Source of the DNA: Myxococcota bacterium
Lineage (GTDB): Bacteria > Myxococcota_A > Polyangia > Polyangiales > Sandaracinaceae
Direction of reading: 5' to 3'
Length of the DNA stretch: 64,000 nt
Assembly (NCBI GenBank): GCA_036149055.1
Contig: JAYZQJ010000248.1
Coordinates: forward strand, 16,853-80,852
Shown: positions 1-64,000 of the stretch, in pieces
Position numbering within the stretch: position 1 is the stretch's first letter
Layout of the letters: each line of letters starts with the position of its first letter
The notes under the pieces: model-generated
The model's input: the letters and a program-made list of their open reading frames with translations, nothing else
The model's database searches: none
What the model was told of the DNA's origin: nothing
Program-made: the position numbers and the translations under genes

Positions 1-1963
1 TCTCGCCGAGCTCGATCGCCTCGCTCGAGAAGCCGGCGCCCTCGGAGAGGTGGCAGCGCCAGCCCGCGCCCGCCCGCGCGCAGAGATCGTCGAGGCCGTC
101 GCCGTTCAGATCGGCCAGGCGCACGGTCTGGTAGTGCCGGGCGCGCCGCCAGCCGACGTCGTCCGCCCACGCGGGGCCGTCCACGCGCTCCCAGCCGCTC
201 GCGCGCCGCGCCCAGCAGAGCATGCCCGCGTCGGCCCGGGCGCAGAGGTCCTCGGCCCCGTCCCCGTCCACGTCGCCGGCGCGGAGGGTCGCGTAGTTCG
301 TCTGGTCGTCCCAGCCGCTGTCGTTGGAGAGCTCGGCCACGCGCTCGGCGTCACCGAAGCCCTCGCCGGAGAAGAGGTGGCAGGAGAGGTCGCGCGAGCT
401 CCGCGCGCAGACGTCGTCGTCCCCGTCGCCGTCCACGTCGAGCATGCGGATGGTGCTCCAGTAGCGTCGGTGCCCCCACCCGTTCTCGTCGCTCCACGCG
501 GGGCCGTCGATCCGGGTCGGGAAGCCGGTGCCGTCCGAGAGCCAGCACTCGAAGCCGCTCGCGCTCCGGCCGCAGAGATCGGCGCGGCGGTCGCCGTTCA
601 CGTCGGCCAGCCGGATGGTCCCGTACTGTCGAGCCGCGCCCCAGCCCTCGTCGTTCGACCAGGCGGGGCCCTCGACCACGTCGACGAAGGCCTCGCCGTC
701 GCTGAGCCAGCAGCGCATGCCCGCGTTGCGGCGCGCGCAGAGATCGTCCCGCCCGTCGCCGTTCACGTCGCCGAGGCGCAGGGTCGTGTAGTTGTCGGGC
801 TGACCCCAGCCGTTGTCGTCGCTGACGCCGTCCTTCCACATCGCGCTCGGACCGAAGGCGCCGCCCTGCGAGAGCGCGCAGTACACGCCGGCGTTGCCCC
901 GCGCGCAGACGTCGGCGAGCCCGTCGCCGTTCACGTCGCCCATGCGCAGCGTCGCGTAGTTCGTCACGTCGTCCCAGCCGCTGTCGTCGCCCCAGTCGGT
1001 CGCCGCGATCTCCTCGCGCCATCCGCTCGCGTTCGACGGCCAGCAGCGGACCCCGACGTAGCCGCGCGCGCAGACGTCCGCGGTGCCGTCGCCGTCGATG
1101 TCGGTCGACTCCGGAGGCGCGTAGGCGGAGGGCTGATCGTGCAGGAGATCGATCTCGCAGACGTCGCCCGAGTCGGGGGTGCCGTCGCAGTCGTCGTCCT
1201 CGCCGTTGCATCGCTCGGGCTGCGGCGTCGGCGCGTCGCAGCTCCCCCAGCGGCCGCCCGAGCAGCTCTCGCGGCCGTTGCCGCACGCGGTCGAGCAGAC
1301 GCGGGTGACGCCCTCGTCGGTGCGCCCGTCGCAGTCGTCGTCGCGCCCGTTGCAGGACTCGGCGCTCGGGCTGCACGTGCTGCACGCGGTCCCCGGCGCC
1401 TCGCGGTAGGCGCGCTGCTGGACCCAGCGGGTGGTGGACGGCCCGCAGCGCCCCGAGAACATGTCGGTCGACGCCGCGCCCGAGCTGCGCCGATAGCCCA
1501 GGTGCAGGTGGGGCCCGGAGCTGCTGCCGCTCGAGGCGGAGCGCCCGATGACCTGCCCGCAGCTCACCGAGGCGCCGTTGCTCACCCGGAGCGAGTTGCG
1601 CTGCATGTGACAGTAGATCGTGCGCGATCCGTCGGAGTGCGTGATCGCGACGTAGTTGCCGCAGCGGCCGCCGCAGGGGTTGCCGACGTAGCCGGTGTTC
1701 GCGCAGCCGTTGTAGGTCGCGGTCACGCGGCCGGCCTGGGCGGCCCGGATCTCGGTGCCGGTCGGCGTGCCGAAGTCCATCCCGGTGTGGCCGTCGTAGC
1801 AGGCGCCGCCGCAGTTGTAGTCGGTGCACCCGCCGCCGCCGCGGTGATCGAAGCCGTAGTTGAGGCGGTAGTTGGGCGAGTACGGTCGGCGGAAGCGGAC
1901 CTGGGCGTCGGCCACCGAGGCGAAGCCGAGCGCGAGCGCGAACGCGCAGACGAAGGCTCTCAT
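1..1963 (-). CDS. Secreted M23-family peptidase with two Cys-rich (MopE-like) repeats and at least 7 FG-GAP-like repeats; 3' end runs off the window
   Basis: Read manually; this frame is not in the ORF track. ATG at 1963 overlaps the upstream stop (ATGA). Signal peptide MRAFVCAFALALGFASVADA; M23 motifs HTGMD, YCHM and GPHLHLG; CNGRDDDCDGRTDEG and CNGEDDDCDG repeats; seven D[VIL][ND]GDxxxD[VL]C[AG]R repeats with ~165-bp period. Confidence 0.85.
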   Translation of the reverse strand, partial: MRAFVCAFALALGFASVADAQVRFRRPYSPNYRLNYGFDHRGGGGCTDYNCGGACYDGHTGMDFGTPTGTEIRAAQAGRVTATYNGCANTGYVGNPCGGRCGNYVAITHSDGSRTIYCHMQRNSLRVSNGASVSCGQVIGRSASSGSSSGPHLHLGYRRSSGAASTDMFSGRCGPSTTRWVQQRAYREAPGTACSTCSPSAESCNGRDDDCDGRTDEGVTRVCSTACGNGRESCSGGRWGSCDAPTPQPERCNGEDDDCDGTPDSGDVCEIDLLHDQPSAYAPPESTDIDGDGTADVCARGYVGVRCWPSNASGWREEIAATDWGDDSGWDDVTNYATLRMGDVNGDGLADVCARGNAGVYCALSQGGAFGPSAMWKDGVSDDNGWGQPDNYTTLRLGDVNGDGRDDLCARRNAGMRCWLSDGEAFVDVVEGPAWSNDEGWGAARQYGTIRLADVNGDRRADLCGRSASGFECWLSDGTGFPTRIDGPAWSDENGWGHRRYWSTIRMLDVDGDGDDDVCARSSRDLSCHLFSGEGFGDAERVAELSNDSGWDDQTNYATLRAGDVDGDGAEDLCARADAGMLCWARRASGWERVDGPAWADDVGWRRARHYQTVRLADLNGDGLDDLCARAGAGWRCHLSEGAGFSSEAIELGE

Positions 1964-2685
1964 CGCCCACCTCCGATCGCGAGCCGGACCTCGTCGCCCG
2001 CCTCGTCCTCGAAGATCAGGTCGCCGCCCTCCACCCGCGAGGCCCGGACCGACGACGGGAAGCGCTCCGTCTCGATCACCTCCGGCTCTCCGTCACCGAG
2101 CCGCAGGAGCCGCGGGCCACCGGTCGCGCCGCTGACCACGTAGATCTCACCGTCCGGGCCGAGCGCCGGGTTCCAGGTGGGCGCGAGGTCGTGGCTCACC
2201 TGGGCGCGCTCGCCGGTGCGCACGTCGGCCCGCGCCACCTCGAGGAACGGCGGGTCACCGATCGTGTAGACCAGGGCCGCGCCCCGGACCCCGATCGGGC
2301 CGTGCACCGCCTCGTCGACCACCGAGACCTCGGCGCCCCGATGCACCTCGAGGTGATGGTCGGGCGTGATCACCGCGACCGCGCCGTCGACGAAGCGGGC
2401 GTCGAGCACCGAGGCGCCGTCGAGCCCGGGCGCCAGGGTCGCCGGCTCCACCCGCAGGGTCACCACGCGGTCCGGGTCGGCGTTGGGCGGCGCCTCGCGC
2501 GGGAGCCCGAGCAGGCGACCCGTCGGCGAGGTGTCGAGCGCGATCCACCCGCCCTCCTCCGCGTCGCGTCCCTCGGCCAGGGCCTCGGCCTCGACCTGCG
2601 GCGCCTGGACGCGAGCCGGGTCGGTGGGCTCGGATCCGCAACCGAGGAGCCACAACGACGCTCCACACAGCAGCCCACGGCTCAT
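1960..2685 (-). CDS. Hypothetical lipoprotein, possibly TolB-like beta-propeller
   Basis: Lipobox LLGC; GGAG RBS before ATG 2685; coupled to the M23 gene. Confidence 0.65.
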   Translation of the reverse strand: MSRGLLCGASLWLLGCGSEPTDPARVQAPQVEAEALAEGRDAEEGGWIALDTSPTGRLLGLPREAPPNADPDRVVTLRVEPATLAPGLDGASVLDARFVDGAVAVITPDHHLEVHRGAEVSVVDEAVHGPIGVRGAALVYTIGDPPFLEVARADVRTGERAQVSHDLAPTWNPALGPDGEIYVVSGATGGPRLLRLGDGEPEVIETERFPSSVRASRVEGGDLIFEDEAGDEVRLAIGGGR

Positions 2686-2713
2686 GGCTCCACACTTCAT
2701 GTGGAACCCAGCT

Positions 2714-2730
2714 TACAAGGATCGTGCCCT
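2714..2730 (-). promoter_or_regulatory. Possible sigma54 -24/-12 promoter for the lipoprotein-M23 operon
   Basis: Minus strand reads AGGGCACGATCCTTGTA: GG-N10-GT, with GT instead of the canonical GC at -12. Confidence 0.4.
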
Positions 2731-2829
2731 CGTCCGCTCGAAATGGAATCGTCGGGGGCTGCGGCACTCAGGCCGCGTCCTTCGGTCCGAACGGGCACGA
2801 TCGCCCGCCCCGCACCGTTCAGCTTCTGG

Positions 2830-3186
2830 TCAGCGCCCGAACTTCGCGGTGACGTCGGCCGCGGTGCCGGCGTGCACGAGGGCGTGCGTGCTGAGGGAGC
2901 CGTCGTAGCGGAGCACCCAGTAGTAGCCGATGTTGCTGCGGTACACGCCGAGGTGGCGGCCGTCCTGGAAGGCGCGCGACCAGCGCTCGTCGGAGGTGCG
3001 GTCGGCGAGCTTCAGCGCGCGCTGCGCCTTGTCGGAGAGCGGGGTCGGGCCGTTGCCCCAGCTGTAGCGCTTGTAGAGCGCGCTCAGGTCGATCCGCTTG
3101 TCCGTCGCGTCCACCTCGCGCCCGTCGCGGAGCTTCCGGTCGACCGCCAGGATGTGCTTCTCGACTTCTTCCGACGAGGTGTGCAT
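2830..3186 (-). CDS. Hypothetical protein (~118 aa)
   Basis: C-terminal part of ORF 2830..3816 has protein-like composition (MHTSSEEVEKHILAVDRK...YYWVLRYD). Confidence 0.65.
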   Translation of the reverse strand: MHTSSEEVEKHILAVDRKLRDGREVDATDKRIDLSALYKRYSWGNGPTPLSDKAQRALKLADRTSDERWSRAFQDGRHLGVYRSNIGYYWVLRYDGSLSTHALVHAGTAADVTAKFGR

Positions 3187-3241
3187 GCGGCCCGCAGGGT
3201 AGCGCATTCGCGCCCGCTTCGGATCCGGGACATCATGGGCC

Positions 3242-4018
3242 ATGCGCTGCGGCACGTGCGGCTTCGAGGGCGCCGGCGAGGAGGTCGTCACGGGCATGCA
3301 GGTGTGCCCGTCGTGCGGCGCGCTCGCCGCGGAGGGGATCGACGCGGTCTTCGATCGCACAATCTTTCGACGCGCGCGGCGCCTGGTCGGCCGGCTCCCC
3401 GATCGCGTCTCGCCCGGGCTCTTCGACGCCGCCGATCGACCGCTGGCGCGCGGGATGCGGACCACCCGCGGCGCGCGCATGGCCCTCGCGTGGATCGCCG
3501 GCGCGGTGACGCTGACCGCCCTGCTCCTGCTCTGGCCGCTCGCGGGCGGAGGGGCGCTCTTGGAGTACGTGCTCGCGCCGCTGATGCTCTGGGCCTCGCT
3601 CGCGGTGGTGGCCTGGCTGCGGCCCTGCCCGACCCTCGTGCTCTTCTCCACCGAAGGCGAGCCGCGGGCGCTGCTGCGGGTGGTGTCCGAGGGGCGCCGC
3701 GGCTTCCGCTCGCGCCTGCGGGTGGAGGGCCCCGAGGGCGCCGCGCTCGGCACGCTCACCCTCGACCGCCTGCGCGAGCAGGTCTTCGCGCTCTCCGGCC
3801 GGCCCTGGCTCCGCATCGAGCCCAGCGTGGGCGCCCCGATCGAGGTCCGGCGGGCGTCGAGCTGGCGCCCCGGCTGGATCTTCGAGCGGGGAGGCGAGGC
3901 GATCGCCAGCTACGGCCTGAACCCGGGCGCCGCCGGGCGCGACGAGCTCGAGCTGCCCGATCCCGACGCGGTGGATCCGCGCCTGCTCGTCGCGGCCACG
4001 CTGATCGCGCGGCCCTGA
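3242..4018 (+). CDS. Membrane protein with N-terminal zinc ribbon, 2 TM helices and a scramblase/LURP-like C-terminus
   Basis: CGTC...CPSC; two hydrophobic helices; ends DPRLLVAATL. Confidence 0.55.
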   Translation: MRCGTCGFEGAGEEVVTGMQVCPSCGALAAEGIDAVFDRTIFRRARRLVGRLPDRVSPGLFDAADRPLARGMRTTRGARMALAWIAGAVTLTALLLLWPLAGGGALLEYVLAPLMLWASLAVVAWLRPCPTLVLFSTEGEPRALLRVVSEGRRGFRSRLRVEGPEGAALGTLTLDRLREQVFALSGRPWLRIEPSVGAPIEVRRASSWRPGWIFERGGEAIASYGLNPGAAGRDELELPDPDAVDPRLLVAATLIARP

Positions 4019-4021
4019 AGC

Positions 4022-4693
4022 TCACACGAGGATCTTGCGCGCCTCCTCGGCGAACTTCTCCTCGTCCTCTTCCATCAGCTCGACCTTCCTCGGCACGGCG
4101 AGGCCGCGCTGCACCGCGGGGCGCCAGCGGATCTTGTCGAGCCACGCCTTCAGGTGCGGCAAGCCCTCGACGCTGACGCCGCTCCAGCTGTAGGTGTGCG
4201 CCCACGCGTAGTTGGCGATGTCGGCGATCGAGTAGTCGCCCGCGAGCCACTCGTGCTCGGCCAGCTGCCCGTCGAGCACCTCGAGCAGGCGGCGGCTCTC
4301 GCGCTGGTAGCGCTCGATCGCGTACGGGATCTTCTCCGGCGTGTAGCGGAAGAAGACGTTGGCCTGGCCCATCATGGGGCCGACGCCGCCCATCTGGAAC
4401 ATCAGCCACTGGACCACGCGGGAGCGCGCCTTCGCCTCGGTGGGGAGCAGGCGGCCGGTCTTCTCGGCGAGGTACATCATCACCGCGCCCGACTCGAAGA
4501 CCGCGAAGTCGTCGTCGTCGTGATCGACGATCGCCGGGATGCGGCCGTTCGGGTTGATGGCGAGGTAGCCGGGCTCCTTCTGCTCGCCCTTCATCAGGTC
4601 GATGGCGTGGACCTCGTAGGGCAGCCCCAGCTCCTCGAGCGTGATCGAGGCCTTCCACCCGTTGGGCGTGGGCGAGGTGTAGAGGCTGATCAT
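4022..4693 (-). CDS. Glutathione S-transferase (YfcG/YghU-like)
   Basis: [28 protein letters not shown] motifs. Confidence 0.93.
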
Positions 4694-4736
4694 GCTGCGA
4701 GCCTGCGTGCTCGCGCGCGCCCCGACAAGGGGGGCT

Positions 4737-5345
4737 TCACCGGACCGCCTGCTCCACCAGCGCCTTCTCGACCAGCGCCCTCGCGCTCGGCTCGAGCTCG
4801 AGCGCGAGCGCCAGCTCCCGGCCCCGCGGGCTCATCTTCGCCCAGGTCTTGCGGAGGATCTCGATCAGGTCGTCCTCGTCCTTGCCCTCCGCGAACTCCG
4901 CGAGCTGGGTCTCGAGGAACACGAGGCACGCCGCGTCCTCGAGCGCCTGCGCGTCGGGGTCGCTCTTCAGCTGCTTCTTCATCACGAGCCCGCGCACCCG
5001 CTCGATCGCGTCGGCCTCGTAGCCGGCCTCGGCCATCGCCTCCGCCGCGCGCCGGGCGTGGCGCTTCTTCTGCTCGGTGCGCCAGGCGTGATACCCGGCC
5101 TTGCCCTTCGGGTACTCCTCACGGGGGAGGGTCCAGCGCATGAGGTGCTGGGCGCGCACCGCGATCTTGAGGGCCTCGTCGGCGTCGGGCTTGAGCGCGT
5201 CGAGGGCGGCGCTCATGCGCTCGGCGTAGGCCAGCTCCGCGGGCATGGCCTCGTGGTGGGCGAGCTCGTGCTCCGGATCTTGCGCGTGCATGGCGTCGAT
5301 CGCCGCGATCGCGCGCTGGTAGCGGCCTTCCATCACGATCGCCAT
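4737..5345 (-). CDS. DUF4202-family protein
   Basis: [17 protein letters not shown]...[34 protein letters not shown]. Confidence 0.85.
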
Positions 5346-5393
5346 ATAGGTCCCGCTCGCGCGCGGCCACCCCACGTGTCAAGAACGCAGCGG

Positions 5394-5990
5394 GTGGAGG
5401 AGCCGGAGCACGAGACGGTGGCCATCGACGCGCCGCGTCCGCGCCGACAGCGCTGGCGTACGTGGCTCCTCGTCCTGTTCTTCGTCGGCACCCTGGCGGC
5501 GGCCAAGGCGACCGGGCTCGACGAGCACATCTCCGTCGAGGTGGTGCGCGACTGGATGCAGTCGATGGGCGTCTGGGGCTTCGTCGCCTTCCTCGGAGTC
5601 TTCGCGGCCGGCGAGCTGATGCACGTGCCCGGCATGGTCTTCGTCAGCGCGGCCTCCATCGCCTACGGCCAGGCGTGGGGCGTGCCGGCGGCCTACTTCG
5701 GCTCCCTGGTGAGCGTCGGCATCAGCTTCCTCGTCGTGCGCGGCATCGGCGGCCAGCCCCTCGGCGACGTGCGCAAGCCCTGGATGAAGAAGATCCTGGC
5801 CCGCCTCACCGACCGCCCCGTCACCACCGTCGCCCTGCTCCGCCTCGTCCTCTTCCTCACCCCGGCGCTCAACTACGCCCTGGCGATGAGCTCGATCCGC
5901 TTCCGCGACTACATGCTCGGCTCCGCCCTCGGCCTCCTGCTCCCGATCCCGGTCATGGTCCTCGTCATCGACTGGATCGCGACCTGGTAG
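5394..5990 (+). CDS. TVP38/TMEM64 (VTT/DedA-like) membrane protein
   Basis: Hydrophobic; LLRLV, LNYALAMSSIRFRDYMLGSALG; start uncertain. Confidence 0.8.
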   Translation: MEEPEHETVAIDAPRPRRQRWRTWLLVLFFVGTLAAAKATGLDEHISVEVVRDWMQSMGVWGFVAFLGVFAAGELMHVPGMVFVSAASIAYGQAWGVPAAYFGSLVSVGISFLVVRGIGGQPLGDVRKPWMKKILARLTDRPVTTVALLRLVLFLTPALNYALAMSSIRFRDYMLGSALGLLLPIPVMVLVIDWIATW

Positions 5991-6052
5991 GGGGGGACGG
6001 AGTGAACTTGTGAACCTACGTAGGCAATTCACCTACAGCGGGCTCACCCGCC

Positions 6053-7537
<1,485 letters not shown>

Positions 7538-7654
7538 CGCGATGAGTGTTCGACGCGCCAGGCGCCTCGAAGTTACGCGCGACGACGCTCGGCGGATCGG
7601 ATCGCGATCGAGACGAGCCATCAAGGCCAGGGTGTTACCGCCGTACCACCGACC

Positions 7655-9739
7655 ATGACCGAGCTCGATCCCCACGCGATCCTCGAGGCCTCGGCGTGCG
7701 TGCACGTGGTGTGGGAGCGCGACCGGCCCTGGACCGCCGCCGCCGTCATGGGCGACACGCGAGGTCTCCTCGGCGTGGCCGCCGAGTCGCTCGAGGGCGA
7801 CGCGATCTCGACCCTGGTCGCGCCGGAGGACCGTGCGCGCCTCGACGCGGCCCGCGCCGACGGTGGGTGCGGGCTCGCCGCCGCGAAGGTCACGCGCCCG
7901 GACGGAGCCGTGCGCTGGGTCGGCATGCGCGAGCGCGAGACGGCGGCCGGACAGCGCGTGGCGGCGTGGTGGGACGTCACCGCGCACGTCGAGGCCGAGC
8001 GGGCCGCCGAGGTCCGGCGCGAGCGATTCGAGATGGTGCTGGAGGGCACCCGCCTCGGCATGTGGGACTGGAACCCGCAGACCAACGACGTGGTCTTCGA
8101 CGAGCGCTGGGCGCAGATGTTGGGCCACACGCTCGCCGAGGTGCCCTTCGAGCTCGAGTCGTGGAAGAGCCGGGTCCACCCCGACGATCTCGACGCCTGC
8201 TACGCCGACCTCGGGCGCCACATGAGCGGCGAGGTGGACTTCTACGAGAACGTGCACCGGATGCGTCACGCCGACGGCCACTGGGTGCACATCCTCGACC
8301 GCGGCAAGATCATGGAGCGCGACGCGGACGGAAACCCGACGCGCTTCACCGGCACCCACACCGACATCACCGCCCAGCGCGAGGCCGAGCTCGCGGCGGA
8401 GGCGGCGAACCGCGCCAAGAGCGTGTTCCTCGCGAACATGTCGCACGAGATCCGGACGCCGATGAACGCGATCCTGGGCTACACCCAGCTGCTCGAGCGG
8501 AACCCGGCGCCGGCGGAGCGCGACCGCTTCCTGCGGGTGGTGCGCAAGAGCGGCGAGCACCTGATGTCGCTCATCGATCAGGTCCTGGCGATGTCGAAGA
8601 TCGAGGCCGATCGCGTCGAGCTCACCGTGGAGCCCACCGCGCTGCACGAGCTGGTGAGCGACGTGGCGATGATGTTCGAGAGGCGCGCGAGCGACGCGGA
8701 GATCACCTTCGAGGTGGAGGGCGTCGAGGCGCTGCCGCGGCACGTGGACGCCGACGCCGGGAAGATCCGCCAGGTCCTCATCAACCTGCTCAGCAACGCG
8801 TTCAAGTTCACCCGCGGGGGGCGCGTCACGCTCTGCGCCAGCGCCGAGGGAGCGCGGCTCTCGTTCGAGGTGCGGGACGACGGCGTGGGCATCGCCTCGG
8901 CGGACCAGGAGCGGATCTTCCAGCCCTTCGAGCAGACCGAGGCCGGCGCCGCGGTGGGTGGCACCGGGCTCGGCATGCCGATCAGCCGCTCGTTCGCGCG
9001 CATGATGGGCGGCGATCTCACCGTGGAGAGTCGCGAGGGCGAAGGGGCCCGCTTCCTGTTCACGCTGGAGACGACCGCCCGCGAGCCGTCGAGCAGCCTC
9101 CGTCCGGCGGCCCGCCGCGTCGTGCGCGCGGTGAGCGACGCCCCGCGGGTCCTGGTGGTGGACGACCGCGAGACGAACCGCGACCTCGTCTGCACGCTCC
9201 TGGCCGCGGTCGGGGTGGAGACCAAGGAGGCCGCCAACGGGCGCGCCGGGGTGGAGGCCGCCCTCCGCTGGCGCCCCGACCTCGTGCTGATGGACTTCCA
9301 GATGCCGCTGATGGATGGGATCGAGGCCACCCGCGCGCTGCTGCGCGAGGAGGCGACCGCCTCCATCCCGGTGGTGATGCTCTCGGCCAGCGCCCTGTCG
9401 CACCAACGCGACGCCGCGCTGGCGGCGGGGGCGGCGGCGTTCCTGCGAAAGCCCTTCCGTGAGAGCGAGCTCTTCGCGCTCATGGAGGAGCTGACCGACG
9501 TGCGCTGGGCCTACGAGGACCACGCCCCGGCGACGGCGACGTGCGCCGGGGGGGAGGCCGTCCCCGACGACCTGCGCGCGGCCATCGTGGAGGCGACCGA
9601 GGACGGCGACGCGGCGAGGCTCCACGCGATCGTGGATCAGCTGGGCGGCCCTCACCCGGCGCTCGCCGCCCGGCTCTCGGAGCTCGCCGGCTCGTACTCC
9701 TACGAGGCGATCCTGGAATGGATGAGCGAGACGGCGTGA
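7655..9739 (+). CDS. Hybrid sensor histidine kinase (PAS-PAS-HisKA-HATPase-REC)
   Basis: GMWDWN and VHPDD PAS motifs; MSHEIRTPMN; NLLSNAFKFT; GGTGLG; VLVVDD and LMDFQMP. Confidence 0.92.
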   Translation: MTELDPHAILEASACVHVVWERDRPWTAAAVMGDTRGLLGVAAESLEGDAISTLVAPEDRARLDAARADGGCGLAAAKVTRPDGAVRWVGMRERETAAGQRVAAWWDVTAHVEAERAAEVRRERFEMVLEGTRLGMWDWNPQTNDVVFDERWAQMLGHTLAEVPFELESWKSRVHPDDLDACYADLGRHMSGEVDFYENVHRMRHADGHWVHILDRGKIMERDADGNPTRFTGTHTDITAQREAELAAEAANRAKSVFLANMSHEIRTPMNAILGYTQLLERNPAPAERDRFLRVVRKSGEHLMSLIDQVLAMSKIEADRVELTVEPTALHELVSDVAMMFERRASDAEITFEVEGVEALPRHVDADAGKIRQVLINLLSNAFKFTRGGRVTLCASAEGARLSFEVRDDGVGIASADQERIFQPFEQTEAGAAVGGTGLGMPISRSFARMMGGDLTVESREGEGARFLFTLETTAREPSSSLRPAARRVVRAVSDAPRVLVVDDRETNRDLVCTLLAAVGVETKEAANGRAGVEAALRWRPDLVLMDFQMPLMDGIEATRALLREEATASIPVVMLSASALSHQRDAALAAGAAAFLRKPFRESELFALMEELTDVRWAYEDHAPATATCAGGEAVPDDLRAAIVEATEDGDAARLHAIVDQLGGPHPALAARLSELAGSYSYEAILEWMSETA

Positions 9740-10824
9740 CGCCCCCGCGGCTCGCGGTGGTGGACGACAACCCGCACAACCTCCGGCTCCTCCAGGAGGA
9801 GCTGGAGTCGCGGGGCTATCGGGTGCTCTGCTTCCCGCGCGCCGAGATGGCGCTGCGCGCGGCCGAGCGGAGACCCCCGGACCTCTTCCTGCTGGACGTG
9901 CAGATGCCGGGCATGGACGGCTACGCGCTCTGCGAGGCGCTCAAGCGGAGACCGGCGCTCGCCGACGTCCCCGTGATCTTCGCGAGCGCGAAGGTGGAGC
10001 CCGAAGACAAGCTGCGCGGCTTCGAAGCCGGCGCCGTGGACTACGTGACCAAGCCGCTGCAGATGGCCGAGGTCCACGCGCGTGTCGCCGCGCACGTCAA
10101 GCTGCACAGGCAGCGCCAGCTCCTCGAGACCCAGAAGCAGGCCCTCGAAGAGGCGCAGAGGTTTCGCGCCGAGGTCGAGGCGATCACCCAGCACGACCTG
10201 AAGTCGCCCCTGACGGCCATCATCGGCTTCGCGCGGCTGCTGACCCGACCCGGATCGTCGCTCGGCGAGCGAGACCGCGAGCTCGCGACTCGGATCGCCA
10301 GGGCGGGCGTGCGCATGCAGGCGATCGTGAACACCACCCTCGACACCTTTCGGATGGAGCAAGGGCTGTACGTCCCGGAGGCCACCCTCGTGAACCTGAC
10401 GGCGCTGGCCCAGGAGGTCGCCGCCGAGGCGCGCGCGCTTCGCGAGGGCGTCGCGGTGGAGCTGACCGGCCCCGGGACGCCGGTCCAGGTCCTGGGCGAC
10501 GAGCGGCTCGTGTGGACCATCCTCGCGAACCTGGCCAAGAACGCGGTGGAGGCCTCACCTCCGGGAGCGGTCGTGACGCTGGAGGTCGACCCGGCGGGCT
10601 CGCTCGCGGTGCGGAACCGGGGCGAGGTGCCCGCGAGCGTCATCGACCGATTCTTCGAGAAGCACGTCACCGCCGGCAAGGTCGACGGCACCGGGCTGGG
10701 CACCTACACGGTGAGGCTGGCGGCCGAGCTCCTCGGGGCGGCGGTGTCGCTGGACGCGTCGGAGCCGGGTCACACCTCGATCGAGGTCACGTTTCCGGCA
10801 CCGACCATCGCCCGGACGGGCTGA
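9736..10824 (+). CDS. Hybrid REC-histidine kinase
   Basis: GTG start overlaps the upstream TGA; VVDD, LLDVQMP, HDLKSPL, NLAKNAVEA, GTGLG. Confidence 0.88.
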   Translation: MTPPRLAVVDDNPHNLRLLQEELESRGYRVLCFPRAEMALRAAERRPPDLFLLDVQMPGMDGYALCEALKRRPALADVPVIFASAKVEPEDKLRGFEAGAVDYVTKPLQMAEVHARVAAHVKLHRQRQLLETQKQALEEAQRFRAEVEAITQHDLKSPLTAIIGFARLLTRPGSSLGERDRELATRIARAGVRMQAIVNTTLDTFRMEQGLYVPEATLVNLTALAQEVAAEARALREGVAVELTGPGTPVQVLGDERLVWTILANLAKNAVEASPPGAVVTLEVDPAGSLAVRNRGEVPASVIDRFFEKHVTAGKVDGTGLGTYTVRLAAELLGAAVSLDASEPGHTSIEVTFPAPTIARTG

Positions 10825-10858
10825 CGTCTCGGCCCCACCCGTGCGACGCTGTGCGGGC

Positions 10859-11911
10859 ATGGTCACGGTCGCACTCGACGCGATGGGCTCGGACCTGGGC
10901 CCGAAGGTCACGGTCGCGGGGGCCGCCCGGGCGAGCCTCGGCGCCGGCGCGCCGGACGTCCTCCTGGTCGGCGACGAGGCGGTGCTCCGCCGGCTGCTGC
11001 TCGTGCACGAGCACGACCGCGAGAAGATCGCGATCCTGCACGCGCCCACCCAGGTCGCGCAGGACGACAAGCCGCGCGACGCGCTCGACGGAGCGCCCGA
11101 CTGCTCGATCCTGCGGGCGGCGGAGGCGGTGCGGGACGGACACGCCGACGTGCTGGTGAGCGCGGGGAACACCGGCGCGGTCACCCTCGCCTGCGCGCGC
11201 ACCTTCGGCCGGCTCCCCGGGGTGGCCCGCTGCGCCCTCGGCGCGGTCTATCCCACCGAGCGGCGGCGCGGCGAGAAGGACGATCCCTTCAGCCTGATCC
11301 TCGACGCGGGGCTGACCCTCGAGGTGGACGCCCAGGACCTGGTGGTGTTCGCGGTGATGGGCTCGGCCTACGCGTCGCGCATCTCGCGCAACCCCAACCC
11401 GAAGGTCGCACTGCTCTCGAACGGGAGCGAGCCGACCAAGGGCACCGGCGCGGTGGTGGAGGCGAACCGTCGCCTGAGCGAGGTCCGCTGCCTGGAGTTC
11501 ATCGGCAACATCGAGGGCATGGACATCCCGAAGGGCACCGCCGACGTGGTCGTGACCGGCGGCTTCACCGGCAACATCGTGCTCAAGATGCTCGAGGGGG
11601 TGGCCGAGACGGTGATGCGCCTCGGGCGCTACGCGGGCGACACCTCCCTCCGCTACAAGGCCGGCCTCGGGCTGCTCGCGCCCGCGGTGAAGAAGCTCCG
11701 CCGCGCGACCGACTGGGAGCAGTACGGCGGCGCGCCGATCCTCGGCTTCGATCACCTCTGCATCAAGGCCCACGGCCGCAGCACCGAGCGCGCGATCGGC
11801 AACGCGATCAAGGTCGCGACCCGGGCGGCGCGCACGGAGATGGTGCGGGCGATGCGGGAGAGCCTCGAGGAGCTCGCCGAGCCCTCCCCCTCGTCACACG
11901 CGACCCGCTGA
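10859..11911 (+). CDS. plsX: Phosphate acyltransferase PlsX
   Basis: VALDAMGSD, VSAGNTGA, FIGNIEG, GFTGNIVLK, YGGAPILG, KAHGRS. Confidence 0.92.
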   Translation: MVTVALDAMGSDLGPKVTVAGAARASLGAGAPDVLLVGDEAVLRRLLLVHEHDREKIAILHAPTQVAQDDKPRDALDGAPDCSILRAAEAVRDGHADVLVSAGNTGAVTLACARTFGRLPGVARCALGAVYPTERRRGEKDDPFSLILDAGLTLEVDAQDLVVFAVMGSAYASRISRNPNPKVALLSNGSEPTKGTGAVVEANRRLSEVRCLEFIGNIEGMDIPKGTADVVVTGGFTGNIVLKMLEGVAETVMRLGRYAGDTSLRYKAGLGLLAPAVKKLRRATDWEQYGGAPILGFDHLCIKAHGRSTERAIGNAIKVATRAARTEMVRAMRESLEELAEPSPSSHATR

Positions 11912-11925
11912 TCTACCCTCGCCGC

Positions 11926-12288
11926 GTGACCGACGATCGCGAGGAGGAGGATCGAAAGGCGATCCTGGCGCGACGCTCGAAGCTGATCGCGCTCGCGCTC
12001 GGAGGGCTCACGTCGGCCACCGGCTGCTACGAGTCGCACGCGGTGGGCATGGCGCCGACCCGGCCGGACGCCGAGGCGCCCCGACGGGACGCGGAGCCCG
12101 GACCCTGCCTCGGCGCGCCGATCGACGCCGGCCCGCGGCCCTGCCTGGACGCGCCGATCGACGCCGGGCCGGGGCCTTGCTTGAGCGCCCCGATCGACGC
12201 CGGCCCCCCGCCCGAGGACGCGGCGGTCGCCGACGGCGGGGTCGCGCCCACGCCGTGTCTCACCATGCCGCCGCCGGATCCCGAGTGA
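11926..12288 (+). CDS. Small Pro-rich lipoprotein with four PCL motifs
   Basis: RKAILARRSKLIALALGG...ATGC; three tandem 33-bp units encoding P-C-L-x-A-P-I-D-A-G-P; final PTPCLT. Confidence 0.7.
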   Translation: MTDDREEEDRKAILARRSKLIALALGGLTSATGCYESHAVGMAPTRPDAEAPRRDAEPGPCLGAPIDAGPRPCLDAPIDAGPGPCLSAPIDAGPPPEDAAVADGGVAPTPCLTMPPPDPE

Positions 12289-12899
12289 TCGTCCCGGGCA
12301 GCCCGTTCGAGCCAGACGACCCGATCGTGCACGACGAGGATCTCTCCAGCCTCTCGGCGGTGATCCCGGCGTCCTATCGGCTGCGCGGCATGTTCTTCTC
12401 GCGCCTCGCGGCCAAGCTCCCGGCCGAGGTCTGGGCGGGCTTCGCTCCGTCGCTCCGGGAGCCCCCCGACGGCGGCCGCTACGTCGCGTTCCAGAGCTAC
12501 CCGTACGCCGACTACCACGAGCTCCTCCTCGCGGTGGGCGCGTCCCGATACCCGACCCTGAGCGCCTGCGAGGGCCTCCGTCGCATCGGGCGCGACGACT
12601 TCGCCACCTACACCGAGTCGATGGTCGGCCGCGTCTCGCTCCGGCTGATCCGCGACGCGCGCGCGGCGCTCCTCCGCCTCCCCGGCATCTACGAGGCGAT
12701 GGCCTCGGGGGAGTGGAAGGTCGCGGCCCGCGAGGTGGACGACCGGACGGTGCGCCTCGAGTTCGACGACTTCTTCGGCGCCTGGCCGTACCAGGTCGGT
12801 CAGATCGAGGAGATCGTGCGACGCCTCGGAGGCCGCTCGCGCATCGAGGTGCTCCGCCCCCACCTGCGCGCGCTGCGCCTCGACATCACGCACCGCTGA
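12285..12899 (+). CDS. Myxobacterial DUF2378-family protein
   Basis: LRGMFF, RYVAFQSYP, LRRIG, SMVGRV; GTG start overlaps the upstream TGA. Confidence 0.75.
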   Translation: MIVPGSPFEPDDPIVHDEDLSSLSAVIPASYRLRGMFFSRLAAKLPAEVWAGFAPSLREPPDGGRYVAFQSYPYADYHELLLAVGASRYPTLSACEGLRRIGRDDFATYTESMVGRVSLRLIRDARAALLRLPGIYEAMASGEWKVAAREVDDRTVRLEFDDFFGAWPYQVGQIEEIVRRLGGRSRIEVLRPHLRALRLDITHR

Positions 12900-14982
12900 C
12901 GCGAGACGACAGGGCGACGCGGACCCGCAGCCCGCCGCCCTCGCGCGGGTGGACCGAGGCGCGCCCGCCGTGAGCCTCGGCCAGCTCGGCCACGAGGGAG
13001 AGGCCGATGCCGGTCCCGGGCGCGTGCGCGGTGTCCTCGCGCTCGACGCGGTGGAAGCGGTCGAAGACCTTGCGACGCTCGGCCTCGGGCACGCCGGGGC
13101 CCCGGTCGCGGACCTCGATCACCGGCCCCGCCTCCACCGCGACCTCGATCGCGCGCTCGCCGGTCGCCGCGTACTTCACCGCGTTGTCGAGCAGGTTGAT
13201 CACGATCTGCTCGACCGCCTGCCCGTCGAACTCGCAGGGCACCGCGCCCGGCCCGGGGCCCTCGAGGGTGAAGCCGCGCTCCTCGATCAGGTGCCGCTGC
13301 GCCTCCACGATCTCGCGGACGTGCGCGCGCAGATCCCCCGGAGACGGCGCGATGCCGCGGCGCCCCTCCTCGAGCTTCGAGAGGCTCAGCACGTTGTCGA
13401 CCAGACGCGCCAAGCGGACGCTCTCGCGCACCAGCTCGCGGTGCACCTTGGGCCGGCGCGTCTCGTCCACCATGCCCTCGTCGAGCATCTCGGCGTGCAT
13501 GCGGAGGGTGGTCAGCGGGGTCCGGAGCTCGTGGCTCACCGCCGAGACGAAGGCGCTCTTCTGGCGGGAGAGGGCCTCGGCGCGTCGGGCGTAGACGGCG
13601 ATGGCCGCGGCGGCGAGGAGCGCGATCAGCACCAGGAGCGCGAGGGCGCCGAGCTGCACGTGGAGCGCGTCTCCGTCCGAGGCCGCGGCGAGCTGCGCCG
13701 GCGCGAAGCAGAGCTCCAGGTCCGGCAGGGTCGCCGACGCGCGCTCCCGGAGCGCACAGGCGCCCTCCCCGGCGCGCACCACCGTCGGCGCGACCGAGGC
13801 CTCGACCCGGCGGGTCACCAGCCCCGGCAGCCAGGCGTCCCTCAGGTGGGCCTCGTCGAGCAGGACACCTTGCACGACCGCGGTCTCCTCGTGGGACACG
13901 AGCCGGTGCAGGACCCAGCTGTCGCCGAGCGCGCGGAAGGTCATCGGCGTGTAGACGACCTCGCCGGCGCGGCGCACGCGCTGCTCGAGGTCCCGACCGT
14001 CGGCGAGCTCCAGCCTCGCGTCGGCGCTGCGGTAGCCGAAGCGGACGGTGAGCGCGCCGCCGTCGGTGGCGGGGAAGCGCAGCGCCTCCAGCGCCCGCAC
14101 CACGCACGCCGACTCGGGATCGCTGCTCGCGCGCAGCACCCGTCCGTCGGCCGCCACCCGGAGGCGCACCCGCACCGCCTCGGGGGTGCACGCCCGGACC
14201 GCCTCCTCGGCCCCCGCCAGGGTCGCCCGCACCCGCTCGCGCGAGAGCGGCCGCGACGCGCTCGGCCGGGGAGGCGCCGCCCGCTGTTGCACGGCCTCGT
14301 CCCAGGTGACGTTGCGCCGCGACATCGGGCCGACCTGTCGGCCGCGCTCGATCACCCGCTGGTTCGCCATCTCGTCGCCGCGCTGGGCCGCCAGGATGTC
14401 GCGCGCCTGGGAGCTGCCGTACCGATCCAGATCGGTCAGCTGGTTGTCCGGGTTCCGGACGATCTCGAGCGCGCCGCTCCCGGGGATCTCCGGCGCCGCG
14501 GCGACGCCGAGCGTGTCCGACGCCTCACCGCGGACCAGCGCGCGCAGGGGATCGAAGGCGTCGCCCCGCACGAGCCGGGCGACCTCGACGTGCAGGGGCG
14601 GGGGCGCGGCGTCGGGATCGGCCGCGTAGGGGGTCCGCACCCGCCCGTCGGGATCGATCTGGAAGTAGGCGCGCACCCGCGGATCGGCGCTCGGCCGGGC
14701 GCGCGGCGAGACGGCCACCGGGTCGGTGATCGCGAGCACGTCCGGCGGGCTGTAGAGGTGCTGGTACAGGTAGAAGGGCCGCTCGTCCTCGCGGCGGCGG
14801 AGCTCCTCGAGGCTCTCGTCGACCGCGCCCCGCACCGCGTCGGCGGCGCGCATCAGCCGCGCCCGCGCCTCGGCCCGCCGCACGTCGCGCTCGCGCAGGG
14901 TGGCGAAGAGCCAGCCGCCGGCGAGCGCCAGCGACGCGACGACCAACCCGATCGCGAGCGCGATGACCCGGCGGCTGCTCAC
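12886..14982 (-). CDS. Membrane sensor histidine kinase with a large extracytoplasmic region
   Basis: N-terminal TM; second TM before VSHELRTPL; NLLDNAVKY, DRGPG, GTGIGL. Confidence 0.88.
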   Translation of the reverse strand: MSSRRVIALAIGLVVASLALAGGWLFATLRERDVRRAEARARLMRAADAVRGAVDESLEELRRREDERPFYLYQHLYSPPDVLAITDPVAVSPRARPSADPRVRAYFQIDPDGRVRTPYAADPDAAPPPLHVEVARLVRGDAFDPLRALVRGEASDTLGVAAAPEIPGSGALEIVRNPDNQLTDLDRYGSSQARDILAAQRGDEMANQRVIERGRQVGPMSRRNVTWDEAVQQRAAPPRPSASRPLSRERVRATLAGAEEAVRACTPEAVRVRLRVAADGRVLRASSDPESACVVRALEALRFPATDGGALTVRFGYRSADARLELADGRDLEQRVRRAGEVVYTPMTFRALGDSWVLHRLVSHEETAVVQGVLLDEAHLRDAWLPGLVTRRVEASVAPTVVRAGEGACALRERASATLPDLELCFAPAQLAAASDGDALHVQLGALALLVLIALLAAAAIAVYARRAEALSRQKSAFVSAVSHELRTPLTTLRMHAEMLDEGMVDETRRPKVHRELVRESVRLARLVDNVLSLSKLEEGRRGIAPSPGDLRAHVREIVEAQRHLIEERGFTLEGPGPGAVPCEFDGQAVEQIVINLLDNAVKYAATGERAIEVAVEAGPVIEVRDRGPGVPEAERRKVFDRFHRVEREDTAHAPGTGIGLSLVAELAEAHGGRASVHPREGGGLRVRVALSSRVSGA

Positions 14983-15683
14983 GACGAGATGGGCGCGACG
15001 AAGCGATAGCCCCGACCGCGCACGGTGGCGATCCAGGCCGCGCCGCCGATCGGCTCGAGCTTCGCGCGGAGCTGCTGCACGTGCACGTCGACGGTCCGCG
15101 TCCGCACGGTGCCGTCGTTGTAGCCCCACACGTCGACGAGCAGCTCCTCGCGGGTGACGGGGCGATGACGACGCTCCACCAGGTAGCCGACCAGCGCGGC
15201 CTCGCGCGCGGTGAGCCGGACGGCGGGCTCGCTCGCGATGCGCTGCGCGTCGAGATCCACCTCCAGCGCGCCGACCGAGAAGCGCCGAGGCCGCTCGGGC
15301 GCCGGGCGCGCGCGCCGCAGGAGGCCTCTCGCCCGGGCCGCGAGCTCCCGGACCCCGAAGGGCTTGGTGACGTAGTCGTCCGCCCCCGCCTCGAGCCCGG
15401 CGACGACGTCCTCCTCGGCGCCCTTGGCGGTCAGGACGAGCACCGGCGTGTCGTCCCCGTGCGCCCGCACCCGCCGGAGCACGCCGAGCCCGTCGACCTT
15501 CGGCAGCATCAGGTCCAGCACCACGAGGTCGAAGCCGCCGCCCGCCAGATGCTCGAGCGCCTGCGCCCCATCGGCGGCCTGCACGGTGTCCCACCCCTGC
15601 CCGGAGAACAGCGCGTCGAGCCCATCGAGGATCGGCTCCTCGTCCTCGACCAGCAGCACCCGCGGCGCCCCCTCGTCCGACAT
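14979..15683 (-). CDS. OmpR-family response regulator
   Basis: LLVEDE, LDLMLP, DDYVTKPF, TRTVDVHV, TVRGRGY. Confidence 0.93.
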   Translation of the reverse strand: MSDEGAPRVLLVEDEEPILDGLDALFSGQGWDTVQAADGAQALEHLAGGGFDLVVLDLMLPKVDGLGVLRRVRAHGDDTPVLVLTAKGAEEDVVAGLEAGADDYVTKPFGVRELAARARGLLRRARPAPERPRRFSVGALEVDLDAQRIASEPAVRLTAREAALVGYLVERRHRPVTREELLVDVWGYNDGTVRTRTVDVHVQQLRAKLEPIGGAAWIATVRGRGYRFVAPISS

Positions 15684-15758
15684 CGCCCTCAGGGTCTCAC
15701 GCCCCCCGCCCTCGCGCACCGTACCGTTCGTAAGCCTCCCGTAAATTTCGTCTCGATC

Positions 15759-16357
15759 GGGGCGCTTCGGTGACTTCTTGGCTCTCGCCAAGGCGCCAAG
15801 CCGCAAAGGGGCTGACGTGGCCGCGCGATGGCGGCTCGCCGCCGGGTCCACGGCTGCAATTTATCCCTCGCAGAGGCGCAGAGACGCAGAGAACGAGGCG
15901 GGCCGCGCGATGGAGACTCGCCGCCGCGTCCGTGATCGTCCTTCGCTTGGCCAGGGTGGATCGGTGCGCTTCGGTGGCTTTTTGGCTCTCGCCAAGGCGC
16001 CAAGCCGCAAAGGGGGCGATATGGCCGCGCGAAGACGGCTCGCCGCCGGGTCCACGGATGCAATTTATCTCTCGAAGAGGCGCAGAGGCGCAGAGACGCA
16101 GAGGACGGGGCGGGCCCCGCGATGGAGACTCGCCGCGGCGTCCGTGATCGTCCTGCGCTCGGCCGGCGTGGATCGGTGCGCTTCGGTGGCCTTTTTGGCT
16201 CTCGCCAAGGCGCGAAGCCGCAAAGGGGCTGACGAGGCCGCGCGATGGCACATCGCCGCCGGGTCCACGACTGCAATTTATCTCTCGAAGAGGCGCAGAG
16301 ACACAGAGGACGGGGACGGGCCGCGCGATGGAGACTCGCCGCCGCGTCCGTGATCGC
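15759..16357. repeat. Three tandem ~204-213-bp units (left arm of a head-to-head repeat array)
   Basis: GCTCTCGCCAAGGCG recurs at 15781, 15985 and 16198, each followed by TGCAATTTATC and AGAGGCGCAGAGAC. Confidence 0.9.
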
Positions 16358-16439
16358 CCCTGTACTCGGCTCGTCGATCGGGCGCTCCTCCGTGGTCCCC
16401 AGGAGCGCCCCGCGTAGGGTCGGGCAGGCACGCCCCGGC

Positions 16440-17440
16440 CAGTCGCCATCCCGCCGCCACCCAACCCCTTGGCGGCTTGGCGCCTTGGCGAGAGCACAAG
16501 AAGCCACCGAAGCGCACCCATCCACCCGGCCGAGCGCTCGGCGACCAGGAAAGCGGCGGCCAGTCCCCAGCCCGCGGCCCGTCCTCTGCGACTCTGCGCC
16601 TCTGCGAGAGACAACATGCAAACCGGCACCCGCCGGCCAGCCGCCAGCCCGCGGCCAACCCAGCCCCTTGGCGGCTTTGCGTCTTTGCGTGAAATAATTT
16701 GCCCCCCAAGCCCTCGAAGTTCGAGAACGGCCCCCCGAGCCAGGGGAGCCGGGCACCCGCCGGCGAGCATCCATCCCGCCGCCACCCAACCCCTTGGCGG
16801 CTTGGCGCCTTGGCGAGAGCACAAAAGGCCACCGAAGCGCACCCGTCCACCCGGCCGAGCGCTGGGCGACCAGGGACGCAGCGGCCAGCCCCCAGCCCGC
16901 GGCCCGTCCTCTGCGACTCTGCGTCTCTGCGAGAGACAACCTGCAGACCGGCACCCGCCGGCCAGTCGCCATCCCGCGGCCAACCCAGCCCCTTGGCGGC
17001 TTTGCGTCTTTGCGTGAAATGAATTGTCCCCCAAGCCCTCGAAGATCGAGAACGGCCCCCCGAGCCAGGGAAGCCGGGCACCCGCCGGCGAGCATCCATC
17101 CCGCCGCCACCCAACCCCTTGGCGGCTTGGCGCCTTGGCGAGAGCAAGAGAAGCCACCGAAGCGCACCCGTCCACCCGGCCGAGCGCTGGGCGACCAAGA
17201 ACGCGGCGGCCAGCCCCCAGCCCGTCCTCTGCGACTCTGCGCCTCTGCGAGAGACAACCTGCAGATCGGCACCCGCCGGCCAGCCGCCATCCCGCCGCCA
17301 ACCCAGCCCCTTCGCGTCTTTGCGTCTTTTCGTGAAATAAATTGTCACTCGAATGCCCGCCGGCGAGCATCCATCCCGCGGCCACCCGGTCCCTTGGCGG
17401 CTTGGCGCCTTTGCGAGAGCACCAAGAGCCGCCGAAGCCT
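16440..17440. repeat. Three tandem 325-bp units plus a partial fourth (right arm, inverted relative to the left arm)
   Basis: TTGGCGGCTTGGCGCCTTGGCGAGAGC at 16469, 16794 and 17119, with a variant near 17394; it is the near reverse complement of the left-arm core. Confidence 0.9.
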
Positions 17441-18815
17441 AACGAGCAGGCGCAGGGGAGAGGTCGGCGGCGACCTCGCGGACCTCGCGGCGGGCGTAGA
17501 GGCCGGCGATCGCGCCGCTGATCAGGTTCGCGGCGGCGATGCCGAGGAAGAGGCCGGTGAGGTCGTAGAGCTCCGAGCCGAGCCACGCGAGGGGGATGGC
17601 GAGGAGCACGAGGCGGATGGCGGCGAGCACGGTCGCCTTGAGGGGCTGATCGAGCGCGTTGAACACCGACGCCACCAGGAGCGCGACGCCGAAGGCGGCG
17701 TAGCTGATGGGGACGGTGCGAAGGAAGAGCGTCGTCTGGGCGACGACCTCGGGGTCGTCGTTGAAGACTCGCGCGATCGGGTCGGCCACCGCCGCCAGCA
17801 GCAGCGCCGCGCCGAAGCCCCAGAAGAGCGACAGCTTGATCACGAAGCGCAGGGTCTCGCGGATGCGCTCTCCCTTGCCCGCGCCGAGGTTCTGACCGAC
17901 GAACGGGGTGATGGCGGCGGTCATCGCGAAGACGCCGATCATCGAGAGCCCCTCGACCCGGGTGCCGACGCCGAAGGCCGCGACCGCGTGGGGGCCGTAG
18001 TCCGAGACGAGCCGGGTCACCGCGCCGGCGGCGAGCGGGGTCAGCAGGTTGGTGCCCGCGGCCGGCACGCCGATGCGGAGGATCGCCCTCCACGACGCGA
18101 GCGTGTCCTCGAGCTTCGGCAGCTCGAACGACAGCATGTGCTCGCGCTTGCCCAGCACGTAGAACGCCACCGCCATCGCGATGGTGTAGGAGCCCACGGT
18201 CGCGAACGCGGCGCCGCGGAGGCCCATCGCCGGGATCGGGCCCCAGCCGAAGATGAGCAGCGGGTCGAGCAGCGCGTTGGTCAGGCCCGCCGCGACCATC
18301 ACGAAGCTCGGCGTCTTGGTGTCGCCGCTCGCCCGGATCGCGCCGTTGCCGACCATCGGGATCACGAGCAGGCCGACGCCCGCGTACCAGGGGACCATGT
18401 ACTCGCGGATCAGCGGGAGCGTCTCCGCGTCGGCGCCGAGCAGCGTGAAGAGCGGGTCGAGGGTCGCGATGCCGATGGCCGAGACCGTCACCACGAGCGA
18501 CACCGCCAGGATCAGCGAGTCGGTGGTCAGGCGCTTGACCCGGCCCTCCTCGCCCTTGCCGATCGCGCGCGCGATCACCGCGGTCGAGCCGATGCCGATC
18601 CCGATGGTGAGGTTGGTGACCACCATCGCGACCGGGAAGGTGAAGCCCATCGCCGCGAGCTCGTGCGGGCCGAGCTGGCCGACCCAGAAGGTGTCGACGA
18701 TGTTGAAGAACAGGATCGCCGCGATGCCGACCATCATCGGCAGCGTCAGGCGGATCAACGTGGGCCCGACCGGCCCCTCGAGCAGACGCCGCTGCCGGTC
18801 GGGATCCTTCTTCAC
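17439..18815 (-). CDS. MATE-family efflux transporter
   Basis: PMMVG, NIVDTFWVGQLG, RASGDTKTP, LDPLLIFG, GAAFAT; about 12 TM helices. Confidence 0.93.
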   Translation of the reverse strand: MKKDPDRQRRLLEGPVGPTLIRLTLPMMVGIAAILFFNIVDTFWVGQLGPHELAAMGFTFPVAMVVTNLTIGIGIGSTAVIARAIGKGEEGRVKRLTTDSLILAVSLVVTVSAIGIATLDPLFTLLGADAETLPLIREYMVPWYAGVGLLVIPMVGNGAIRASGDTKTPSFVMVAAGLTNALLDPLLIFGWGPIPAMGLRGAAFATVGSYTIAMAVAFYVLGKREHMLSFELPKLEDTLASWRAILRIGVPAAGTNLLTPLAAGAVTRLVSDYGPHAVAAFGVGTRVEGLSMIGVFAMTAAITPFVGQNLGAGKGERIRETLRFVIKLSLFWGFGAALLLAAVADPIARVFNDDPEVVAQTTLFLRTVPISYAAFGVALLVASVFNALDQPLKATVLAAIRLVLLAIPLAWLGSELYDLTGLFLGIAAANLISGAIAGLYARREVREVAADLSPAPAR

Positions 18816-18864
18816 GGCGCCGTTCTAGGGCGTCGGCGCGCCTCCGACAACGGGGGAGATCCGG

Positions 18865-19887
18865 CTACATCGCGTCGAGCGCGGACGCGGCGAAGGACAC
18901 GACCGCCCACTGCTCGGACAGGCCGGCTTCGCCGAGGTCGGCGTGGCCGATCAGCGGGGTGCGCAGGGCGGTGGCGGACGGCAGCTCCCGGGCGATCCAC
19001 TCGGCCTCGCTGGGGGCGACCAGAGGATCCCCCTCGCCGTGCAGCACGAAGACCGGGACCCGCACCCGGGCGAGGCGGCCGGCGGGCGACACCGCGGCCA
19101 GCTCGGCGGCGTGGCGCTCGGTCAGCCGGGCCAGCGCCTCGCGATCGGGCGCTCGTCCCTGGCGCAGCGCCTCGACGCGGGCGCGGGCCTCGGGGTGCAG
19201 CGCGTCGAGCTGGGGCGCGGTCCCCCGGAGCACGTCGCCGAGCGCGGCGCGTGCGCCCTCGGCGTCGTGCGCGAAGTAGTCCTCGGCGTAGGCGTGGGCG
19301 AGCACCTGCGCCCCGTAGCGCTCGGCGCCTTCCGTCACCCGGGCGCCGTCCGGCCCGGCGATGGGCTCTCCGCGCCACCAGGCGGCGAGGCGCGCGGCGT
19401 CGTGGTGGGCGCCGATCGTCCAGACGGCGCCGATCGCGGGCTCGTTCGAAGCGGCGACGAGCGCGAGGCCGCCACCGAAGCTGATGCCGACCACGCCGAC
19501 CGTCGGCCGCCCCAGCGCGCGCGCCGCGGCCGCGATCTGATCGGCGGCCCCGGGGTCGAAGCGGAGCGCGCGCAGCGCGGGGATCTCGGGGGTGCTCACC
19601 ACGAAGCCGGCTTCGGCGAGGAGCGAGGCGAAGCGGACGAGGCGGGGCTCGTCGATGCCGCCCGGGTGCGCGCCGTGCACCAGCAACAGAGGTGGCCCCT
19701 CGCCGCGATAGGTGCGGGATCGGAGCCCGGCGAGGGGGTGCTCCTCCACCCGCACGTCCACCGGGCGCGCGTCCCCGAACCCCGTGAGCAGACGGGCGGC
19801 CCGGAAGTACCGAGCTCCGGGTCCCCAGGCGAGGGCGAGCCCCACCAGCGGGATTGCGATCATCATCGCCGTGCGCCGCCGCTTCAC
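18865..19887 (-). CDS. Alpha/beta hydrolase with N-terminal anchor
   Basis: LLVHG, GISFGG nucleophile elbow, LHGEGD, GHA; start uncertain. Confidence 0.8.
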   Translation of the reverse strand: MKRRRTAMMIAIPLVGLALAWGPGARYFRAARLLTGFGDARPVDVRVEEHPLAGLRSRTYRGEGPPLLLVHGAHPGGIDEPRLVRFASLLAEAGFVVSTPEIPALRALRFDPGAADQIAAAARALGRPTVGVVGISFGGGLALVAASNEPAIGAVWTIGAHHDAARLAAWWRGEPIAGPDGARVTEGAERYGAQVLAHAYAEDYFAHDAEGARAALGDVLRGTAPQLDALHPEARARVEALRQGRAPDREALARLTERHAAELAAVSPAGRLARVRVPVFVLHGEGDPLVAPSEAEWIARELPSATALRTPLIGHADLGEAGLSEQWAVVSFAASALDAM

Positions 19888-19970
19888 GCCCCCAGCTTCA
19901 CACTTCTTCATCGCCTCGCACGTCATGCCTTCACGCCGCGTTCACAGGTTCGATCGGGCAAGGAGGTCAC

Positions 19971-20498
19971 ATGTTCGGATTCATCATCGGTTTTCTGAGC
20001 CTCGCCGGGCTCATCATGGTGCTCAAGGGCGGGCGCCGTGGCTGCGGCGGGCGCGGCTGGCACGGCGGCGGCTGGCGCGGGCGACGCGGACGCTGGGGGC
20101 ACCACGATCACGACCGCGAGCGCGGGCGTCACGGCTGGGGACGGCGCGGCATGCTGCGCATGCTCTTCGAGCGCCTCGACACCACGCCGGGTCAGGAGAA
20201 GGAGATCGCCGCGGCGGTCGACGAATTCGTCGCCAAGGCGCGCGAGCTGCGGGGCGAGTCCCGCTCGAGCCGCGACGACGTCGCGCGCCTGCTCCGCACC
20301 GAGACCCTCGACGAGAACATCCTGGGCGACCTCTTCGGGCGCCACGACGAGAAGCTGCGCGACCTGCAGAAGGCGTTCGCGGACGCGCTCGGCCGCGTCC
20401 ACCAGGCGCTCGACCCCGAGCAGCGCGACCAGCTCGCGCAGCTCCTCGAGACGGGCCGTGGCCCCGGCTTCGGCGGCCCCTACCGCGGTTGGGTTTGA
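19971..20498 (+). CDS. Spy/CpxP-like (periplasmic heavy-metal sensor family) protein
   Basis: AGGAGG RBS; LFERLDTTPGQEK and LDPEQR (LTxxQ-like) motifs. Confidence 0.75.
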   Translation: MFGFIIGFLSLAGLIMVLKGGRRGCGGRGWHGGGWRGRRGRWGHHDHDRERGRHGWGRRGMLRMLFERLDTTPGQEKEIAAAVDEFVAKARELRGESRSSRDDVARLLRTETLDENILGDLFGRHDEKLRDLQKAFADALGRVHQALDPEQRDQLAQLLETGRGPGFGGPYRGWV

Positions 20499-20516
20499 AG
20501 GAAAGAGAGATTGATC

Positions 20517-20819
20517 ATGAAGCGCAGACTCCTCATCGGCCTGTTCACCTTCGGCACCCTCTTCGGGTTCGGCTCCGGCTTCTTCTCGATGGCGCGGTGG
20601 CACCATCACCACCACCAGCGCCGCGCCGCCTTCGAGCGACACGTGGCCGACGTGTGCACCGACGCCGCGTACCGCGTCCGTGATCGCCGGCCCCGCGACG
20701 CGCCCCCGCCCCGCTGGGACGACCGGGACGATCGCCGCCGAGGCCACTGGTCCGAGGGTCGACGTCACCACGATCGGCGCTACGACGATCGCGGCTACGA
20801 CGACCGCGACTGGCGCTGA
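20517..20819 (+). CDS. Small membrane protein with a His-rich stretch
   Basis: MKRRLLIGLFTFGTLFGFGSG TM segment; HHHHH; FERHVADVC. Confidence 0.65.
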   Translation: MKRRLLIGLFTFGTLFGFGSGFFSMARWHHHHHQRRAAFERHVADVCTDAAYRVRDRRPRDAPPPRWDDRDDRRRGHWSEGRRHHDRRYDDRGYDDRDWR

Positions 20820-20828
20820 AACCCCCGA

Positions 20829-20860
20829 GCCCCCGCCTCGTGCTCCCCCGAGGCGGGGGC
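20829..20860 (+). terminator. GC-rich hairpin, possible terminator or RNA stabiliser
   Basis: GCCCCCGCCTCG / CGAGGCGGGGGC 12-bp stem; weak U tract. Confidence 0.45.
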
Positions 20861-20886
20861 GACGCTTCTCCGATAGGATCACCGCG

Positions 20887-21570
20887 ATGGCCATCCGGGC
20901 ACTCTTGATCGACGACGACGCGCGGCTCGCGGAGCTGCTCGAGGGCTACTTCTCGGACCACGAGATCGCGCTCGAGGCCGCCCAGAGCGGGGCCGCGGGC
21001 ATCGACGCCCTCGGCCGGGGCACCTTCGACGTGGTGCTGCTCGACGTGATGATGCCCGGCATGGACGGCCTCGAGGTGCTCCGGCGGCTGCGGGGCAAGA
21101 GCGCGATCCCGGTGATCATGCTCACCGCGCGGGGCGACGAGGCGGACCGGGTGGTCGGCCTCGAGCTCGGCGCGGACGACTACGTGCCGAAGCCATTCAG
21201 CCCCCGGGAGCTGCTCGCGCGCATCCGGGCGGTCCTGCGCCGGGCGCAGCCGGAGGCCACGAGCGAGCGGATCGCGATCAGCGGCGTGGAGGTCGACGTC
21301 GGCGCGCGCAGCGTCCGCCTCGAGGGCGAGGACGTGGAGCTGACCGGGCTCGAGCTCGACATCCTGGTGGCCCTCATGCGCCGCGCCGGTCGCGTGGTGC
21401 CGCGGGACGCGCTCCTGAGCGAGGCGGGCCGCGACGACGTGGTCGTCGGAGAGCGCACGGTCGACGTGCACATCTCTCATCTCCGCAAGAAGCTCGGCGA
21501 CGACCCCCGCGCGCCGGCGCGCATCCGCACCGTGCGCGGCGTGGGCTACGTCTTCGTGCGCGACGCATGA
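20887..21570 (+). CDS. OmpR/CpxR-like response regulator
   Basis: LLIDDD, LDVMMP, DDYVPKPF, ERTVDVHISHLR, TVRGVGY. Confidence 0.93.
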   Translation: MAIRALLIDDDARLAELLEGYFSDHEIALEAAQSGAAGIDALGRGTFDVVLLDVMMPGMDGLEVLRRLRGKSAIPVIMLTARGDEADRVVGLELGADDYVPKPFSPRELLARIRAVLRRAQPEATSERIAISGVEVDVGARSVRLEGEDVELTGLELDILVALMRRAGRVVPRDALLSEAGRDDVVVGERTVDVHISHLRKKLGDDPRAPARIRTVRGVGYVFVRDA

Positions 21571-22883
21571 CCGGCCATCGACAGTGCCGCCACGCGCAGC
21601 ATCGGGGGCGCTGGCACGCCAAGAAGAGCCGGTGGCGCCGCAGCGGTCGCCTGCAGCGGCGGCTCTTCATGTGGTTCGGGGCGACCATCGTCTTCACCGC
21701 GATCGTGGTCGGGCTGATGTTCCGTCTGCTGTCGCCGACCGAGCGCTTCCAGCGTGACGCGGAGGGCTTCCAGCGCTTCGTGAGCGCCCGCTTCGAGCAG
21801 GTCTGGCGGCACCCGCCGGCCCGCGACGCGCTCGTGCGCGACCTGAACCGGGATCTCCGCCTCGACGCCACGCTCTACGACGCGGGCGGCCACGTGCTCG
21901 TGCGGCACGGGGCGCGCTGCGACGAGGCCTGGGGCCGGATCCCGCTCGTGCGCCGCGACGGCCATCGGCTGGGCACCCTCGAGGTCTGCGGCGAGCCCTA
22001 TCGCTGGGGCGGGTGGCGCTTCCCGGTGGCGCTGCTCGTGGGCGTGCTGATCCTCTGGGCGGCGGCCGGCATCCTCGCGCGCCGCCTCACCCGCCCGCTC
22101 CGGCGCCTCGAGGGGCTGGCCCGACGCATCGGCGAGGGCGACCTCAGCGCCCGCTCCGAGCTCGACCCGCAGCGTCACGGCGAGCTCGGCACGCTGGGCG
22201 TGACGATGGACGAGATGGCGGAGCGGATCGAGAAGCAGCTCGCCGATCAGCGGGAGCTGCTCGCCGCGGTCAGCCACGAGCTCCGGACGCCGCTGGGGCA
22301 CCTCCGGGTGCTGCTCGAGATGGCCCGGGGCAAGCCGAGCGAGAAGATGATCGACGACATCGAGGAGGAGGTCCTCGAGGTCGACGCGCTGGTGGGGCAG
22401 CTGCTGGCGAGCTCGCGGGTGGACTTCGGCAGCCTGCAGGTCAAGAGCGTCGACGCGGTGGAGCTGGCCTCGCGGGCCCTCGAGCGCGCCGAGCTCCCGC
22501 CGGACGACCTCGCGGTCGAGGGCGATCCCGCGCTGATGGAGGCCGACCCCACGCTGCTCGCCCGCGCGCTCGCCAACCTGCTGCAGAACGCCAAGCAGCA
22601 CGGCGGCGGGGTCGAGGCGCTGACCATCCGCTTCCGGCCGACCGACGTGGTCTTCGAGGTGTCCGACCGCGGGCCCGGCTTCTCGGAGGCCGAGCGCGAG
22701 CGCGTCTTCGAGGCCTTCTACCGGGGCGAGCACCGGGCCGGCGCGAGCCTCGGCCTGGGCCTCTCGCTGGTGCGCCGGATCGCCGAGGCCCACGGCGGCC
22801 GCGCCTGGGTGGAGGACAACGCGCCGGGCGCGCGGGTGTGCTTCTCGCTCGACGCCGCCCCCGCGTCCGATCCCCGAGTTTGA
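21567..22883 (+). CDS. HAMP-domain sensor histidine kinase (CpxA-like)
   Basis: 2 TM helices, HAMP, VSHELRTPL, NLLQNA, DRGPG, GLGLS. Confidence 0.92.
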   Translation: MTGHRQCRHAQHRGRWHAKKSRWRRSGRLQRRLFMWFGATIVFTAIVVGLMFRLLSPTERFQRDAEGFQRFVSARFEQVWRHPPARDALVRDLNRDLRLDATLYDAGGHVLVRHGARCDEAWGRIPLVRRDGHRLGTLEVCGEPYRWGGWRFPVALLVGVLILWAAAGILARRLTRPLRRLEGLARRIGEGDLSARSELDPQRHGELGTLGVTMDEMAERIEKQLADQRELLAAVSHELRTPLGHLRVLLEMARGKPSEKMIDDIEEEVLEVDALVGQLLASSRVDFGSLQVKSVDAVELASRALERAELPPDDLAVEGDPALMEADPTLLARALANLLQNAKQHGGGVEALTIRFRPTDVVFEVSDRGPGFSEAERERVFEAFYRGEHRAGASLGLGLSLVRRIAEAHGGRAWVEDNAPGARVCFSLDAAPASDPRV

Positions 22884-22916
22884 CCCGGGGTGGGGCGCCG
22901 GAAATGATGCGGCGCG

Positions 22917-24866
22917 ATGGGCCTCCTCCGCGGCGCCGAGCGCGACCCGAACGCGCGTCTGATCGCGCTCGTGCTCGCGTCGGGGGTGCCGCTCGCCGCC
23001 TACCTCGCCACCGCCTCCGCCCACGACTACTGGCTGGACGCGGGCGAGTTCACCGCCCAGGCGATCTGGCTCGACGTCGCCCACCCGCCCGGGCACCCGC
23101 TCGCCGGCCTGGTCGGGCGGCTCTTCGCGCTCCTGCCGCTCGGCCCGATCCCGCTGCGGGTCGCGATCGGACAGGCCTGCTGCACCGCGCTCGCCGCCGG
23201 CTTCCTCTTCGCCGCGATCGACACGACGGTCCGGGTGATCGGGGTGCGCCGCGACCGGCTCGCCCTCCCGCTCGCGCTCGGCGCCACTTGGATGATCGCG
23301 CTCAGCCACGCGTGGTGGTTCCAGGCGGTGCGGCCCGAGGTCTACGGGCTGCAGGCGCTGCTGATGGCGATCGTCATCGAGCGGATCGTGGCGCTCGAGG
23401 CGGCCTGGCCGACGCTCGACGTGCGCCCCCTCTACGTCGCCGCGCTCGCCCTCGGGCTCGGGCTCGCGAACCACCACCTCGTCGCCTTCCTCACCCTGCC
23501 CGCCGTCGCCTCGACCGCGGCGCGCGTCTACCGGGCGCGCGGCGGCAAGACGCTGCTGAAGGCCGGCCTCGCCACCCTGGTCGGGCTCTCGACCTACGTC
23601 TACCTGCCGGTCCGCGCGGCCACCGAGCCGCCCCTGAACCTCGGCGACCCGAGCTCCGCCTCGCGGCTGTTCTGGGTGGTGAGCGCGAAGGTCTACCAGC
23701 AGAACAAGCTCACCGAGGCGCCGCAGCCGCTCGACGAGCGCCTCCGGGACGTGCTCCGGGTGGTGGGCGAGAGCTTCGGCGGCGCGATCCACGATCCGCT
23801 GAACGTGGCGCTGTGGGCCTTCGGGGTGCTCGGCGTGGCGCTCATCGGCGCCTACGCGCTCCTCCGCACCGCGGGCGCGCGGCGCATCGCGTTCGTCTGG
23901 GTCGCCCTCGTGCTCTTCGTGCTCACCGGGCCCGCGTGGCTGATGTCGGTGAAGAACAACCCCGACGTGCTCGGCTACATGATGGTCGGGCTCGCGGCGC
24001 TCATCGCGCTCGGCACCGGGCTGCTCGCGACGGTGCTCGCCCGGGTCGGTCAGCGCCCCGACGGGACCCCGAAGCTGCCCGCGCTGCTCGTCGGCGTGCT
24101 CGCCGCGGGGCTCGGGCTCGCGCACCTCTCGCCGAGCGCGGGGCGCGCGTCGCTGACGAGCTTTCACGCCACCGACGACTTCGACGAGGAGCGCATCCGG
24201 CGCCTGCCCGACGACGCGGTGGTGGTGCTGCATCGGCCGCAGACCGTGTTCCGCCACTGGTCGGCGATGGCCGCCGAGCACGTGCGCCCCGACGTGACCG
24301 TCGTGCCGATGCCCTTCCTCGACTACCCCGGCGTGGTCGAGGCGCTGGCCGCGCGCGATCCGGACCTGGCGGAGCTGCTCCGGGGCTACCTGCTCGAGGG
24401 CGAGCTGCGTCAACCCGATCTGCAGTCCCTCGCCGCCCGCCGGCCGCTGCTGGTCGAGATGGACCTGCGGGTGCCGACCGATCTCTACGAGACGATGGTC
24501 CCGGCCGGCCTCTACTACGAGGTGGTGGACGCGGGCGCGACCGACACCGACGTCATCGAGGCGGCGGAGCCGCACGCAGCGGTCCTCGGCCGGCTCTACG
24601 CGCACCTGGGCGAGCACGGCGTGGAGGAGACCGAGACCCAGGGGCACCTGCTCTGGCTCCACTACATGGACGCGCTCTACTACGCGTCGGTCGGCGCGCG
24701 CGACCCGGCCCGGGACGCGGTCCGGCGGGCCCTGGCGCTCCGCCCGGAGAGCGCCGAGATCCGGGCGCTCGCGGCGGCGCTGGCGGATCCCGAAGCCGAG
24801 GGCCCGCTGAACGTCTCGCCCTTCGTGGTCGGCGCCCCCCGGCGAGGCGTATCCTCGGATCCATGA
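22917..24866 (+). CDS. DUF2723-family (TMEM260-like, GT-C fold) membrane protein
   Basis: DAGEF...AHPPGHPL, EVYGL, GLANHH, YLPVRA, PLNLGDP; C-terminal TPR-like helices. Confidence 0.85.
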   Translation: MGLLRGAERDPNARLIALVLASGVPLAAYLATASAHDYWLDAGEFTAQAIWLDVAHPPGHPLAGLVGRLFALLPLGPIPLRVAIGQACCTALAAGFLFAAIDTTVRVIGVRRDRLALPLALGATWMIALSHAWWFQAVRPEVYGLQALLMAIVIERIVALEAAWPTLDVRPLYVAALALGLGLANHHLVAFLTLPAVASTAARVYRARGGKTLLKAGLATLVGLSTYVYLPVRAATEPPLNLGDPSSASRLFWVVSAKVYQQNKLTEAPQPLDERLRDVLRVVGESFGGAIHDPLNVALWAFGVLGVALIGAYALLRTAGARRIAFVWVALVLFVLTGPAWLMSVKNNPDVLGYMMVGLAALIALGTGLLATVLARVGQRPDGTPKLPALLVGVLAAGLGLAHLSPSAGRASLTSFHATDDFDEERIRRLPDDAVVVLHRPQTVFRHWSAMAAEHVRPDVTVVPMPFLDYPGVVEALAARDPDLAELLRGYLLEGELRQPDLQSLAARRPLLVEMDLRVPTDLYETMVPAGLYYEVVDAGATDTDVIEAAEPHAAVLGRLYAHLGEHGVEETETQGHLLWLHYMDALYYASVGARDPARDAVRRALALRPESAEIRALAAALADPEAEGPLNVSPFVVGAPRRGVSSDP

Positions 24867-26107
24867 CGCGTTGGCTCCTGGGCGCGGCGTTCCTCTGGAT
24901 CGCCGCCGGCTGTGACTGCGCCGGCGATCCCGGCGGCGACCCCTGCGCCGTCGACGGCGACTGCGCCTCCGGCGAGCTGTGCGTGGACGGACGCTGCGAG
25001 ACGCGCCCCGACGGCGGCTTCGACATGGACGGCGGCGGCGGAGGTGACGACGGCGGCGCGCGGCGCGACGCCGGGCCGCTCCCCGACGGGAGCTCGCGCG
25101 ACGACGCGGGCGCGGACGCGAGCTGCGGCGGCGAGAGCGTCGCCTTCGACTACCGCCCGCCGAACGTGCTGCTGATCTTCGACCGCTCGTGCTCGATGCG
25201 GCGCTTCCTCGACGGCTCCGACTTCGGCACCGGCCCCGAGGACCCGACCACCCGCTGGAACGTGGCGCGCGAGGCGGTGCTCGGGCTGATCGGCCGCTTC
25301 CCCACCCGCGTGTTCTGGGGCCTGATGGCGTTCCCCGATCCGCGCGAGGGCTGCGGCGATCCGGTCGATGCGGAGGTGGCGCCGGGGCCGGGCACGGCGA
25401 GCGCGATCGAGACCTCGCTCCGCTCCGACGCCATCCAGCCCTTCGGCCTTTGCGGGCCGGACAACTCGGACACCACGACCCAGCCGCGCCAGACGCCGAC
25501 CGCCGACGCGATGACGAGCGCGCTCGGGCTGAGCGAGCTGACGGCCCCGATGCGGGAGAGCTTCGCCATCGTCGTGACCGACGGCGGCGTCAGCTGCGGG
25601 GTGAGCGACGGCGAGCTGAGCACGCTGGCCGACATGATGCGCGCGGCCGGCATCCCGACCGCGGTGATCGGCTTCGCCACCGGCAGCGCCGAGAGCTCCC
25701 TCGAGGCGATCGCCTCCGCCGGCGGGCTGCCCAACCCGGCCGGGCCCCCGAGCTACTACGTGGCCGAGAGCCGCACCGACCTCGACACCGTCTTCGACGA
25801 GATCGCGACCCGCGTGGTGAGCTGCGATCTCGCGCTCTCGAGCACGCCCCCCGATCCGTCGGCGCTCTTCGTGAACGTCAACGACATGCCGCTCGCCGAG
25901 GACGCGGCCGACGGGTGGAGCTACGACGCGGCCAGCAACACGCTCACGCTGAACGGCGCCTCCTGCGACCAGCTGCGCCGCGGCGACATCCGCCGCATCA
26001 GCGTGAGCTTCGGCTGCGCGCCGGTCGACTGCGAGCCGCGCCCCGAGGTATGCAACGGCCTCGACGAGGACTGCGACGACGTGGTGGACGAGGAGTGCCT
26101 GCTGTGA
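24863..26107 (+). CDS. vWA-domain Cys-rich lipoprotein (CglB-like)
   Basis: Lipobox AAGC; MIDAS motif DRSCS...TPT...VTDG; C-terminal CNGLDEDCDDVVDE. Confidence 0.8.
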   Translation: MTRWLLGAAFLWIAAGCDCAGDPGGDPCAVDGDCASGELCVDGRCETRPDGGFDMDGGGGGDDGGARRDAGPLPDGSSRDDAGADASCGGESVAFDYRPPNVLLIFDRSCSMRRFLDGSDFGTGPEDPTTRWNVAREAVLGLIGRFPTRVFWGLMAFPDPREGCGDPVDAEVAPGPGTASAIETSLRSDAIQPFGLCGPDNSDTTTQPRQTPTADAMTSALGLSELTAPMRESFAIVVTDGGVSCGVSDGELSTLADMMRAAGIPTAVIGFATGSAESSLEAIASAGGLPNPAGPPSYYVAESRTDLDTVFDEIATRVVSCDLALSSTPPDPSALFVNVNDMPLAEDAADGWSYDAASNTLTLNGASCDQLRRGDIRRISVSFGCAPVDCEPRPEVCNGLDEDCDDVVDEECLL

Positions 26108-27216
26108 AGACGACCCGCTCGATCCTGATCTTGCTGTTGCTGATGGCCGGCTGCGACGGCGGCGACGCGGCCGACGCCGGCTCCGAGCCGATCGACGCGC
26201 GGGTGGCCCGCGACGCGACGCCGACGCCCACCGACGCGCAGCCCACCGACGCGCAGGCCGGCGAGGACGCGCGCGTGACCGAGCCCGACGCCGGGACCGC
26301 GAGCGGGCACTACTTCCCCGCCGGCTCGTTCTTCCTCGAGGACGTGTCCGACGCGCCGGCCGCCGACTACTCGGACGACATGATCGCCGCGCTCCGCGCC
26401 GCCGGCGGCTGGGGCAACCGCGACCGCTTCCAGATCGACTTCTCCCTCGAGGTCCTGCAGGCCGACGCCTCCACCGAGAAGCGCGCCTTCGAGCGAACCA
26501 GCGCGTTCTACGACCCGGACTGCGACCACGTGCCGATGCCGGTGCCCGTGGGCGGCAACCTGGAGGGGGAGAGCGGCTACGCCTGCGAGCGCGACGGCGA
26601 CTGCCACCTCATCGTCTTCTCGCCGCTCGAGCGGCGCCTCTACGAGATGTGGCGGGCCGACATCCGCGGCGACGTGTTCCAGGGCGGCTGCCTGGCGGTC
26701 TGGGACACGAGCCGGGTCTACCCGGAGACCGGCCGGGGCGAGCAGTGCACGAGCGCCGACGCCGCGGGCTTCCCGATCGCGCCGCTCCTCTTCACCGCCG
26801 ACGAGGTCGCGGCCGGCGAGATCGCGCACGCCATCCGCTTCATCCTCCCGAACGATCGCGTGCGCGCCTCGCGCTACGTGCGCCCGGCCACCCACGGCAC
26901 CCGGACCCGCGGCGGCCCCGACACCCCGCCCTACGGCGTGCACTTCCGGCTGCGCGCGGACTTCCCGCTGGACTCGCTGCCGAACGACGGCGCGCGCACG
27001 GTGGCCCGGGCGCTGCAGCGCTACGGCATGTACCACGCCGACGGCGGCAACATCGCGTTGACCGCGCAGTCCGACCGCCACACCACCGCGTCCTGGGACG
27101 GCCTGCTCGGCCCCCACGACCTGCGCATGCTCCAGGTGGAGGACTTCGAGGTGATCCATCACTCGGACCCGATCGAGGTCACCTTCGACTGCCGCCGCGA
27201 GCCCCTGACCGAGTGA
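26104..27216 (+). CDS. Hypothetical lipoprotein with Pro/Thr/Asp linker and globular C-terminal domain
   Basis: Lipobox MAGC; DGDCHL, HAIRF, ALQRYGMYHADGG. Confidence 0.75.
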   Translation: MKTTRSILILLLLMAGCDGGDAADAGSEPIDARVARDATPTPTDAQPTDAQAGEDARVTEPDAGTASGHYFPAGSFFLEDVSDAPAADYSDDMIAALRAAGGWGNRDRFQIDFSLEVLQADASTEKRAFERTSAFYDPDCDHVPMPVPVGGNLEGESGYACERDGDCHLIVFSPLERRLYEMWRADIRGDVFQGGCLAVWDTSRVYPETGRGEQCTSADAAGFPIAPLLFTADEVAAGEIAHAIRFILPNDRVRASRYVRPATHGTRTRGGPDTPPYGVHFRLRADFPLDSLPNDGARTVARALQRYGMYHADGGNIALTAQSDRHTTASWDGLLGPHDLRMLQVEDFEVIHHSDPIEVTFDCRREPLTE

Positions 27217-27262
27217 CCGTGGGAGCCGTGCTAGCGTGCCGGCCTCAGCTCGGAGGTGAGGC

Positions 27263-28030
27263 GTGGCGGAACCGGTGATCCATCTCGAAGACAAGGTCGC
27301 GATCGTGACCGGCGCGAGCCGGGGCATCGGCGCGGAGATCGCGCGCACGTTCGCGCGGGCCGGCGCCAAGGTGGTGCTCGCGAGCCGCAAGATCGAGGGC
27401 CTCGAGGCGGTGGCGAAGGAGATCACCGACGCCGGCGGCGAGGCCCACCCGATCGCCGCCCACATGGGCAAGGAGGAGGCGGTCCGGGGCCTCGTCGAGG
27501 ACGCGATCGCCAGGTACGGCAAGGTCGACGTGCTCGTGAACAACGCGGCCACGAACCCCTACTTCGGCCCGATCATGAACATCGACTGGGGCGCGTGGGA
27601 CAAGACCTTCGAGGTGAACGTGAAGGGCTACTTCATGGCCATTCGCGAGGTCACCCGGCACCTCCAGGAGCGCGACGGCCGCGGCGCCGTCGTCAACATC
27701 GCTTCCGTGGCTGGGTTCATGGCGATGCCCCTCCAGGCTTGCTACGGCATGACCAAGGCGGCGGTCATCTCGATGACCAAGTCGCTGAGCATCGAGCTGG
27801 CGCCGCACGTGCGCATGAACGCGATCGCCCCCGGGCTGATCGAGACGAAGTTCGCGAGCGCGCTCACCCAGAACGACGAGATCCTGCAGTCGGTGCTCGA
27901 CCGGACCAGCCTCAAGCGCGTCGGTCAGCCCCAGGACGTCGCGAGCGCGGCGCTCCTGCTCGCCAGCGACCAGGGCGCGTACTTCAACGGCACCCTGCTC
28001 ACCGTCGACGGCGGCTGGTCGATCGGCTGA
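27263..28030 (+). CDS. SDR-family oxidoreductase (DHRS4-like)
   Basis: TGASRGIG, NNAATNP, YGMTK. Confidence 0.93.
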   Translation: MAEPVIHLEDKVAIVTGASRGIGAEIARTFARAGAKVVLASRKIEGLEAVAKEITDAGGEAHPIAAHMGKEEAVRGLVEDAIARYGKVDVLVNNAATNPYFGPIMNIDWGAWDKTFEVNVKGYFMAIREVTRHLQERDGRGAVVNIASVAGFMAMPLQACYGMTKAAVISMTKSLSIELAPHVRMNAIAPGLIETKFASALTQNDEILQSVLDRTSLKRVGQPQDVASAALLLASDQGAYFNGTLLTVDGGWSIG

Positions 28031-28036
28031 CGCCGC

Positions 28037-28711
28037 CTACAGGAAGGTGCGCAGCGCCGGGGGCAGGTGCCCCACGCAGTTGAAGCGGAAGAGGCCGCGG
28101 GCGGTGAGCTCGGTGACCGACGCGTTCTGGACCGAGAACATGAGGTCCACGCCGTGGGTGTCGCCGAGGCCGAGCGCGCCCGCGACCGCGGCGCCGACCG
28201 GCCCGCCCGAGGTGATCGCGACCGCCCAGCCGTCACCCTCGGGGTGCAGGCCGGCCACGCACGCCTCGACCTTGCCGCGGAAGAGCCGATAGGCCTCGAC
28301 CTCGGGGTGGTCGAGCTCGCCCTGGGTCCAGTGACGCATCACCCGCCGGAAGAGCGGGAGGAAGCTCTGGATGCCGCCCTTCAGGTCGCGCGCGTCGCGG
28401 GCGAGGGCGCCCAGCTCGTCCTCGCGATCGACGAGGTCGTCGAAGAGGAGGCGGGTCAACATCACGCCCTGGTGCTCGTCGAGCGCGTCGTCGACCTCGA
28501 CCTCCAGCGGCTCGCCGAAGGTCTCCAGGAACGCCTCGGTCGTCTCGCGGTGCCGGCGGCGCGGGCCGCGCACGAGCCTCGAGATCACGCGCCCCTCGTT
28601 GCGCCAGGCGAGCCCGAGCGCGCGGGCCTGCTCGAAGCCCTTGTCCGAGAGCTGGTCGTAGTCGTCGCGGTGCGCCGACGCCTGCCCGTGCCGCACGAGC
28701 GCGACCCTCAC
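28037..28711 (-). CDS. Histidine phosphatase-family protein
   Basis: LVRHGQA, YDQLS, TSGG, NASVT. Confidence 0.85.
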   Translation of the reverse strand: MRVALVRHGQASAHRDDYDQLSDKGFEQARALGLAWRNEGRVISRLVRGPRRRHRETTEAFLETFGEPLEVEVDDALDEHQGVMLTRLLFDDLVDREDELGALARDARDLKGGIQSFLPLFRRVMRHWTQGELDHPEVEAYRLFRGKVEACVAGLHPEGDGWAVAITSGGPVGAAVAGALGLGDTHGVDLMFSVQNASVTELTARGLFRFNCVGHLPPALRTFL

Positions 28712-28875
28712 GGCGCCACCTCCGCGGCGGGCGCCTCGTCCTGGCTCGATCGCCACCAGGCGGCGCCCGCGATCATCAGCCCGGCGAGCACGCCGACCAG
28801 GACCGCCATCACCAGGGTCCGTCGCGACATCTTGGGCGGCGCGCCGATCGCCTCGAGATCCTCTTCTTCGCTCAC
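28708..28875 (-). CDS. Small single-TM protein (55 aa)
   Basis: Overlaps both neighbours via GTGA; hydrophobic stretch VMAVLVGVLAGLMIAGAAWW. Confidence 0.55.
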   Translation of the reverse strand: MSEEEDLEAIGAPPKMSRRTLVMAVLVGVLAGLMIAGAAWWRSSQDEAPAAEVAP

Positions 28876-29351
28876 GGCGCGCCTCCGCTCGGCAGCCGGC
28901 GCTGCGCGTTCTCCTCCACCTGGAGCAGCGTGCGGCGCACCTCGTCGGGCACGCTGCGCGCGAGCACGATGCGGTAGCCGTCGGGCTCGTGGGCCATCAC
29001 CACCCGCACCTCGTCGCGCGGGTAGACGTAGGCCCAGTCGCCGGCGAGCTCGTAGCGGAGGTCGTCCTTGGCCGCGGCGAGCATGCCGAGCACGTAGCCG
29101 GCCATGCCCTCGCCCCCGGGCTGGTCGATGTCGGTGAAGCAGGCGCGCCAGGCCTCGCGGTCCTGCAGCGCGAAGCCGCCGCCCTCGGCCATGCGCGCCT
29201 GCACGGTCTCCTGCGGCACGTCCCCGAGCCCGTAGGCGCCGAGGAGGGTCTCGACGGTGTGCTCGGGGGTCGAGAAGCGCGCGTCGGCGCGGGAGACGCC
29301 CTCGTCGCAGCCGACGAGCGAGAGGAGCGAGAGGAGCACGAGCCTGCGCAC
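28872..29351 (-). CDS. Hypothetical lipoprotein
   Basis: Lipobox LVGC after RRLVLLSLLS. Confidence 0.7.
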   Translation of the reverse strand: MRRLVLLSLLSLVGCDEGVSRADARFSTPEHTVETLLGAYGLGDVPQETVQARMAEGGGFALQDREAWRACFTDIDQPGGEGMAGYVLGMLAAAKDDLRYELAGDWAYVYPRDEVRVVMAHEPDGYRIVLARSVPDEVRRTLLQVEENAQRRLPSGGAP

Positions 29352-29354
29352 GCC

Positions 29355-29447
29355 GTGCTCTACCACGCCACTGCCGACCATGCCGCCGTCGACCATGCCG
29401 CCGTCGACCACGCCGCGTTCCACCACGCCGCGTTCCACCGCGCCGCG
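29355..29447. repeat. About six degenerate 15-bp tandem repeats
   Basis: GACCATGCCGCCGTC x2, then ACCACGCCGCGTTCC x2, plus degenerate flanking copies. Confidence 0.7.
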
Positions 29448-30743
29448 TCAGCGACCGAGGACCACGTTGCCATGCGGGAGGGCGACCGCGCCGCCGCTCC
29501 GGACCTCGCACACCGAGAAGAGCACCCGCGACGGCGCGCCGGTCTGGAAGGCGACCCGACGCCCCTCGATGTGAACGCCCGCGAGGTCGAGGCGGCTGTC
29601 GTGCAGCGACGCCCCGACGTCGCCGACGATCGCGCCGCCGGTCGCGCGCACGTTGGCGTCGCGCGCGTCGAGCGCCACCTCCGCGCGGCCCCCGATCTGC
29701 ACGTTGTCGAGCCGCACGTCGGAGGAGCGGATGACCAGCGAGTCCAGCCGCGCGTCGTGGATGCGGACGCCCCGGCAGCCCTCGACGAGCACGTGACCGA
29801 GCCGACCGGTCAGCTCCACGTCCGCCTGCCCGCGGCAGGTGAAGGGGCGCGGCGAGGCGCCGGTCGAGCGCGACGCGGCCGGGGACGCCCCGGACAGGTG
29901 GCGCCGCACCTCGGCCACGAACGCCTCCGGCGCGTCGGCCATCGGCACGTGACCCGCGTCGTCGAGGACCACGAGGCGCGCGTGCCCGATGCGATCGTCG
30001 AGCAGCCGCCCGGTGCGCAGCGGGGCGACGCGGTCCCGGCGGCCCCACACCACCAGGGTCGGGGCCCGGATCGACGACAGCGCCGGCCCGACGTCGGTCG
30101 CGATCAACGACAGCGCGGCCACCTGCTCCGGCGGGCCGCCGGCGATGGCGCCGACCGAGGCGAGCGCCCCGGGGTCGGGCTCGAAGCGGCGCACCGCGCC
30201 GAGCAGGCTCTCGAAGCCGCCGCCCCCCGCCTCGCCGAGCTGGCTCGAGACGAACGCCTCGCGGTGGAGCACCCCGGCGACGTCGACCAGCACCAGCCGC
30301 TCGACCAGCTCGGGGTGGGCGCCCGCGACGAGGATGGCGATCGCGCCGCCCATCGAGTGGCCGAGGAGGTGGGCCGGCCGGCGCAGGTGCTCGCGCATCC
30401 ACCGCGCGATCAGGGCCGCGTCGTCCACCGGGTGCAGGGAGTGGCCGGCCGCCGGCGAGCCCCCGAAGCCCGGAAGGTCGAGGGCGATGACGTGAAAGCC
30501 CTCGGCGAGCGCCTCCGCGACCGGCTCGAAGTCGGCCGAGGCGTTGGCCCCGAGCCCGTGCACCAGGACGAGCGGCGGGCTCGCCCGGTCGCCCCACTCG
30601 CGGACCCTCAGCTCTCCCTCGTAGGCGGCGCTCGCGGCCCGGGGCGCGGGGGCCGGCAGGGCGGCGTGGGGCGCGTGCGCGACCGAGCCGCAGCCCGAGA
30701 GGGCCGCGAGGGCGAGCGAGACGAACGCAGCGCGGGGGAGCAT
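29448..30743 (-). CDS. Alpha/beta hydrolase lipoprotein with a C-terminal beta-helix-like domain
   Basis: Lipobox LSGC; VHGLG, DLPGFG, GHSMGG, WGRRD, GHVP; repetitive beta-strand tail. Confidence 0.8.
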   Translation of the reverse strand: MLPRAAFVSLALAALSGCGSVAHAPHAALPAPAPRAASAAYEGELRVREWGDRASPPLVLVHGLGANASADFEPVAEALAEGFHVIALDLPGFGGSPAAGHSLHPVDDAALIARWMREHLRRPAHLLGHSMGGAIAILVAGAHPELVERLVLVDVAGVLHREAFVSSQLGEAGGGGFESLLGAVRRFEPDPGALASVGAIAGGPPEQVAALSLIATDVGPALSSIRAPTLVVWGRRDRVAPLRTGRLLDDRIGHARLVVLDDAGHVPMADAPEAFVAEVRRHLSGASPAASRSTGASPRPFTCRGQADVELTGRLGHVLVEGCRGVRIHDARLDSLVIRSSDVRLDNVQIGGRAEVALDARDANVRATGGAIVGDVGASLHDSRLDLAGVHIEGRRVAFQTGAPSRVLFSVCEVRSGGAVALPHGNVVLGR

Positions 30744-30940
30744 GGCCGCGCCCCCGTGCAACCCACGTGCCCCCACCGCCGGCGGCGCCAGCGAGCCCGT
30801 CCGAGAACCGGGCTTCACGGTTCGGCGTGTCGGGGGCGCCCGCCGTTCACGATCGCTGGCACACCTCGCGTGATCGTCCCCGGGCGTGGGCTGGTGACGC
30901 GGGCAGGTGGGAGCATGTGCTCGGAGACTGGGGGTCTCCG

Positions 30941-31429
30941 TTGCGGTTCGTCGTCTGCTGCGACATCCAGCGCCCGCCCGAAGACGTCTTCGCGTACCTG
31001 GAGCGCGTCGACGAGCAACCGCGCGCGCGCTTCTCGCTGGTGCCGCCGCCGATGGGATCGCCGCCGGCTCCCCGTCATCGGCCGGTCGGCGCCAAGCACC
31101 GCGAGATGGTGCAGCTGCTGCCCGCGGTCCGGACCGAGATCTGGGCCGAGCTGGTGCACCGCGACCCGCCCCACGCGCTCCGCTACCGCTGGGAGGGCGG
31201 CTACGTCAGCGGCGACCTCGACTACGTCATCCGCCCCACCCGCCACGGCAGCCGGCTCGAGCACGTGATGTCGCTGACCCTGGAGGGATCGCTCTCGGTC
31301 CTGGCCGCCCTCATCCGGCAGACCCTCTACAGCTCGATCGTCGCCCGGCTCGCCGCGGTCAAGACCGAGCTCGAGGGTCGGGTGAGCGCTGACACAAGTC
31401 AGCACAGCGGACCGTCGAACAGCCTGTGA
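30941..31429 (+). CDS. SRPBCC/START-family protein
   Basis: DIQRPPEDVFAYL...LAAVKTELE pattern; start uncertain. Confidence 0.65.
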   Translation: MRFVVCCDIQRPPEDVFAYLERVDEQPRARFSLVPPPMGSPPAPRHRPVGAKHREMVQLLPAVRTEIWAELVHRDPPHALRYRWEGGYVSGDLDYVIRPTRHGSRLEHVMSLTLEGSLSVLAALIRQTLYSSIVARLAAVKTELEGRVSADTSQHSGPSNSL

Positions 31430-31471
31430 CCGCAAGGGTTTTGGCTCAGTGCCAAAACGTGCCAAGCCGGG

Positions 31472-31499
31472 TTGACCCAGCCCTCCGGGTGCTTAGGTT
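31472..31499 (+). promoter_or_regulatory. Candidate sigma70-type promoter of clpB
   Basis: TTGACC-N16-TAGGTT about 20 nt before the ATG. Confidence 0.4.
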
Positions 31500-31520
31500 G
31501 AGCCCCAACCGGAGACACCC

Positions 31521-34121
<2,601 letters not shown>

Positions 34122-34133
34122 GCCCCGGCGAGA

Positions 34134-34535
34134 TCACGCGCGGAGGTGGTAGGTGAGCGCCTCCTCGAGGCAGGCCTCGAGGCAGGCGCGGGGGAGCGGG
34201 CCGTCGATCGGGACCCGCACCGCGCGGTTGCCCTCGTAGCTCAGGGCGTCGCCGAACCAGCTCCGGAAGGTCTCCACCAGAGTGGTGCGGCAGTGGAAGT
34301 AGAGCTGCACGTGCTCCGGCGTCGCCGGCTTCCAGCCGATGCGGACCGTGGTCCCGCTCCGGCTCTCCGCCGTCAGGTACGCGGGCTCGCCCCACTTGAG
34401 GGTCTCGGTCAGTCGCCCCACCTCCGAGCGCGACTCCGCGACCTCGAACACGAGCGAGCGGAGGGCGAGCGCGCGCTCCCGAGCCTCCGGCGGCATCCGG
34501 GCGAAGACCTCGGCCACCGGCGCGGGCGGGCTCAC
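34134..34535 (-). CDS. DUF1801-family protein
   Basis: ETLKWGEPAY, SGTTVRI, YFHCRTTLVETFR, YEGNRA. Confidence 0.85.
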   Translation of the reverse strand: MSPPAPVAEVFARMPPEARERALALRSLVFEVAESRSEVGRLTETLKWGEPAYLTAESRSGTTVRIGWKPATPEHVQLYFHCRTTLVETFRSWFGDALSYEGNRAVRVPIDGPLPRACLEACLEEALTYHLRA

Positions 34536-34678
34536 GGCGCCCTCTCGACCGGGATCGCGTGCAACGCCATTCCTCGTGTATGAACGGAAGCCTCCGGGTC
34601 CGCAACGGAGCATGGGAGCGCCCGAACCCCCGCGGCGGCTCGTCTTCCGGCTCCATCCCCTGCGGGAGCAACGCACCG

Positions 34679-35149
34679 ATGCGCCTCTTCGTCTCCGCCC
34701 TCGCCCTCACCTCCCTCCTCGCCGCGCCGGCCGCGGCCACGCCGAGCTCCGCGCTGCGGGAGGCGGACGTCGCGCTCCACGACGCCACCCTCGCAGGGCG
34801 GCGCCTCCTCCAGGTGCTCGACGAGACCCGGCGGAGCGGCGACCGCGCCCGGAGCCGCTGCGTGGACGTGAAGCTCAGCCAGGTGAACAGCTTCCAGCGC
34901 GTGCTGACCGAGCGCCGGGCCCGGCTGGCGGCGGCGATCGCTCGAGGCGACGAGGAGACGGCCCGCCACCACCGGGTGGTGATCCGGACCCTGCACCGTC
35001 AGCTCCGGGCCGCCGAGCGCGCCGGCCGCGCCTGCGTCATGCCCGAGGTCGAGGCCGACGGCCGCACGGTGGTCGAGGTGATCATCTCCCCGGACGTGCC
35101 CGACGAGGACCCCTCCATCCTCAGCGAGGAGGAGCGGCGTCGCCGTTGA
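34679..35149 (+). CDS. Secreted helical hypothetical protein
   Basis: Signal peptide MRLFVSALALTSLLAAPAAA; CVDVKL...RAC cysteine pair. Confidence 0.65.
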   Translation: MRLFVSALALTSLLAAPAAATPSSALREADVALHDATLAGRRLLQVLDETRRSGDRARSRCVDVKLSQVNSFQRVLTERRARLAAAIARGDEETARHHRVVIRTLHRQLRAAERAGRACVMPEVEADGRTVVEVIISPDVPDEDPSILSEEERRRR

Positions 35150-35226
35150 TCCCCTCGACTTCGCTTGTCGCTTGCACCGCCGTCCGGGGCGTGCCACCTT
35201 CCGCGGCCCCAAAGGACAGTGTGACC

Positions 35227-35502
35227 ATGAGCAACGGTTCTTCGAGCAACTCGAACAGTCCCTCCTCCTCGCAGCAGGCGCCCGACGCGGTGCAGGTGAA
35301 GCCGGTCGAGGTCGTCGTCGGTGAGAAGGGCGTCGAGCGCGCCATCAAGCACCTCAAGCGCAAGATGGCCTCCGAGGGCATCCTCCGGGAGCTCAAGCGC
35401 CGCCGGCACTACATGAAGCCGTCGGTGCGCAAGCGTAAGAAGGAGTCCGAGGCGGCTCGTCGTCGCCGCAAGCGCGAGAAGCAGCTCGGCGGCGGCCGCT
35501 GA
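35227..35502 (+). CDS. rpsU: 30S ribosomal protein bS21
   Basis: VERAIKHLKRKMASEGILRELKRRRHYMKPSVRKRKK. Confidence 0.92.
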   Translation: MSNGSSSNSNSPSSSQQAPDAVQVKPVEVVVGEKGVERAIKHLKRKMASEGILRELKRRRHYMKPSVRKRKKESEAARRRRKREKQLGGGR

Positions 35503-35530
35503 GCTCGCGCCGCTCGAAGGAGCGGCTCCC

Positions 35531-35570
35531 GCGAAACGACCCTGTGAGGCCTCGCCTCGCGGGGTTTTCG
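35531..35570. terminator. Probable bidirectional terminator between rpsU and glgC
   Basis: CCCTGTGAGGC / GCCTCGCGGGG stem flanked by GCGAAA and TTTTCGC. Confidence 0.55.
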
Positions 35571-35574
35571 CAAT

Positions 35575-36837
35575 TCACTCGCCCGGGATCTGCCAGGGGC
35601 GTCGCTTGGTGTGGACGCAGAGACCGGAGGGGACCTCCGTCACCTCGAGGTCCTCGGGCACCACGTCGTGGGCCACCTCGCCGCCGGGGTGCACGACGAA
35701 GCCGTCCGGGAGCTGCGCGCCCTTGCCGATCACCGAGAGCGCCGCGTCGCCGCCCCGACCCACCCGGGCGCCGTGGCCGAGCTTCGCCCGCTTGTCGACG
35801 ATCGCGCGCTCGACGAGGGCGCCGTCACCGATCCAGGTGTCGTTGAGCACGATCGAGTCGCGCACCGTCGCGCCCTTGCGGATCCGGACGCCCGGGCCGA
35901 GCACGCTCCGCTCCACGGTCGCGTCCTCGTCGATCACGCAGCCGTCGCAGACCAGGCTGTCGACGATGTTGGCCTTCCCGAGGCGGGCCGGCGCCCGGTT
36001 CTCGCTGCGGGTGTGGATGAGCCAGCCGACGTCGTTCAGGTCGTAGGCGGGCGGCTGGGCGAGCAGGTCCATGTGCGCGTCCCAGTAGGACTCGAGCGTG
36101 CCGACGTCGCGCCAGTAGCCGTGGTAGGGCCAGGTGAAGACCTTCTCCCCGTCCGCGATCATCTTCGGGAGGATGTTCTTTCCGAAGTCGTGGTCGGAGT
36201 CCTCGCGGTGGTGATCCTCGATCAGCACCCGGTCGAGCACGTCGTAGTCGAAGACGTAGACCCCCATCGAGCCCATGCCGGGCGGCGGCTCCTTGGGCTT
36301 CTCGACGAAGCTCGTGGCCCAGCCGCCGTCGTCGGTGCCCACGATGCCGAAGCGCGGCGCCTCCTCGGGCGTGACCGGGATGGTCGCCAGGGTCACCGCC
36401 GCTCCGGACGCCTCGTGCGCGTCGATGAAGTGGCGGTAGTTCATCCGGTAGATGTGATCGCCGCTGAGGACGAGCACGAGATCGGGCTTGCGATCCTTGA
36501 TGAACAGGAAGTTCTGTTGCACCGCGTCGGCGGTGCCGACGAACCAGTCGGCGAGCTCGCGGGAGCGGTAAGGCGTGTAGATCCGGACGCCGCCCCAGCG
36601 CTCGCGGTTGAGGTCCCAGGGGCCGCCGCCGCCGATGTGCTCGATGAGCGAGTGCGGCCGATACTGGGCCACGATCATCACGTCGAAGAGACCGGAGTTG
36701 ACGCAGTTCGAGAGCGCGAAGTCGATGATCCGGTACTTCCCCGCGAAGGGGACCGCGGGCTTGGTGCGCTTCGCGGTGAGGATGCCGAGACGCGAGCCTT
36801 CGCCGCCCGCCAGGATGATCGCCAGGACTTTCTTCAT
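35575..36837 (-). CDS. glgC: Glucose-1-phosphate adenylyltransferase
   Basis: ILAGGEGSRL, KPAVPFAGKYRIIDF, GTADAV, SGDHIY, YWRDVGT. Confidence 0.96.
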   Translation of the reverse strand: MKKVLAIILAGGEGSRLGILTAKRTKPAVPFAGKYRIIDFALSNCVNSGLFDVMIVAQYRPHSLIEHIGGGGPWDLNRERWGGVRIYTPYRSRELADWFVGTADAVQQNFLFIKDRKPDLVLVLSGDHIYRMNYRHFIDAHEASGAAVTLATIPVTPEEAPRFGIVGTDDGGWATSFVEKPKEPPPGMGSMGVYVFDYDVLDRVLIEDHHREDSDHDFGKNILPKMIADGEKVFTWPYHGYWRDVGTLESYWDAHMDLLAQPPAYDLNDVGWLIHTRSENRAPARLGKANIVDSLVCDGCVIDEDATVERSVLGPGVRIRKGATVRDSIVLNDTWIGDGALVERAIVDKRAKLGHGARVGRGGDAALSVIGKGAQLPDGFVVHPGGEVAHDVVPEDLEVTEVPSGLCVHTKRRPWQIPGE

Positions 36838-38270
36838 GCCTTCTTCCGCGCCCGACCCGCGGCCAGGCGTTCGTAGAGCCGAACGTAATCACACGCCGAC
36901 GCTTTCCAGGACCAATCGGCGCGCATCCCGCGATCGACCAGCGCGCGCCAGCGCGGGCGACCGAAGAGCGCGAACGCGCGGCGGAGCGCGAACGCCTGAC
37001 TGGCGGGGGTGGCCACCGGGAAGAGGATCCCGGTCGCGTCCTCGCTGAGGTCGGCGTCCTTCACGGTGTCCGCGAGCCCGCCCGTCTCGCGCGCGACCGG
37101 GACGCAGCCGTACCGCATCGCGATCATCTGGGTCATGCCGCAGGGCTCGTAGCGGCTCGGGATCGCGAGGCAGTCCGCCCCGGCGTAGATGCGGCGCGCG
37201 AGGGCCTCGTCGAAGCCGATCCGCACGCGGACCCTGTCGGGCAGCTCGGCGGCCAGCGCCTGGCAGTCCCGCTCGATGCCCGGGTCGCCGGTGCCGAGGA
37301 TCACCGCCTTCCAGGGCAGCGCCGTGAGCTGCCGGAGCGCCTCGATCACGAGGTCGACGCCCTTCTGCGCCACGAGCCGGCTCACCACCGCGAGGAGCGG
37401 CGCCTCGTCGTCGGGCAGGCCCAGCTCCGCGTGGAGCGCGGCCCGACAGGTGGCGCGGCCGCTCAGGTCGTCCGCGGAGTAGGGCGCGGCGATCGCCGCG
37501 TCGTGGCTCGGGTCCCAGCGCTCCACGTCGAGACCGTTGCGGATGCCGGTGAGATCGGCGCGTCGTTCGCGCAAGAGGTGCTCGAACCCGCAGCCGTGCT
37601 CGGCGGTGAGCATCTCGCGGGCGTAGCCCTCGGAGACCGTGGAGAGCCCGTCCGCGGCCGCCAGCCCGAGCACCAGCGGGATGAAGCGGTGCCCGTAGGC
37701 GACCCGCGGGTCCTCGGTGCCGCCGATCCCGTAGGCGTGGAGCGCCGCGTCGGCGCCCTGCCCGCTGTAGGGGAGGTTGTGCACGCTCAGCAGGCTCGCG
37801 ATCGGCGCGAGGTCCGGGTCACCCGGCCGCCGCCGCGCCAGCACGTGCGGCGCCACCGCGGTGTGCCAGTCGTGGCAGTGCAGGACGTCGGGCCGCCACT
37901 CGAGGCGACGGCAGAGCTCGAGCGCGGCGAGCGAGAAGAAGACGAAGCGCTCGCCCTCCTCGTCCATGCGCCCGGTGTAGACCACGCCCTCGTCGGGGAT
38001 GGGCGGCCCGGCGATCAGGTACGCCGGGACTCCGTCCAGCTCGCTCTCCCAGAGGGTCGCGTGCTGGGGCCCGCCCCCGTGGCCGATGGCGAACGAGGTG
38101 ACGCGGCGAGGGCTCGGCGCCTTCCGCAGGAGCCCCGCGTGGGCCGGCACGCAGACCCGCGCGTCGACGCCCTCGCCCCGCAACACCCGAGGCAGAGAGC
38201 CGACCACGTCCCCCAGGCCGCCGACCTTGGCCCACGGCGCGACCTCGCTCGCGACGAAAAGCACACGCAT
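36834..38270 (-). CDS. glgA: Glycogen synthase
   Basis: SEVAPWAKVGGLGD, HCHDWH, HNL, SRLVAQKG, PSRYEPCG, TGGLADTV. Confidence 0.95.
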   Translation of the reverse strand: MRVLFVASEVAPWAKVGGLGDVVGSLPRVLRGEGVDARVCVPAHAGLLRKAPSPRRVTSFAIGHGGGPQHATLWESELDGVPAYLIAGPPIPDEGVVYTGRMDEEGERFVFFSLAALELCRRLEWRPDVLHCHDWHTAVAPHVLARRRPGDPDLAPIASLLSVHNLPYSGQGADAALHAYGIGGTEDPRVAYGHRFIPLVLGLAAADGLSTVSEGYAREMLTAEHGCGFEHLLRERRADLTGIRNGLDVERWDPSHDAAIAAPYSADDLSGRATCRAALHAELGLPDDEAPLLAVVSRLVAQKGVDLVIEALRQLTALPWKAVILGTGDPGIERDCQALAAELPDRVRVRIGFDEALARRIYAGADCLAIPSRYEPCGMTQMIAMRYGCVPVARETGGLADTVKDADLSEDATGILFPVATPASQAFALRRAFALFGRPRWRALVDRGMRADWSWKASACDYVRLYERLAAGRARKKA

Positions 38271-38302
38271 CGAAGACGGGTGTACCCGATCCACGCGCTC
38301 GC

Positions 38303-38866
38303 TCAATCCTCCACGCGGAGGCGGACGGGGCCGAACTTCGCCGGGAACTTTCCTTGCTTTCCTTCGTAGAAGTCGCGGATCCGGTCCATGTCCTCGCGGA
38401 TGTTGCCCGTCGGCACGAAGGCGAGGCCGAAGCCGCCGCGCTTGCGCGCGTAGTCGAGGTAGCCGCAGACGATCGGCACCTTCGCGGTGAAGGCGATTTG
38501 ATAGAAGCCGCTCTTCCAGTGCTCGGTCCGGCTGCGCGTCCCCTCGGCCGGCACGGTGAGCACGAGGTCCTCGTGCTGCTCGAAGAGCGCGGCGAGCTGC
38601 TCGACCCGGTTCTGGCGCTCGTGACGCACGATGGGCACGCCGCCGAGGAGGCGCATGACCGGGCCGAACGGGGGCCGGAAGAGCGTGTGCTTCCCCGCCC
38701 AGCGGATGGGCACGTCGTAGACGTAGGACAGGGCCAGCGTGAAGGGCAGGTCCCAGTTGCTGGTGTGCGGCGCGGCGATGAGCACGAACGAGGAGGCCTC
38801 GGGCGCCTCGCCCTCTTCGCGCCATCCGAAGGCCCGCAGCCACGCGCGGCCGATGAGTCGCTTCAC
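38303..38866 (-). CDS. PlsC-family acyltransferase
   Basis: AAPHTSNWD, PAEGTR, WKSGFY. Confidence 0.88.
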   Translation of the reverse strand: MKRLIGRAWLRAFGWREEGEAPEASSFVLIAAPHTSNWDLPFTLALSYVYDVPIRWAGKHTLFRPPFGPVMRLLGGVPIVRHERQNRVEQLAALFEQHEDLVLTVPAEGTRSRTEHWKSGFYQIAFTAKVPIVCGYLDYARKRGGFGLAFVPTGNIREDMDRIRDFYEGKQGKFPAKFGPVRLRVED

Positions 38867-38898
38867 GGGTTTCAAGGTGCTGCTCGGCGCCGACTGTA

Positions 38899-39597
38899 TC
38901 AGAAGGCCAGCACCACGCCCCCGCCGAGATCGCGGAACGAGGCCTGCGAGAAGCGATGGAGGGCGGCCGGCCGGCCCCGGCCCTCGCGGCGCTCCTCGCC
39001 GGTGGGCTCGACGATGTCGAGCGCCAGGATCTTCCGGCGGAAGTTCCGCTTGTCGAGCGCGCGGTCGAGGATGACCTCGTAGACCTCCTGCAGCTCGCTC
39101 AGGGTGAAGCTCTCCGGCAGGAGCTGGAAGGCGACCGGCGCGTACTCGGTCTTGTAGCGGAGGCGCTCGAGCGCGTAGTCGACGATGCGCCGGTGGTCGA
39201 AGGCGAGCTCGGGCAGGTCGGAGACGTCGAACCAGCCCACCTCGGTCGCGTCGGTCCCGGCGCGGGGCGAGAGCGAGCGGGCGTCGATCAGCGCGAAGTA
39301 GGCGACGGTGATCACCCGCCGCGCCGGGTCGCGCTCCACGTCGCCGAAGGTGTAGAGCTGCTCGAGCCATCGCACCGAGACCCCCGCCTCCTCGGCGAGC
39401 TCGCGGCGGGCGGCGGCGTCGAGGCTCTCGTCGACCCGGACGAAGCCGCCGGGCAGCGCCCACTCCCCCTCGAACGGCGGCAGGTCGCGCCGGACGAGCA
39501 GGACGCGGAGCGCGCGGCCCTCGATGGTGAAGAGGATGACGTCGACGGTGACCGACGGCTGCGGGTGCGAGCGAGGATCGTAGGCCTGCTTCGACAT
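38899..39597 (-). CDS. nrtR: NrtR regulator (Nudix domain plus winged HTH)
   Basis: WALPGGF...AARRELAEE Nudix box; FTLSELQEVYE, DKRNFRRK, GRPA; lies directly after pncB. Confidence 0.9.
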   Translation of the reverse strand: MSKQAYDPRSHPQPSVTVDVILFTIEGRALRVLLVRRDLPPFEGEWALPGGFVRVDESLDAAARRELAEEAGVSVRWLEQLYTFGDVERDPARRVITVAYFALIDARSLSPRAGTDATEVGWFDVSDLPELAFDHRRIVDYALERLRYKTEYAPVAFQLLPESFTLSELQEVYEVILDRALDKRNFRRKILALDIVEPTGEERREGRGRPAALHRFSQASFRDLGGGVVLAF

Positions 39598-39598
39598 C

Positions 39599-40972
39599 TC
39601 AGGACCGGGCCTCGTCGGGCGCGCGATCGGCGCGGATGGACTCGGCGAGGGCGCGCAGGCGAGGCCCGATCCGGGTCGGCGGGATGTCGAAGTCGTGGAG
39701 CCGCTTCAGCCCGGCCGGGAGCGACGCGAGGCCCTCGGCGCAGCGGGCCCGCGCGGCCTCGAGCGAGAGGAGCGCCTCGGGCGCGACCACCTCGCCGCCT
39801 CGCATCATCGGCGCGAGCAGGGGCGCGCCGGGCGCCTCGGCGGTCGCGACCTCGATGACGTCGCGCTTCAGGCGACCGCCCTCGATCTGCCGGAACACCT
39901 GCTTGGCGCCCGGCCAGGAGATCTTGCCTTCGGCCAGCTTCATGACCGGCGTGACCTCGCCGCCGACCTCGCGCTCGACCAGCTTGTAGACGCCCGAGAG
40001 CGAGGGCGCGTCCTTCGAGGTCACCAGCTCGGTCCCGACGCCGTAGCTGTCGATCGGGGCGCCAGCGGCGCGCATCGCCGCGATCTTGTCCTCGTTCAGG
40101 TCGCCCGAGGCGACGATCTTGGTCTGCCCGAGGCCCGCCTCGTCGAGGATCCCGCGGCAGCCCCGCGCCAGCTCGGCGAGGTCGCCCGAGTCGAGGCGGA
40201 CGCCCTTCAGGTCGGCGCCCACCGCGGTCGCGCGCCGGCACCCGCGGAGGGTGTCGTAGGTATCGATCAGGAGCACGCAGTGGTCGGGGTACATGCCGTG
40301 ATACGCCGCGAACGCGTCCTCCTCGCGGTCGAAGCTCATGATGAACGCGTGGGCCGCGGTGCCGCGCACCGGCACGCCGAGCTTCTGGCCGGCGAGCACG
40401 TTGGAGGTGCCGTCGAGGCCGGCGATCCAGCTCGCCCGGGTGGCCAGCATCGCCGCCCCGTAGCCGTGGGCGCGCCGCGGGCCGAAGTCGATCACCTGCG
40501 CGTCCCCGGCCGCGATCCGCACCCGGGCCGCCTTCGAGGCGATCAGGGTCTGGGCGTTGAGCGTCGCCAGCAGGTAGGTCTCGACGAGCTGGGCCTGCCA
40601 GAGCGGGGCCCGGACCCGGAGCACCGGCTCGTTGGGGAAGAAGACGGTGCCCTCCGGCATCGCGTCGACGTCGCCGGTGAAGCGGAAGTCCCGCAGCATG
40701 TCGAAGAAGCCGGGGTCGACGGAGCCGAACACCGGCAGGCGTCGCAGCCAGTCGATCTGCGCCTCGGTGAAGCGCAGGTCCTTCAGGTAGGCGAGGCCCT
40801 GCTCGAGCCCGGCGGCCACCAAGAAGCCCCGGAAGGCGGGCAGCCGCCGCACGAAGAGCTCGAAGGTCGCCGTCGTCTCCGGGTGATGCGCCCGGTACGC
40901 CGCCATCATCGTCAGCTGGTAGAGGTCGGTGGCGAGGGCCAGGTCGTCGTCCGCGGGCAGCAGGTGGTCCAT
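39599..40972 (-). CDS. pncB: Nicotinate phosphoribosyltransferase
   Basis: TDLYQLTM, DFGPRRAH, GTAAHA, LIDTYD, VRLDSGD, GVGTEL, VYKLVE. Confidence 0.94.
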   Translation of the reverse strand: MDHLLPADDDLALATDLYQLTMMAAYRAHHPETTATFELFVRRLPAFRGFLVAAGLEQGLAYLKDLRFTEAQIDWLRRLPVFGSVDPGFFDMLRDFRFTGDVDAMPEGTVFFPNEPVLRVRAPLWQAQLVETYLLATLNAQTLIASKAARVRIAAGDAQVIDFGPRRAHGYGAAMLATRASWIAGLDGTSNVLAGQKLGVPVRGTAAHAFIMSFDREEDAFAAYHGMYPDHCVLLIDTYDTLRGCRRATAVGADLKGVRLDSGDLAELARGCRGILDEAGLGQTKIVASGDLNEDKIAAMRAAGAPIDSYGVGTELVTSKDAPSLSGVYKLVEREVGGEVTPVMKLAEGKISWPGAKQVFRQIEGGRLKRDVIEVATAEAPGAPLLAPMMRGGEVVAPEALLSLEAARARCAEGLASLPAGLKRLHDFDIPPTRIGPRLRALAESIRADRAPDEARS

Positions 40973-40993
40973 TTAGTGTCTCCCGGACACATA
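40973..40993. promoter_or_regulatory. NrtR operator
   Basis: TTAGTGTCTCCCGGACACATA: GT-N7-AC palindrome with AT-rich flanks, immediately upstream of the pncB ATG. Confidence 0.8.
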
Positions 40994-41009
40994 ATGGATC
41001 TTCGCCGCC

Positions 41010-41735
41010 TCAGATGCAACGACCTTCGGGCACGCACCAGTCCGCGGTGTCCAGGCGCTCGCCGCGGGGGAGGATCACGAGCAGGAAGCGGCTGAGATAG
41101 ACGAGCACGCCGTCGTCTCGCTTGATCTGGTATCGAAACGGATAAGCGCGGGCGCAGCTGCGGGGGATGTTGGTGCCGAACGCGAAGCGGACCTCGTACA
41201 CGAGCTGGGTCCGCCCGAAGACGCCCACGATCTGGCCCGCCTCGGGGCGCACCTCGAACACGTTCTCCATCGGGACCGCGCCGACCGCCTGGCTGGACTC
41301 GAGGAAGTCGAGGGCCTCGATGTCGATGGGGTCGACGACCGGGAGCGACTCGAAGGCGGCGGTGAAGGTCTGCCCCTCCCCGCGCACGAGCCGCTCGATC
41401 CCGAGCTGGGTCGCGGCCGCCTCGGTCTCGGTCAGGAAGACCAGCTCGTCTCGCTCCGGGGAGCCGGGCTCGAGCGGCGAGAACCCGAAGTCGCGCTCCA
41501 CGCGGTCGGTGAGCCCGTCGCCGTCGGTGTCGGGCAGCGTCGGATCGGTGCCCCACGACAGCTCGGTCTCGTCGCAGAGCCCGTCACCGTCGGTGTCGAT
41601 GGGCTCGAACGGCGCGCCGTCACGCGCCGGTCCCGAGTCCGGCCGGGGAGGTGGCGGCTCGACCGACCCGGGGCACCCGGTGAGCGCGAGGCTCGAGAGC
41701 GCGAGGATCGCGGCGAATCGGCGAGGCCCCTCCAC
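41010..41735 (-). CDS. Lipoprotein with Ca-binding DTDGDGL (thrombospondin type 3-like) repeats
   Basis: Lipobox LTGC; DTDGDGLCD and DTDGDGLTD. Confidence 0.7.
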   Translation of the reverse strand: MEGPRRFAAILALSSLALTGCPGSVEPPPPRPDSGPARDGAPFEPIDTDGDGLCDETELSWGTDPTLPDTDGDGLTDRVERDFGFSPLEPGSPERDELVFLTETEAAATQLGIERLVRGEGQTFTAAFESLPVVDPIDIEALDFLESSQAVGAVPMENVFEVRPEAGQIVGVFGRTQLVYEVRFAFGTNIPRSCARAYPFRYQIKRDDGVLVYLSRFLLVILPRGERLDTADWCVPEGRCI

Positions 41736-41840
41736 CGCCGCAGTCTAGCTCCATTCTGGCTGACGCCAACGAGACGTCGGGGCGCCCGCGAGTGTGCAGC
41801 CTCACGGGCAGCGCCTCGCCAGCGGGGCTAGACACCTCAC

Positions 41841-42692
41841 ATGGCACTCAACCCGGACGCCGTGGGGACCAGGACCGAGCCGGTCGAGCATCCCTACGAT
41901 TGGCAGGACGCGGCGCTCTACGCGCTCGGCATCGGCGCGAAGGCCGATCAGCTGGACTTCCTCTACGAGAAGCGCGGGCCGAAGGTCTTCCCGACCTTCG
42001 CGGTGGTCCCCGCCTTCGAGGTCAACCGCAAGCTCTTCGACGTCGTCGGCGGCGACCTGAGCGGCGTGGTGCACGGGAGCCAGAAGATCACCTTGCACGC
42101 GCCCTTCCCCTCGAAGGCGACGCTCACCACGGTGGGCGAGGTCGCGGGCATCTACGACCTCAAGCGCATGGCGCAGTCGGTGATCCGCACCGAGACCCGG
42201 GACGACGAGGGCACGCTCCTCGCCGAGACCGAGTGGACGATCATGTACCTGAAGGACGGCGGCTTCGGCGGCGACCCGCCCCCGCGCTCGCCGAAGATCC
42301 GGCCGCCGGAGCGCGAGGCGGACTGGAAGGTCGAGGGCCCGACCTCGCCCGAGCAGGCGATCCTCTACCGGCTGGGCGGCCACGACTACAACCCGCTCCA
42401 CATCGATCCCGAGGCGGCGATGAAGGCGGAGAAGGTCACCCAGGGCCGGCCGATCCTGCACGGCCTCTGCACCTACGGCTACATCGGTCGCGCCATCGTC
42501 GAGCAGGAGTGCGGCGGCGACCCCGCCAAGCTGAAGACCTTCTACGGCCGCTTCAGCAAGCCCATCTGGCCGGGCGAGACCCTCGTCACCGAGGGCTGGC
42601 GCGAGGACGGCCGCCTCGTCGTGCGCGCGGCCACGAAGGAGCGGCCCGACGAGCACATCTTCACCAACGCCTACGCCGAGTTTTCTGGCTGA
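41841..42692 (+). CDS. MaoC-type (R)-enoyl-CoA hydratase, double hot-dog fold
   Basis: LYALGIG, YRLGGHDYNPLHIDP, PILHGLCTYG. Confidence 0.9.
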   Translation: MALNPDAVGTRTEPVEHPYDWQDAALYALGIGAKADQLDFLYEKRGPKVFPTFAVVPAFEVNRKLFDVVGGDLSGVVHGSQKITLHAPFPSKATLTTVGEVAGIYDLKRMAQSVIRTETRDDEGTLLAETEWTIMYLKDGGFGGDPPPRSPKIRPPEREADWKVEGPTSPEQAILYRLGGHDYNPLHIDPEAAMKAEKVTQGRPILHGLCTYGYIGRAIVEQECGGDPAKLKTFYGRFSKPIWPGETLVTEGWREDGRLVVRAATKERPDEHIFTNAYAEFSG

Positions 42693-42704
42693 TCGGAGAC
42701 CCCC

Positions 42705-43898
<1,194 letters not shown>

Positions 43899-43939
43899 TT
43901 CCTCGCACTTTCGCCCTCCCCGATCTGGTGTGACACTGG

Positions 43940-43980
43940 AAGGGTCTCGCGCGACCGGCGCGGGGCCCTTTCGCCTTTCT
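43940..43980 (+). terminator. Hairpin terminator after the thiolase
   Basis: AAGGGTCTCGCGC / GCGCGGGGCCCTT stem followed by a pyrimidine-rich tract. Confidence 0.5.
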
Positions 43981-44005
43981 GGGGCCTGCAGCTGAAGGAC
44001 AGCCG

Positions 44006-45271
44006 ATGACCGACACCACCCGCGCGGGCGAGATCGACGACAGCGACGTCTCGCAGCTCATCTACGACTGGAACTCCAAGCGCTACCGCGGCCCGGTGAT
44101 CGCCAACCGCGCGTTCGAGCTGCACGACGAGACGCTCCGCGACGGCATCCAGAACCCGTCGGTGGTGGACCCCGAGATCGACGACAAGCTCGAGATCCTG
44201 CACATGCTCGAGGAGATCGGCGTCGACACCATCGACGTGGGCCTCCCCGGCGCCGGTCAGCGCGCGTTCAACGACGTGCTCCGGCTCTGCCGCGAGATCG
44301 CGGACCAGAAGATGAGCATCCGCCCGACCTGCGCCGGCCGCACCCTGGTGCAGGACATCGCGCCGATGGTCGAGGTGAGCCAGCGCGCCGGGATCCCGAT
44401 CGAGGTGATGACCTTCATCGGCTCCTCGCCGATCCGCGGGCTGGCCGAGGACTGGTCGGTGGAGCTCATCCGCCGCCGCTCGGTCGAGGCCATCGCGTTC
44501 GGCGTGAAGGAGGGTCTGCCGGTCAACTACGTCACCGAGGACACCACCCGCTCGCGCCCCGACGTGCTCTGGGAGCTGTTCCGGGCCGCCATCGACGCCG
44601 GCGCGTCGCGCCTGACCCTCTGCGACACCGTGGGCCACGTGACCCCCGACGGCGTGCGCAACCTGGTCCAGTTCACCCGCCACCTCATCGACGCCTCCGG
44701 GGCCGAGGTGGGCATCGACTGGCACGGCCACAACGACCGCGGCCTCGGCGTGGTGAACGCGATCTGGGCGCTCGAGTACGGCGCGCACCGCACGCACGGC
44801 ACGATCCTCGGCATCGGCGAGCGGGTGGGCAACGCGTCGCTCGACCAGATCCTCGTGAACCTGAAGCTGCTCGGCGTGCTCGGCGACCGCGACCTGACGA
44901 AGCTCTCCGCCCTCTGCGAGAAGGTCTCGACCGCGACCGAGTTCCCGATCCCGATCAGCTACCCGGTGTTCGGCGAGGACGCCTTCCGCACCGGCACCGG
45001 CGTGCACGCGGCCGCGATCATCAAGGCGATGGAGAAGGGCGACGCCTTCCTCGCCGACCACGTCTACTCGGGCGTGCCGGCGGGTGACTTCGGCCGCGAG
45101 CAGGAGATCGGCATCGGCCCGATGAGCGGCATCAGCAACGTCCGCTACTGGTGCCGCAAGCGCGACATCGAGCCCACCGAGGCGATCACGAAGGCGATCC
45201 TCGGCAAGGCCAAGGAGAGCAAGCGCCTGATGACCGACGCGGAGATCCACGCGGTCATCGAGCAGAGCTGA
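44006..45271 (+). CDS. LeuA-family (DRE-TIM) alpha-keto-acid acetyl-CoA synthase, short form
   Basis: DETLRDGIQ, CDTVG, HGHNDRG, GIGERVGNA, GVHAAA; no C-terminal regulatory domain. Confidence 0.85.
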   Translation: MTDTTRAGEIDDSDVSQLIYDWNSKRYRGPVIANRAFELHDETLRDGIQNPSVVDPEIDDKLEILHMLEEIGVDTIDVGLPGAGQRAFNDVLRLCREIADQKMSIRPTCAGRTLVQDIAPMVEVSQRAGIPIEVMTFIGSSPIRGLAEDWSVELIRRRSVEAIAFGVKEGLPVNYVTEDTTRSRPDVLWELFRAAIDAGASRLTLCDTVGHVTPDGVRNLVQFTRHLIDASGAEVGIDWHGHNDRGLGVVNAIWALEYGAHRTHGTILGIGERVGNASLDQILVNLKLLGVLGDRDLTKLSALCEKVSTATEFPIPISYPVFGEDAFRTGTGVHAAAIIKAMEKGDAFLADHVYSGVPAGDFGREQEIGIGPMSGISNVRYWCRKRDIEPTEAITKAILGKAKESKRLMTDAEIHAVIEQS

Positions 45272-45680
45272 GCGGGCGCGCGACGGGCCAGTGGCTCAGC
45301 GCGATCAGCGCCCCGTCCGGATCGCGGACGTAGAGGGAGAAGTCGGACTCGCGCTCGACCGGGTACCCGGCGGCCTCGAGCCGGCTCCTCCAGCGTTCCC
45401 TGTCGAGTGAGTCGATCTGCATCGCGAGGCAGTGCAAGCCGGCCTCGTGATCGTGGCGTGTGGCCTCACCGGGCGCTTCCTCCACGGCCAGGAATGCACG
45501 CTCCTCGTCGGCGGAGTCACCGAACGCGAGCCACACCGATCGGAGGCTCCCATCTTCGCGGTGCCACCGGCGCAGCTCCTCGAGCCCGAGCGCGTCGCGA
45601 TAGAATTCCAGCGCTCCTGGGAGATGTTGTACGCACACGGCGACGTGGTGCACGCGACCGGCCCGCATCGTTCCGCTCAT
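45255..45680 (-). CDS. VOC/glyoxalase-family protein
   Basis: VHHVAV, FYRDALGL, GLHCLA, LYVRDPDG. Confidence 0.85.
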   Translation of the reverse strand: MSGTMRAGRVHHVAVCVQHLPGALEFYRDALGLEELRRWHREDGSLRSVWLAFGDSADEERAFLAVEEAPGEATRHDHEAGLHCLAMQIDSLDRERWRSRLEAAGYPVERESDFSLYVRDPDGALIALSHWPVARPLSSAR

Positions 45681-45694
45681 GGGCTCCTTTCGGA

Positions 45695-45714
45695 TCTGCA
45701 AGCCGTCGCTTTCA
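45695..45714 (+). promoter_or_regulatory. Candidate upstream activator site, copy 1
   Basis: TCTGCAAG-CCGT-CGCTTTCA matches TCTGAAAG-AGGG-CGCTTTCA at 46427. Confidence 0.55.
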
Positions 45715-45784
45715 GGGGTGGGACGGATCGAGGGCAGACCGCGACCAGGGTCGCACGATCGGGCGAGGATCGGGGCCCCGAGCG

Positions 45785-45801
45785 TTGGCACGCAGCTCGC
45801 T
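45785..45801 (+). promoter_or_regulatory. Sigma54 -24/-12 promoter of candidate sRNA 1
   Basis: TTGGCACGCAGCTCGCT: GG-N10-GC. Confidence 0.75.
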
Positions 45802-45811
45802 AAGGTTCGGG

Positions 45812-45926
45812 GCAGGCATGACACCACGGCGGGCGATTGCCCCCCCGACCGCCTGCCAAAGTCATGTCGGTCTTTCACGACCCCGGCGCAACTCCCCCCC
45901 AGCGCCGGGGTCGTGTGCTAATTTTT
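45812..45926 (+). ncRNA. Candidate sigma54-dependent sRNA, copy 1 (two C-rich-loop hairpins)
   Basis: Stem GGCATGAC/GTCATGTC with inner GGCGGGCG/CGCCTGCC and loop ATTGCCCCCCCGAC; stem CACGACCCCGGCGC/GCGCCGGGGTCGTG with loop AACTCCCCCCCA; then ATTTTT. Confidence 0.7.
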
Positions 45927-45928
45927 GC

Positions 45929-46080
45929 TGGAGGGTTTGGGGCAAACCCTCCCCCCATGGGGCGGAGCGCCCATGGGGCCCCCCTCCCGACTCCGTCGGC
46001 GCCTCGCGCGCTTCGCGCGCTGGCGCCGCGTACCCCGGCGACGGGGCGCCGGGGGCCCTGCGGCTCGCGCTCGCGCTGTG
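45929..46080. repeat. Dispersed palindromic (REP/MITE-like) element
   Basis: GGAGGGTTTG..CAAACCCTCC hairpin similar to 63911 onward; GGGGCGCCGGGGGCCCTGCGGCTCGCGCTCGCGCTG occurs inverted at ~60744-60779. Confidence 0.65.
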
Positions 46081-46358
46081 CGCTCGCTGGCCGCCTTTCA
46101 CCGGTTCGCCACCCCGCTCGGCGGCTCCCGCTCGCGCTTTGCGCTCGCTGGCCGCCTCTCACCGATTCGCCACGGCTGCCGCCCGCGGCTCCCGCTCGCG
46201 CTTTGCGCTCGCTGGCCGCCTCTCACCGATTCGCCACGGCTGCCGCCGGCGGCTCCCGCTCGCGCTTTGCGCTCGCTGGCCGCCTCTCACCGATTCGCCA
46301 CGGCTGCCGCCGGCGGCTCCCCGCTTCGCGCTCTGCGCTCGCTCGCCGCTTCACCGAG
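46060..46358. repeat. About five tandem 61-64-bp repeats
   Basis: GCGGCTCCCGCTCGCGCTTTGCGCTCGCTGGCCGCCTCTCACCGATTCGCCACGGCTGCCGCC; units start at 46060, 46121, 46185, 46249 and 46313. Confidence 0.9.
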
Positions 46359-46422
46359 CTGGCGTGCTGGGGGTCTCCAGGGCGGGATCTCCAGGGCGGG
46401 ATCACTGGTGGGAGATTGACTT

Positions 46423-46453
46423 CCATTCTGAAAGAGGGCGCTTTCAAGAATGG
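46423..46453 (+). promoter_or_regulatory. Candidate upstream activator site, copy 2 (inverted repeat)
   Basis: CCATTCTGAAAG-AGGGCG-CTTTCAAGAATGG, about 80-110 nt upstream of the predicted +1. Confidence 0.6.
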
Positions 46454-46507
46454 AGGAGATGATGGGTGTCATGGGGGCGGATCGGCTTCGATCAGGCGAT
46501 CTCGGGG

Positions 46508-46524
46508 TTGGCACGGGTGTCGCT
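46508..46524 (+). promoter_or_regulatory. Sigma54 -24/-12 promoter of candidate sRNA 2
   Basis: TTGGCACGGGTGTCGCT: GG-N10-GC. Confidence 0.75.
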
Positions 46525-46534
46525 ACTAGGGTGA

Positions 46535-46646
46535 GTGACATGGCGAATCGGCTGGCGACGTAGCCCCCCCCTGTTGCTCGCCCGCCATGTCTATCTTCGG
46601 CGGCCTCGGTGCGACTCCCCCCCAACGCATCGAGGCCGCCTTCTTT
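46535..46646 (+). ncRNA. Candidate sigma54-dependent sRNA, copy 2 (two C-rich-loop hairpins)
   Basis: Stem GACATGGCG/CGCCATGTC with loop TAGCCCCCCCC; stem GGCGGCCTCGGTGCG/CGCATCGAGGCCGCC with loop ACTCCCCCCCAA; then TTCTTT. Confidence 0.7.
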
Positions 46647-46705
46647 CCGTCCGTCCATGGGTTTGACGGTTCTCGCGCGGAGGCCGAGACTCGGCACCGC
46701 GAGGT

Positions 46706-47815
46706 GTGGGTTTGGGGTCTCGAACCGTTCTGATCTTGCTCGGGCTCGGGCTGGCCGGCTGCGGGGGCGAGGTGGTGGAGGAGTCGGCGCCGGCCGCGCC
46801 TCCGGTGCGCCTGGACGACGTGGTGTCGACCGAGCGGGTGCCGCACGCGGCGGGCACGGCCGAGCTGGAGCCGCTCCGGCGCGCGACGCTGTCGGTGGAG
46901 GCGCCCGGGCGGGTGGTGGCCATCGACATGGAGCGCGGGCAGCGGGTGGAGGCGGGCGACGTCCTGGTCCGCCTCGACGTGGGGCGCACCGCGGTGGCCA
47001 CGGCGGCGGCGGCCGCGAACGTGACCCAGGCCGAGGCCGCGCTCGCTCAGGCGGAGCGGGAGCGGGGGCTGGCCGAGCGGCTGGTGGAGAGCGGGAGCGC
47101 GTCGGCGCGCTCGCTCGATCAGGCGCGAGACGCGCAGTCGCTGGCCGAGGCCGCGCTCGACGCGGCGCGCGCGCAGGTGCGCCTCTCACGGCGGGGGCTG
47201 ACCGAGGCGGTGCTCCGGGCGCCGTTCGGAGGCGCGGTGATCGAGCGCCGGGTGGAGCTCGGCGAGTACGTGATGCCGGGCTCGCCGATCGGCGAGCTGA
47301 TGGACGCGAGCCACCTCCGGGCCGAGGTCCTGCTGGATCCCCGGGAGGCGCTCGACGTGACCCCCGGCGCGAGCGTGCGGGCCCAGGTCTTCGCGCGCCC
47401 CGGCGAGGTGTTCGCCGGCGAGGTGCTCCGGGTGGGCGAGGCGGTCGACCGGCGGACCCGACGGCTGCCGGTGGAGGTCGAGATCCGCGATCCCGAGGGT
47501 CGGCTGCGCCCGGGCCTGGTCGCGCGCTTCGAGGTCGCGACCGGGGCGCCGCGCGAGGTGCTGACGGTCGACGCGGACGCCGCGTTCGAGCGCTTCGAGG
47601 TGCTGCAGGTCTACGTCGTCGACGGCGAAGGCGTGGCCCACCGACGCGCGGTCTCGCTCGGCCCGGTCGAGGACGCGCGGGCCGAGGTGCTCGAGGGGCT
47701 CGAGGCGGGCGACCGGGTCGTCGTCGAGGGCCAGGACCGGGTGCTCGACGGGGAGGCGGTGACGGTGGTCGAGCCGGACGCGCCCAGCGAGCCGAGGGCC
47801 GCGCGTGTCGACTGA
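46706..47815 (+). CDS. RND efflux periplasmic adaptor (MFP) lipoprotein
   Basis: Lipobox LAGC; GQRVEAGDVLVRLD, LRAPFGG, LRPGL, GLEAGDRVVVEG. Confidence 0.9.
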   Translation: MGLGSRTVLILLGLGLAGCGGEVVEESAPAAPPVRLDDVVSTERVPHAAGTAELEPLRRATLSVEAPGRVVAIDMERGQRVEAGDVLVRLDVGRTAVATAAAAANVTQAEAALAQAERERGLAERLVESGSASARSLDQARDAQSLAEAALDAARAQVRLSRRGLTEAVLRAPFGGAVIERRVELGEYVMPGSPIGELMDASHLRAEVLLDPREALDVTPGASVRAQVFARPGEVFAGEVLRVGEAVDRRTRRLPVEVEIRDPEGRLRPGLVARFEVATGAPREVLTVDADAAFERFEVLQVYVVDGEGVAHRRAVSLGPVEDARAEVLEGLEAGDRVVVEGQDRVLDGEAVTVVEPDAPSEPRAARVD

Positions 47816-50800
47816 GCCGGAGGAGGAGCCTCCGTCCCTCGCGCGGTTCAGCGTGCGTCAGCCGGTGCTCGTGAACCTCGTCGCCATCGCGATGATGGCC
47901 ACCGGCGCGCTCGTGCTCTCCCAGATGACGCGCGAGGTCTACCCGATCGTGCCGATCGGCGCGGCGAGCGTGGTGACGCTGATGCCCGGGGCGTCCGCCG
48001 AGGAGGTGGAGCAGCTCGTCACCGCGCCGATCGAGGACGAGCTCGCCGGCGTCGAGGACGTCGACGTCATGACGAGCACCTCGAGCGACGGCATGAGCTT
48101 CATCTGGGTGGAGCTCGAGCCGACGGTCGAGGACGTCGGCCGCAAGGTGCTGGAGATCACCAACGAGGTGAACCGGGCCGCCGGCACGCTGCCCGCGGGC
48201 GCCGAGTCCCCGGTGGTGCGCGAGGCCGCCGTCCGCCCGCCGATGATGGCGGTGACCGTGCGCGGGAACGTGCCCGAGCGGGTGCTGCGCGCGGTGGCCC
48301 GCGAGCTCGAGGAGCGCATGGAGCGCCTCAGCGGGGTGAGCGAGGCGCGGCCGACCGGGATCCGGGAGCGCGAGATCCACGTCGACGTCGACCCGGACCG
48401 CCTGAGCGCCTACGACCTGCCGCTCTCGAACGTGGCCAGCGCGCTCTCGATGCGCGGGGCCAACGTGCCCGCCGGGCAGATGGAGACCGGGCGCCGGAGC
48501 CGCATCGTGCGCGGCATGGCCCAGGCCGCGACCGCGGCGCAGATCGGCGAGGTCGTGGTCCGCCCGGATCCCGACGGCGGCGCGGTGCGGGTGCGCGACG
48601 TCGCCGACGTGGAGGAGGGCTTCGAGCGGGCGCGCACCCTCTCGCGGGTCGACGGCGAGCCGGCCATCGTCTTCGTCATCCAGAAGGAGGACGGCGCCGA
48701 CGCGCTCCGGGTCGCGGCCGCGATCCACGCGCTGCTCGACGAGACGCGCGAGACCCTGCCGCCGGGGGTGCAGCTCAGCGTGTTCGGCGACACCTCGCAC
48801 TACGTCCGCGCCAACCTGAACACCCTCTACGCCAACGCGGCGATGGGCCTCGCGCTGGTGCTCGCGATCCTCTGGATGTTCGTGGGCTTCCGCAACGGGC
48901 TGATGGCCGCGCTCGGCATCCCGGTCGCCATCGCCGGCGGGGTGGTCGTGATGCACTCGCTCGGCATCACGATCAACATGCTCTCGCTGCTCGCGCTGAT
49001 CCTCTCGCTCGGGATCATCGTCGACGACGCGATCATCATCATCGAGAACGTCTTCCGGCACATCGAGGAGGGCATGCCGCGGCGGCGCGCCGCGATCGTG
49101 GGCTCGATGGAGGTGTTCTGGCCGGTCGTCGCCTCCACCGCGACGACCTGCTCGGCGTTCCTGCCGCTGCTCCTCATGACGGGGGTGCTCGGGGAGTTCT
49201 TCGCGATCATCCCCAAGGTGATCGTCGCCGCGCTCCTGGCGTCGCTGATCGAGGCGTTCTTCATCCTGCCGAGCCACATGGCCGACTTCGGCGCGACCGA
49301 GGCGTCGAAGAAGAGCGAGCAGGGCGGGCGGAGCGGCCGCCTCGCCGCGTGGGTCGAGCGGACCTTCACCCGCGTGCTGAAGGCCGCGCTCCGGCGGCGC
49401 GTGCTGACCGTGCTCGGCACCTACGCGATCTGCGTCGGGCTCATCGCCGCCGCGGTGGCGCTCAAGAGCGTGACCCTCTTCACCGAGGGCGACGTGGAGG
49501 CCTTCGACGTGCGGGTGCGCATGCCGACCGACGCCGCGCCGGAGGAGACCGACCGGGTGCTGGCCGAGATCGAGCGGCGCATCCTCGAGCTCGGCGACGA
49601 CGACGTCGACGCGGTGATCGGCACCCGCGGCTACTCCCGGACCCGCACCTGGAACGTGACCGGCGACCACGTCGGCTCGGTCAGCGTCTACATGGTCCCG
49701 CGGCACGAGCGGAGCAGCCAGGAGGCGGGCACGCAGCTGATGGAGCGCGTCGCGCACCGCTTCGACGACATCGTCGGGCCGGCGAACCTCGAGGTCGTGA
49801 AGCTCGAGGACGGCCCCCCGACCGGCGCGCCGGTGGCGGTGCGGGTCATGGGTGAGGACCTCGATCACCTGGCCGAGATCAGCGAGCGTGTGCAAGCGGA
49901 GCTGCGCCAGGTGCGGGGCGTGCGCGACGTCGGCGACGACCACCAGCTCGGCAAGGGCGAGCTGCGCGTGACCGTCGACGAGGAGCGCGCGGCGCTGCAC
50001 GGCCTGACCACCGCCGCGGTGACCGCCTGGCTGGGGACCGCGTTCGGCGCGACCCCGGTGGCCACGACCCGCGAGGGCGAGGAGGAGGTCGACGTGGTCG
50101 TGCGGGTCCGCGAGGACGCGCGCGGCGACCCCGAGCGGCTCGGGCAGCTGACCCTGGTGACCCCGAGCGGGAGCACGGTGGCCCTCCGCGAGGTGGCCCG
50201 GATCGAGATGGGGCGCGGGCTCTCCGCCATCGAGCGGCGCGACCGGCGGCGCACCATCACCGTGACCGCGGAGCTGGTCGAGGGCTCGGGCGTGCAGAGC
50301 GCGGACGCGAACGCCGAGCTGGCGAGGCGCATCGCGCCGCTGATGGCCGCCAACCCCGACATCCGCTTCGAGCTCGGCGGCGAGTACGAGGAGACCCAGG
50401 AGTCGCTCGACTCGCTCTTCCTGGCGTTCCTGATCGCCGCGCTCCTCATCTACACGATCCTGGCCACCCAGTTCCGCTCGTTCCTGCAGCCGCTGGTGGT
50501 GATGACCGCCATCCCGCTCTCGCTCATCGGGGTGAGCATCGGCTTCCTGGTCAGCGGGGAGGCGGTCGGCCTGATCGGCCTCATCGGCGTGGTCGGGCTC
50601 GCCGGCATCGTGGTGAACGACTCGCTGGTGCTCGTCGACTTCATCAACAAGCGGCGCGAGGCGGGCACCCCGATCGACGAGGCCATCGTCGAGGCGGCGC
50701 GCCTCCGGCTCCGCCCCATCTTCCTCACCAGCGTGACCACCATCGCCGGCCTCTTCCCGCTCGCGCTCGGGGTCGGGGGCCGCTCGGAGCTGCTCGCCCC

Positions 50801-50981
50801 GATGGCCACCGCGATCAGCTGGGGCCTGACCTTCTCGACCGTGCTGATCCTGGTGATCGTGCCTTGCCTCTATCGAAGCGTGGACGGGCTCGGCGGTGGC
50901 TTGTCGCGACTGTTCGGTCCGCTTTTCCGCGTGGCCACCGGCAGGCGCCGAGTCGCCCCCGAGCCCGCGCCCGCCGAGTAG
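47805..50981 (+). CDS. RND efflux permease (AcrB/AcrD/AcrF family)
   Basis: 1058 aa; GIIVDDAIIIIEN, RLRPIFLTS; about 12 TM helices. Confidence 0.95.
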   Translation: MSTEPEEEPPSLARFSVRQPVLVNLVAIAMMATGALVLSQMTREVYPIVPIGAASVVTLMPGASAEEVEQLVTAPIEDELAGVEDVDVMTSTSSDGMSFIWVELEPTVEDVGRKVLEITNEVNRAAGTLPAGAESPVVREAAVRPPMMAVTVRGNVPERVLRAVARELEERMERLSGVSEARPTGIREREIHVDVDPDRLSAYDLPLSNVASALSMRGANVPAGQMETGRRSRIVRGMAQAATAAQIGEVVVRPDPDGGAVRVRDVADVEEGFERARTLSRVDGEPAIVFVIQKEDGADALRVAAAIHALLDETRETLPPGVQLSVFGDTSHYVRANLNTLYANAAMGLALVLAILWMFVGFRNGLMAALGIPVAIAGGVVVMHSLGITINMLSLLALILSLGIIVDDAIIIIENVFRHIEEGMPRRRAAIVGSMEVFWPVVASTATTCSAFLPLLLMTGVLGEFFAIIPKVIVAALLASLIEAFFILPSHMADFGATEASKKSEQGGRSGRLAAWVERTFTRVLKAALRRRVLTVLGTYAICVGLIAAAVALKSVTLFTEGDVEAFDVRVRMPTDAAPEETDRVLAEIERRILELGDDDVDAVIGTRGYSRTRTWNVTGDHVGSVSVYMVPRHERSSQEAGTQLMERVAHRFDDIVGPANLEVVKLEDGPPTGAPVAVRVMGEDLDHLAEISERVQAELRQVRGVRDVGDDHQLGKGELRVTVDEERAALHGLTTAAVTAWLGTAFGATPVATTREGEEEVDVVVRVREDARGDPERLGQLTLVTPSGSTVALREVARIEMGRGLSAIERRDRRRTITVTAELVEGSGVQSADANAELARRIAPLMAANPDIRFELGGEYEETQESLDSLFLAFLIAALLIYTILATQFRSFLQPLVVMTAIPLSLIGVSIGFLVSGEAVGLIGLIGVVGLAGIVVNDSLVLVDFINKRREAGTPIDEAIVEAARLRLRPIFLTSVTTIAGLFPLALGVGGRSELLAPMATAISWGLTFSTVLILVIVPCLYRSVDGLGGGLSRLFGPLFRVATGRRRVAPEPAPAE

Positions 50982-51156
50982 CCAGCCAGTCACCCTCACG
51001 TGCGGGTGTAGGGAGACTCCCGATATCGGAAGCCGCAAGGGTATGCGACACCTCGCCGGGTCGACGCGCGCTCCCGGGCGGTCGCGCAGCACCCGCGCCT
51101 GGACCGCCTACCTGGGGGGGCGGGGGCGCGCGTCGGCGTTGCGGCTCGGCCGCGTC

Positions 51157-51552
51157 TCAGCCCCGTCGGCGGCGGCGGCGCTGGTGGCGGGCGATGACGG
51201 CGCGCAGGCCCTCGATCAGCTCCTCCATGTCGACCGGCTTCCGCAGCCAGCCGTCGACGCCGGCGACGAGGCCCTCGCCGAGCGGCGGGTCGTCGAGCCC
51301 GGTCAGGATCACCAGCGGCAGATCCTCGGTGCGCGGGTCGGCTCGCAGCGCGCGGCAGAGGGAGATCCCGTCGAGCTCGGGCATCGTCACGTCGGCGAGC
51401 ACCGCGTCGGGCGGCTCGGCGAGGGCCGCGTCGAGCGCCGCCTTGCCGTGCCCGACCACCACGACCCGCCAGCCCTCGGACTCGAGGATCAGCCGCAGGG
51501 CCTCGGCCTGGGTGGGGCTGTCCTCGGCGACGAGGATGGTCTCACTCGCCAT
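51157..51552 (-). CDS. Single-domain response regulator
   Basis: ILVAED, ADVTMP, LRKP. Confidence 0.85.
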   Translation of the reverse strand: MASETILVAEDSPTQAEALRLILESEGWRVVVVGHGKAALDAALAEPPDAVLADVTMPELDGISLCRALRADPRTEDLPLVILTGLDDPPLGEGLVAGVDGWLRKPVDMEELIEGLRAVIARHQRRRRRRG

Positions 51553-51928
51553 GGTCCTCGGTCGTCTCGAGCACCACGGCGGTCTGGAGCGCGTAGACCG
51601 CCGCGCCCAGGACGAGGATCACGGCGACCACCGCGACCAGCGGCAGCATCCAGCTCGGCCCCGCCCGCCGCGAGAACTGATCGCGGTAGTACCGACCGCG
51701 GCTCCGGCGGCGGATGCGGTCCTGGATCTTCGGGAGCAGGTTGGGGACCTCGATGGCCTCGGGCTCGCCCATCTTGGAGACCAGCGCGAAGGTGTCGACG
51801 AACTCGTCGTACTCGACGCGCAGCTCCTCGTCCGCGACCAGCGCCGCGTCGAATGCCTCCCGCTGCGCTTCGTCGAGGTCTCCCTCGAGCGCCTCGCTGA
51901 AGAGGTCGCGTGCCTCGTCCGACGTCAT
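51542..51928 (-). CDS. Membrane anti-sigma factor
   Basis: EARDLFSEALEGDL anti-sigma-like N-terminus; C-terminal TM helix; coupled to the ECF sigma gene. Confidence 0.7.
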   Translation of the reverse strand: MTSDEARDLFSEALEGDLDEAQREAFDAALVADEELRVEYDEFVDTFALVSKMGEPEAIEVPNLLPKIQDRIRRRSRGRYYRDQFSRRAGPSWMLPLVAVVAVILVLGAAVYALQTAVVLETTEDHGE

Positions 51929-52560
51929 GCCTTCTTCTTCAACGTAGCCTGGTGGGGGATGGACGACCGGCGGCCCTCCGCCATTCGCCGAACCTTGTCC
52001 CGCAGCGCGTGGCGCGCGCGGTGGAGCCTGCTCTTCACCGTACCCTCGGCGAGCCCGGTGATCTCCTGGATCTGCTCGTACGTCAGGTGCTCGATGTCGC
52101 GCAGGACGATCAGCGTCCGGTGATCCTCGTCGAGCTCTCCGATCGCGGCCTTGAGGATGGCCTCCTTCTGGTAGGCCTCCATCATCTCGTCGGGCCTCGC
52201 GATCTGAGAGGTCGGGTTCATCGTGGCGCTCTCGAGGGCGCCGTGCTGCGCGACCTCGTCGAACTCCTTCTTCTTCCCGCGCGCGCGGCGCTGGAGGTAC
52301 TTGATGCGGTTCTTACAGTGGTTGGTGGCCACCCGGTAGAGCCAGGTCGAGAGCTTCGAGTCGCCCCGGAAGCCGTCGATCGACTTGAAGACCGTGATGA
52401 AGACCTCCTGAGCGAGGTCCTCCGCCTCCGCGCGGTCGCCGAGCATCCGGAACACGAGGCGATAGATACGCCCCTGGTAGAGCCGGATCAGCTCGTTGAA
52501 CGCGGCCTCGTCCCGGCGCTTCAAGCGCGCGACCAGCTTCTCTTCGTAGCCGTCGGGCAT
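51925..52560 (-). CDS. ECF RNA polymerase sigma factor (RpoE-like)
   Basis: AEDLAQEVF, STWLYRVATN, YEQIQEITGLAEGTVKSRLHRAR; an alternative start at 52620 is possible. Confidence 0.92.
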   Translation of the reverse strand: MPDGYEEKLVARLKRRDEAAFNELIRLYQGRIYRLVFRMLGDRAEAEDLAQEVFITVFKSIDGFRGDSKLSTWLYRVATNHCKNRIKYLQRRARGKKKEFDEVAQHGALESATMNPTSQIARPDEMMEAYQKEAILKAAIGELDEDHRTLIVLRDIEHLTYEQIQEITGLAEGTVKSRLHRARHALRDKVRRMAEGRRSSIPHQATLKKKA

Positions 52561-52905
52561 CGGGACGTGAAAGCCTGCCGCCGCGGCCGCCTTCTCGATG
52601 TCGAACGCCACGGTCTTCACGACCTGGGCGACAACGATCCAGCGCCACGGTTCCGCGGAAGGTAGCCGTGCACGGGGCTCCCCGTAAAGCACCGACGTGG
52701 TCCCGTCGTTTCCGACGACGGCTGACGTCGATCTGCCCCCACGACCGCCTCGAACCGCCCGGATCGAGCGTGGCCCGCCGGTTGCCACTGAACGCGGGTC
52801 CGCCCGCCGGAGGGGGCGGCGATGCGGAATTCTTCGACGTTGTGGTTCGGTCCAGCGGCGCTTGGTATCAGCGATCGTCGGGCGACGGGGATCGTTCGGG
52901 CTGCC

Positions 52906-53526
52906 ATGGACGAGCCGCACGACGCGCTTCTCGAGCGCGCCCTCGGGGGCGAGAGGGAAGCGACCCGGGCGTTGATCGCGATGATCACGCCGGTGATGCA
53001 GGCGCGCGTCGCCAGGGTGCTCCTGCGGCGGAGCGTGGGTCGGCCGGTGAGGCAGGAAGTGGAGGACCTGGTGCAGGAGGGACTGGTCGCGCTCTTCGCG
53101 GACGACGCCAAGGCGCTGCGGCGCTGGCGCGTCGACGGCGGCATGTCGCTGCGCGGGTTCGCCGGGATGGTGGCCGAGCGGCGCGCCATCTCGAAGCTCC
53201 GCGCCCGACGCTGGGCCGAGGAGCCGACCGATCCCTCCGACCTCGCGTCGCCCGGCGCCGCGCCGAGCCCGGAGCAACACCTCGCCCTGCGGCAGGTCCT
53301 CGACGACGCCCTCACCCGCCTGCGCGCCGAGCTGAGCCCGCGCGCGTTCCGGCTCTTCGAGCTGCTCTGGGTGGAAGAGCAGACCGTCGAGGCGGCCTGC
53401 GCGGAGCTGTCGATGACGCGCGACGCCGTCTACCAGGCGAAGCGGCGCATCAAGAAGCTGGCGGACGAGATCGCGGCCGACCTCCAGCGCGCCACCCCGG
53501 TGCCGCCGCTCGTGGAGGCGCGATGA
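52906..53526 (+). CDS. ECF sigma factor (divergent)
   Basis: VEDLVQE region 2; LSMTRDAVYQAKRRIK region-4 HTH. Confidence 0.82.
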   Translation: MDEPHDALLERALGGEREATRALIAMITPVMQARVARVLLRRSVGRPVRQEVEDLVQEGLVALFADDAKALRRWRVDGGMSLRGFAGMVAERRAISKLRARRWAEEPTDPSDLASPGAAPSPEQHLALRQVLDDALTRLRAELSPRAFRLFELLWVEEQTVEAACAELSMTRDAVYQAKRRIKKLADEIAADLQRATPVPPLVEAR

Positions 53527-54203
53527 GCGCGGGCGACGACCTGCTGGACGAGCTCGCCGCGCAGGCCCGCGGGCCGGAGGCCGACGCGTCCTGGGAGCGC
53601 TGGGAGGCGCTCGCCGAGGGGGAGGACGATCCGTCGCTGACCGATCCCGAGCGGCGCGAGGCGCTGGCCCCGCTGAGTGACGCCACCCTCGATCGGCTCA
53701 CCGACGCGGTGATGGCGACGCGCGAGCCGAGCCCCGACGCCGAGCGGGTGCCCGACGTCGTGCCGATCGGGCGCCGCGCCTGGCCGTGGCTCGCCGGCGG
53801 GCTCGCGGCCGCCGCCGCCCTCGCCCTCTTCTTCGCCCGCCCGTCCCCGGGGGACGATCCCCTCGCCGGGTACGTGCTCACGGTCGAGGCGGGAGACCGA
53901 GCGATGCGCGGGGCCGACGACGAGGCGTCGCGTCCGCTCGGACCCGACTCGCGCTTCGAGCTCGTGCTGCGGCCGCCGACCCGGGGCGCGCGACCCGAGG
54001 TCTCGACCTTCCTGGTGCGCGACGGCGTCCGGGAGCCCTGGGCGGTCGACGTGCAGCGCGCGGAGGGGGGCGCGGTGCGCATCGTGGGCCGCGCCGCGGA
54101 GCTGTTCGGCGACCGGTCCGGGCGGTGGCGCGTCGAGGTCGACCTGCGGCTCGGCGACGCCCGGGAGTCGTTCTCCACCGAGATCGAGCTGACCGGGCGA
54201 TGA
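53523..54203 (+). CDS. Putative membrane anti-sigma factor with an extracytoplasmic beta-rich domain
   Basis: ATGA-coupled to the ECF gene; acidic N-terminus, one TM helix (WPWLAGGLAAAAALALFFA), C-terminal beta-rich domain. Confidence 0.65.
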   Translation: MSAGDDLLDELAAQARGPEADASWERWEALAEGEDDPSLTDPERREALAPLSDATLDRLTDAVMATREPSPDAERVPDVVPIGRRAWPWLAGGLAAAAALALFFARPSPGDDPLAGYVLTVEAGDRAMRGADDEASRPLGPDSRFELVLRPPTRGARPEVSTFLVRDGVREPWAVDVQRAEGGAVRIVGRAAELFGDRSGRWRVEVDLRLGDARESFSTEIELTGR

Positions 54204-56893
54204 AGCTCCGGGCGGTGCACGCGCTCGCGGCGAGCGCCCTCTTCCTCGTCCCTCCGGGCGGCGGAGAGATCCATCCGCACCTCAAGGGGGTGGCCTTCGC
54301 CGGCTGCGCCGAGGTGTCCGGCGGGCCGGTGTGTCACCTCGACGGACCGACCTCGCTGCGGCTCTGGTGGCCAGGTGAGCTGGACGCGCCGGCCGCGATC
54401 ACCGTCGACGGCGCCCCCGCCGCCGTCGTCTCGGACCGGGTGGCCGGAGGGCGGCGCGCCGTGATCGAGGTCGCGCCGCCGGCCCGCGCCCTGGCGCTGC
54501 GGGTCGAGCGCGAGGACGGCCCGCGGGTCTTCCACCTCCGGCTCGCGCCGCGCCCGGAGGAGCCGAGCCAGCTCGCCGAGGCGCGTCGGCGCAAGCTGCG
54601 CGGAGACCTCCAGGGCGCCGAAGCCGCGCTCGCCGGGTTGCCCCTCGCCGATCCCGCGATCCGCGGACGCGCGCTCTCGGTTCGCGCCAGGCTGGCGCTG
54701 GCCCGGGGCGACGGCGAGGCGGCCGCGCTCTTCCGCCGCGCGATGGACGCTCACGCGCGCAGCGGTCAGCTCTCGCACCTGGTCCGGGACGCGGTCGCGC
54801 TCGCCTTCACGCTCCACAAGCGCGGCGACCTCGACGGCGCGGAGCGCGCGCTCGATCGGGCGGCGCCGCTCCTCGACCTCGTGCCCGAGCACCGGACCGA
54901 CGTGGCCTACGAGCGCGCCGCCATCGCCTTCGACGCCGCGGCCCCATCGATCGCCCTGGAAGGGTTCGAGGAGGCGGAGCGCGCGGCGCGGAGGCTCGGC
55001 ATGGACGACGCGCGGTGGATGGCCGACGAGATGCGCGCCGCCTGCGCGATGATGCTCGGCCGTCACCTGGAGGCCGAAGAGCTGCTCGCGCGGCTGGACG
55101 CCGAGATCGACGACGAGGCGCCGTGCGTGCAGGCACACTTGCACGCGACGCGAGCCGCCATCGGGCTCCTCCGGCTCGAGGGGGGCGAGGTCGTGACCGA
55201 TCCCGGCGCCGTGGTCACCGCCGCCCGCCGCGCCGCCTCCGCCTTCGGCGCGCGCTGCCCGCGCCCGAGCAGCCAGGCCGACGCGGAGGCCACGCTCGCG
55301 CTCCTCGAGCTGCGTCGGGGCCGGACCGAGGCGGCGGCGGCCGCGATCGCCCGGGCGCGCGAGGCCGCGCCGCACATGAGCTTCGAGCTCGAGGGCTGGG
55401 TGCTCGACGCCGAGGCGAGGCTCGCGCTGGCCCGCGGCCACCGGGTCGACGCCGCGCGCCGGTTCCGGGCGCTGCGGGAGCGGGCGGAGGCGCTCGAGGA
55501 CCGCGAGTCCGCGTGGCGCGCGGCGTGGGGTGAGGCGGAGAGCGCGGAGGACGAGGCGGCGAAGATCGCGGCGCTCGTCCGGGCCGAGGCCATCGTCGAG
55601 GCGGAGCTCACCGACGTCCGGCTCGGCGAGGGCCGCGACACGCTCTCCTCTCGACGCGGCCGCACCGCCGCCGCGCTGGTGGCCGCTCACCTCGCTCGAG
55701 GCGCCCCCCGTGACGCGTTCGAGGCGGCCCGCCGAGCGCGCGTCCGGGCGCTCCGGTCCTTCGTGCGCCGCGGCCGCCTCTCGCAGCTCCCGCCCGGACG
55801 GCGCGGGGCGTGGCGGCGCGCCCTCGGTCGCTACCGCCGCGGCCGAGCGGAGCTCGACGCGCGGCTCGCCGATCGGTGGACGGTGCCCGAGCGCGAGCTC
55901 GCCGCCTTCGACGCCGAGGTGGCCGATCGGAGCCGCGGCCTGCGCCGCGCGCTCGACGACGCCTACCGTGCCCTCGGCACCGCCCCCGAGGCGGCGCCCG
56001 AGACCGCGCCCCCCGGCACCCTCCTCTGGCTCGCCCAGCGCGTGGAGGGCGGTTGGGCGCTCTTCGCCGCGCTCGACGGCGCCGTGCGCTCGGTGACCCG
56101 GTCCGCGCCGCCGCCGGTCGATCCGGAGGCGCTCGGCGAGTGGGCGTTCGCGCCCTTCGACGACGCCGTCGCCTCGGCGGAGCGAGTGGCCCTGCTCGTC
56201 CCGACCGCCCTCTCGTCGCTGGACGTGCACGCCGCGCACTGGCGAGGGGAGCCCCTGGTCGTGCGACGCGACGCGTTCTACGCGCTCGATCTGCGATCCG
56301 AGGCGGATGCGGCCGAGGGCCCGACCCTGCTCGTGATCGATCCGGGCGGGGACCTCCGCGGGGCCCGGGAGGAGCACGCGGTGCTGGCGCGATCGCTCGG
56401 AGACCACGCGCTCGCGCTCTTCGGCGACGCGGCCGACCGGGCCGCGGTGCTCCGGGCGCTGGCGGGCGCGTCGACGCTCCACTTCGCGGGCCACGCGAGC
56501 GCCTCGGGGCCGCGCGGATGGGACGGCGCGCTGGAGCTGGCCGGGGGCACGCGGCTGGGTCCGGCGGACGTGCTCGCGGCGGCGGCGGTTCCCGAGACGG
56601 TGCTGCTCTCCGGCTGCGAGACCGCGCGCGGCGACCGCGCGGCCGGGGACGTGCAGAGCGTCGGCCTCGCGCCCGCCTTCCTGCTGGCCGGGAGCCGAAC
56701 GGTGATGGCGACGAGCCGACCGGTCTCGGACGAGGCGGCGGCGGCGCTCGCCCGAGCCCTCGGGCCGCGGGTGGCGCGCGGCGCGGTCGACAGAGAGGTG
56801 ATGCGGAGCGCGATCACGTCGCTTCGCGGAGCGCACCCCGACGAGTGGAGGGCGTACCACGTCCTGGTCGCGGGTCTTGGAGGAGAGCGATGA
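54200..56893 (+). CDS. TPR-CHAT (caspase-like) protease
   Basis: Signal-like N-terminus; long TPR-like helical region; CHAT catalytic motifs LHFAGHA and LLSGCET; GLAPAFLLAG. Confidence 0.85.
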   Translation: MKLRAVHALAASALFLVPPGGGEIHPHLKGVAFAGCAEVSGGPVCHLDGPTSLRLWWPGELDAPAAITVDGAPAAVVSDRVAGGRRAVIEVAPPARALALRVEREDGPRVFHLRLAPRPEEPSQLAEARRRKLRGDLQGAEAALAGLPLADPAIRGRALSVRARLALARGDGEAAALFRRAMDAHARSGQLSHLVRDAVALAFTLHKRGDLDGAERALDRAAPLLDLVPEHRTDVAYERAAIAFDAAAPSIALEGFEEAERAARRLGMDDARWMADEMRAACAMMLGRHLEAEELLARLDAEIDDEAPCVQAHLHATRAAIGLLRLEGGEVVTDPGAVVTAARRAASAFGARCPRPSSQADAEATLALLELRRGRTEAAAAAIARAREAAPHMSFELEGWVLDAEARLALARGHRVDAARRFRALRERAEALEDRESAWRAAWGEAESAEDEAAKIAALVRAEAIVEAELTDVRLGEGRDTLSSRRGRTAAALVAAHLARGAPRDAFEAARRARVRALRSFVRRGRLSQLPPGRRGAWRRALGRYRRGRAELDARLADRWTVPERELAAFDAEVADRSRGLRRALDDAYRALGTAPEAAPETAPPGTLLWLAQRVEGGWALFAALDGAVRSVTRSAPPPVDPEALGEWAFAPFDDAVASAERVALLVPTALSSLDVHAAHWRGEPLVVRRDAFYALDLRSEADAAEGPTLLVIDPGGDLRGAREEHAVLARSLGDHALALFGDAADRAAVLRALAGASTLHFAGHASASGPRGWDGALELAGGTRLGPADVLAAAAVPETVLLSGCETARGDRAAGDVQSVGLAPAFLLAGSRTVMATSRPVSDEAAAALARALGPRVARGAVDREVMRSAITSLRGAHPDEWRAYHVLVAGLGGER

Positions 56894-58989
56894 AGCACGC
56901 ATGGATCTGGCTCGCGGTGGCGCTGACGGGATGCGTCGTCGACGCGACCGGCGCGATCGGCCTCGGCAGCACGAGCGACGCCGACGGTGACGGCGACCCG
57001 GACGGAACGGACTGCGCGCCGCTCGACCCCACCATTCACCACGGCGCCCCCGAGGCGTGCAACGAGGTGGACGACGACTGCGACTACGTCGTCGACGAGC
57101 CCACGGGCGGCAGCTACTGCGTGCCTCTTCGCGACGCGCCGACCTGGGCCGACCAGTGCCTCGACCACGTTCAGGTCGGGCGGCTCGCGGCCCCGGGGAG
57201 CGGCTGCCCGGCGCCCGGCGGCGCCTGGACGGTCCGCAGCCTCTTCGCCGCGGTGACCGGACGAGGCGGGGCGGGCTACTGCGTCTACGAGCACCCCGAC
57301 CCTCGAGAGGCCGACGTCTCGCTCCTCCCGCCCGACGCCGGCCGGCCCGCGTCGGACTGGCTGGCCCCCGACTGCCTCGCGGTCGCCCCGCTGACCCCGC
57401 CGACCCTCGCCGAGCAGGTCTCGGCCGCGGTGTGGGAGGACTACTTCGACGGCTGGCTCGAGCAGTCCGAGTGGGAGCCGCGCCTGCCCAGCTCCGGCGT
57501 CGGTGGCGCGTCCCTGCCGGCGCGCGCGGCGCACGTGGCGGTGCTCGACAGCGCGCCCCCGAACGGCGGCTTCGCGAGCCCGGCCGCCTCCACCCGCGGA
57601 TCCATGTCGCGTCACGGCGCGGCGATGGGCCTGCTCGTCCAGCACCTCGCCTGCCCCGAGGGCCGCGCCGGCGGTCACTGCGTCGCCGACTTCAGCAACC
57701 ACGTCGCGCTCGCGTCCACGCCGAGCGGCGGCTCGCGGCGCAGCGAGGGCGGCGCGATCGGGATGTTCCACCAGGTGGCGGAGGCCGTCGACGAAGCGGT
57801 CGGGGTGCACCGCGCGCGCTACCCCGCGCAGCCCTTCGTGCTGGTGCTCTCGATCGGCGCGGACGCCTTCTATCAGGCCGCGCACACCGGTGACCGCCCG
57901 GCGGCCGACGCCCTGATCGACGCGCTCGAGGACGCGGTCTGCGCCGAGGACGCCATCGTGTTCGCGGCGTCCGGCAACGAGACGGGCGGCCCGCACCCCG
58001 CGAGCGGCCCGATGATCCCGGCCGCCTGGACCTCCCGGACCACCCGCTGCGGCCGGCCGCTCGTGGTGCCGGTGGGCGGCGTGGATCCGCTCGACCGGGA
58101 CATCCGGAGGCAGCGCGACGGGGCGCGCCCGGAGCTGGTCGCGCCAGCCCGCAGCGTCGCCCTGGATCTGGCGAACGGGGCCGGGAGCCCGGAGCCGAGC
58201 GCGCTGATGACCGGCACCTCCTTCGGGCCGGTGGCGGCGGCGGCGGCCACCGCCGTGCTCGCCGCCTACGCACCCCACCTGAGCCGCGACGACCTCGTCG
58301 ACGCGCTCTACGACGCGTCGACTCCGCTGGGCCGCGGCGCGGCGGAGTTCTGCGCGACGACGAGCTGCCGCGTCACCCGGCGCCTGTCGATCTGCGGCGC
58401 CCTGCTCCACGCGCGCGACCTCGCCTGCGATCTCGCCGCGACCGAGCCGCTCTGCGGGCAGACCTTCGCCTGCGAGTCGAGGCGCGTGGCCGCCGGCGCG
58501 GGCGCGGCGGTGGTCCCGTCGCCCATCCCCGGGCCGGGCGTGGTCGGAGACGCGTCGATTCTGACCGACGTCGTCAGCTCACCGTTCTGCACCGGCACCA
58601 TCCACGCGTACGCGCCGGCGCTGCCCGACCACCCGGATCTCTGCCCCTTCGACCAGTACGGCACGAGCCACGGCGGTCCGGGCTTCGGGCCTCAGCCCGA
58701 CCCCGTCGGCTGCCGGGTGTGCGCCCTCGACCCGAGCGCCGGCGAGCTGGTGATGGCCCTGAGCGAGAAGTTCACGGGGGGAACGCTCCATCCCCCGACC
58801 CTGGTCACCTCCGAGGGCGACAAGATCTATCTCGGTAACGTGATCTCGGGTCCGCTCTCGTTGGGCGAAGAGTACGAGATCGACAACCTCGACGTGGACG
58901 AGAGCTCCGACTGGGCGGTCCTCTACTTCACCGTGAAGAACGACGACGGTGAGAGCTGGTCGCAGATGGAGGAGATCGAGGTCTGGTGA
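56890..58989 (+). CDS. S8 (subtilisin-like) serine protease lipoprotein with a Cys-rich MopE-like motif
   Basis: Lipobox LTGC; DADGDG and CNEVDDDCD; catalytic triad VAVLDS, HGAAM and GTSF; oxyanion-hole motif AASGN. Confidence 0.82.
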   Translation: MKHAWIWLAVALTGCVVDATGAIGLGSTSDADGDGDPDGTDCAPLDPTIHHGAPEACNEVDDDCDYVVDEPTGGSYCVPLRDAPTWADQCLDHVQVGRLAAPGSGCPAPGGAWTVRSLFAAVTGRGGAGYCVYEHPDPREADVSLLPPDAGRPASDWLAPDCLAVAPLTPPTLAEQVSAAVWEDYFDGWLEQSEWEPRLPSSGVGGASLPARAAHVAVLDSAPPNGGFASPAASTRGSMSRHGAAMGLLVQHLACPEGRAGGHCVADFSNHVALASTPSGGSRRSEGGAIGMFHQVAEAVDEAVGVHRARYPAQPFVLVLSIGADAFYQAAHTGDRPAADALIDALEDAVCAEDAIVFAASGNETGGPHPASGPMIPAAWTSRTTRCGRPLVVPVGGVDPLDRDIRRQRDGARPELVAPARSVALDLANGAGSPEPSALMTGTSFGPVAAAAATAVLAAYAPHLSRDDLVDALYDASTPLGRGAAEFCATTSCRVTRRLSICGALLHARDLACDLAATEPLCGQTFACESRRVAAGAGAAVVPSPIPGPGVVGDASILTDVVSSPFCTGTIHAYAPALPDHPDLCPFDQYGTSHGGPGFGPQPDPVGCRVCALDPSAGELVMALSEKFTGGTLHPPTLVTSEGDKIYLGNVISGPLSLGEEYEIDNLDVDESSDWAVLYFTVKNDDGESWSQMEEIEVW

Positions 58990-59043
58990 GATTTTCGTCG
59001 CGCCCACGTCAGATCCGGCGTGGTCGCGGCGAAGTCCTCGGCG

Positions 59044-60084
59044 ATGCCCAGACACTCGACGGTCACCCCGCTCCACGACTTCGAAGCCCCGTTCCCGGGC
59101 GAGGCGCCTCCCGAGCTCGCGCGGCCGGAGGAACGCGAGGCGCTCGCGTGTCTGCGGGCGGGGCTGCCGGTCCTGGTCCTCGGCGAGAGCGGTGTCGGGA
59201 AGACCCGGGTCGCGCGGGCGCTCGCCGAGGCGCTCGGGCGCGGTCCGGTCGTGCGGGCCACGCTCGGGGCGAGCGACGACCTCAACACGATCACCAGCGA
59301 GCTCTTCGGGCACGAGCGCGGCTCCTTCAGCGGCGCGCTGAGCGCCCGCGAGGGCCTGGTCGCGCAGGCACACGGCGGCGTGCTGATCCTCGACGAGGTC
59401 CTCAACCTGCCGCCCCACGCCCAGCAGCTCCTGCTCGACTTCACCCAGTTCGGCACCTTCCGTCCGCTGGGCCACCGGAGCGCCGAGCCGCTCCACGCCG
59501 ACGTGCGCCTCATCGCCGCGACCCACGGCGACCTCGGCGCCGCGGTGCGCGAGGGTCGATTCCGCGAGGACCTCTATCACCGCCTCGCGGGCGCGGTGCT
59601 CCAGGTCGCGCCGCTGCGCGCGCGGCGGAGCGAGATCCCGGAGATGGCGCGCGAGATCCTCGCCGGTGAGCGGCCGCCGAACCGCCTGAGCGAGGAGGCC
59701 CTCGCGCTCCTCGCGTCGCCCGATCACGACTGGCCCGGCAACGTGCGCCAGCTGCGCTCGGTGATCCTCCGGGCTCGGGCCCGCGCGACGATGCGCGGCG
59801 AGCTCACGCTGGGCCCCAGCTGCTTCCCCGAGCTCGGCGGCCCGTCCCCCGCCGGACGTGCTCCCGTCGAGGGCGACATCGGCGGTCGCTTCGAGCGGCT
59901 CGAGCAGCAGCGTGCCGAGCTCGACCGGGAGGAGGCCCGCCTCATCCGCGCCAGCCTCCAGAAGTGGGGCGGCGTCATCAGCCGCGCCGCCAACGAGATG
60001 GGCATGAAGCGCACGAGCCTCATCAGTCGCATGAAGTGCCTCGACGTGCCCCGCTGGCCCGACGGATCACCCCCCGGTCGCTGA
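59044..60084 (+). CDS. Sigma54-interaction AAA+ activator with Fis-type HTH and no N-terminal regulatory domain
   Basis: GESGVGKT, SELFGHERGSFSGA, LILDEV, FREDLYHRL, WPGNVRQL, C-terminal HTH. Confidence 0.85.
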   Translation: MPRHSTVTPLHDFEAPFPGEAPPELARPEEREALACLRAGLPVLVLGESGVGKTRVARALAEALGRGPVVRATLGASDDLNTITSELFGHERGSFSGALSAREGLVAQAHGGVLILDEVLNLPPHAQQLLLDFTQFGTFRPLGHRSAEPLHADVRLIAATHGDLGAAVREGRFREDLYHRLAGAVLQVAPLRARRSEIPEMAREILAGERPPNRLSEEALALLASPDHDWPGNVRQLRSVILRARARATMRGELTLGPSCFPELGGPSPAGRAPVEGDIGGRFERLEQQRAELDREEARLIRASLQKWGGVISRAANEMGMKRTSLISRMKCLDVPRWPDGSPPGR

Positions 60085-60112
60085 CCGCGCGCCCTGGCCC
60101 TACCATGCCCTC

Positions 60113-60475
60113 GTGACCCAGGGCCTCCTCCTCGTCGACCACGGCAGCCGCCGCGCCTCCGCCAACGCCCTCCTCGACGAGGTCGCCGAGCGCGTCCGCG
60201 CCAAGCTCGGGGAGAGCGCGCTCGTCGAGCCCGCCCACATGGAGCTCGCCGAGCCCACCCTCGCCCAGGCCTTCGCCCGCCTCGTCGAGCGCGGCGCCAC
60301 CGAGGTCGTCGTCGTCCCCTACTTCCTGAGCCCCGGACGCCACGCCACCGAAGACGTGCCCCGCCTCGCCCGCGAGGCCGCCGCCGCGTTCCCCGACACC
60401 CCCCACCGCGTCGCCCCACCCCTCGGCCCCCACGACCTCCTCGATCAGCTCGTCCTCGTCCGCTTCCGTGAGTGA
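60113..60475 (+). CDS. Short CbiX/SirB sirohydrochlorin chelatase
   Basis: LVDHGSR, AHMELAEP, PYFLSPGRHATEDVP, PLGPH. Confidence 0.9.
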   Translation: MTQGLLLVDHGSRRASANALLDEVAERVRAKLGESALVEPAHMELAEPTLAQAFARLVERGATEVVVVPYFLSPGRHATEDVPRLAREAAAAFPDTPHRVAPPLGPHDLLDQLVLVRFRE

Positions 60476-60588
60476 GAGCCCCCTGTGGTCCTCTCATTCG
60501 GTCAGTCGGCTGGGTCAGGGGAGAGGGGGAGGCGACTGGGTCGAGGAGAGGGGAGGTGGGAGGCGAGGAGGAATCAGCTGGCTGGAGC

Positions 60589-60840
60589 CGACGACGCCAG
60601 TCCAGGCCGCCCGCGAGGACGGGACGACGCCAGTCCAGGCCGCCCGCGGGGACGGGACGACGGCAGGCGACGAGCGAAGCGAGGTCGCCGCACGCACCAC
60701 CCCACTCGTCCGATCCCGCGGCAGCGGGCGGCCAGCTCGCGCGCAGCGCGAGCGCGAGCCGCAGGGCCCCCGGCGCCCCGCCGCCGGGGTCGGGGCCGAG
60801 CGGAGCGAGGCCCCGGAGTGGGTGGGGGGGCCCCGCGGAG
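60589..60840. repeat. Intergenic 33-bp tandem duplication plus an inverted copy of the REP-like element
   Basis: GACGACGCCAGTCCAGGCCGCCCGCG x2; CAGCGCGAGCGCGAGCCGCAGGGCCCCCGGCGCCCC is the reverse complement of 46043-46078. Confidence 0.65.
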
Positions 60841-60946
60841 GAGGCGCAGCGATGTTTGCGCAGGGCGAAGCCCGGAGCGACCATCGTTGTGCCGCCGCAG
60901 CGGGGGGGCGGGGGCGGACCCGGGCGGACCCGCCCCTGCCCAGCAA

Positions 60947-61888
60947 CTACTGCACGAAGTAGCGGAAGCTCGCCATGAGGCGGGTGTCGTAGGCGCCGTT
61001 GACCTGCTGGCGGAGGGAGATGTCGAAGCCGAGCTGCTCGTTGAGCCAGCCCGAGCCCGCCGTGACGTAGTGGAGGTCGCGGCCGCTGTCGTAGATGTAG
61101 CCGGCCCGGATCGGGACCTCGCCGGTGAAGTACTCGGCCGCGCCGCCGATGAGCGCCTCGGGACGGATGGTGCCGTCCGGGTTCTCCCAGGTGGTCAGGT
61201 CGGCCAGGCCGTCGAAGGCGAGCGTGAAGGTGTTGTCGATGGTGTAGCTGATGCTGCCGCCGACCTGCATCGGGACGAGCGAAGAGCCGACGTCGATGAG
61301 GTTGTTGCCGAGCGCCGCGATGTGGAGGCCCGGGATGGGGGTGACCCGGATGGCGGCGTCGAAGGTGACGTGCTCGGCGTACGGCGGGAGGTTCTGGTCC
61401 TCCTCGCCCTCGCGCCAGAAGCTCATGTAGCGGCCGGTCACGCCGATGGCGAAGTGCTCGCCGAAGGGCATGCCGAGCGAGAGCCGGCCGTCGTAGCCGC
61501 CGTAGCCGCCGCGCTGACCGCTGCCGTGCACGTAGCGGAAGTTGACGCCCATGTTGATGGGGCCGCTGTGGCTGTCGGCGAGGGCGCCGCCACCCCAGAA
61601 CCGCCCGGCCTGCGGGTCGTACCCGACCGCGCTGTCGATGTGGTAGTGGCGGCCGATGCTCATGCCCGCCGGGTTGTAGGCGACGCCGTTGGTGCTCATC
61701 GCCGACGCCCGGGCGCCGAGACCCATCGCGAGGCCGCGCGCGGTCTCCATCGAGTCGGGCAGCATGGGGCTCTCGTCGCGCGCCTCGCGGGGCGAGCCCG
61801 GGGCGAGGGTCTGCGCGGAGGCGACCGAGGCGCTGAAGCAAAGCGCCACCGCGAGCGCACCTCGAATCCACGTCTGCTCGTGCATCAT
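60947..61888 (-). CDS. Outer-membrane beta-barrel protein (PorV/FadL-like)
   Basis: Signal peptide ending ASA-Q; ARGLAMG...YNPAGM; alternating beta strands; ends ASFRYFVQ. Confidence 0.7.
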   Translation of the reverse strand: MMHEQTWIRGALAVALCFSASVASAQTLAPGSPREARDESPMLPDSMETARGLAMGLGARASAMSTNGVAYNPAGMSIGRHYHIDSAVGYDPQAGRFWGGGALADSHSGPINMGVNFRYVHGSGQRGGYGGYDGRLSLGMPFGEHFAIGVTGRYMSFWREGEEDQNLPPYAEHVTFDAAIRVTPIPGLHIAALGNNLIDVGSSLVPMQVGGSISYTIDNTFTLAFDGLADLTTWENPDGTIRPEALIGGAAEYFTGEVPIRAGYIYDSGRDLHYVTAGSGWLNEQLGFDISLRQQVNGAYDTRLMASFRYFVQ

Positions 61889-62124
61889 CACTCTCCGTCC
61901 CGGCCGGGCCACGCTCCTTCTTATCGATCCGCGCGGTGGACGCCAAGAAACCGTCGTCCGCGAACCGCGCTCGGGGCTCGAGCTGTTCCCTTGCGCCTTT
62001 CTCGACCCCGGCCGATCCGAGCTGCCACCCTCCGAAATCGAGGACACCGAGGGGCCCGTCACGCCCCCGTCGCAAACGCGATCCCGGCCGCGAGCGGATC
62101 GAGCGTGAAAACCCACGTCGATCC

Positions 62125-62460
62125 GGGCACTTGTGGACAACCTCGAATTCGCCCCCCTCGTCCCCGATCCGTGTCCTTCGCGATCCGATCACGAAAACCG
62201 AGCGATCCTCACTAGTTATGAATCTGTGCGATCTCGCCCGTAGACGTCTCCGGCTCCGTTTGCTAGCGTCGGCGGTCCTTGCTCAGGGGGCGCGGCTGAA
62301 CGTTCATCGTCTCCAGCCGACGCGGCGTCGAGCCCGAGCGCGAGCCCGGTCGACCCGCGATGTCCTTCCCGGACACCTGTCGGCGAAGACGTTTTCCACA
62401 AGCTGCCCCCAACCCCGATCCCGCCTGTGGACAGGCTGTGGATCGAACGGATAACTGCAC
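62125..62460. promoter_or_regulatory. DnaA-box cluster (probable oriC or dnaA autoregulatory region)
   Basis: TGTGGACAA at 62132, TTTTCCACA at 62392, TGTGGACAG at 62426, TGTGGATCG at 62437; short AT-rich patch ACTAGTTATGAAT near 62211. Confidence 0.7.
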
Positions 62461-62482
62461 CCAATTGCACGGGAAAACAGGA

Positions 62483-63904
62483 ATGCATCACCTGTGGGAA
62501 TCCGCTCTCTCGACGCTTCGGGGCCGGCTCTCGGAAGAGAACTACCGGACCTGGCTCGAGCCCGTCCAGCTGGACCGGCTCGAGGGAGGGACGGTCACCC
62601 TACGGATCCCGAACCGTTTCTACGCGGACTGGATCAGCACCCACTACCTCGACCTCATCCTGGAGTCGCTCAGCCACGAGTCCGGCGTGGACACGCTCGA
62701 GGTCGACTGGCTGGTGGACGAGAAGCTGCAGCAGATGCTCGACCGTCGCGCCGACGAGGCCCGCCGTGAGGAGCAGCAGGAGCGCGCGCAGCAGCAGCAG
62801 CGGCCGAGCGCCGAGGCGCCGCGGGGCCCCCGCAACAGCGCGCCCCCGCCGCAGCCGCCCTCGCACCCGCCGGCCGACAGCGGCCTGAACCCGAAGTACC
62901 GGTTCGACAACTTCATCGTCGGTCCTTCGAACCAGCTGGCGCACGCGGCGAGCGTCGCGGCCGCGTCCAGCCCGGGCACCCGCTACAACCCGCTCTTCAT
63001 CTACGGCGGCGTGGGGCTCGGCAAGACGCACCTCGTCAACGCGGTCGGTCACCGCGTGCGGCAGGACAAGCCCGACGCGCGCGTGCTCTTCCTGAGCGCC
63101 GAGCGGTTCACCAACGAGTTCATCTGGGCGCTGCAGAACCACCGCATCGACCAGTTCCGCGAGCGCTACCGCACGAGCTGCGACGTCCTCTGCATCGACG
63201 ACATCCAGTTCCTCGCCGGTCGTGAACAGACGCAAGAAGAGTTCTTCCACACCTTCAACGCGCTCTACCACGCCGACCGCCAGATCGTGGTCACCTCCGA
63301 CGTCTACCCGCAGCAGATCAAGGAGATGGAGGAGCGGCTGATCAGCCGGTTCCAGTGGGGCCTCGTCGCCGACATCCAGGCGCCCGAGCTCGACACGCGG
63401 ATCGCCATCCTCAAGAAGAAGGCGGAGCAGGAGCAGATCCCGCTCGACGACGACGTCGCGTTGATCATCGCGCAGAAGGTGCAGAGCAACGTGCGCGAGC
63501 TCGAGGGCACGCTCCTCCGCCTCGCCGTGAAGGCCGAGCTCACCAACAACCGCATCGACGTCGACTTCGCGCGGGACGCGCTCGGCACCGTCGTGCCTCG
63601 CCTCGAGAAGCAGACGACGGTCGAGGACATCCAGCGCGCGACGTGTGAGTACTTCAACCTGCGCCTGAGTGATCTGAAGTCGCACCGCCGCCACCGCGCG
63701 GTCAGCTTCCCGCGCATGGTCGCGATGTACGTCAGCCGTCAGCGCCTCAAGCTCAGCTACCCGGAGCTCGGCGACCGCTTCGGCGGCAAGGACCACACGA
63801 CGGTCATGAGCGCGGTGAAGAAGATCGGCGGCCTGCTCGACAAGGACGACGAGGACGTGAAGAACGCCGTCGCCGCCATCGAGCGCAAAGTCGGCTTCAG
63901 CTGA
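62483..63904 (+). CDS. dnaA: Chromosomal replication initiator DnaA
   Basis: YNPLFIYGGVGLGKTHL, IDDIQF, QEEFFHTFN, SRFQWGL, FGGKDHTTV. Confidence 0.98.
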   Translation: MHHLWESALSTLRGRLSEENYRTWLEPVQLDRLEGGTVTLRIPNRFYADWISTHYLDLILESLSHESGVDTLEVDWLVDEKLQQMLDRRADEARREEQQERAQQQQRPSAEAPRGPRNSAPPPQPPSHPPADSGLNPKYRFDNFIVGPSNQLAHAASVAAASSPGTRYNPLFIYGGVGLGKTHLVNAVGHRVRQDKPDARVLFLSAERFTNEFIWALQNHRIDQFRERYRTSCDVLCIDDIQFLAGREQTQEEFFHTFNALYHADRQIVVTSDVYPQQIKEMEERLISRFQWGLVADIQAPELDTRIAILKKKAEQEQIPLDDDVALIIAQKVQSNVRELEGTLLRLAVKAELTNNRIDVDFARDALGTVVPRLEKQTTVEDIQRATCEYFNLRLSDLKSHRRHRAVSFPRMVAMYVSRQRLKLSYPELGDRFGGKDHTTVMSAVKKIGGLLDKDDEDVKNAVAAIERKVGFS

Positions 63905-63910
63905 GCTTTC

Positions 63911-64000
63911 TGGAGGGTTTGGTGCAAACCCGCCCCCCCCTGGGGGAAGCCCCCCAGGGGGCCCCCCACCGCCGCCGCCGGCCCGCGGGGCCGCGCGCCC
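63911..64000. repeat. REP-like element copy after dnaA (truncated by window end)
   Basis: TGGAGGGTTTTGGTGCAAACCC...CCCCCTGGGGGAAGCCCCCCAGGGGG parallels 45929-45990. Confidence 0.6.

What the first reader, a model, noticed from the sequence alone, without database searches (positions are those of the whole stretch)
45785..46646. Tandem pair of paralogous sigma54-dependent small RNAs with two poly-C loops
Seen in sequence: the intergenic gap between the VOC gene and the RND pump contains the same ~110-115-nt architecture twice. Each copy has TTGGCACG-N4-TCGCT (GG-N10-GC), and the predicted +1 falls at the base of hairpin 1. Hairpin 1 is closed by G(G/A)CATG...CATGTC and has a GCCCCCCC loop. A short TCTT linker leads to a 14-15-bp hairpin 2 with an ACTCCCCCCCA loop, followed by a U tract. 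The stems differ in sequence yet stay paired while the loops are conserved, which is the covariation signature of structured RNA. Established: C-rich loops in sRNAs often pair with G-rich Shine-Dalgarno sequences, and the Myxococcus developmental sRNA Pxr is of similar size, has a sigma54-type promoter and has tandem paralogs in some relatives. Inference: this is an unannotated Pxr-like or analogous sRNA family acting as anti-SD translational repressors in this lineage.
Basis: partly seen in the sequence, partly recalled or inferred. Interest (0 to 1): 0.88.

Follow-up and report, generated by a model that had tools for sequence, protein, structure and literature searches.

The report
Twin C-loop relatives of Pxr RNA
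Two neighbouring, previously undescribed small-RNA genes in a myxobacterium share their promoter, upstream activator site and part of their stem sequence with Pxr, the RNA that gates fruiting-body development in Myxococcus, which suggests that Pxr belongs to an older and wider RNA family than published.

Summary
In detail: two sigma54-box + two-hairpin genes (45812-45926, 46535-46646; fold z -6.5/-7.4) with unpaired C7-C8 loops, separated by a REP-like insert. The genome has 4 two-hairpin copies. A promoter-free covariance model finds relatives in 49 of 151 order genomes, and 17 of 17 newly found hits examined have the sigma54 box in place. They are not Rfam Pxr members (no RF01812 match; Pxr scores only 18-26 bits on my models), yet three lines point to common ancestry. 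(1) The same palindromic enhancer lies upstream of 8 of 8 pxr genes and 44 of 48 family genes, but 0 of 6 look-alike Coriobacteriia RNAs. (2) PxrR has a single-copy orthologue here (reciprocal best hit) and in 131 of 151 order genomes. (3) One genome carries two twin-C-loop RNAs at the syntenic pxrK-pxrR locus. Likely mechanism: PxrR-orthologue/sigma54 transcription, then Hfq-independent pairing of the C loops with G-run ribosome-binding sites. Transcription, PxrR binding and targets are not shown. The scan noted similar RNAs on other genomes before.

The parts
45688..45714 (+). Candidate enhancer (upstream activator site) of copy 1: 14-bp imperfect palindrome TTTCGGATCTGCAA plus a further TTTCA half-site; overlaps the ribosome-binding region of the divergent VOC gene
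   Evidence: same motif upstream of 8 of 8 pxr genes
45786..45800 (+). sigma54 -24/-12 box of copy 1
   Evidence: rpoN present in the genome
45812..45926 (+). sRNA copy 1 (~115 nt; ends predicted): two-tier hairpin 1 45815-45868 with C7 loop 45840-45846; linker; 14-bp hairpin 2 45876-45915 with C7 45894-45900; U5 45922-45926
45929..46352 (.). REP-like repeat insert between the copies: two multi-copy palindromic units, then 4-5 tandem units of 61-66 nt; not part of the sRNA genes
   Evidence: (120 and 164 genome hits of 45 nt or more for the first 72 and next 100 nt); the same-genus genome G001 has the pair only 251 nt apart
46420..46455 (+). Candidate enhancer of copy 2: two degenerate units (2 mismatches each) 22 nt apart forming a long inverted repeat; conserved in G001
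   Evidence: (D9); not counted as a match at 1 mismatch or fewer
46509..46523 (+). sigma54 -24/-12 box of copy 2
46535..46646 (+). sRNA copy 2 (~112 nt; ends predicted): hairpin 1 46537-46591 with C8 46564-46571; 15-bp hairpin 2 46599-46640 with C7 46617-46623; TTCTTT tail; its last 13 nt equal the 3' end of Pxr
44006..45271 (+). Upstream neighbour: HMGL-like (LeuA/homocitrate-synthase-like) enzyme gene, upstream at 8 homologous loci in 6 genera
45255..45680 (-). VOC/glyoxalase-family gene, divergent from copy 1
46706..50981 (+). Downstream RND adaptor (46706-47815) and AcrB-type pump (47805-50981); the pump is downstream at 4 homologous loci

Best explanation
Two paralogous trans-acting small RNA genes of the Pxr lineage. 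An orthologue of the Myxococcus enhancer-binding protein PxrR (G000:C118:11938-13287) binds the palindromic upstream site and activates sigma54 transcription of each ~110-nt RNA separately (inferred). Each RNA folds into two long hairpins, the second doubling as terminator, that display single-stranded C7-C8 loops (structure supported by covariation). The loops pair with G-rich stretches (five or more G, or GGGAG for loop 2) at or near ribosome-binding sites of many mRNAs and block translation without Hfq (inferred from Pxr and 6C precedent). Shown: sequence, structure, conservation, promoter and enhancer association, regulator orthology, synteny in relatives. Inferred: transcription, PxrR binding, targets, sign of regulation, physiological role. 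My odds: real ncRNA gene 0.93; shared ancestry and regulator with Pxr 0.75; loop-mRNA pairing as mode of action 0.65.
For: Structure: on 46 aligned family members 93.2% of cells pair versus 67.2% in shuffles, covariation 0.61 versus 0.175, 28 of 28 pairs with double-sided changes; slid controls pair 29-48% (alignment fitted to the model). Promoter: 17 of 17 examined hits found by the promoter-free model and not by the earlier pattern have TGGCA-N8-GC at -26 to -33 (8 hits) or at -73 to -89 where an extra 5' hairpin precedes (9 hits). Enhancer TTKCR-N4-TGMAA (1 mismatch or fewer, within 150 nt): 44 of 48 myxobacterial family genes, 8 of 8 pxr, 6 of 6 intermediate forms, 0 of 6 Coriobacteriia look-alikes; background 0.3% of random windows, 1.7% of AT-richer windows, 2.3% of shuffles; 6 of 111 TGGCAY boxes in G000. 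Regulator: PxrR's best hit in G000 is C118 (53%, 462 bits; next 340). That protein's best hit in the Pxr-bearing genome G186 is the gene just upstream of pxr (475 bits; next 374). Its helix-turn-helix keeps TTLWRKMKR. Exactly one such hit occurs in 131 of 151 order genomes. Synteny: G295 has two tandem twin-C-loop RNAs between PxrR/PxrK homologues (63% and 49%) and the two Proton_antipo_M genes (52% and 55%) that flank pxr; one scores 53 bits on the Pxr-free model. A C-rich-loop hairpin follows the pxrR orthologue in 5 of 29 order loci. Stem sequence: Pxr aligns to the window copies better than structure-preserving stem shuffles in 8 of 8 cases (z 2.2-3.7, strict null). Precedent: Pxr loses function by one C-to-A change in its first loop (PMC5684412); a TRIC-seq preprint reports Pxr contacts near the SD of mRNAs (10.1101/2025.09.11.675593); 6C RNA binds mRNAs through C loops without chaperones (PMC6486639 abstract). 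No Hfq was found in G000.
Against: No expression evidence: 4 RNA runs gave only contigs; copy 1 lay inside a 611-nt contig of depth 7 in one run and copy 2 was partly covered at depth about 3; the high depth nearby is the REP. Rfam Pxr does not match. Pxr scores only 18-26 bits on my models, below the 23-40 bits of the probably unrelated Coriobacteriia RNAs, and was not recovered in a whole-genome search of G186 (150 of 12,660 candidates scored). Under the strict null only 17 of 46 family members resemble Pxr stems at p of 0.05 or less, and 5 of 20 Coriobacteriia RNAs also resemble the window copies; the Pxr sequences are close kin and count as about one observation. The enhancer motif was read by eye from the same upstream regions it was then counted in, and copy 2 has only a 2-mismatch version. 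The window copies are not beside pxrR, whose own downstream position in G000 holds a degenerate C-rich leader and a receiver-domain gene; 24 of 29 order loci and the pxrR loci of G187, G294 and G296 show no C-loop hairpin there. G000 has 79 Sigma54_activat matches, and two other activators have similar recognition helices. GGGGG is only 1.3-1.6-fold enriched in start-proximal windows (244 of 7735 versus 155-189), so no target set could be singled out.
Confidence: 0.62

Rival explanations
1. Real sigma54 sRNAs that act through C loops but arose independently of Pxr (convergence), having only been recruited to the same or a similar activator.
For: Low model scores for Pxr. An equally shaped sigma54 + twin C-loop RNA exists in Coriobacteriia without the enhancer and often beside WYL/PafC-type genes, so the shape can arise more than once. 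6C, ar14 and Scr3202 give weak matches by shape alone.
Against: Twin-C-loop RNAs at the exact pxr locus of G295. Single-hairpin forms with Pxr-like hairpin 1 sequence, 6 of 6 intermediates at p of 0.05 or less. Shared terminator base GCGGCC/GGCCGC in Pxr and in 16 of 46 members versus 4 of 649 other terminator-like hairpins in G000 (motif chosen after seeing the data). Shared enhancer.
Confidence: 0.17
2. Pxr-related RNAs that work by titrating a protein (a poly-C-binding protein) or by sponging other G-rich RNAs, rather than by blocking mRNA translation directly.
For: Loops are near-homopolymeric, repeated one to three times per RNA and 1-5 times per genome, as in protein-titrating RNAs with repeated motifs (CsrB/RsmZ type; recalled). 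Only weak G-run enrichment at starts. Of 25 predicted Pxr sites only the one at pxrA belonged to a differentially expressed gene (PMC11928866).
Against: Pxr contacts near SD regions are reported (legend text only, figure not seen). The 6C precedent of direct G-C pairing. Strong loop duplex energies with G runs.
Confidence: 0.13
3. Cis-acting elements: copy 2 is a leader/attenuator of the RND operon, and the family are sigma54-driven leaders of downstream genes.
For: Copy 2 ends 60 nt before the RND adaptor gene and has a weak tail; RND genes follow at 4 homologous loci. At some pxrR loci the single C-loop hairpin sits just before a receiver-domain gene on the same strand (L280, L295).
Against: 21 of 35 loci have a convergent downstream ORF and the downstream genes are functionally unrelated. 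Copy 1 has no gene after it. No alternative (antiterminator) fold appears, as centroid and minimum-energy structures agree.
Confidence: 0.05
4. A repeat, mobile element or short coding region rather than an RNA gene.
For: A true REP-like element lies between the copies; long ORFs cross the region in this 73% GC genome.
Against: Only 4 two-hairpin copies in G000, each with a promoter; lengths of 83-121 nt with indels of any size in the alignment; covariation.
Confidence: 0.03

Closest known systems
Pxr sRNA of Myxococcus xanthus and relatives (Rfam RF01812) with PxrK/PxrR (Nla19)
   Same: sigma54 box with +1 2-3 nt before a two-tier first hairpin; C7 loop; ~110-120 nt; terminator base GCGGCC/GGCCGC + UUCUUU (copy 2); same upstream palindrome; PxrR orthologue in the genome; tandem paralogues each with its own promoter (PMC5568312 passages).
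   Different: Second loop is also poly-C (short and mostly U-rich in Pxr); shorter linker; 4 dispersed copies not adjacent to pxrR; below any RF01812 threshold; found in Polyangiales, outside the suborder where Pxr is said to have arisen; no fruiting-body phenotype known.
6C RNA of Actinobacteria (RF01066)
   Same: Two hairpins with runs of six or more C in the loops; chaperone-independent pairing is the proposed mode (PMC6486639 abstract).
   Different: 28.3 bits versus gathering 47 on hairpin 2 only; the Corynebacterium 6C gene is SigA/SigB-driven (PMC5014011, search listing); different phylum.
ar14 (RF02344) and Scr3202 (RF02833) multi-hairpin C-loop RNAs
   Same: Hairpin modules with C-rich loops, variable module number.
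   Different: 30 versus 58.8 and 23.7 versus 52 bits. The ar14 loops are CCUCCUCCC, true anti-SD; these are C7-C8.
Qrr1-5/LuxO-type circuits (recalled, not tested here)
   Same: Several paralogous sRNAs driven by one sigma54 enhancer-binding response regulator.
   Different: Qrr RNAs depend on Hfq (recalled; title of a reference seen); no Hfq was found in G000; no sequence link tested.

Membership tests
Pxr (RF01812) | Score at or above the Rfam gathering threshold (80 bits) | tested here: not met
   No match in the region at E up to 10 or in G000; true pxr loci score 114-129 bits.
Pxr (RF01812) | sigma54 promoter directly upstream | tested here: met
   rpoN present
Pxr (RF01812) | First stem-loop with C-run loop | tested here: met
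Pxr (RF01812) | Three stem-loops (SL1-SL3) | tested here: inconclusive
   Window RNAs fold into two. True Pxr also folds into two when the 13 nt between the predicted +1 and the Rfam 5' end are included, and two Cystobacter paralogues are published as two-stem.
Pxr (RF01812) | Position directly downstream of pxrK-pxrR | tested here: not met
   Window copies lie between an HMGL-like/VOC pair and RND genes; the pxrR orthologue is on another contig. Met by family members in G295 and G297 and by single hairpins at 5 of 29 order loci.
Pxr (RF01812) | Upstream site as at pxr and a PxrR orthologue in the genome | tested here: met
   Copy 1 strict match, copy 2 degenerate; reciprocal best hit. Binding itself is not tested.
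Pxr (RF01812) | Processing into long and short forms; block of fruiting-body development | not testable with these tools
   Needs Northern blots and genetics (PMC10217877 passages).
6C RNA (RF01066) | Gathering score 47 bits | tested here: not met
   28.3 bits
6C RNA (RF01066) | Two hairpins with C6+ loops | tested here: met
ar14 (RF02344) | Gathering score 58.8 bits and CCUCCUCCC loops | tested here: not met
   30 bits; loops are C7-C8
REP/repeat element | Dozens of promoterless copies per genome | tested here: not met
   4 copies, all with promoter; the spacer between the copies does meet it.

The most novel reading that the evidence does not exclude
Pxr is not a recent de novo invention of the Cystobacterineae but one derived member of an ancient, modular myxobacterial system. 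A single conserved enhancer-binding protein (PxrR) drives one to five poly-C-loop sRNAs of one to three hairpins per genome, including small-genome lineages, through the palindrome TTKCR-N4-TGMAA. These RNAs repress mRNAs selected by a G-run code at the ribosome-binding site, without Hfq. The developmental gate of Myxococcus would then be a redeployment of an older nutrient-state circuit.
Probability: 0.55. Interest if true: 0.82.

Novelty: new variant of a known kind. Interest (0 to 1): 0.72.

Why it matters
Pxr is cited as a recently and de novo evolved sRNA confined to one suborder (PMC5568312, PMC11928866, PMC8538405 passages; the primary paper, Chen et al. 2014, was seen only as a citation). 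If these RNAs are its relatives, that origin story changes, and the open questions of what PxrR binds and how Pxr recognises targets become directly testable: the comparison yields a concrete candidate PxrR site, a candidate regulon, a predicted 5' extension of Pxr, and natural one-, two- and three-loop variants for complementation. It would also add a second large family, after 6C, of Hfq-independent C-loop regulators in high-GC bacteria.

Tried and rejected
Rfam: no gathering-level match for the window region, for 10 non-Pxr loci or for 16 further loci at E up to 1. RF01812 across 151 phylum genomes gave 3 weak hits and none over cut-off (one is a tRNA-like fold plus hairpin); this sample evidently held no pxr carrier and is uninformative. 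Whole-genome search of G186 with model R3 did not return pxr. Expression: RNA-run contigs cannot show ends or strand, and the depth peak at 45872-46114 comes from the multi-copy repeat, so they neither support nor refute. A loose promoter + C7 pattern in 13 genomes around G186 matched no better than its control; I used it only to pick candidates for inspection. A strict enhancer + promoter + C6 pattern matched 12 of 401 phylum genomes (control 1), 9 of them in the order, and missed G000 itself, so it is too strict for prevalence; of the 3 outside the order one is a clear twin-loop RNA (L326) and two are doubtful. Target prediction from crude gene calls gave 75 genes with G6 near the start and no common theme; not used as evidence. 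General synteny with pxrR was first sought among 79 loci and gave only generic 31-33% activator hits. Literature: 8 searches found no description of such RNAs in Polyangiales and no sequence of a PxrR binding site; subscription papers (Chen 2014, the pxrR/pxrK paper, Whitworth and Swain 2020) were not seen, and the supplements of the TRIC-seq preprint, which list Pxr partners, are closed. No structure or complex prediction was run, as none was needed.

Full report
Observation. The sequence holds two units 723 nt apart, each with a TGGCACG-N4-TCGCT box, a two-tier hairpin with a C7 or C8 loop, a short linker, a 14-15-bp hairpin with an ACUC7A loop, and a U-rich tail. Both fold far better than shuffles (z -6.45 and -7.40), and the C runs are unpaired. 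Flanking genes are an HMGL-like enzyme and a divergent VOC gene upstream and an RND adaptor and pump downstream. The 420 nt after copy 1 are a REP-like insert with more than 100 genomic copies; in the same-genus genome G001 the pair lies 251 nt apart. No Rfam family reaches its threshold.

Lineage and distribution. The genome is 9.9 Mb and 73% GC. RNAs identical to those of same-family genomes occur in records titled Sandaracinaceae, so I infer Sandaracinaceae, Polyangiales. G000 has four two-hairpin copies (C248 twice, C182, C259) and one single-hairpin gene with box and enhancer (C262). I built three promoter-free, Pxr-free models. R3 (46 sequences) finds members in 14 of 27 family genomes and 49 of 151 order genomes (only 24 candidates per genome were scored, so this is a floor). 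These tallies include one unpublished genome, G023, on which nothing else rests. On the 46-sequence alignment 93.2% of cells pair against 67.2% in shuffles, and all 28 pairs show double-sided changes. The alignment was fitted to the model, its members are related, and they were first picked by a pattern that demanded two C runs, so loop conservation within it is circular. Independent of that: all 17 of the newly found model hits that I examined (those returned as loci and not found by the pattern, leaving out G023 and the single-hairpin hit in G015) have a sigma54 box at the expected distance. The family is modular: single-hairpin forms occur in Sorangium (4 loci; boxes canonical in two, weaker in two) and elsewhere, and three-hairpin forms occur in other families of the order. 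The window locus is conserved: the HMGL-like gene is upstream at 8 loci in 6 genera and the RND pump downstream at 4.

Relation to Pxr, against. RF01812 does not match, whereas true pxr loci fetched from metagenomes score 114-129 bits. My models place all 10-11 pxr loci at the right coordinates but with 18-26 bits, and a whole-genome search of the Pxr-bearing genome G186 missed pxr. A scan of named genomes (120 matches shown, truncated) left, after a structure filter and removal of duplicates, 23 loci with myxobacterial or deltaproteobacterial titles, 21 with actinobacterial (mostly Coriobacteriia) titles and 3 others. The Coriobacteriia RNAs score 23-40 bits, so shape alone does not prove kinship. 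The window copies are not next to pxrR.

Relation to Pxr, for. First, when the 13 nt between the predicted +1 and the Rfam 5' end are included, Pxr folds into the same two-tier first hairpin and one terminator hairpin; copy 2 aligns with 72 identities over 112/120 nt and shares its last 13 nt. Second, with loops and structure held fixed and base pairs shuffled, Pxr resembles the window copies in 8 of 8 cases, family members resemble Pxr in 22 of 46 (loose null) or 17 of 46 (strict null), Coriobacteriia RNAs resemble Pxr in 0 or 1 of 20 and the window copies in 5 of 20 (strict). This is a modest signal from non-independent sequences. Third, a palindrome TTKCR-N4-TGMAA, mostly 75-100 nt upstream of the box and often repeated 21-22 nt further on, precedes 44 of 48 family genes, 8 of 8 pxr genes and 0 of 6 Coriobacteriia genes, against 0.3-2.3% in backgrounds. 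I read the motif by eye from these regions, so the contrast with the controls, not the count, is the evidence. Copy 1 has a site nearly identical to that of pxr; copy 2 has a conserved 2-mismatch version, which suggests the paralogues respond differently (inference). Fourth, PxrR has a reciprocal best hit in G000 with a conserved recognition helix, is single-copy in 131 of 151 order genomes, and in G000 is itself followed by the palindrome and a sigma54-like box. Fifth, G295 has two tandem twin-C-loop RNAs exactly at the pxrK-pxrR / NADH-dehydrogenase-subunit locus, G297 has a single-hairpin form after its pxrK-pxrR pair, and 5 of 29 parsed order loci (the 30 best-scoring of 131; crude parsing) have a C-rich-loop hairpin after pxrR. 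I conclude: not a member of RF01812, but probably a paralogous branch of the same ancestral gene and regulon (0.75).

Mechanism. Shown elsewhere: one C-to-A change in the first loop abolishes Pxr function (PMC5684412, first quarter of the text read). Pxr contacts mRNAs near the SD in M. xanthus, which lacks Hfq (preprint 10.1101/2025.09.11.675593, passages and section 10 read; figure and supplements not seen). 6C RNA pairs through C loops without chaperones (PMC6486639, abstract only). Here: no Hfq match in G000 (96% complete), rpoN present. Loop-only duplex energies are -5 to -6 kcal/mol with GGAGG, -12 to -13 with G5, -15 to -16 with G6 and -19.6 for loop 2 with GGGGGGAGU. About 244 of 7735 crudely called genes have G5 in the start-proximal window, 1.3-1.6 times the control windows. 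I therefore infer repression of a G-run subset of mRNAs, with two loops adding avidity or two sites. Protein titration and sponging remain possible. A cis-leader role is unlikely, since 21 of 35 loci have a convergent downstream ORF.

Expression. Eight RNA runs from two studies hold part of the stretch, and 4 were laid. They are contigs only: one spans the VOC gene and copy 1 at uniform low depth, and the high depth belongs to the repeat. This neither shows nor excludes the RNAs.

Prior knowledge and novelty. Published statements place Pxr's origin in the Cystobacterineae (PMC5684412; PMC5568312 passages and section 12; PMC11928866 passages; PMC8538405 passages). Eight literature searches found no report of this family in Polyangiales; subscription papers were not searchable. 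Earlier notes of this scan describe similar sigma54 poly-C RNAs on other genomes, one calling them a separate family; no look-alike of this locus was noted. The additions here are the shared enhancer, the PxrR orthology and the twin-loop RNAs at the syntenic pxr locus. Verdict: a new variant of a known kind, interest 0.72.

Noticed in passing
L045, L048, L064, L074, L082, L114 and 14 more loci (Coriobacteriia/Actinomycetota titles): A separate ~97-nt sigma54-box + twin poly-C-loop RNA with no Rfam match. It lacks the PxrR-type enhancer and at 6 of the loci examined lies directly upstream of a WYL/PafC-type gene pair; 4 of 4 genomes tested have rpoN. It may be a sigma54-driven 6C-like family worth its own study.
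   Followed up: partly
L034-L043, L176 (true pxr loci): The Rfam Pxr model begins 13 nt after the +1 predicted from the sigma54 box; the missing 5' bases pair with the segment that Rfam folds as SL2, giving a two-hairpin fold.
   Followed up: partly
G000:C118:13298-13445 (L301): After the pxrR orthologue come the enhancer, a sigma54-like box and a short C-rich leader before a single receiver-domain gene; the same receiver gene follows pxrR in several order genomes, sometimes after a full C7 hairpin. It may be a decayed pxr position and a further regulon member.
   Followed up: partly
window 45929-46352: REP-like element with more than 100 copies in G000 plus a 61-66-nt tandem array; a further partial copy lies near the end of the window's contig. 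It gives high depth in RNA-run contigs.
   Followed up: partly
G000:C223:13403-13452: Strong single hairpin with a CCCCUCCCCCCC loop and U tail resembling hairpin 1 of the family, but with no clear sigma54 box upstream.
   Followed up: no
   Followed up: no
L119 / G186: A record titled Comamonas sp. carries Pxr at 120 bits beside pxrR in a 9-Mb genome, so it is probably a mislabelled myxobacterium.
   Followed up: no
window 45677-45714: The copy 1 enhancer overlaps the ribosome-binding region of the divergent VOC gene, so activator binding might affect VOC expression.
   Followed up: no
G000:C30:3680, C182:34486: Two protein-coding genes have a perfect enhancer palindrome upstream of a sigma54 box and are candidate members of the same regulon.
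   Followed up: no

Follow-up and report, generated by a model that had tools for sequence, protein, structure and literature searches.

A split sigma/anti-sigma/TPR-CHAT cassette in Myxococcota as a candidate two-chain counterpart of DdvS/DdvA

In Myxococcus xanthus, the ECF sigma factor DdvS is paired with DdvA, a single-pass anti-sigma factor whose one chain also carries a CHCC zinc motif and a periplasmic TPR-CHAT part with a His-Cys dyad, and the pair controls CBASS / CRISPR-Cas islands (PMC11506125; PDB 8rot, 8rw5). CHAT was proposed to act there as the site-1 protease of regulated intramembrane proteolysis, which could not be tested in that system, and RseP was found to cleave DdvA lacking its outer domain (PMC11506125). 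In the type III-E Csx29/Csx30/CASP-sigma system, Csx29, a TPR-CHAT protease that is cytoplasmic and RNA-activated via Cas7-11, cuts a sigma inhibitor after Met or Leu, and sigma-binding motifs lie in the system's own locus (PMC10028731; PMC9729208). DegS/RseA/RseP combines a separate envelope site-1 protease with a single-pass anti-sigma factor and a site-2 protease (PMC10028731). Finally, the ECF54 reports (PMC7826278; PMC8999054) describe a sigma factor encoded beside a subtilase and a TPR-CHAT protein, with proteolytic control proposed, and list the group as 100% actinobacterial, with no putative anti-sigma factor, a carboxypeptidase-regulatory-like gene at +1 and the predicted promoter GTATCAG / CTCC.

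Here, we analysed a window of 64,000 nucleotides (the whole stretch of DNA under study), in which four ORFs on the plus strand (52906-58989), all open, encode a divergent ECF sigma factor (P0001, 206 aa, 52906..53526), a predicted single-pass anti-sigma factor (P0002, 226 aa, 53523..54203), a TPR-CHAT caspase-like protease (P0003, 897 aa, 54200..56893) and a subtilase-family lipoprotein (P0004, 699 aa, 56890..58989). ATGA overlaps couple the ORFs at 53523, 54200 and 56890, and checks of frames and residues bore out an earlier, sequence-only reading of four genes with three such overlaps and both catalytic sets. The locus is no assembly artefact, since single contigs of two other public runs cover 52700-60100 with 40 and 47 differences and zero gaps. 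Of 37 classified coding differences between strains (23 further differences lay outside this set), 33 are silent, and one of the silent changes falls in the Arg129 codon of P0002; four RNA runs yielded only short, low-depth, scattered contigs.

Comparison with the described systems placed the cassette closest to DdvS/DdvA. DdvA, likewise from Myxococcota, was the best match of the CHAT family by sequence and fold (8.3e-17, against 3.5e-07 for Csx29), with 8rot/8rw5 as the best PDB matches of P0003, and thus displaces Csx29/Csx30, which had been named as the analogue before. In contrast to DdvA, the anti-sigma and CHAT parts lie in two ORFs, separated by a stop and an ATGA overlap that are ungapped in the other runs, and the one-chain form occurs only in one relative (L064); the CHCC motif is missing from P0002 and its alignment; and the cassette adds an S8 partner and, on the outer side of the anti-sigma, an Ig-like domain whose Arg is conserved. 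DdvA was described without the three-helix motif, whereas in the P0003 model the CHAT core is preceded by long helices (503-590), which may be its equivalent. No CBASS or cas genes were found here, as is also true of the neighbourhoods of many DdvA homologs. The claimed independence of CRISPR is supported computationally, with no CRISPR-like array among 10 repeat families in the window and a genome, 96% complete, in which Cas1 was not found. Of 148 flanking proteins sampled from 259, 11 matched PADLOC, mostly through domains of a generic kind (kinase, AAA, cyclase, subtilase); none was cas or CBASS, and no link to defence emerged. Unlike in ECF54, the +1 gene encodes a TM protein without the carboxypeptidase-regulatory-like Pfam family, relatives are Myxococcota (Atlas taxa), and the cassette motif is GTCAGA-N15-GCG[A/T]A; a lone GTATCAG at 52865 lacks CTCC at ECF spacing, and neither GTCAG nor TCAGA was found in the accessible part of the ECF supplement. 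In contrast to DegS, the site-1 enzyme of the cassette would be a dedicated, cassette-encoded clan CD cysteine protease. Literature searches returned no paper describing the split system. The gene combination is less of a surprise, as it is already listed for ECF54.

To describe conservation, cassette genes were detected with six-frame profiles in 90 related loci (53 sigma-anchored, 37 CHAT-anchored). All four genes occurred together in 45/90, so that the four-gene unit, for which a gene-neighbourhood survey had been suggested, is co-conserved, and 16 gene orders were seen among the 46 four-gene loci when the window was counted. Sigma-anchored loci contained the anti-sigma gene in 46 cases (adjoining sigma in 46/53), CHAT in 36, S8 in 33 and all four in 31; the respective CHAT-anchored numbers were 27 for anti-sigma, 24 for sigma, 21 for S8 and 14 for all four. 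A pattern-based locus search using P0003 returned one locus. The relative L064 carries a natural fusion, anti-sigma-TM-Ig-TPR-CHAT in one chain, 3' of sigma and 5' of S8; no further anti-sigma/CHAT fusions were present among 8000 longer candidates or 401 genomes, which is weak evidence. In a mirror-distance test, the anti-sigma/CHAT correlation (0.40) was no better than that of the other pairs (0.43-0.62).

P0001 matched Sigma70_r2 (4.1e-08) and TIGR02937 (above cut-off), with ShbA (9isn, 1.2e-11) as the closest solved sigma factor, and has no further family member in the genome. P0002 comprises a helical N-terminal part (3-66, four helices in the model), its single hydrophobic stretch as TM segment (86-104, mean 1.63) and an Ig-like domain (112-226); its model reached a pLDDT of 82, and the Ig domain, with fold matches of Z up to 9.3, took up all fold-search matches. 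None of 24 cassette anti-sigmas matched an anti-sigma Pfam family, P0002 having no Pfam family at all, and the HxxxCxxC zinc motif does not appear in the anti-sigma alignment, P0002 holding no Cys. Within its Atlas look-alike cluster, 64% of the members carry zf-HC2 (score 0.91), a match to the neighbouring zf-HC2-like protein was weak (E 0.05), and a regular expression for zinc anti-sigma domains matched twice in the genome. P0002 is likely the membrane inhibitor (anti-sigma factor) of P0001.

P0003, the one CHAT gene that the genome yielded (PF12770, 4.7e-21; model pLDDT 89.7), is laid out as a signal-like start, a beta domain (30-117), TPR helices, a long helical hairpin (532-590) and the CHAT domain. 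The His and Cys motifs noted before (HFAGH, SGCET) proved intact: the dyad consists of H765, the second His of HFAGH (at 56492), and C806 (at 56615), and was kept in 72/72 homologs reaching the CHAT domain. P0003 is predicted to be exported, its N-terminus being signal-like (h-region 8-18, 2.11). A crude regular expression called a lipobox in 36/54 starts of the CHAT family, P0003 and its nearest homolog lacking the lipobox Cys, and the Cys pairs C36/C45 and C309/C353 are conserved in 25-26 of 29. These signal or lipobox starts and Cys pairs lend computational support to the envelope location proposed earlier. Homology of this beta domain with the anti-sigma Ig domain was considered and dismissed (hhalign probability 0.3).

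Complex prediction for CHAT and anti-sigma gave a score of 0.66, compared to 0.00 for the best of three controls; the mark that it passed is reached by 116/157 solved complexes and 2/215 mismatched pairs, counts that are only rough for the alignments used here, and the pass may in part be owed to protease-substrate complexes memorised by the predictor. Contacts agreed by at least 81% between runs, at a partner pLDDT of 81. The predicted interface includes CHAT H765, C806, D714-L719 and D844 as well as anti-sigma residues 124-130, and the best-resolved contacts connect the CHAT hairpin (560-565) with anti-sigma 148-154 and 178-186; the prediction yields contacts rather than geometry, and Arg129 was not seen in an S1 pocket. 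Position 129 (codon 53907..53909, plus strand) is Arg in 71/73 anti-sigma homologs and is followed by G/S/A in 68/73; the Arg loop sits 18-27 residues past the post-TM Pro in 72/73, and residues 129-132 form a low-confidence loop in the monomer model. Among 46 anti-sigmas outside the folding set, the top four conserved Ig positions (G183, R129, P151, Y117) all fall into the predicted interface, whereas the interface taken as a whole showed no significant excess of conservation over the remaining positions (p = 0.16). Conservation and the predicted interface thus mark the Arg129 loop as a candidate site-1 cut (R129|G130, with Arg129 as predicted P1) and, at the level of computation, favour the earlier suggestion that CHAT acts on the TM protein.

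Acidic CHAT residues near the site are conserved as well (D714 69/72, D718 56/72, D844 70/72). In MALT1, Asp365 and Glu500 bind Arg (PMC4357240), and the CHAT residues resemble them by position only, being placed in the loop that follows the first strand and some 38 residues past the Cys. Csx29 K670 has been equated with the Arg-binding separase residue D2151 (PMC9729208). D844 was rejected as the separase S1 Asp, as it aligns with Csx29 S666, not K670; the D2151/K670 column lies four residues past D844 and is Ala in P0003. DdvA likewise carries Asp at the D844 position. D714, D718 and D844 could be alternative acidic residues for Arg specificity. The L064 fusion alone has lost both Arg and D844, a single case of co-loss, while the unfused anti-sigma of another relative (L145) has Met for Arg, with the Asp retained in its CHAT.

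Two features were absent from the sequence-only reading, a predicted promoter at 59008 and a fifth gene at 59044-60084. The motif GTCAGA-N15-GCG[A/T]A emerged from the intergenic set only, raw upstream DNA giving coding-sequence echoes, and was matched 35 times in 27/90 related loci at spacer 15 (9/35 sites belonging to the set from which it was read), compared to 0-3 times at spacers 11-14 and 16-20; genome-wide counts overlap, with 3-17 for spacer 15 and 2-11 for spacer 17. A cassette gene lies downstream of 21/35 sites (13 anti-sigma, 4 S8, 3 sigma, 1 CHAT), and the motif also precedes genes for trypsin-like and other exported proteins. In one related genome (G088), all 7 retrieved sites are intergenic, 35-99 nt ahead of a co-oriented gene, and in another (G036), with no CHAT match found, all 3 are inside genes. 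The window's site (GTCAGA-N15-GCGAA, 59008..59033, plus strand), a predicted promoter of the cassette sigma by motif enrichment in related loci, is the top-scoring match of the whole genome and lies 3' of the S8 gene and 5' of P0005. As no motif was found upstream of or inside the window's sigma gene, nothing in this copy points to autoregulation or to induction of S8. P0005 (59044..60084, plus strand, 346 aa), the predicted target gene, encodes a sigma-54-type AAA+ activator (Sigma54_activat, 4.9e-40) with a Fis HTH and no sensor domain, starting 36 nt past the motif start. Its G088 ortholog (66% identical, unlinked) is preceded by an exact copy of the motif, 35 nt ahead of the likely start. 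The ortholog is sensor-less as well, and we therefore rejected P0005 as a truncated copy of a 515-aa paralog on another contig (C168). Sigma-54 activators usually carry the motif GAFTGA; P0005 reads GSFSGA instead, making sigma-54 activation uncertain.

Taken together, we consider it somewhat more probable than its opposite that the single-pass anti-sigma holds the ECF sigma, and that the separate TPR-CHAT, predicted to be exported, acts as site-1 protease by cutting the Ig-like domain after Arg129. In the complex model, CHAT would use its active site and the tip of its hairpin (560-567) to dock on the Ig domain. A signal at the envelope, picked up by the beta/TPR part, would then align the His-Cys dyad, and the cut would leave a stub of about 25 residues for intramembrane cleavage by an RseP-type protease, by analogy with truncated DdvA; the genome encodes M50 proteases. 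The freed sigma would transcribe from GTCAGA-N15-GCG[A/T]A promoters, yielding more anti-sigma as feedback along with the S8 protease and further exported proteins, and in the window a sensor-less sigma-54-type activator that may relay the signal. The fully specified switch, in which an Arg-specific CHAT pre-docked on the Ig domain cuts R129|G130 upon an external protein cue sensed by the TPRs, inducing secreted proteases and the activator relay, is more tentative, at slightly under an even chance.

The S8 protein had been cast as the activator of CHAT. Its description as a Cys-rich lipoprotein subtilase with a D/H/S triad stood up: P0004, with no further family member in the genome, has a lipobox (Cys15), a MopE-type motif (41-70) and a Cys-rich C-terminal part, and D220, H242, N363 and S444 (triad plus oxyanion Asn, in subtilisin order) are invariant in 18/18 aligned proteins. 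Scored alone, P0004 reaches 19.4 bits, short of the 21.8 that Pfam sets as cut-off, and the family profile matched solved subtilases at up to 1.1e-22. That this lipoprotein or its peptide activates CHAT through the TPRs, or that S8 makes the first cut, would suit the frequent presence of S8 (33/53 sigma-anchored and 27/28 CHAT-holding long-flank loci), the common CHAT-S8 adjacency and the predicted export of both proteases; SAVED-CHAT followed by PCaspase provides a precedent for such a cascade (10.1101/2023.06.23.546230), and S8, once induced, could still exert positive feedback. However, S8 was present in just 12/24 long CHAT-anchored loci, nine long loci have sigma, anti-sigma and CHAT without S8, and five three-gene-core genomes, two of them single-contig, gave no S8 match better than 7.6e-11 over a partial profile, a value that divergent cassette S8s can come close to. 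Moreover, the motif lies 5' of S8 in four loci, as it does before the trypsin-like and other exported-protein genes. These S8-less loci and genomes and the upstream promoters do not support S8 as activator, and we regard a cascade as quite improbable. S8 is probably an output and not the trigger, and within the best explanation it is rather likely a frequent yet dispensable one.

Alternatively, the Arg loop may be a pseudo-substrate or tether in the CHAT site, the resting complex shielding the anti-sigma and the signal arising from dissociation or from freed CHAT cutting other envelope proteins. The predicted contacts and conservation also fit an inhibitor, and the gingipain prodomain places its Arg126 in the S1 pocket in a pose that is poorly cleavable (PMC4357240). 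Furthermore, the L064 fusion has lost the Arg and keeps the dyad, and therefore a substrate other than the Arg loop may exist. The small residue after Arg and the constant loop position, in turn, suit a site-1 cut, and gingipain Arg126 is itself finally cleaved; we judge a pseudo-substrate unlikely. Highly improbable is that CHAT is not exported in this lineage or that the cassette is decaying, so that the Arg loop is never reached. Such a reading could draw on the missing lipobox, on short internal deletions in the window's sigma and anti-sigma and on the lack of an autoregulatory motif, whereas P0003 retains a hydrophobic N-terminal stretch and the four paired Cys, the strain differences are mostly silent, down to the Arg129 codon, and every catalytic residue is intact.

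The split form parts enzyme from substrate and names a residue, a promoter and a target, so that a reporter and the two proteins in purified form suffice to test cleavage after Arg129 by a CHAT predicted to be exported. If this reading is true, the cassette would provide the first demonstrated caspase-like site-1 protease, an unfused counterpart of DdvA, and a programmable protease/anti-sigma/sigma trio for synthetic use. Caspase-like proteases would then count among the ordinary enzymes of envelope signalling, beyond their place in phage defence.

The four open reading frames and three ATGA overlaps of the sequence-only reading were borne out by an ORF and overlap check on the window sequence. 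All on the forward strand, they comprise a sigma factor gene (P0001, 52906..53526), a predicted anti-sigma gene (P0002, 53523..54203), a TPR-CHAT gene (P0003, 54200..56893) and a gene for an S8 subtilase-family lipoprotein (P0004, 56890..58989). Domain profile scans identified P0001 as a divergent ECF sigma factor, and P0002 has a single transmembrane stretch (86-104) and matched no family in a Pfam search. The CHAT domain of P0003 (4.7e-21) carries H765 and C806, the intact His and Cys residues previously described, and the proposed D/H/S triad also stood: D220, H242 and S444, together with N363, are invariant across the aligned P0004 family. P0004 by itself falls below the S8 cut-off; its family profile reaches 1.1e-22 against subtilases. 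The CHAT, sigma and S8 genes are each the sole family members found in this genome. Single contigs from two other public runs span the region gap-free, with 33 of 37 classified coding differences being silent. Sixteen public DNA runs, one of which may be the source, contain at least half of the words of 52700-60100; they come from nine studies and chiefly from seawater and marine samples. The cassette is surrounded by housekeeping genes without a GC break, and 62483-63904 (+) holds a gene that we take, by its sequence, to be dnaA-like.

In the order, 22 of 201 genomes had a P0003 match, a lower bound because this first-look search was stricter. Of all 37 outside places matched by P0003, 27 had an anti-sigma gene, 24 a sigma gene and 21 an S8 gene, with 14 having all four. 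So as not to anchor on CHAT, we also ran a sigma alignment against 301 genomes from the phylum; 26 of them matched, adding 53 places beyond the CHAT-anchored set. These held anti-sigma in 46 cases, CHAT in 36, S8 in 33 and all four in 31 (37, 28, 27 and 27, respectively, for the 40 loci with full flanks), counts that include non-independent kin, with several loci from one family. The 46 four-gene loci, including the window's, show 16 gene orders, that of the window being the commonest (17). In one locus (L043:2898-6999), CHAT is followed by two cassette-type S8 genes in tandem; in another (L067:3-2141), the catalytic part of an S8 protease and the central TPR section of a CHAT homolog share a single open frame, which may reflect misassembly or recombination.

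The P0002 model (pLDDT 82) consists of four N-terminal helices, the transmembrane helix and an Ig-like domain (Z up to 9.3). P0002 has no zinc motif; in its Atlas look-alike cluster, 64% of members carry zf-HC2. Position, topology and promoter pattern point to P0002 as the predicted anti-sigma factor. In the P0003 model (pLDDT 89.7), a beta domain and TPR helices are accompanied by a long hairpin at 532-590 and the CHAT core; the solved protein nearest to P0003 by both profile and fold is DdvA, with Csx29 and separase behind. At L064 (4352-10201), one 955-aa chain comprises anti-sigma, transmembrane, Ig and TPR-CHAT parts, with sigma before and S8 after; this fusion ties the predicted anti-sigma and CHAT functions together in a DdvA-like layout.

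Complex prediction was run on one pairing, CHAT 24-893 with the outer part of the anti-sigma (103-226), and gave a score of 0.66 (best control 0.00; partner pLDDT 81) with at least 81% contact agreement between runs. Among solved complexes, 116 of 157 reach the score mark, against 2 of 215 among mismatched pairs, counts that are only roughly applicable to the alignments used here. The model thus supports, and does not show, binding of CHAT to the Ig part. The predicted interface comprises the hairpin tip (560-567), 714-723, H765, C806 and 841-847 of CHAT, and 116-118, 124-130, 148-155 and 178-189 of the anti-sigma. Of 73 homologs, 71 conserve Arg129, the predicted P1 residue, and 68 have G, S or A at the next position. 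Arg129 falls where the P0002 monomer model has its lowest-confidence loop, and in 72 of 73 it lies 18-27 residues past the post-transmembrane Pro. Among 46 anti-sigmas outside the folding set, the four most conserved Ig positions all lie within the predicted interface; taken together, positions in the interface show no significant excess of conservation over the others in this set (p = 0.16). Arg-specific clan CD enzymes, in the accessible text of PMC4357240, have an acidic surround similar to that at CHAT D714, D718 and D844. We rejected D844 as the equivalent of separase D2151, given that the alignment puts it off the position equated with D2151 in the available part of PMC9729208. The L064 fusion, alone, lacks both the Arg129 and D844 equivalents; the L145 anti-sigma has lost the Arg, and the acidic residue is not lost.

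Intergenic DNA of cassette loci yields the motif GTCAGA-N15-GCG[A/T]A. As GTCAGA-N15-GC[GA]NA, it has 35 sites in 27 of 90 loci, nine of these sites belonging to the set from which it was derived, and nine other spacers give 0-3. Cassette genes are faced by 21 sites (13 anti-sigma, 4 S8, 3 sigma, 1 CHAT), those directed at anti-sigma often lying within the 3' end of the sigma gene; the remainder lie ahead of genes for exported proteins (trypsin-like, RCC1-repeat or unnamed), a few having no evident target. No motif site was found in the window within the sigma gene or ahead of it. The best site in its genome (59008..59033) comes right after the S8 stop, 36 nt ahead of P0005 (59044..60084, +), which encodes an activator of the sigma-54 type that lacks a sensor domain. 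An unlinked P0005 ortholog in the related genome G088 is likewise sensor-less and has the exact motif, offering an independent check on P0005 as a candidate promoter target. GAFTGA is the usual motif of sigma-54 activators; because P0005 carries GSFSGA instead, its activity as one is uncertain. Elsewhere in the genome (G000:C168:5202-14217), a 515-aa P0005 paralog with an N-terminal extension has a Ser/Thr kinase-like gene on one side and, on the other, a lipoprotein of 984 aa that is 47% identical to the RCC1-repeat lipoprotein downstream of the cassette promoter in G088. Since genome-wide motif counts are close to background, the candidate regulon appears small.

The best reading, which we consider reasonably probable, is that CHAT would act as a site-1 protease, cutting the anti-sigma after Arg129. 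The same interface and conservation data also fit an inhibitory Arg loop of the kind found in gingipain; that the Arg129 loop is such a pseudo-substrate or inhibitory loop in the CHAT site is, in our estimate, unlikely. P0003 starts with a hydrophobic stretch only, unlike most CHAT family members, of which a crude regex called 36 of 54 lipoprotein-like at the start. It retains its Cys pairs, which are shared by 25-26 of 29 homologs; we regard a non-exported CHAT or a decaying cassette in this lineage as very improbable. The sequence-only reading had S8 acting upstream to activate CHAT, and this was not supported. S8 is frequent in cassettes, yet absent from nine long core loci, and S8 searches in five of those genomes gave weak partial matches only, with the caveat that divergent cassette S8s can themselves score nearly that low; one S8, in L150, escaped the profile and was picked up in a defence (PADLOC) scan. 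As the motif precedes S8 in four loci, S8 reads best as a putative induced, exported protease. It could still feed back on CHAT; we give an activating role upstream little credence.

Six loci (L102-L105, L109 and L114) hold sigma/anti-sigma pairs with the motif ahead of the anti-sigma gene and the Arg retained, and no CHAT within about 7 kb of the pair. Because five of these six genomes have CHAT cassettes elsewhere, the pairs may be served in trans.

The proposed independence from CRISPR was supported: the window contains no array, and a Cas1 search of the genome found none. PADLOC matched 11 of 148 flanking proteins sampled from 259, without a control set; matches were mostly generic domains plus three candidate families, with neither cas nor CBASS among them. 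Dense imperfect direct repeats of 31-47 nt at 15819-17418, occupying a 1.75-kb gap without called genes, are REP-like, not CRISPR-like. Four 64-nt tandem repeats lie in intergenic DNA at 46058-46321, with related sequence near 60700. At 51157-52620 (-) lies a second ECF sigma, of the conventional SigW/RpoE-like kind, together with a zf-HC2-like transmembrane partner of 128 aa and a lone receiver domain; this group is divergent from the cassette, and the two have a 285-nt upstream gap in common.

In mode of action, the cassette can be likened to DegS/RseA and, going by the accessible part of PMC11506125, to DdvS/DdvA, and is not a DdvA family member. The available sections of PMC7826278 already list sigma, subtilase and TPR-CHAT together in ECF54, with no anti-sigma there; the cassette is not a member of ECF54 or of type III-E. 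The split system is not described in the literature searched, which covers subscription journals poorly, and later ECF groups of PMC7826278, seen there in part, may bear on its novelty. This cassette supplies a specific candidate bond, promoter and target, and makes the open proposal that CHAT may serve as a site-1 protease accessible to an experiment with two proteins.
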